This document shows, piece after piece, positions 1-10,237 of a DNA stretch of 10,237 nucleotides. Made by a program: the position numbers and the translations under genes. The number at the start of each line of letters is the position of its first letter. Within the stretch, counting starts at the first letter, position 1. The stretch is taken from assembly GCA_964457525.1 (NCBI GenBank), contig CAYWGS010000053.1:1-10237 (forward strand), in the 5' to 3' direction. The notes beneath the pieces are model-generated. The model worked only from the letters and a program-made list of their open reading frames with translations. It was not told the DNA's origin and made no database searches. Source of the DNA: an uncultured Erysipelotrichaceae bacterium. GTDB taxonomy: Bacteria > Bacillota_I > Bacilli_A > Erysipelotrichales > Erysipelotrichaceae.

Positions 1-1158
1 TGCATCAACGGATGATTGTGATTTAAGAGAAATAATTTGAATTAATAAGCCAACAGTAATCGAAATAAGGGGGATAAATATAACAAAAGGTAATCCAAAC
101 TGTGTAATGATGATAGCGGCAAGGCTTGTACCAAGTGCTGAGGATAGTTGAATACTTGAATCGGTTAAACTAACAATGAAGTTCGCATCATGACTGGTTT
201 CTTGAATCATACCTAAGTTCATTTGTAGACCGGTTAACCAAGCACTCATGACCCATAGAATAGTAAGAATAATATTTAATATGAGAATGGATCGAGTTAC
301 TAACATGAACACTAAGAATAGTAATTGAAGAAGTGCCCCATAGAGGATGGATTTTTGATAACCAAAATGATCTGAGAAGAAACCACCAATCGCATTACCT
401 GTAAACGCTGCGATGCCAACTCCTATTAACAAGATACTCATAAAGGATTCGACGGATGGGTAAAGTTCAATGATATATGGGGTGATATAGGTATATAAAG
501 CAGAGTATCCAATAAACATACTGAGTGTAAATAGTAGGATAAAGTGTACTTTAGGATTCTTTAGATGAACTAACTCATGCTTAATATGAGAACTCTCTGA
601 TCTTTTCTTAGAAATAGGAAGATTAAATTGGAAGTAAAGGATAACACTTAGAATAAGAATATTAAGAATCCAGAAAATACTACGCCAATCAAGAACTGTA
701 TATAGAACACGCGTAAGTGGAATACCAATTACTAGCGCTAAAGCATTACCGGTTAATAGAAATGCAAGGGATCTTCCTTGTTTACCACTTTCTGACATGG
801 ATATAACCGTTGACATCGCCAATACACCATAACTATTAGCCACTACACCCATGAGAGTTCTAAAGACGAGAAGTATTGCGAAGTTAGGGGCATAGATGAG
901 TCCAATTGTACTGATAAAAGTTAAGGATAGAAGGGTGATGATTAAGTGTTTACGATTCGCATTAAAGAATACAATTAATACAATGGGAACACCGATGGCA
1001 GCCCCAAGTGCATACGCAGAGTTTAGAAGTCCTGTTAAAGCGACACTTACATTTAAATCAATCGCAACTTTATCCAATATCCCATTGAATAGAGATGCGG
1101 TCATTGTACTCACAAAGTTCATAAGAGTAAAAACATATAGCGTTAATTTATTTTTCAT
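1..1158 (-). CDS. MFS transporter, DHA1 / AraJ-YdhP-PbuE-like efflux permease (C-terminus cut by the window edge)
   Basis: Absent from the ORF track because it has no stop in the window. The reverse strand is open for 386 codons from ATG at 1158 to base 1, with GAGGT 5 nt upstream of the ATG. Translation: MKNKLTLYVFTLMNFVSTMTASLFNGILDKVAIDLNVSVALTGLLNSAYALGAAIGVPIV... It contains many hydrophobic helices. The loop SESGKQGRSLAFLLTGNALALVIGIPL is typical of this MFS subfamily. Confidence 0.85.
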   Translation of the reverse strand, partial: MKNKLTLYVFTLMNFVSTMTASLFNGILDKVAIDLNVSVALTGLLNSAYALGAAIGVPIVLIVFFNANRKHLIITLLSLTFISTIGLIYAPNFAILLVFRTLMGVVANSYGVLAMSTVISMSESGKQGRSLAFLLTGNALALVIGIPLTRVLYTVLDWRSIFWILNILILSVILYFQFNLPISKKRSESSHIKHELVHLKNPKVHFILLFTLSMFIGYSALYTYITPYIIELYPSVESFMSILLIGVGIAAFTGNAIGGFFSDHFGYQKSILYGALLQLLFLVFMLVTRSILILNIILTILWVMSAWLTGLQMNLGMIQETSHDANFIVSLTDSSIQLSSALGTSLAAIIITQFGLPFVIFIPLISITVGLLIQIISLKSQSSVDA

Positions 1159-1174
1159 TTGATACCTCGTTGAT

Positions 1175-1205
1175 ATTCTAATCTCTGGAGTTGACTCCAT
1201 GTCAA
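1175..1205 (-). promoter_or_regulatory. Promoter of the MFS gene with MerR-type architecture (19-bp spacer containing a dyad)
   Basis: On the minus strand: TTGACA (1205-1200), a 19-nt spacer, TAGAAT (1180-1175), then 16 nt to the ATG at 1158. The spacer holds the inverted repeat TGGAGT-nn-ACTCCA (1186-1199). Confidence 0.6.
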
Positions 1206-1222
1206 GAAATTACTTACAAATA

Positions 1223-1239
1223 AAAGGGCAGTGCCCTTT
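1223..1239 (-). terminator. Weak intrinsic terminator after the oxidoreductase gene
   Basis: 7-bp stem AAAGGGC/GCCCTTT with a 3-nt loop, overlapping the stop codon. On the minus strand it is followed by TATTTGT. The U-tract is poor, so read-through into the MFS gene is possible. Confidence 0.4.
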
Positions 1240-2176
1240 AGTTGATTTCATTCGATATCTGTATAACAATCTTTCCTTTCGCATGACCTTTAGAAAATTC
1301 TGTTAAGGCTTCAGCGGATTTATGGAAAGGATAGACTTTCTCGATAATTGGTTTTATGTCTTTCTTAGATACAAGTTCTAGGATCTCTTTTAAGTTATTC
1401 ATATTGGTTTTAGATGCGAGTAGTTTATACTTTTTATTACCCAGGGAATAAATAGGAAACATTAACATATTTATAACTAACTGTTTAATCGATCCACCAA
1501 TCATCACAAGAATACCATTCTCTTTAAGATGCTTGTTATAGAAGGAATGGGAGTAAGTTCCATTAACCGATAGAATACGATCATAACGAAGTTTTAATTG
1601 GTTGATATCATCGCGTTTATAGTTAATCACCACATCAGCACCTAAATCACGTGCTTGTTCGACATTGTTTGTACTAACGATCGCTGTCACATGTGTTTTA
1701 TAATACTTAGCTAATTGAATGAGGAAAGTCCCAACTCCACCACTTGCGCCAAGAATGAGTAGTTTCTCATCTTCTTTGATCGGTCTTATTAATCGCAAGG
1801 CATCGAGTGCAGTTGTGGACGCAACAGGACAAGCGGACGCATCTAATAGAGATACGTTAAGCGGTACTTGAATGCACAAAGATTCATCCACTGCGATATA
1901 TTCCACAAGTCCTCCAAATCCAACATCAGAAGTATCACATACAATACGATCTCCAACATGAAGTGTTTTAACATCAGTTCCGAATTCTTCCACAATACCT
2001 GCAATCGCATTGCCTAGAATACCAGATTTAGGGACAGAGTTGATTTGGATTAATCGATAGTCACCTGCGTTGAGTGAAGTACTCACAACTCGAATTAATA
2101 CTTGATTAGGTTTATAGTCTGGTTTAATTATTTCTTTGATTTCAAACTTCTTCTTTTGATAGATCAGTGCTTTCAT
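1238..2176 (-). CDS. NAD(P)H-dependent quinone oxidoreductase / zeta-crystallin-like MDR-family alcohol dehydrogenase
   Basis: 312-aa ORF. It has a GroES-like N-terminal region and the Rossmann motif LILGASGGVGTFLIQLAKYY. The C-terminal ...GHAKGKIVIQ is typical of Qor-type MDR proteins. GAGGA RBS lies inside the upstream gene, and only 1 nt separates the upstream stop from this ATG. Confidence 0.85.
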   Translation of the reverse strand: MKALIYQKKKFEIKEIIKPDYKPNQVLIRVVSTSLNAGDYRLIQINSVPKSGILGNAIAGIVEEFGTDVKTLHVGDRIVCDTSDVGFGGLVEYIAVDESLCIQVPLNVSLLDASACPVASTTALDALRLIRPIKEDEKLLILGASGGVGTFLIQLAKYYKTHVTAIVSTNNVEQARDLGADVVINYKRDDINQLKLRYDRILSVNGTYSHSFYNKHLKENGILVMIGGSIKQLVINMLMFPIYSLGNKKYKLLASKTNMNNLKEILELVSKKDIKPIIEKVYPFHKSAEALTEFSKGHAKGKIVIQISNEIN

Positions 2177-2177
2177 A

Positions 2178-2402
2178 TTAATCCTCTATTACTTCGTAAC
2201 TAAAAACTTTTGTGATGGGACAGTTAAACGCATCCGCAATTCGAAACGCAAGTTCGAGGGTTGGTGCATATTTACCTGCTTCAATGGCCATAATGGTTTG
2301 TCGAGATACCCCAGCTTTTTCCGCAAGCTCTTGTTGGGTCATCTCATTCTCAAAGAAGCGTAGGGTTCGAACTTGGTTGTTTACCTTAATTTTCTTAGCC
2401 AT
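2178..2402 (-). CDS. Small XRE/Cro-C1-type helix-turn-helix transcriptional regulator (74 aa)
   Basis: The motif QQELAEKAGVSRQTIMAIEAGKYAPTLELAFRIADAF is a canonical XRE HTH. The start overlaps the upstream membrane-protein stop by 8 nt (ATGGCTAA). Confidence 0.85.
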   Translation of the reverse strand: MAKKIKVNNQVRTLRFFENEMTQQELAEKAGVSRQTIMAIEAGKYAPTLELAFRIADAFNCPITKVFSYEVIED

Positions 2403-2877
2403 TACGTACTCCTTTTAGATTGAGATAGATGTTTGTGATACCTTCTGTAATTCCGCCCAATAATGAGGCTATAAATATAATATTGAGTGTTAGTACAATA
2501 GAATTACCTAAGGCAAGATAGATAAGCCCTGTCACAAATCCAATCCCTGTGAGGGAGTAGCCAACTTGTATGGATTTAAGATCAATGAGTTTCGTCATTT
2601 CATCTTCGACCATTTCGACATTAAGGGACTTCTCAATCGACTTACTGTCTTTGTTTCTTTCTTTGATTGCGATGGATACTGAGAGGAAGATATGGAAGGC
2701 TATGTGTAAAATAATCATCACCACAACACCGATTCCAATATACACTAACATGACAGTTGCCCAATATTTTGGTTCTGTTTGAACCCCAATTTGTGGTAGT
2801 ATTTGTGTGGTATATGAGAGGAATATTATTAGGCTAGTGATTAAACTTATGAGTGTTTTCTTAACCTGATATGGCAT
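2395..2877 (-). CDS. Small integral membrane protein (about 4 TM helices) of unknown function, paired with the XRE regulator
   Basis: The ORF track gives 2395..2940. The internal ATG at 2877 (MPYQVKKTLISL...) is preferred because AAGGAG sits 7 nt upstream. There are two N-terminal and two C-terminal hydrophobic helices separated by a charged linker (KERNKDSKSIEKSLNVEMVEDE). Confidence 0.7.
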   Translation of the reverse strand: MPYQVKKTLISLITSLIIFLSYTTQILPQIGVQTEPKYWATVMLVYIGIGVVVMIILHIAFHIFLSVSIAIKERNKDSKSIEKSLNVEMVEDEMTKLIDLKSIQVGYSLTGIGFVTGLIYLALGNSIVLTLNIIFIASLLGGITEGITNIYLNLKGVRNG

Positions 2878-2912
2878 AATTCTGCTCCTTTTTGTTAAAA
2901 TGACTATTAATC

Positions 2913-2948
2913 TATACACAATGTATAATAAACTTAACATAGTGTCAA
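2913..2948 (-). promoter_or_regulatory. Promoter of the membrane-XRE-oxidoreductase operon with an overlapping palindrome (candidate XRE operator)
   Basis: On the minus strand: TTGACA (2948-2943), 17 nt, TACATT (2925-2920). The inverted repeat TATACA-caa-TGTATA (2913-2927) overlaps the -10. Confidence 0.5.
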
Positions 2949-3062
2949 GTTATCTGTTTATAAATTAGTGTATTTTATCTCTTTTTGTCCTACTTAAATA
3001 AGCTGAAAACCATCTGAAAGCCCTTATAATTAACTGTTTTTAATGTGAAAAATAGGTGAAAT

Positions 3063-3092
3063 TTGCCAAGAATAATATTGTTATGCTAAAAT
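3063..3092 (+). promoter_or_regulatory. Sigma-A-type promoter of the lipoprotein gene
   Basis: TTGCCA (3063-3068), 18 nt, TAAAAT (3087-3092), with TG at 3084-3085 giving an extended -10. The AGGAG RBS follows, then the TTG start at 3124. Confidence 0.5.
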
Positions 3093-3123
3093 CACCAAGT
3101 CATCAGATAAAGGAGACAAACGA

Positions 3124-3966
3124 TTGATTAAAACAAAGAAAGTATGGTTTGCTGGGATAATCTTGTTTCTTGCGGCCTGTACACAAACAACGGAAAGCAC
3201 ACATATTGTTTTGCAAAGAGCTGATGAGAACACAATCTTAAGTGCTGCCATTGTTTCACCTTTTACGTTTGAAGAGAGCGTTGAGACGACTTATGATAAG
3301 ACAACCATTAAAACGGTCCTTAATCCAATGGATAACACAAGAACGGGTTATTCTTGGCTCATATCAAAAGTGAGTGAGGGTAGCGTAGGCTATACTGAAA
3401 CTCGATATCGTTCAACTTATGATAGTGAGGGGAATCTACTATCAAAAGAATATATTCCGGATTCAGAAGTTTATTATGATGGTAAGCCAACGATTTACCA
3501 ATATGGTGCAAAAGTTGAAAAAGGTGCTTACTTCAATGCACGTTCAATTACGAAGTATGGTTATGATTGTACTGGATGTTATATTGGTTTAGATGGAGCA
3601 GCAGGAACGTCTGCTGGGATTCGTCTAAATGGAACAAGCATTCGTCAATCCAATGGTACTTGGTTGGATGGCATTACCTATGATGGTTATTATGTTGTGG
3701 CGGCTGATAAAGCATTCCCAAATTGTACTATTTTAGAAATTTCAAATCATACCTTTAGTGGAATGGGATTATCCCCAGATGTTCCATTCAAGGCTTTAGT
3801 TGTGGATCGTGGAAGCGCGATTACGACAAACAAACTTGATCTATTTGTTGGTAGCGAAAAGAATATCAATGTGGTGACAAATAAGCGTACTGCAAATAGT
3901 AAGGTTACAGTGGTTGGGTTCCTTAAGTGGACAAAGAATGGATTAGGCGAACGTATTTGTAAATAA
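3124..3966 (+). CDS. Secreted lipoprotein with a G5-like region and a C-terminal 3D (RlpA/MltA-like double-psi barrel) domain; YabE-like cell-wall protein
   Basis: TTG start with an AGGAG RBS. Signal peptide plus lipobox: MIKTKKVWFAGIILFLAAC. The C-terminus (YGYDCTGC...GTSAGIRL...YYVVAADKAFPNCTILEI...ALVVDRGSAITTNKLDLFVGSE) carries the conserved Asp pattern of 3D domains. The position just upstream of rnmV-ksgA matches yabE in Bacillus. Confidence 0.75.
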   Translation: MIKTKKVWFAGIILFLAACTQTTESTHIVLQRADENTILSAAIVSPFTFEESVETTYDKTTIKTVLNPMDNTRTGYSWLISKVSEGSVGYTETRYRSTYDSEGNLLSKEYIPDSEVYYDGKPTIYQYGAKVEKGAYFNARSITKYGYDCTGCYIGLDGAAGTSAGIRLNGTSIRQSNGTWLDGITYDGYYVVAADKAFPNCTILEISNHTFSGMGLSPDVPFKALVVDRGSAITTNKLDLFVGSEKNINVVTNKRTANSKVTVVGFLKWTKNGLGERICK

Positions 3967-4015
3967 GTCATTTATAAAATGACGTGATGCGTTGATTTAA
4001 ATCAACGCGTTTTTT
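3967..4015 (+). terminator. Tandem hairpins and intrinsic terminator after the lipoprotein gene
   Basis: First hairpin GTCATTT-ata-AAATGAC (3967-3983). Then the perfect 20-bp palindrome GCGTTGATTTAAATCAACGC (3989-4008), followed by GTTTTTT. Confidence 0.8.
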
Positions 4016-4038
4016 ATGCCCGAGAAGTCCCGAGATAA

Positions 4039-4167
4039 CTTGAAGATGACCTAAATATGACTCAAGACCAAGCTAGATATATAATTGAAAAATGGCTGGA
4101 TAAAGGGAAGATTGTTAGAATTGGTGGAAGTTCTAAGACAAAATATACACGAAATACAAAGATTTAA
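4039..4167 (+). pseudogene. Remnant of the C-terminal winged-helix end of a larger gene (Fic / AlbA_2-HATPase-type regulator tail)
   Basis: The open frame reads LEDDLNMTQDQARYIIEKWLDKGKIVRIGGSSKTKYTRNTKI*. The pattern ...A.YLL.KL...G.L.R.G.GR.T.Y is the usual C-terminal wHTH of such proteins. There is no RBS before the ATG at 4057, and the frame opens right after the upstream terminator. Confidence 0.4.
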
Positions 4168-4245
4168 ATTGAACATATAAGATTATTAGGGAATATTTAT
4201 GGACAGTGATTTGATTTCACTTGAAAGTTTCAATATATTAAGTTT

Positions 4246-4330
4246 GTACCAAGCAGTGGGGGAAGTTGTTTGGATCTAAACTTAAAGATTATCTTTAAGG
4301 AGAAGGCTAAGGAAACTTAGTCTTTTATTA
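4246..4330 (+). ncRNA. Candidate ~85-nt small RNA, or orphan promoter plus terminator left from a decayed gene
   Basis: Promoter: TTGATT (4211-4216), 17 nt, TATATT (4234-4239). Three hairpins follow. First, CCAAGCA/TGTTTGG (4249-4273). Second, the perfect 9+1+9 palindrome CTTAAAGATtATCTTTAAG (4281-4299). Third, GGCTAAG-GAAA-CTTAGTC (4305-4322), followed by TTTTATTATGTTTT. No ORF with an RBS. Confidence 0.3.
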
Positions 4331-4343
4331 TGTTTTATAGAGT

Positions 4344-4388
4344 TAAACTATAATAAGAATCAAAAAAATCACTGCTTATTATAGTTTA
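4344..4388. repeat. Perfect 14-bp inverted repeat with a 17-nt spacer
   Basis: TAAACTATAATAAG (4344-4357) and CTTATTATAGTTTA (4375-4388). Each arm contains TATAAT when read outward or inward. Confidence 0.6.
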
Positions 4389-4438
4389 GAAGCATAAAGT
4401 ATAATAACACGTCATAAATAGGCATATTTTGACTTGAA

Positions 4439-4447
4439 TGATATAAT
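4439..4447 (+). promoter_or_regulatory. Extended -10 element (TGaTATAAT) 7 nt upstream of the rnmV ATG
   Basis: TGATATAAT spans 4439-4447 and the ATG is at 4455. No Shine-Dalgarno lies between them. TATAATAACA is also present at 4400-4409. Confidence 0.4.
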
Positions 4448-4454
4448 AACAACG

Positions 4455-4994
4455 ATGAAAATAAAAGAAACGATTGTGGTAGAGGGCTATCACGATAAAC
4501 AAGCATTACTAAAGGTTATAGAGGCAAATATCCTCGTTACACAAGGTTCCTATTTAAGTGAGAAAACACTTAAAGTGATTGAAGAAGCACATAAAGAATC
4601 GGGTGTGATTGTGTTTACGGATCCAGATACACCAGGGAAAAAGATTCGTCAACGTATTCAAGACAGAATACCCGATGTTAAGCATGCGCATTTGATGCAG
4701 AAGGATGCGAGAGATAAGCGTAAAGTTGGGGTCGAACATGCCTCTGCAGAAGTACTACTCAAGGCATTAGAGAATGTGATGACTGTAAGTTATGAACATT
4801 CAGATTTAACCTTAAATGATTTGATTGATTTAGGTTTGAGTGGTCATCCTGAGAGTCAATCACTTAGAAAATGTTGTGCAGATAAGTTATTTATTGCGGA
4901 AGGGAATGCGAAGTCATTCTTGAAACAATGTCAGTTTAAACAGATTACTAAAGAAGAATTAAGAGAGCTCATACAACTATGCAAAAACCAATAA
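4455..4994 (+). CDS. rnmV: Ribonuclease M5 (5S rRNA maturase, Toprim domain)
   Basis: The ORF track starts at TTG 4434. The ATG at 4455 gives MKIKETIVVEGYHDKQAL..., the canonical RNase M5 N-terminus (Bacillus MKIKEVIVVEGKDD). It also has VIVFTDPDTPGKKIRQRI and GVEHAS motifs. Confidence 0.9.
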   Translation: MKIKETIVVEGYHDKQALLKVIEANILVTQGSYLSEKTLKVIEEAHKESGVIVFTDPDTPGKKIRQRIQDRIPDVKHAHLMQKDARDKRKVGVEHASAEVLLKALENVMTVSYEHSDLTLNDLIDLGLSGHPESQSLRKCCADKLFIAEGNAKSFLKQCQFKQITKEELRELIQLCKNQ

Positions 4995-5800
4995 GTTCAC
5001 ATGCACAAACGATTAAAATATTACGCGAACATCAACTCAAGGCGAAGAAACACTTTGGGCAGAATTTTATTATTGATCCAACGGTGGTGGAGAAGATTGC
5101 AAGACTTGCGGATGTGGAAAATAAGACAGTGATAGAAGTTGGACCTGGTTTAGGTGCCCTGACGGAACAACTTTCCAACAAAGCCAATAAAGTTATCGCT
5201 TATGAAATTGATCCGGATTGTGTCCAGGTCTTGAGTGAAGGATTAGGGGATCGTGAAAATCTAACAGTTATTCAAAAGGACTTCCTTACTACAAGCGCTG
5301 AAGAGATTGAATCAACTGGCGCAACCCATTGTGTTGGGAACTTACCATATTACATCACAACACCGATTCTATTTCATATCTTAGAGAATTTACCAAGTAT
5401 ACGGGTTGTGACTATTATGGTTCAAAAGGAAGTTGCCTTGCGTTTTAATGCGAGTGTGAATACGAAGGATTATAATGCGTTAACGATTATCCTACAGACC
5501 TTATGTGATATTAAGATGGTCATGAAAGTACCGCCTGCTGTTTTTCACCCTGCACCGAATGTTGAGTCTGCGGTTGTGCAGCTCAGACGTAAAGACATTG
5601 ATATCAATGATATGAAGGATTACTTTGAGTTTGTGAAAAAGGGTTTTACACAGCGTCGTAAGACTTTAGTGAATAATATGAAAGATTCATATGATATTAA
5701 AGATTCTTTAATCAAAATGAATTTATCTGAATCGGTTCGTGGCGAAGCACTTACCTTAGCTCAATGGAGAGAACTCTATGAAATATCGTGCATACGCTAA
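4979..5800 (+). CDS. rsmA: 16S rRNA (adenine1518/1519-N6)-dimethyltransferase
   Basis: Motifs HFGQNFIID, the SAM-binding EVGPGLGALTEQL and the catalytic GNLPYYITTPIL. Overlaps rnmV by 16 nt. Confidence 0.95.
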   Translation: MQKPISSHAQTIKILREHQLKAKKHFGQNFIIDPTVVEKIARLADVENKTVIEVGPGLGALTEQLSNKANKVIAYEIDPDCVQVLSEGLGDRENLTVIQKDFLTTSAEEIESTGATHCVGNLPYYITTPILFHILENLPSIRVVTIMVQKEVALRFNASVNTKDYNALTIILQTLCDIKMVMKVPPAVFHPAPNVESAVVQLRRKDIDINDMKDYFEFVKKGFTQRRKTLVNNMKDSYDIKDSLIKMNLSESVRGEALTLAQWRELYEISCIR

Positions 5801-6614
5801 GGTAAATTTAGGCTTGGATGTCGCATCAAAGCGTGAAGATGGTTATCATGAGCTTAAGAGTGTAATGGTTCCGATTCAACTTCATGACTTGATTGAGATT
5901 CATGTGAGTGAACAGATGCATTTTGAATGTGTTCCCAACTTTTTGATTCATCCAGATAAGAATACCTTACTTAAGATGATTGAAGTCTGTAGAGCTAAGT
6001 TTAACTTTACGGAGAACTTTTATATCCGTTTGTATAAACACATTCCTTCTCAAGCAGGGCTTGGGGGTGGAAGTAGTGATGCGGCTGCGATTCTTAATTA
6101 CTTGGATAAGTATTTTAAATGGAATTTAAGTGATCAAGAGAAGATTGATTTAGCAGTACAAGTTGGGGCTGATGTTCCATTCTGTTTGTTTGAGAAACCT
6201 GCTTTAGTTACAGGTATTGGTGAGAAGTTAGAGTTCTTCGAAAACAAAACTTCGTTTTGGATGGTTTTAGTTCAACCTCGTAAAGGTGTTTCTACGAAGA
6301 AAGCATTTGAAGGATTGGATATTCCAAATTTAGTTCATCCGAATATTGATCGTATAAAAGAGTCACTGATGAATAATAAATATTATCAATTTATTCATTC
6401 AATTGATAATAGTTTAGAGGCTAAGGCAATCACTTTAGTCCCTGAAATCAAACGTTTAAAAGAACTCCTTATAGAGTTGGGTTGTGATCGAAGTATGATG
6501 ACAGGAAGTGGTTCGGTTGTGATGGGTTTTTCTCAGAGTGAAGCGGTTATTGATGAGTGTATTAAAACACTCAGAAAACACGTACGATTTGTGCGTAAAA
6601 CTAAAATCTTATAA
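5778..6614 (+). CDS. ispE: 4-diphosphocytidyl-2-C-methyl-D-erythritol kinase (MEP pathway)
   Basis: Motifs YAKVNLGLDV...REDGYHEL and the GHMP kinase motif IPSQAGLGGGSSDAAA, plus MTGSGSVVMGF near the C-terminus. GGAGAG RBS. Overlaps rsmA by 23 nt. Confidence 0.95.
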   Translation: MKYRAYAKVNLGLDVASKREDGYHELKSVMVPIQLHDLIEIHVSEQMHFECVPNFLIHPDKNTLLKMIEVCRAKFNFTENFYIRLYKHIPSQAGLGGGSSDAAAILNYLDKYFKWNLSDQEKIDLAVQVGADVPFCLFEKPALVTGIGEKLEFFENKTSFWMVLVQPRKGVSTKKAFEGLDIPNLVHPNIDRIKESLMNNKYYQFIHSIDNSLEAKAITLVPEIKRLKELLIELGCDRSMMTGSGSVVMGFSQSEAVIDECIKTLRKHVRFVRKTKIL

Positions 6615-6622
6615 GTCACTTA
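6604..6622 (+). repeat. Left copy of the direct repeat flanking the TA cassette
   Basis: AAATCTTATAAGTCACTTA, which includes the last ispE codons and the stop. It matches 7200-7218 at 18 of 19 positions. Confidence 0.7.
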
Positions 6623-6635
6623 GGGTGACTTTTTT
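6613..6635 (+). terminator. Intrinsic terminator after ispE
   Basis: AAGTCAC-ttagg-GTGACTT followed by a T-run, starting inside the stop codon context. Confidence 0.75.
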
Positions 6636-6639
6636 AATG

Positions 6640-6678
6640 TTGATATAAGTTGATTGATGTATTACAATTGTAATACAT
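6640..6678 (+). promoter_or_regulatory. TA promoter with a 22-bp perfect palindromic operator
   Basis: TTGATA (6640-6645), 17 nt, TACAAT (6663-6668). The perfect palindrome ATGTATTACAATTGTAATACAT (6657-6678) covers the -10 and abuts the AGGAGG RBS (6679-6684). Confidence 0.65.
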
Positions 6679-6691
6679 AGGAGGAATATCT

Positions 6692-6928
6692 ATGAGCATG
6701 ATAACACTACGTGTCAGTGAAGAAGAGAAAAAAGTATTACAGAAGTACGCTGACTTTACAGGAGTTTCTTTAAGTGAGTTTATCAAATCGAGAGTTTTAG
6801 AGAGTATTGAGGATGAATATGATCTTAAGATGATTGAAGAATATGAGAAGAATAAAAAGAATCATACGACAGAATTCTATTCACTCGATGAAGTAAAGAA
6901 ATTACTGGGAATCGATGATGAACTATAG
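6692..6928 (+). CDS. Type II antitoxin, ribbon-helix-helix (RelB / DUF6290-like)
   Basis: 78 aa. The N-terminal ITLRVSEEEKKVLQKYADFTGVSLSEFIKSRVLE fits an RHH fold, followed by an acidic IEDEYDLK tail. AGGAGG RBS. Overlaps the toxin gene. Confidence 0.85.
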   Translation: MSMITLRVSEEEKKVLQKYADFTGVSLSEFIKSRVLESIEDEYDLKMIEEYEKNKKNHTTEFYSLDEVKKLLGIDDEL

Positions 6929-7190
6929 GGTTAAGTTTGAAAAGAATGCATTAAAGAGACTTACCAAGATTGATGTGAATCAAAGAATTATTCTTATGTC
7001 TTGGATACAAAAGAATTTAGATCAATGTGAGAATCCTAGAAGACATGGGAAGGCATTATCAGGGGGTTTAAATCAATATTGGTCTTATCGTGTTGGGGAT
7101 TATCGGATTGTGGTTGAGATATGTGACAATGAATTAATTGTGTTTGTAATTTCTTTAGGTCATCGTAGAGATATTTATAACAAAATATAA
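6915..7190 (+). CDS. Type II toxin, RelE/ParE superfamily mRNA interferase
   Basis: 91 aa. The sequence ...YWSYRVGDYRIVVEICDNELIVFVISLGHRRDIY is the canonical RelE/StbE C-terminal core. The start is ATG 6915 or 6918, overlapping the antitoxin by 14 or 11 nt. Confidence 0.9.
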   Translation: MMNYRVKFEKNALKRLTKIDVNQRIILMSWIQKNLDQCENPRRHGKALSGGLNQYWSYRVGDYRIVVEICDNELIVFVISLGHRRDIYNKI

Positions 7191-7199
7191 AATAAAAGG

Positions 7200-7218
7200 A
7201 AATCTTATAAGTCTCTTA
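7200..7218 (+). repeat. Right copy of the direct repeat flanking the TA cassette
   Basis: AAATCTTATAAGTCTCTTA. One mismatch (T for A at the 15th base) relative to 6604-6622. Confidence 0.7.
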
Positions 7219-7230
7219 TAAGGTTTTTTT
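7204..7230 (+). terminator. Intrinsic terminator after the toxin gene
   Basis: CTTATAAG-tct-CTTATAAG followed by GTTTTTTT. Confidence 0.75.
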
Positions 7231-7257
7231 GTTAAAATATAAGTGGAGGATTACGTG

Positions 7258-8616
7258 ATGAGAACTGCGATTGTTTTGGCGGCTGGTAAAGGGACTCGAA
7301 TGAAGTCGAATTTACCCAAAGTGATGCATCCTATCCTAAGTGAATCCATGATTGAACATGTGATGACACATTTGAATGAAATAAAAGTGGATGAGAGTGT
7401 AGTGGTTGTTGGACATGGGGCTGAGATTGTTCAGGCTTGTTTGAAGGATACGGTTTCGTATGCGATGCAGGTGGAACAGTTGGGAACGGGTCATGCAGTG
7501 ATGCAAGCTCTTCCTGTCTTACCGAATGTGGGGGATTCTTTGATTCTTTATGGAGATACACCTTGTATTCAGTCTAAGACGATGGATTGGTTGTATGATG
7601 TTAATAAAGACTTTGATTTAACGGTATTAACGGCTGTGTTTGAGGATCCTGCACGATATGGTCGTATTGTGAGAGATAATCAAGGACAGATTGAGAAGAT
7701 TGTGGAGTATAAGGATTGTTCAGAGGATCAAAAACGGATTAAGGAAATTAATACGGGGATTTATTGTGTAAAGAATGATGCTTTACATACGTATTTGTCT
7801 CATATTAAGAATGATAATGCGGCGAAAGAGTATTATATTACGGATTTGATTGAGATTTTCTTGAAGAATGGATTAAAGGTACAGGCTTTAGCGATTGAGG
7901 ATTCAGATGAAGTCTTAGGGGTGAATGATCGTGTTGATTTGGCACGTGCGTCTAAGTGGATTCAGAATACGATTAATCATAAGTGGATGGAGAAGGGTGT
8001 AACGTTTGTTAATCCTGAACAGTCCTATGTATCGTTGAATACGGTTCTTGAAGAAGATGTGACGATATATCCGAATGTCTATTTAGAAAAGAAGACACAC
8101 ATTAAACGAGGAACAACATTACTTCCGAATACATTTATTGTGAATAGTATTATTGGAGAAGATTGTAAGATTGATGCGTCTCGTATTACGGATTCAGAGA
8201 TCAAGAATAAAGTGAATGTGGGTCCATATGCTCACTTAAGAGAACATTGTGTTATTGATGATAATAATCGTATTGGTAATTTCGTAGAAATGAAGAATAC
8301 GCAAATTGGTTTTGATAGTCGTTGTGCTCACTTAACTTACTTAGGTGATACGATTGTTGGTAAGAAAGTTAATTTCGGTTGTGGAGTTGTGACCGTGAAT
8401 TATGATGGTAAGAATAAGTTTAAGACTAAGATTGGGGATTACGCATTTATTGGCAGTAATGTCAATTTAATTGCGCCGATTGAAGTTGGAGAGAATTCGG
8501 TTGTGGCGGCTGGTTCAACGATTACACGGAGCGTTGATGATACGGATATGGCAATTGCACGTGCACATCAGATTAATAAACCAGGATATGGATTACGATA
8601 CAAGGAGAAGAAATGA
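7258..8616 (+). CDS. glmU: Bifunctional UDP-N-acetylglucosamine pyrophosphorylase / glucosamine-1-phosphate N-acetyltransferase
   Basis: The ORF track starts at GTG 7243. The ATG at 7258 has GGAGGA 7 nt upstream and gives MRTAIVLAAGKGTRMKS (nucleotidyltransferase P-loop). The C-terminal half consists of left-handed beta-helix hexapeptide repeats. Confidence 0.95.
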   Translation: MRTAIVLAAGKGTRMKSNLPKVMHPILSESMIEHVMTHLNEIKVDESVVVVGHGAEIVQACLKDTVSYAMQVEQLGTGHAVMQALPVLPNVGDSLILYGDTPCIQSKTMDWLYDVNKDFDLTVLTAVFEDPARYGRIVRDNQGQIEKIVEYKDCSEDQKRIKEINTGIYCVKNDALHTYLSHIKNDNAAKEYYITDLIEIFLKNGLKVQALAIEDSDEVLGVNDRVDLARASKWIQNTINHKWMEKGVTFVNPEQSYVSLNTVLEEDVTIYPNVYLEKKTHIKRGTTLLPNTFIVNSIIGEDCKIDASRITDSEIKNKVNVGPYAHLREHCVIDDNNRIGNFVEMKNTQIGFDSRCAHLTYLGDTIVGKKVNFGCGVVTVNYDGKNKFKTKIGDYAFIGSNVNLIAPIEVGENSVVAAGSTITRSVDDTDMAIARAHQINKPGYGLRYKEKK

Positions 8617-9602
8617 GGGGTCAAGGAAGCATGAAAGATATTATCGTTTTTGCGCTTACATCAAGCGTGTCATTAGCGGATGAAATTTGTACACATTTAG
8701 GGATTAAGCGTGGAGAGATTTCGGTTAGACATTTTGCGGATGGTGAAATCATCGTAGAACCGCTTGAGTCTGTACGTGGTAAACATGTTTTCATTGTTCA
8801 GTCTACTTGTAGTCCTGTATCAGAAACATTGATGGAAGTCTTAGTCGCATTAGATGCGTGTAAACGTGCTTCTGCGGATAAGGTTACTGTGGTTATGCCT
8901 TATTATGGTTATGCTCGACAAGATCGTAAGGCGAGAGCTAGACAACCGATTACAGCTAAATTGGTTGCGGATTTAATTCAAGTTGCAGGTGCTGATCGTG
9001 TTATTACCTTAGATTTACATGCGCCTCAAATTCAAGGTTTCTTCAATATTCCGATTGATGATTTAACCGCTGTTTCTATGTTAGGTCAATACTTCAGAAC
9101 GAAGAAATTCAAAGAAGAAGTTGTCGTAGTTTCTCCGGATCATGGTGGTGCAACTCGTGCTCGTAATTTAGCGGACACCTTACCTGGAAGTACCATCGCG
9201 ATTATTGATAAACGTCGTACGAAACCAAATGTAGCAGAAGCGATGAATCTTATCGGGGATGTGAATGGTAAGATTGCGATTATCGTAGATGATATTGTGG
9301 ATACGGGTGGTTCTTTAATGGGTGGAGTTGATATGTTGTATGCGAATGGGGCGACTGAAGTATATTGCGCTTGTTCACATGGTATTCTTTCAGGTAATGC
9401 CGTACAACGTATTCATGATTCCAAGATTAAAGAGCTTGTGGTCACAAACTCGATTCCTCTTAATGATGAAAAGCGTAAAGAACCTAAACTCAAACAAATC
9501 TCTATTGGTTATATGTTAGCGAAGACCATTCAAGCGGTTCAACTACATACGCCTGTTAGTGAAATGTATGATATGTTCAATGATAAGAGTAAGGATAATT
9601 AA
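8613..9602 (+). CDS. prs: Ribose-phosphate pyrophosphokinase (PRPP synthetase, class I)
   Basis: Motifs FADGEI...VFIVQST, MPYYGYARQDRK, DLHAPQIQGFF and the PRPP-binding IIVDDIVDTGGS. ATG 8613 overlaps the glmU stop (ATGA) and has AGGAG 5 nt upstream. An alternative start at ATG 8631 (MKDIIVF) is possible. Confidence 0.95.
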   Translation: MRGQGSMKDIIVFALTSSVSLADEICTHLGIKRGEISVRHFADGEIIVEPLESVRGKHVFIVQSTCSPVSETLMEVLVALDACKRASADKVTVVMPYYGYARQDRKARARQPITAKLVADLIQVAGADRVITLDLHAPQIQGFFNIPIDDLTAVSMLGQYFRTKKFKEEVVVVSPDHGGATRARNLADTLPGSTIAIIDKRRTKPNVAEAMNLIGDVNGKIAIIVDDIVDTGGSLMGGVDMLYANGATEVYCACSHGILSGNAVQRIHDSKIKELVVTNSIPLNDEKRKEPKLKQISIGYMLAKTIQAVQLHTPVSEMYDMFNDKSKDN

Positions 9603-9617
9603 TAGTTAATGAAAATG

Positions 9618-9650
9618 AGATATATGTGTCTATAAACATATATCTTTTTT
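9618..9650 (+). terminator. Intrinsic terminator after prs
   Basis: 10-bp stem AGATATATGT/ACATATATCT with an 8-nt loop, followed by TTTTT. Confidence 0.85.
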
Positions 9651-9852
9651 GTATACAATATTATATAAATAAATCCGAATGATACACTAGATGCGGAAGT
9701 ATTTTATAGATAATTTAAAGCGTACATAAAAGATCCTAAAAAATATTCCTAGACTTATGGATTATACTTAGGGACTTCGTTTAGAATATAAAGTACGGCG
9801 AATGTTAGGGATATGGTTATAGAAATTCTGAGCTTAGATGGTATAATCTAGA

Positions 9853-10053
9853 GGTAAAGGCTGAAATATACCGCGAGGCTTGACTCGTAAATAACTTGGA
9901 ATTCGTGTAGAACGTATGGGTCTACAAGTCGGTTGGCGACGAAAAACCAAAAATTCGTTTGAAATGTATAGGTTCAAATGTTGACAAGCAACGAAACAAT
10001 CAAGCGTTAAAGAGATGTATGAAAACTTTGGAGACCTTACATCTCTTTTCATT
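9853..10053 (+). ncRNA. Candidate ~200-nt structured non-coding RNA of unrecognised class (independent sRNA or orphan leader)
   Basis: Perfect extended -10 TGgTATAAT at 9839-9847. No ORF with an RBS. Serial hairpins at 9873-9888, 9906-9926, 9931-9948 and 9956-9980. An 11-bp terminal hairpin AAAGAGATGTA/TACATCTCTTT (10009-10048) is followed by TCATT. Visibly less AT-rich than the flanking spacers. Confidence 0.35.
9898..10001 (+). repeat. Diverged tandem duplication (2 x 52 nt), each unit carrying a 6-bp hairpin with a 9-nt loop
   Basis: Units 9898-9949 and 9950-10001 are identical at 31 of 52 ungapped positions by hand count. Unit A core: AATTCG-TGTAGA-ACGTATGGG-TCTACA. Unit B core: AATTCG-TTTGAA-ATGTATAGG-TTCAAA. 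A third ATGTAT lies at 10015, one further period downstream. Confidence 0.6.
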
Positions 10054-10237
10054 AGTAGAATAATTATATTAAATATTGTCTTATTTTATGTAACATCAAA
10101 TTAAATGTTATTATTTAATCAATTTAGTTTGAATAGCTAGTTTCAATTCAATTTTAAACTTTCAAATATAGATTTTTTAACTCGGGAGTTTGACACTTCA
10201 AAGAATCATTAAATAACACAAGTCCTTGTAAATAAAG

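Follow-up and report, generated by a model that had tools for sequence, protein, structure and literature searches.

Downstream of prs, the window (the whole stretch of DNA analysed, 10,237 nt) carries a member of an apparently undescribed family of structured RNAs that lie directly upstream of genes for PBECR4 proteins. The two are laid out as a type III toxin-antitoxin or abortive-infection module, and we put at about 60% the probability that the RNA family is the partner of PBECR4 in such a module and that the window holds an antitoxin-like orphan of this family. Taken as a whole, positions 9820-10055 (+) are best explained as, and probably are, a complete gene for an RNA of about 200 nt, its transcription being predicted.

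Promoter and terminal hairpin of the RNA element

The locus is made up of the following features, in which L107 denotes the corresponding locus of a close relative.

9682-9819, + strand: remnant (pseudogene) of a 198-aa ORF; aligns to L107 747-889 with 119 of 138 positions identical, frame disrupted
9820-9847, + strand: sigma-70-type promoter from the promoter scan; TAGAAA (-35), 16-nt spacer, extended -10 TGgTATAAT at 9839-9847
10009-10055, + strand: terminator-like terminal hairpin; 11-bp stem 10009-10019 / 10038-10048, tail TCATTAG
10056-10182, no strand: AT-rich deletion scar in place of the PBECR4 gene; similarity to L107 ends right after the hairpin, and the 70 of 128 identical positions are at chance level for AT-rich DNA
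10183-10237, no strand: strain-specific end of the window, differing from six otherwise near-identical contigs (L001-L006)

A prs terminator, an extended -10 box, a stretch less rich in A and T than its surroundings and an 11-bp terminal hairpin had all been named in the preliminary description of this DNA, and each was found again. The prs terminator is visible in the sequence itself: an A/T-rich hairpin of 10 bp (9618-9645) followed by TTTTT. The promoter, TAGAAA-16 nt-TGgTATAAT at 9820-9847 (+), is a 10/12 match with the TG extension and the top promoter-like site within 9400-10237, and a -10 box occupies the equivalent alignment position in most of 42 homologues; in Erysipelothrix phage phi1605 the promoter reads TTGACA-17-TGcTATACT. 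The window -35 is the product of a 45-nt deletion relative to L107, which replaced the original -35. As it stands, the window -35 is poor and the extended -10 is perfect. The GC fraction is 0.38-0.45 over 9800-9950 and 0.17-0.27 on either side.

The terminal hairpin occupies 10009-10048; its arms, AAAGAGATGTA and TACATCTCTTT, enclose a loop of 18 nt, and TCATT comes next. A simple terminator scan misses the hairpin because its loop is longer than 8 nt. Both helices of the hairpin show compensatory changes across the 42 homologues, and the RBS and ATG of PBECR4 come after it. Conserved as the hairpin between RNA and toxin gene is, its T-run is often short or interrupted (in many homologues there are 3-5 U among the first 9 nt), and the window hairpin is weak, with a folding energy of -9.4 kcal/mol against a family median of -22.5. 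Its loop is CUUUGG, in place of the c(UNCG)g of most homologues.

The element is an RNA gene on the + strand

No known RNA signature had been recognised in the region before, and Rfam likewise gave no match to it, either at the gathering score or at E<=10. Within the window, ARAGORN detected no tRNA or tmRNA, and Rfam 15 gave no gathering-threshold match for 6S RNA, SRP RNA, tmRNA, RNase P, T-boxes, riboswitches, ribosomal leaders or others. The element was also without an Rfam match in 16 homologous loci, and a BLAST search of plasmids returned chance AT-rich matches only. A degraded ctc/rplY or other gene was considered and rejected, with stops in all six frames and no Pfam match. The candidate novel RNA proposed earlier thus has no entry in Rfam 15, nor is it a protein-coding gene in decay. 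As had been stated, no ORF of at least 60 aa begins on the + strand after 10053.

The 72-aa ORF that had been noticed on the minus strand is indeed present (9834-10052), and the gene caller annotated it on contig L001; as a single sequence, the minus strand also folds slightly better (z = -1.86). The possibility that the region codes for protein, or for an RNA on the minus strand, is nevertheless negligible. The ORF has no Pfam match and is broken in homologues (in phi1605 it is split into pieces of 45 and 34 aa), and substitutions track base-pairing rather than codons. Many G-U pairs fit the + strand only, becoming C-A on the other, and the promoter, the T-run and the downstream gene all lie on the + strand.

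The RNA family precedes PBECR4 genes

With the window alone as query, nhmmer detected homologues at E values of 1e-23 to 1e-37, and on the P0001, P0003 and P0006 contigs it placed the element ahead of each PBECR4 gene. An intergenic stretch of phage phi1605 that carries no annotation matches the element at 82% identity, and a PBECR4 gene follows it directly (PF18813, E 5.8e-22). We built a covariance model, R1, of 138 positions from 35 non-redundant homologues; the window sequence, itself among these seeds, scores 110.4 bits (E 8e-24) at 9872-10009 (+) and covers model positions 1-138 of 138. Of the 87 PBECR4 loci that offer 214 nt or more of upstream sequence, 86 have an R1 match 5' of the gene, on its strand and with a gap of 51-76 nt to the start codon; essentially no PBECR4 gene without the RNA was seen. 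R1 had no match in 80 prs control loci (~760 kb). A pattern scan of viral contigs yielded 20 loci, and scans of viral contigs with the first exact block and with the window-clade pattern gave no match.

No neighbouring protein family is shared across 42 non-redundant loci, which leaves the RNA as the sole conserved companion of the predicted toxin; the family is a self-contained mobile pair of RNA and toxin gene, from which the window copy departs in having no toxin. The RNA also stands before genes other than PBECR4, namely a lipoprotein-like gene in L165, L159, L163, L166 and L169 (minus-strand copies), a 61-aa ORF in L152, and small ORFs or a Fic/Doc gene in L196, L198, L201 and L206. A 145-aa ORF that follows the L191 copy was considered as ToxN-like and rejected, as it has no Pfam match. 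Elsewhere, the RNA and its hairpin are retained beside a toxin gene that is truncated (L203, L205), frameshifted (L200) or interrupted by an in-frame stop (phi1605). Such an order of decay, in which the toxin goes first and the RNA is kept, is typical of toxin-antitoxin modules.

PBECR4 (PF18813) is described in Pfam as a predicted BECR-fold RNase. Its AlphaFold model is of high quality by pLDDT (94), Foldseek found no neighbour in the PDB at E<0.1, and a sequence comparison with the PDB gave no match; with no usable neighbour by fold or by sequence, the RNase assignment stays a Pfam-level prediction. PADLOC and NCBIfam had no match to PBECR4. Residues E40, H50, K94 and K125 (P0001 numbering) are conserved in the protein. 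In the literature PBECR4 is mentioned once, in passing; no paper ties BECR-fold or PBECR4 proteins to RNA antitoxins, and a 2026 ncRNA-mining preprint (10.64898/2026.09.22.753630) does not use the word PBECR4.

Fold of the RNA

A string of local hairpins had been described for this region; the actual fold is long-range and pseudoknotted. Folded as a single sequence, the + strand is no more stable than expected by chance (z = -0.32), which means that hairpin folding alone is no evidence and that significance comes from the homologues. The core consists of 2.5 tandem units of ~52 nt, in which the loops of hairpins H0, H1 and H2 pair crosswise with the tails T3, T2 and T1, and is modelled as a compact, pseudo-twofold, pseudoknotted arrangement of the following elements.

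9853-9872, + strand: P0, 5' hairpin GGTA...TACC from the MFE fold; a hairpin of variable sequence is at the same place in homologues
9874-9887, + strand: hairpin H0, CGAG[GCTTGA]CTCG; loop 9878-9883 pairs with T3 10000-10005
9895-9946, + strand: repeat unit 1 (52 nt), comprising T1, SL1, H1 and A-rich GAAAAA
9895-9898, + strand: T1, CTTG; pairs with the H2 loop
9907-9925, + strand: stem-loop SL1; covaries
9928-9940, + strand: hairpin H1, GTCG[GTTGG]CGAC; stem covaries, loop TTGG at 9933-9936
9947-9999, + strand: repeat unit 2 (53 nt), comprising T2, SL2, H2 and A-rich GAAACAA
9947-9950, + strand: T2, CCAA; pairs with the H1 loop TTGG at 9933-9936
9959-9977, + strand: SL2; 99.6% paired
9980-9992, + strand: hairpin H2, GTTG[ACAAG]CAAC; loop CAAG pairs with T1
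10000-10005, + strand: T3, TCAAGC; pairs with the H0 loop GCTTGA, by which the entire core is closed

The evidence for this fold lies in how its partners change together. On alignment A3, made with MAFFT from 42 sequences that are less than 92% identical, the full model with its pseudoknots is 86.7% paired, compared with 32-52% when the partners are slid, and reaches a covariation score of 0.469, compared with 0.10-0.16; none of 500 shuffles attained 0.469. The core is 94% paired on alignment A4. The 66 distinct sequences aligned by the CM give the core 97.1% pairing and show compensatory changes in 22 of 23 pairs; counts from alignment A5 are biased towards the structure, this alignment having been fitted to the model. 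The helix between the H0 loop and T3 is 100% paired in the 66 distinct sequences and 6/6 of its pairs have changed on both sides, and the H0 stem covaries as well (GGTG/CACC vs CGAG/CTCG). The T1-H2 loop helix, likewise 100% paired, covaries through the pair sets TCCG/CGGA, CCCG/CGGG, TCTG/CAGA, TTCG/CGAA and CTTG/CAAG, and the T2-H1 loop helix is 95.8% paired. P0 is weakly supported, at 48% paired in A3, because its columns are poorly aligned. In the window, the pairs CTTG/CAAG, CCAA/TTGG and TCAAGC/GCTTGA and the stems SL1, SL2, H0, H1 and H2 are all able to form.

The repeats are recognisable by TRF in homologue L094 (period 53, 1.9 copies, 77% matches). Those of the window, two full units of 52-53 nt and a partial one, are diverged and co-folding and fall below the TRF threshold. 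A variant with a single unit occurs at L152 1771-1872. RAAAA segments are conserved in the family.

Could the RNA be a cis-acting leader?

The main rival to the toxin-antitoxin reading is that the RNA is a purely cis-acting leader, riboswitch-like or a protein-responsive attenuator, which would sense a ligand or factor, set read-through of the hairpin into a cargo gene and have no antitoxin activity; the window would then hold a leader without its gene. The RNA occupies the 5' UTR at a distance of 51-76 nt from the start codon, and a conserved hairpin with T-run intervenes before the gene. Its complex, conserved, pseudoknotted fold is aptamer-like, and in the AbiF system the RNA RCd22 also reduces transcription of the downstream gene (PMC12373285). 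Since the RNA precedes genes other than PBECR4, including the unrelated lipoprotein-like genes and the 61-aa ORF after the L152 copy, a generic leader would fit these loci too.

Against a leader of this kind stands the behaviour of the terminal hairpin. Pairing of the segment 9850-9860 with the 3' arm of that hairpin, put forward earlier as a possible sign of attenuation, proved not to be conserved (the duplex z is -1.64 for the window and averages -0.5 over 42 homologues, no better than shuffles), and in ensembles that model nested structures the probability of the 5' arm pairing upstream is 0.00 in 42/42 homologues. No mutually exclusive structure was found, and the core and the hairpin share no nucleotides and are separated by a linker. 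Moreover, the number of units varies (1 or 2), a trait shared with type III antitoxins. The RNA, promoter included, has repeatedly outlived its gene (window, L203, L205), and a predicted toxin would be left without any other conserved antidote. We regard the leader account as unlikely, if worth keeping in mind.

Tandem-aptamer riboswitch leaders with an intrinsic terminator resemble the family: they too lie in the 5' UTR, have an intricate conserved fold and duplicated units, and place a hairpin with T-run before the gene. They differ in that no competition between terminator and antiterminator is detectable here, nor any Rfam riboswitch match; that the downstream gene encodes a predicted toxin rather than a metabolic or transport function; and that the RNA keeps a promoter of its own and outlasts the loss of the gene.

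The window copy has lost the PBECR4 gene

L107 belongs to a close relative (128 of 129 positions of the prs 3' end are identical) and has the order prs, 198-aa ORF (intact at 293-889), RNA, intact PBECR4 (1180-1797). What had been taken for an AT-rich spacer after prs (9682-9819) is in fact the broken 3' end of this 198-aa gene. On the other side of the RNA, neither a PBECR4 ORF nor a tblastn remnant of one is present in window 10040-10237 or in L001 11420-11760, and the last 55 nt (10183-10237) have no match among the fetched sequences. The toxin gene and most of the 198-aa gene were deleted, and the window RNA is best read as an orphan, an antitoxin-like RNA without its toxin.

Of the preliminary proposal of a structured RNA of ~200 nt, the + strand, the promoter of its own, the terminal hairpin and the presence of structure have all stood, while a free-standing sRNA family has not. 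The RNA is the upstream partner or leader of a two-part module, found before PBECR4 in 86/87 loci, and appears independent in the window only because the downstream gene was deleted. Its neighbourhood with prs is incidental: in GTDB genomes of related genera the element is absent downstream of prs at all of 80 prs loci, among which the nearest prs is 71% identical (Erysipelothrix / Erysipelotrichaceae). A prs-linked or rplY-type leader was rejected on the same count (0/80).

The orphan is perhaps a relic, or perhaps retains a use against related toxins that arrive from elsewhere. That it is an inert remnant of the deleted module, untranscribed or unused and slowly decaying, is somewhat unlikely in our view, although several features would agree with it. 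The window lacks the toxin gene as well as the gene upstream of the RNA, the -35 has been replaced through the 45-nt deletion, and the window hairpin falls into the weakest class of the family, with its UNCG loop mutated to CUUUGG. A single SNP among seven strain contigs in the region gives a population signal neither way. By contrast, the window RNA is 97% identical to that of L107 (193/199), compared with 86% for the adjacent remnant (119/138; Fisher p = 4.5e-4) and 89% for L001 and L107 beyond the island (Fisher p = 1.4e-4). All core helices and the perfect extended -10 are intact, and the full-length CM score of 110 bits equals those of copies that keep the toxin.

A neighbouring gene offers another candidate partner. 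In L001-L006, about 300 nt off and beyond the window end, lies a 326-aa Abi_2 gene (PF07751, E 6.5e-36), and AbiF systems use an RNA antitoxin (PMC12373285). The idea that the element is the AbiF-type antitoxin RNA of this gene is effectively refuted by the linkage data, since L107 and 85 other loci pair the RNA with PBECR4 and without Abi_2. The Abi_2 gene of the sister contigs runs towards the element from the other strand, whereas known abiF RNAs sit 5' of their gene on the same strand (PMC12373285), and the Rfam abiF model RF03085 has no match in the window or in L001 10900-13100.

Proposed function and relation to known systems

An intact module of the kind we propose would comprise, in order, its own promoter, a 5' hairpin, 2.5 units of ~52 nt, a hairpin with T-run, an RBS and PBECR4. 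Most transcripts would end at the hairpin, leaving the RNA in excess, and read-through would yield little toxin. The RNA would bind and neutralise PBECR4, and a halt of its synthesis or its decay, for instance upon phage infection or loss of the element, would free the predicted RNase. More tentatively, PBECR4 and its RNA may form an unrecognised type III toxin-antitoxin or abortive-infection family in which the antitoxin is a single pseudo-twofold RNA, its units "domain-swapped" through the three co-varying loop-tail helices. Orphans such as that of the window might then be kept by acting in trans against PBECR4 proteins of the same "code" from phages or mobile elements (a phi1605-type module), in an anti-addiction or counter-defence role; we consider this extended proposal speculative.

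Type III toxin-antitoxin systems are few, comprising ToxIN, CptIN, TenpIN and the recently characterised AbiF and AvcID, and have been informative on phage defence, RNA-protein recognition and the origin of Cas13. The present family adds a well-supported structured RNA, with more than 60 distinct sequences, near-perfect covariation and three long-range helices, and links it to PBECR4, an uncharacterised predicted RNase family that lacks a solved structure and on which hardly anything has been published. Should the RNA be an antitoxin, the type III class would gain a toxin fold and an RNA architecture that are both new, the tolerance of a solitary "toxin-like" phage gene would be explained, and the co-varying loop-tail "code" would provide a tractable system for RNA specificity. 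The window orphan would be a natural test case for whether RNA antitoxins without a toxin are kept for protection in trans.

The family resembles ToxIN, CptIN and TenpIN in the succession of promoter, tandemly repeated RNA, terminator-like hairpin and (predicted) endoribonuclease gene, in a pseudoknotted RNA with varying repeat number, in modules carried on phages, prophages and defence islands, and in the occurrence of orphan RNA copies. It differs from the ToxN/AbiQ family in its toxin, which is PBECR4 (PF18813) and has no PADLOC or NCBIfam match, and no similarity to ToxN/AbiQ, CptN, TenpN or ToxI-type RNA was found (Pfam gives PBECR4 only; PADLOC, NCBIfam and Rfam give nothing). The repeats of ToxI are near-identical and are cut apart by the toxin, whereas the units here, of ~52 nt in 2.5 copies, are diverged and cross-pair within one molecule.

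A further parallel is AbiF. The RNA of that system (RCd22 of C. difficile, or AbiFr) is a single molecule with two related structured motifs and a terminator; it shares a transcript with the gene of a toxic protein that targets RNA, and is active in cis as well as in trans (PMC12373285). The family resembles AbiF/Abi_2 in the two related motifs in one RNA, in a terminator or terminator-like hairpin and in the phage-borne context. The protein is a HEPN Abi_2 there and PBECR4 here, and RF03085 does not match the element. The units here are locked by three long-range loop-tail helices, and RCd22 has not been described in this way. Two motifs would suit a toxin dimer.

A putative transcription unit downstream of prs

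The prs gene, which ends at 9602, has an A/T-rich hairpin with a T-run 3′ of it (9618-9650). A promoter scan placed the top promoter-like site of the region at 9820-9847 on the plus strand (TAGAAA-16 nt-TGgTATAAT), and GC content is 0.38-0.45 over about 9850-10050 versus 0.17-0.27 on either side. The GC-richer stretch ends in an 11-bp hairpin at 10009-10048, and its sole sizeable ORF (72 aa, minus strand) had no Pfam match. An Rfam 15 search of the window gave no match, whether at gathering score or with E<=10; neither a tRNA nor a tmRNA was found there. The promoter, GC rise, hairpin, absence of a plus-strand ORF and blank Rfam result thus bear out the preliminary description of a promoter-led, ORF-free, less AT-rich stretch matching no known RNA family. 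Its claim that the stretch folds into hairpins held for the terminal hairpin, but single-sequence folding was uninformative as evidence (z = -0.32 on the plus strand, -1.86 on the minus strand).

The RNA precedes genes for a predicted RNase

A sensitive BLAST search of phage records matched 9874-10071, with 82% identity, to an intergenic region of Erysipelothrix phage phi1605 that carries no annotation. The phage has a promoter at the equivalent place (TTGACA-17-TGcTATACT). The terminal hairpin recurs there with altered base pairs, and an RBS and an ATG lie immediately 3′ of it. The gene that follows is PBECR4 (PF18813, E 5.8e-22; "phage-Barnase-EndoU-ColicinE5/D-RelE-like nuclease 4"). The first phi1605 copy is broken by an in-frame TAA and annotated from an internal ATG; an intact version is a 208-aa protein (P0001). 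The RNA-PBECR4 module occurs twice in the phi1605 record (MF172979.1 12813-12949 and 84517-84653; loci L209 and L210), within a ~14-kb duplicated block that lies close to either end of the 90-kb record and encodes a DEAD helicase, a type III R-M system and serine recombinases.

On the contigs of three PBECR4 proteins (P0001, P0003 and P0006), nhmmer with the window query detected the element immediately 5′ of, and on the same strand as, every PBECR4 gene (E 1e-23 to 1e-37). A PBECR4 alignment (A2) was used to fetch 83 further loci from viral and metagenome collections, and a covariance model built on the RNA core (R1) was then run over the loci. R1 found the RNA in 86 of the 87 PBECR4 loci with at least 214 nt of upstream DNA, ending 51-76 nt (median 67) before the start codon, while about 760 kb of control prs loci gave zero matches. 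The window copy scored 110.4 bits (E 8e-24) as a full-length match at 9872-10009. Given that no neighbouring protein family was common to 42 non-redundant loci, the RNA and PBECR4 form a two-part module that is self-contained and inserts into many settings.

A conserved pseudoknotted fold

Elements of the RNA in window coordinates
9853-9872 (+): P0 hairpin, GGTA...TACC
9874-9887 (+): small hairpin H0, CGAG[GCTTGA]CTCG
between H0 and T1 (+): A-rich linker
9895-9898 (+): tail T1, CTTG
9907-9925 (+): stem-loop SL1
9928-9940 (+): small hairpin H1, GTCG[GTTGG]CGAC
3′ of H1 (+): A-rich segment, GAAAAA
9947-9950 (+): tail T2, CCAA
9959-9977 (+): stem-loop SL2
9980-9992 (+): small hairpin H2, GTTG[ACAAG]CAAC
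3′ of H2 (+): A-rich segment, GAAACAA
10000-10005 (+): tail T3, TCAAGC
10009-10048 (+): terminal hairpin

The RNA contains two tandem units of 52-53 nt each (9895-9946 and 9947-9999), and H0 with its A-rich tail resembles the 3′ half of a further unit. In a homologue, L094, TRF reported a period of 53 with 1.9 copies and 77% matches; the window copy of the repeat falls under the TRF threshold. A long-range helix joining T3 to the loop of H0 emerged from RNAalifold, and inspection revealed two more loop-tail helices, in which T1 pairs with the H2 loop and T2 with that of H1. These three helices are nested mutually and pseudoknotted relative to the H stems, and the core is predicted to be compact and pseudo-twofold.

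In a MAFFT alignment of 42 sequences with <92% identity (A3), the full model of 53 pairs was 86.7% paired with a covariation score of 0.469, compared with 32-52% and 0.10-0.16 when partners were slid 1-3 columns, and none of 500 shuffles reached any measure. For the trimmed core (A4), pairing reached 94% and 27 of 35 pairs showed compensatory changes; in A5, comprising 66 distinct sequences in a covariance-model alignment that leans towards the model, pairing was 97.1% and 22 of the 23 pairs were compensatory. The loop-tail helices were paired in 100% (H0-T3), 100% (T1-H2) and 96% (T2-H1), with several different pair sets: T1/H2, for example, reads TCCG/CGGA, CCCG/CGGG, TCTG/CAGA or TTCG/CGAA, and CTTG/CAAG in the window clade. 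Covariation extends to the terminal hairpin, which in most homologues has a 13-16-bp stem with a c(UNCG)g tetraloop (median energy -22.5 kcal/mol); that of the window clade is shorter (-9.4 kcal/mol, loop CUUUGG). The RNA is assigned to the plus strand by its many G-U pairs and by the promoter, T-run and gene 3′ of it.

An orphan copy in the window

Locus L107 matches the window at 128 of 129 positions of the prs 3′ end and is 89% identical in the genes past the island to L001, a near-identical sister contig of the window; by these alignments, its source is a very close relative. Its order is prs, a 198-aa ORF (293-889; no Pfam or NCBIfam match), the RNA, an intact 205-aa PBECR4 (PF18813, E 5.7e-24), DUF6155 and further genes. 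Of the 198-aa ORF, the window keeps the 3′-terminal ~140 nt with the frame broken (119/138 identical), so that 9682-9819, previously taken for AT-rich spacer, is really the 3′ end of this ORF. A 45-nt deletion in the window took out the old -35.

The window RNA is 193/199 identical to that of L107, better conserved than the adjacent ORF remnant (Fisher p = 4.5e-4), and every helix is intact. Similarity stops directly 3′ of the hairpin, and no PBECR4 remnant was detectable in the window. Conserved RNA, intact helices and the missing remnant together indicate that the window copy is an orphan RNA gene; it may be an inert relic or still be used. Toxin decay with the RNA and hairpin kept occurred independently elsewhere, by truncation (L203, L205), a frameshift (L200) and the stop in phi1605.

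A candidate RNA antitoxin

The module has the hallmark order of type III toxin-antitoxin and abortive-infection systems, namely promoter, repeated structured RNA, terminator-like hairpin and predicted RNase gene. It further resembles them in lacking a conserved partner other than the RNA, in its variable unit number (a single-unit version lies at L152 1771-1872), in frequent toxin-first decay and in its phage or defence-island settings. On these grounds, an RNA antitoxin with an added role in transcription attenuation seems to us the likeliest function (probability roughly 60%). The RNA would neutralise the predicted RNase PBECR4 and also attenuate its transcription. Two RNA units would suit a toxin dimer, as likewise for AbiF-RCd22 (PMC12373285), and the conserved single-stranded RAAAA segments 3′ of each H hairpin are, speculatively, candidate recognition or cleavage sites.

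The main rival is a purely cis-acting leader. In an unbiased motif scan of viral contigs, 8 of 16 copies have PBECR4 3′ of them, the remainder preceding truncated toxins or unrelated genes (small ORFs, a Fic/Doc gene), and in L165 and four related loci a lipoprotein-like gene lies 3′ of a second RNA copy; these findings fit a generic leader. However, terminator/antiterminator competition was not found, the hairpin 5′ arm having an upstream pairing probability of 0.00 in 42/42 ensembles, and the attenuator pairing of the 5′ segment with the hairpin 3′ arm suggested earlier is not conserved in homologues. We regard this rival as rather unlikely.

What appears new under the RNA antitoxin reading is a toxin family and an RNA fold joined in type III-like logic, with the window instance as an orphan member. 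The RNA family is absent from Rfam 15. The AlphaFold model of PBECR4 is confident (pLDDT 94.2); Foldseek returned no PDB neighbour at E<0.1, a sequence search of the PDB no match, and PADLOC and NCBIfam searches none; PBECR4 is without a solved relative. The literature searched mentioned PBECR4 once, in passing, and contained no link of BECR-fold proteins or PBECR4 to RNA antitoxins.

The second RNA copies (L165 4216-4362, minus strand; also L159, L163, L166 and L169) carry a different T1/H2 "code", are convergent to the PBECR4 module and precede a 219-aa lipoprotein-like gene. At L198 1119-1253 (minus strand), a copy whose c(UACG)g hairpin is short precedes a 51-aa ORF and, in place of PBECR4, a Fic/Doc-family gene (PF02661, E 7e-15). 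L152 1617-2403 is a tandem array of non-coding RNA elements, an arrangement repeated in L157. The array may be a cluster for RNA-based counter-defence or regulation.

Elements of the L152 array
1617-1653: abiF RNA
1658-1770: drum RNA
1771-1872 (RNA): single-unit PBECR4-associated RNA, with hairpin and 61-aa ORF
3′ of these, to 2403: full two-unit RNA and PBECR4

A further drum RNA lies at L114 5174-5282.

Genomic surroundings

The prs protein was found on many sewage-metagenome contigs, six of which (L001-L006) share >99% identity with the window as far as base 10182, beyond which they diverge. The last 55 nt of the window (10183-10237) matched none of the fetched sequences and may be a strain-variable junction, an insertion end or an assembly join at a defence-island edge. 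The next gene in L001-L006 lies beyond the window:

L001 11736-12716 (about window-equivalent 10348-11328), convergent with the element: Abi_2 (AbiD/F-like) gene, 326 aa

The RNA antitoxin of AbiF systems lies 5′ of the gene on the same strand (PMC12373285). We rejected the element as an AbiF RNA partner because it is on the opposite strand and no RF03085 abiF RNA was detectable within 2 kb of the L001 Abi_2 gene, which may thus rely on another RNA or on no RNA.

Judged by prs, Erysipelothrix and Erysipelotrichaceae MAGs come closest (71% identity), and the element is absent from their prs loci. Elsewhere in the window, an inserted DUF6290/RHH antitoxin and ParE toxin pair (6692-7190) separates ispE from glmU, interrupting the otherwise conserved row rnmV-ksgA-ispE-glmU-prs. 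At 3966-4414 the window is without a ~2.6-kb segment of L001 and L006 (L001 3170-5802) encoding DUF4352, a 110-aa ORF and a Fic gene, a further strain-variable insertion in the same region.

Follow-up and report, generated by a model that had tools for sequence, protein, structure and literature searches.

An orphan pseudoknotted RNA gene downstream of prs in an Erysipelotrichaceae bacterium, probably a type III-like partner of PBECR4 proteins encoded at homologous loci

We analyzed a stretch of 10,237 nucleotides (hereafter the window) from an uncultured Erysipelotrichaceae bacterium, the plus strand of which carries rnmV, ksgA, ispE, a RelB/ParE-type pair, glmU and prs. On the 3′ side of prs, the terminator of this gene is followed by a promoter-like site, two hairpins and a further terminator that belongs to the RNA described here. 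Sixteen metagenome contigs encoding an identical Prs protein matched the window up to position 10182, beyond which all 16 run on to a convergent Abi_2/AbiD-family gene. The RNA is identical in these strain-level contigs, with SNPs only at 10022 and 10106, and they therefore hold no information on covariation. The features of the region, in window coordinates, are the following.

9820 to 9847, plus strand: predicted promoter, with a -35 box TAGAAA, a 16-nt spacer and an extended -10 box TGgTATAAT
9868 to 10012, plus strand: structured RNA core, full-length match to a covariance model
9874 to 9887, plus strand: hairpin P1, stem CGAG / CTCG, loop L1 GCTTGA (9878-9883)
9895 to 9898, plus strand: strand a, CTTG, partner of a′ CAAG (9985-9988), which lies in the P2b loop
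9906 to 9926, plus strand: H1 (hairpin A), TGTAGA-ACGTATGGG-TCTACA
9928 to 9950, plus strand: hairpin P2a (GTCG-GTTGG-CGAC), A-tract and strand b′, forming an H-type pseudoknot
9947 to 9950, plus strand: strand b′, CCAA, pairing with loop b TTGG (9933-9936) of P2a
9958 to 9978, plus strand: H2 (hairpin B), TTTGAA-ATGTATAGG-TTCAAA
9980 to 9992, plus strand: hairpin P2b, GTTG-ACAAG-CAAC, whose loop carries a′
10000 to 10005, plus strand: strand L1′, TCAAGC, pairing with the P1 loop (9878-9883)
10009 to 10052, plus strand: intrinsic terminator, 11-bp stem AAAGAGATGTA/TACATCTCTTT, 18-nt loop, then TTTTCATT
10053 to 10071, plus strand: degraded remnant of the ribosome-binding region of a toxin gene, where homology to toxin-bearing loci ends
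10183 to 10237, no strand assigned: breakpoint sequence, the final 55 nt, unlike all 16 strain-level contigs

A sequence-only reading of the window had drawn attention to two tandem 52-nt units with matched hairpins at 9898-10020, and this observation was confirmed far beyond chance. The motif AATTCG occurs at 9900-9905 and again, at an offset of 52 nt, at 9952-9957, and both copies precede a perfect 6-bp stem, TGTAGA/TCTACA in unit A (9906-9911 / 9921-9926) and TTTGAA/TTCAAA in unit B (9958-9963 / 9973-9978). Just as that reading had claimed, pairs 2, 4 and 5 are altered on both strands from one stem to the other with pairing preserved. The 3′ parts of the units can be aligned as well (GCGACGAAAAAC vs. 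GCAACGAAACAA), and the 9-nt loops, ACGTATGGG in A and ATGTATAGG in B, agree at 7 of 9 positions, a conservation that extends among homologues only within subfamilies. A matched hairpin pair was obtained in 0 of 5000 dinucleotide-preserving shuffles of the region 9603-10237, and the top identity at a 52-nt offset among 2000 shuffles was 29, compared with the 33 observed. Since identity between the units amounts to 33/52, a divergence too high for Tandem Repeats Finder, this program failed to detect them. The ATGTAT at 10015, proposed as a third occurrence of the loop motif, is indeed present, but in L064, L065, L060 and phi1605, the toxin-linked relatives nearest to the window, it reads ATGTTT. 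It is one side, the 5′ one, of the stem of the terminator and does not represent a conserved third motif. An exact-pattern scan of viral contigs for AATTCG-N6-AYGTATRGG...AATTCG returned a single chance match, located in coding sequence and devoid of a hairpin.

The flanking signals were also supported. By a consensus scan, the promoter at 9820-9847 showed 10 of 12 consensus matches plus the TG extension, and it aligns with TTGACA...TATACT ahead of the homologue in the Erysipelothrix phage phi1605. The terminator stem is an inverted repeat of 100% complementarity followed by a U-tract, and was missed by a simple terminator scan because its loop is longer than 8 nt. A terminator stands at the equivalent position in all homologues and its stem covaries.

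A sensitive blastn search of phage records revealed 82% identity to phi1605 over window positions 9874-10071, and in the phage a ribosome-binding site and an ORF come after the promoter, RNA and terminator. The phi1605 record carries this island twice, with the RNA present in both copies; the ORF of copy 1 contains an in-frame TAA, and that of copy 2 is intact and encodes a protein of 208 aa in which a Pfam scan detected PBECR4 only (PF18813, E = 1.3e-22). A protein search yielded 48 stand-alone PBECR4 homologues, and a one-genome-per-species scan provided 33 PBECR4 loci, 31 with upstream sequence, from Oscillospiraceae, Lachnospiraceae, Filifactor, Epulonipiscium, other Clostridia and Synergistales. 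The RNA was found directly upstream of the PBECR4 gene and on the same strand in 31/31 of the genome loci with upstream sequence, and likewise in three viral contigs and in four metagenome loci more closely related to the window; L060-L065 are among the loci that show it. At the homologous loci it lies between a promoter and a terminator, after which comes the gene for a PBECR4 protein of about 205-220 aa, with no adjacent protein antitoxin gene. Some long gene calls proved to include the RNA translated as a false N-terminal extension (the peptide QATKKSS is CAAGCAACGAAAAAATCAAGC). When searched with an HMM of the family, PBECR4 proteins, mostly of 200-220 aa, were retrieved in 570 representative clusters (50% identity) at E ≤ 1e-30 and in 1172 clusters at E ≤ 1e-10. 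The modules adjoin serine recombinases, restriction-modification genes and methylases, and both in phi1605 and in Faecousia they stand directly upstream of a large serine recombinase, with methylase/restriction systems nearby. The closest relatives of the RNA and of the toxin are those of Erysipelothrix rhusiopathiae; blastn against plasmid sequences gave no match to the window RNA.

The layout of RNA and PBECR4 gene is the one known from type III toxin-antitoxin systems, and it is seen at the homologous loci, not in the window itself. The sequence-only reading had compared promoter, repeats and terminator with type III antitoxin arrays, and had seen that no toxin gene follows in the window. 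That likeness holds in so far as the element appears to be the RNA half of a type III-like module, given that its homologues precede PBECR4 genes, and the missing gene finds an explanation, since the homologous loci carry PBECR4 and the window lineage has deleted it. The short tandem repeat array did not stand: the units are not independent repeats, as each has in its 3′ part a 4-bp hairpin with a loop that pairs to a distant 4-nt strand, and the loop of a 5′ hairpin pairs with the stretch ahead of the terminator. Nor was a toxin of the ToxN, AbiQ, CptN or TenpN type borne out, the protein of the homologous loci being PBECR4.

PBECR domains have been predicted to be metal-independent endoRNases with a Barnase-EndoU-ColicinE5/D-RelE fold and an active site made of a catalytic His and a C-terminal Thr/Ser, and the accessible text of that work (PMC5512222) mentions no upstream structured RNA or toxin-antitoxin arrangement for them; the same applies to a 2026 preprint on BECR classification. 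In the alignment of the PBECR4 family H50 is invariant and T148 nearly so, a pattern that fits the His plus Thr/Ser site described for PBECR domains (PMC5512222), and E40, F43, G53, K94 and K125 are invariant too. At the level of the family, PBECR4 proteins are predicted RNases. The AlphaFold model of the toxin was confident (pLDDT 85.6, pTM 0.84). Searches of the model against the PDB with Foldseek gave nothing at E ≤ 0.001, the top match being the CdiA-CT EC3006 tRNase (E = 0.39), and no ToxN, AbiQ or CptN entry was among the best 50 matches listed; PDB sequence searches, including a profile search at E ≤ 10, gave no match for the toxin either. Two unnamed phage proteins in BFVD share its fold. 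NCBIfam had no match for the PBECR4 toxins, PADLOC had none for the phi1605 toxin (scanned as the 139-aa truncated copy 1), and PHROGs had a single weak, unnamed match, for the toxin of Filifactor. None of these searches added to the functional annotation obtained from Pfam. RefSeq names the members 'PBECR4 domain-containing protein'. In our literature search, of partial coverage and hence compatible with an earlier description, no publication came up that connects PBECR4 with an RNA or with type III systems.

We built a covariance model (R1) from 30 toxin-linked RNAs of Clostridia and Synergistales, leaving out the window and its five closest relatives. R1 matched the window at 9868-10012 with 82.6 bits (E = 5.1e-20), over model positions 1-145 of 145, on the plus strand only and with no second match in the window. 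No other full-length two-unit member scores as low, the range of the others being 84 to 146 bits. No Rfam 15 family matched the window at the gathering threshold, nothing relevant was found for the window and locus L001 at E ≤ 10, and in 20 toxin-bearing loci the upstream RNA was unmatched and Rfam recognized tRNAs only.

The fold was also recovered from a plain MAFFT alignment of 36 RNAs, for which RNAalifold returned H1, H2, the terminator and three long-range helices unprompted, with compensatory changes in 33 of 34 pairs. In this unfitted alignment 87.2% of the cells are paired, compared with 70.2% in shuffles (0/500 reaching the observed value), and double-change cells numbered 360 vs. 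120 in shuffles, with slid controls at 29-44%. The corresponding values in the model-fitted alignment of 42 distinct rows were 90.6% vs. 73.6% paired (0/500) and 295 vs. 82 double-change cells. Folding of the single sequence was uninformative (z = -0.3 for the plus and -1.9 for the minus strand), because the true fold is pseudoknotted. Collectively, these data point to a large RNA family, with covariation over more than 40 loci, that is apparently undescribed.

From 5′ to 3′, the elements are P1 (L1), an A-tract, a, H1, P2a (b), an A-tract, b′, H2, P2b (a′), an A-tract, L1′ and the terminator, and the A-tract after each of P1, P2a and P2b is invariant in the family. The P1 stem is paired in 94.6% of cases over 42 distinct sequences, with covariation at 4/4 pairs. 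L1/L1′, which RNAalifold predicted independently, is paired in 93.7% and shows double changes at 6/6 pairs (TGACTGG/CCAGTCA, TGCTAA/TTAGCA and GTGCGA/TCGCAC are among its variants). The a/a′ helix is 100% paired and covaries at 4/4 pairs (UCCG/CGGA, CCCG/CGGG, CUUG/CAAG), and b/b′ is 99.4% paired, with covariation at 4/4 pairs, one of which is GC in 18, AU in 12 and UA in 9 sequences. P2a is 91.9% paired, and P2b, with the variants GTTG/CAAC, GTCG/CGAC, GCTG/CAGC and GATG/CATC, 98.2%. The inner four pairs of H1 covary strongly (columns 53/70: CG 18, AU 12, UA 4, GC 2) and those of H2 covary too, while the outer two pairs of H1 are restricted to the window subfamily. That the hairpin stems are selected for pairing, as had been argued from the two units, is therefore upheld by inner H1/H2 pairs that take the forms CG, AU, UA and GC across 36-46 homologues. 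P1, P2a, P2b and H2 had been left out of the structure of the R1 model, and they hold up nonetheless.

Since b pairs with b′ just downstream, P2a is a classical H-type pseudoknot. The covarying pairs show P1 and P2b swapping their downstream strands, which closes the molecule into an interlocked pseudoknot scaffold. The number of H modules varies from one to three among loci (one in L051, three in L034), and in the one-module form the remaining two hairpins still exchange strands.

In the window copy every pair of P1, L1/L1′, a/a′, H1, P2a, b/b′, H2 and P2b is standard, and all nine helices are intact. H2 reads TGTGAA/TTCACA in the closest toxin-linked relatives, so the T-A at its pair 2 in the window is a compensated change. 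The window copy departs from otherwise nearly invariant positions in the H2 loop, at 9996, where an A of the second A-tract has become C, and in the terminator, which no longer has the C(UGCG)G tetraloop; its -35 box is weakened. Its alignment with phi1605 runs from the -35 box to AGAGAGGATAACTAATTA in the phage vs. AGT-AGAATAATTATATTA in the window and then ends, homology stopping near 10071, 19 nt past the terminator, and the ribosome-binding site has been degraded from AGAGAGGA (phi1605) to AGTAGAAT (window). No part of the 627-nt toxin ORF of phi1605 was detectable in the window, and the RNA is therefore an orphan; similarly, neither the window nor the 16 strain-level contigs have a PBECR4 ORF downstream of it. 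As judged from this alignment, the toxin ORF is deleted in the window lineage and an orphan RNA gene is left.

Other solitary or decaying copies were also found. Filifactor villosus (L041) has an orphan RNA at 930-1071 with two complete modules behind it; in L032 a decayed toxin paralogue comes after a second copy of the RNA; and in L008, whose Abi_2 neighbor is 90% identical, the RNA has decayed and is cut by an IS21 element. The substitutions and weak -35 box of the window, together with the decay in L008, suggest that orphan copies may not be kept for long. The window RNA would be a remnant that was stranded recently, or else an antidote that acts in trans on related toxins. Given its changes at conserved positions and its lowest score, a recent relic is as likely as a functional stand-alone antidote.

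Several other explanations had to be weighed. According to one of them the RNA is a cis-acting leader, that is, a riboswitch or a protein- or ligand-sensing attenuator controlling read-through into PBECR4, of which the window copy would be a useless relic. Such a role would suit the RNA, which folds as one conserved unit with several pseudoknots, has invariant A-tracts and loops that are conserved, and stands immediately ahead of a terminator and a gene; the ncRNA of AbiF, RCd22, was likewise called 'riboswitch-like' when first discussed (PMC12373285). However, L1′ ends 3-6 nt short of the terminator stem and no overlapping antiterminator pairing appears in the alignment, there are orphans with a promoter and terminator of their own and no downstream gene (the window and L041), the number of modules changes from 1 to 3 as in antitoxin arrays, and the downstream gene codes for a predicted toxin carried on mobile elements without a protein antitoxin neighbor; we consider a leader unlikely. 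The convergent Abi_2/AbiD-AbiF gene was at first the obvious candidate partner, given that an RNA with two abiF motifs controls and neutralizes AbiF toxins (PMC12373285), so that by analogy with AbiF/RCd22 the RNA could be the non-coding antitoxin of this gene. In all strain-level contigs it is encoded on the minus strand, some 300 nt farther downstream (Pfam E = 6.5e-36; PADLOC AbiD), and remnants of the RNA are found beside the Abi_2 gene of L008. The homologues P0002, P0003 and P0005, together with the comparative data, led us to reject it, and we regard this pairing as highly improbable: the gene is convergent with the RNA instead of following it on one strand, Abi_2 homologues of 73% and 62% identity (L009, L010) are entirely without the RNA, every other locus examined links the RNA family to PBECR4, the Rfam abiF motif RF03085 gave no match even at E ≤ 10, and all four Abi_2 genes examined have their own conserved promoter-hairpin-terminator element directly after the stop codon.

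Coding readings of the same stretch fared worse still. By such readings the repeats would reflect a protein repeat, with the region encoding a 72-aa minus-strand ORF (9834-10052) or being decaying duplicated coding sequence. The ORF does exist and one contig lists it among its genes, but Pfam, NCBIfam and PADLOC have no match for it, a period of 52 nt cannot be divided by three, R1 matches the plus strand only, and the substitutions in homologues are pairwise compensatory in RNA helices. This covariation pattern refutes a decaying coding sequence, and the chance that the region is coding is negligible. A 22-codon plus-strand ORF from 9915 found no support. A further proposal, which bears on the copy in the window alone and does not conflict with what is proposed for the family, is that this copy is a recently stranded, inactive antitoxin pseudogene. 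The toxin ORF is gone and its ribosome-binding site degraded, several conserved positions are changed and the bit score falls just below the range of the other members, and the RNA next to the 90%-identical Abi_2 gene of L008 has been truncated. Against this stand the intact helices with the compensated change in H2, the persistence of an extended -10 box and a terminator, and the identity of the RNA in 16 independent metagenome contigs, though the latter may reflect recent common ancestry only; we put the pseudogene at slightly below even chances. The preferred reading is that the window element is a plus-strand gene for a small RNA of about 190-200 nt, from a pseudoknotted family whose members are type III-like partners of PBECR4, with the toxin deleted here, which we hold to be likely.

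In type III systems, RNA is in excess because a terminator separates it from the toxin gene, and the RNA binds the RNase, which is inactive until the RNA is depleted. We infer an analogous antitoxin function for the RNA described here. Because the terminator precedes the toxin gene, the RNA would be produced in excess over the toxin; it would then bind and neutralize the PBECR4 RNase, probably with one toxin bound per H-hairpin/pseudoknot module, and the A-tracts, invariant behind P1, P2a and P2b, are candidates for the sites of contact or of cleavage. Closure of the fold within a single chain may take the place of the ring of processed repeats known from ToxIN and CptIN. As the fold is integrated and paired end to end, not composed of separable, near-identical repeats, the classical processing and assembly of type III antitoxins may not apply. 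Loss or turnover of the RNA would free the toxin and result in addiction or abortive infection to the benefit of the mobile elements that carry the module. On a broader scale, we see about equal chances for and against the proposal that PBECR4 and its RNA form a new, widespread type III-like toxin-antitoxin/abortive-infection family in mobile elements of Bacillota and Synergistota, with a BECR-fold RNase restrained by a self-closing single-chain RNA in place of processed repeat monomers, one toxin-binding module for each H hairpin, and orphans that serve as antidotes against incoming elements.

To our knowledge, only a handful of families that pair an RNA antitoxin with a protein toxin have been recognized (ToxIN, CptIN, TenpIN and, recently, AbiF). 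These have been informative on phage defense and RNA-protein recognition and, in the case of AbiF, on the origin of Cas13. We know of no BECR-fold toxin so far with partners other than protein immunity or antitoxin proteins. A PBECR4-RNA family would assign a function to hypothetical proteins known as 'PBECR4 domain-containing', would correct those gene calls in which the RNA is translated as a false N-terminus, and would provide a compact swapped-pseudoknot RNA scaffold for structural study. In the window, it would explain an odd intergenic element as an orphan antitoxin within a defense island.

The PBECR4 modules resemble the type III systems ToxIN, CptIN and TenpIN in the succession of a promoter, a repeated structured RNA, an intrinsic terminator and a gene for a small predicted endoRNase, in their pseudoknotted RNA units, conserved A-tracts and variable repeat number, here 1-3 (PMC4627078, PMC12283969), and in their location on phages, prophages and islands. 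The imperfect tenpI repeats are missed by Tandem Repeats Finder, as are those of the window (PMC12283969). The PBECR4 modules differ in the toxin, a protein of about 208 aa with a predicted BECR fold and without resemblance to ToxN, AbiQ or CptN in sequence or among the best 50 Foldseek matches, and in the RNA, a single interlocked molecule whose loops pair across units and whose 5′ hairpin loop pairs with the 3′ end, whereas ToxI and CptI consist of near-identical, separable repeats. ToxIN/AbiQ is defined by a ToxN_toxin domain of Kid/MazF-like fold with a kinked helix, and neither the Pfam scan, the PDB profile search nor the best 50 Foldseek matches related the PBECR4 toxin to it. TenpN has a predicted ToxN-like fold, of which the PBECR4 model showed no counterpart among the best 50 Foldseek matches, and the conserved PBECR4 residues (E40, H50, K94, K125, T148...) differ from the published TenpN signature, through which alone the two were compared (D28, R36, Y38, P53, R55, H60, G75, D77, K80...; PMC12283969). 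As for CptIN (CptN, PDB 4RMO; 45-nt repeat), no PDB sequence matched the PBECR4 toxin, and the CptI repeat appeared unrelated by eye (PMC4627078). The CptI RNA of Eubacterium rectale nevertheless forms H-type pseudoknots with an A-rich strand after a short stem, in a ring of two RNAs and two toxins (PMC4627078). Our RNA shares with it two repeats of about 45-52 nt, an origin in gut Firmicutes and the H-type pseudoknot, but closure takes place inside a single RNA chain, via swapped loop-strand pairs, and each unit has an extra variable hairpin (H1, H2).

In the AbiF system, an Abi_2 toxin of HEPN type is accompanied by the RNA RCd22 with two abiF motifs, for which a type III-like antitoxin role has been proposed or shown (PMC12373285). 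There too an RNase-like toxin is preceded by a small RNA that has a promoter, a terminator and a pair of related hairpin motifs, but it is another RNA (no RF03085 match) and another toxin family (Abi_2, not PBECR4). PBECR domains have been discussed as injected phage effectors and solo phage proteins by Iyer et al. (2017; PMC5512222), and the protein downstream of our RNA is like the PBECR domains of phage polyvalent proteins treated there in that it matches PBECR4 and keeps the His plus Thr/Ser pattern. Overall, the interpretation made from the window is supported in part and largely right, with a new candidate toxin partner and an RNA more elaborate than a repeat array.

In addition to the RNA gene, the window carries the following features:

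6692-7190, toxin-antitoxin pair (small RelB/DUF6290-type antitoxin and ParE/RelE-type toxin)
9768-9781 (TTAGGGACTTCGTT) and 9805-9818 (TTAGGGATATGGTT), direct repeats offset by 37 nt

The toxin-antitoxin pair interrupts a row of housekeeping genes between ispE and glmU. The direct repeats lie immediately upstream of the -35 box of the RNA promoter, and the upstream region of phage phi1605 did not align to the window across them; they may be due to chance or form an operator.

In the phi1605 record (MF172979.1), one island comprising a helicase, a type III restriction-modification system, the RNA with its PBECR4 gene and serine recombinases is present twice. Both toxin copies are annotated as hypothetical proteins, from internal start codons, and codon 140 is TAA in copy 1 whereas it is GAA in copy 2:

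L022 12809-13435 and L023 39513-40346, PBECR4 toxin copies of phi1605

At the Filifactor villosus locus (L041, 581-3142), an orphan RNA comes after a ParE-type toxin gene and is itself followed by two complete RNA-PBECR4 modules in tandem:

930-1071, orphan RNA copy
1297-1439 (RNA) with 1502-2143 (PBECR4), first module
2290-2434 (RNA) with 2501-3142 (PBECR4), second module

Gene callers often over-extended PBECR4 reading frames by about 50 codons upstream, across the terminator and the RNA, producing false N-termini translated from these elements (e.g., ...GGQQKNQS... and ...QATKKSS...). This was observed in homologues P0015, P0018, P0019, P0021, P0032 and P0052, as well as in many family representatives retrieved by HMM search.

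The last 55 nt of the window (10183-10237) differ from all 16 strain-level contigs, which are otherwise identical and run on from this point towards the Abi_2 gene. This segment matched none of the other loci examined, and may represent an insertion, a rearrangement or an assembly join.

At L008, where the RNA homologue adjoining the Abi_2 gene is decayed, an IS21-family element with multiple terminal GGCAC...CGCC repeats is inserted in the 5' half of this homologue:

L008 5310-7800, IS21-family transposase and IstB helper

We also compared the region 3' of the Abi_2/AbiD-family gene within a clade of 62-100% amino acid identity (L001, a strain-level contig, and L008, L009 and L010), where a promoter-hairpin-terminator element was found:

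L001 11615-11740, minus strand, just past the window end
L008 4976-5100; L009 4976-5092; L010 4979-5100

Directly 3' of the stop codon, and on the same strand as the gene, conserved boxes resembling -35 and -10 elements, separated by a variable spacer, precede a near-invariant GAGAUAUCCAGUGAACGCUGGAUG hairpin, and a strong terminator containing three compensatory pairs closes the element. This element has no match in Rfam, abiF motif included. It is a candidate small RNA partner, of about 55 nt, of the Abi_2 proteins of this clade.
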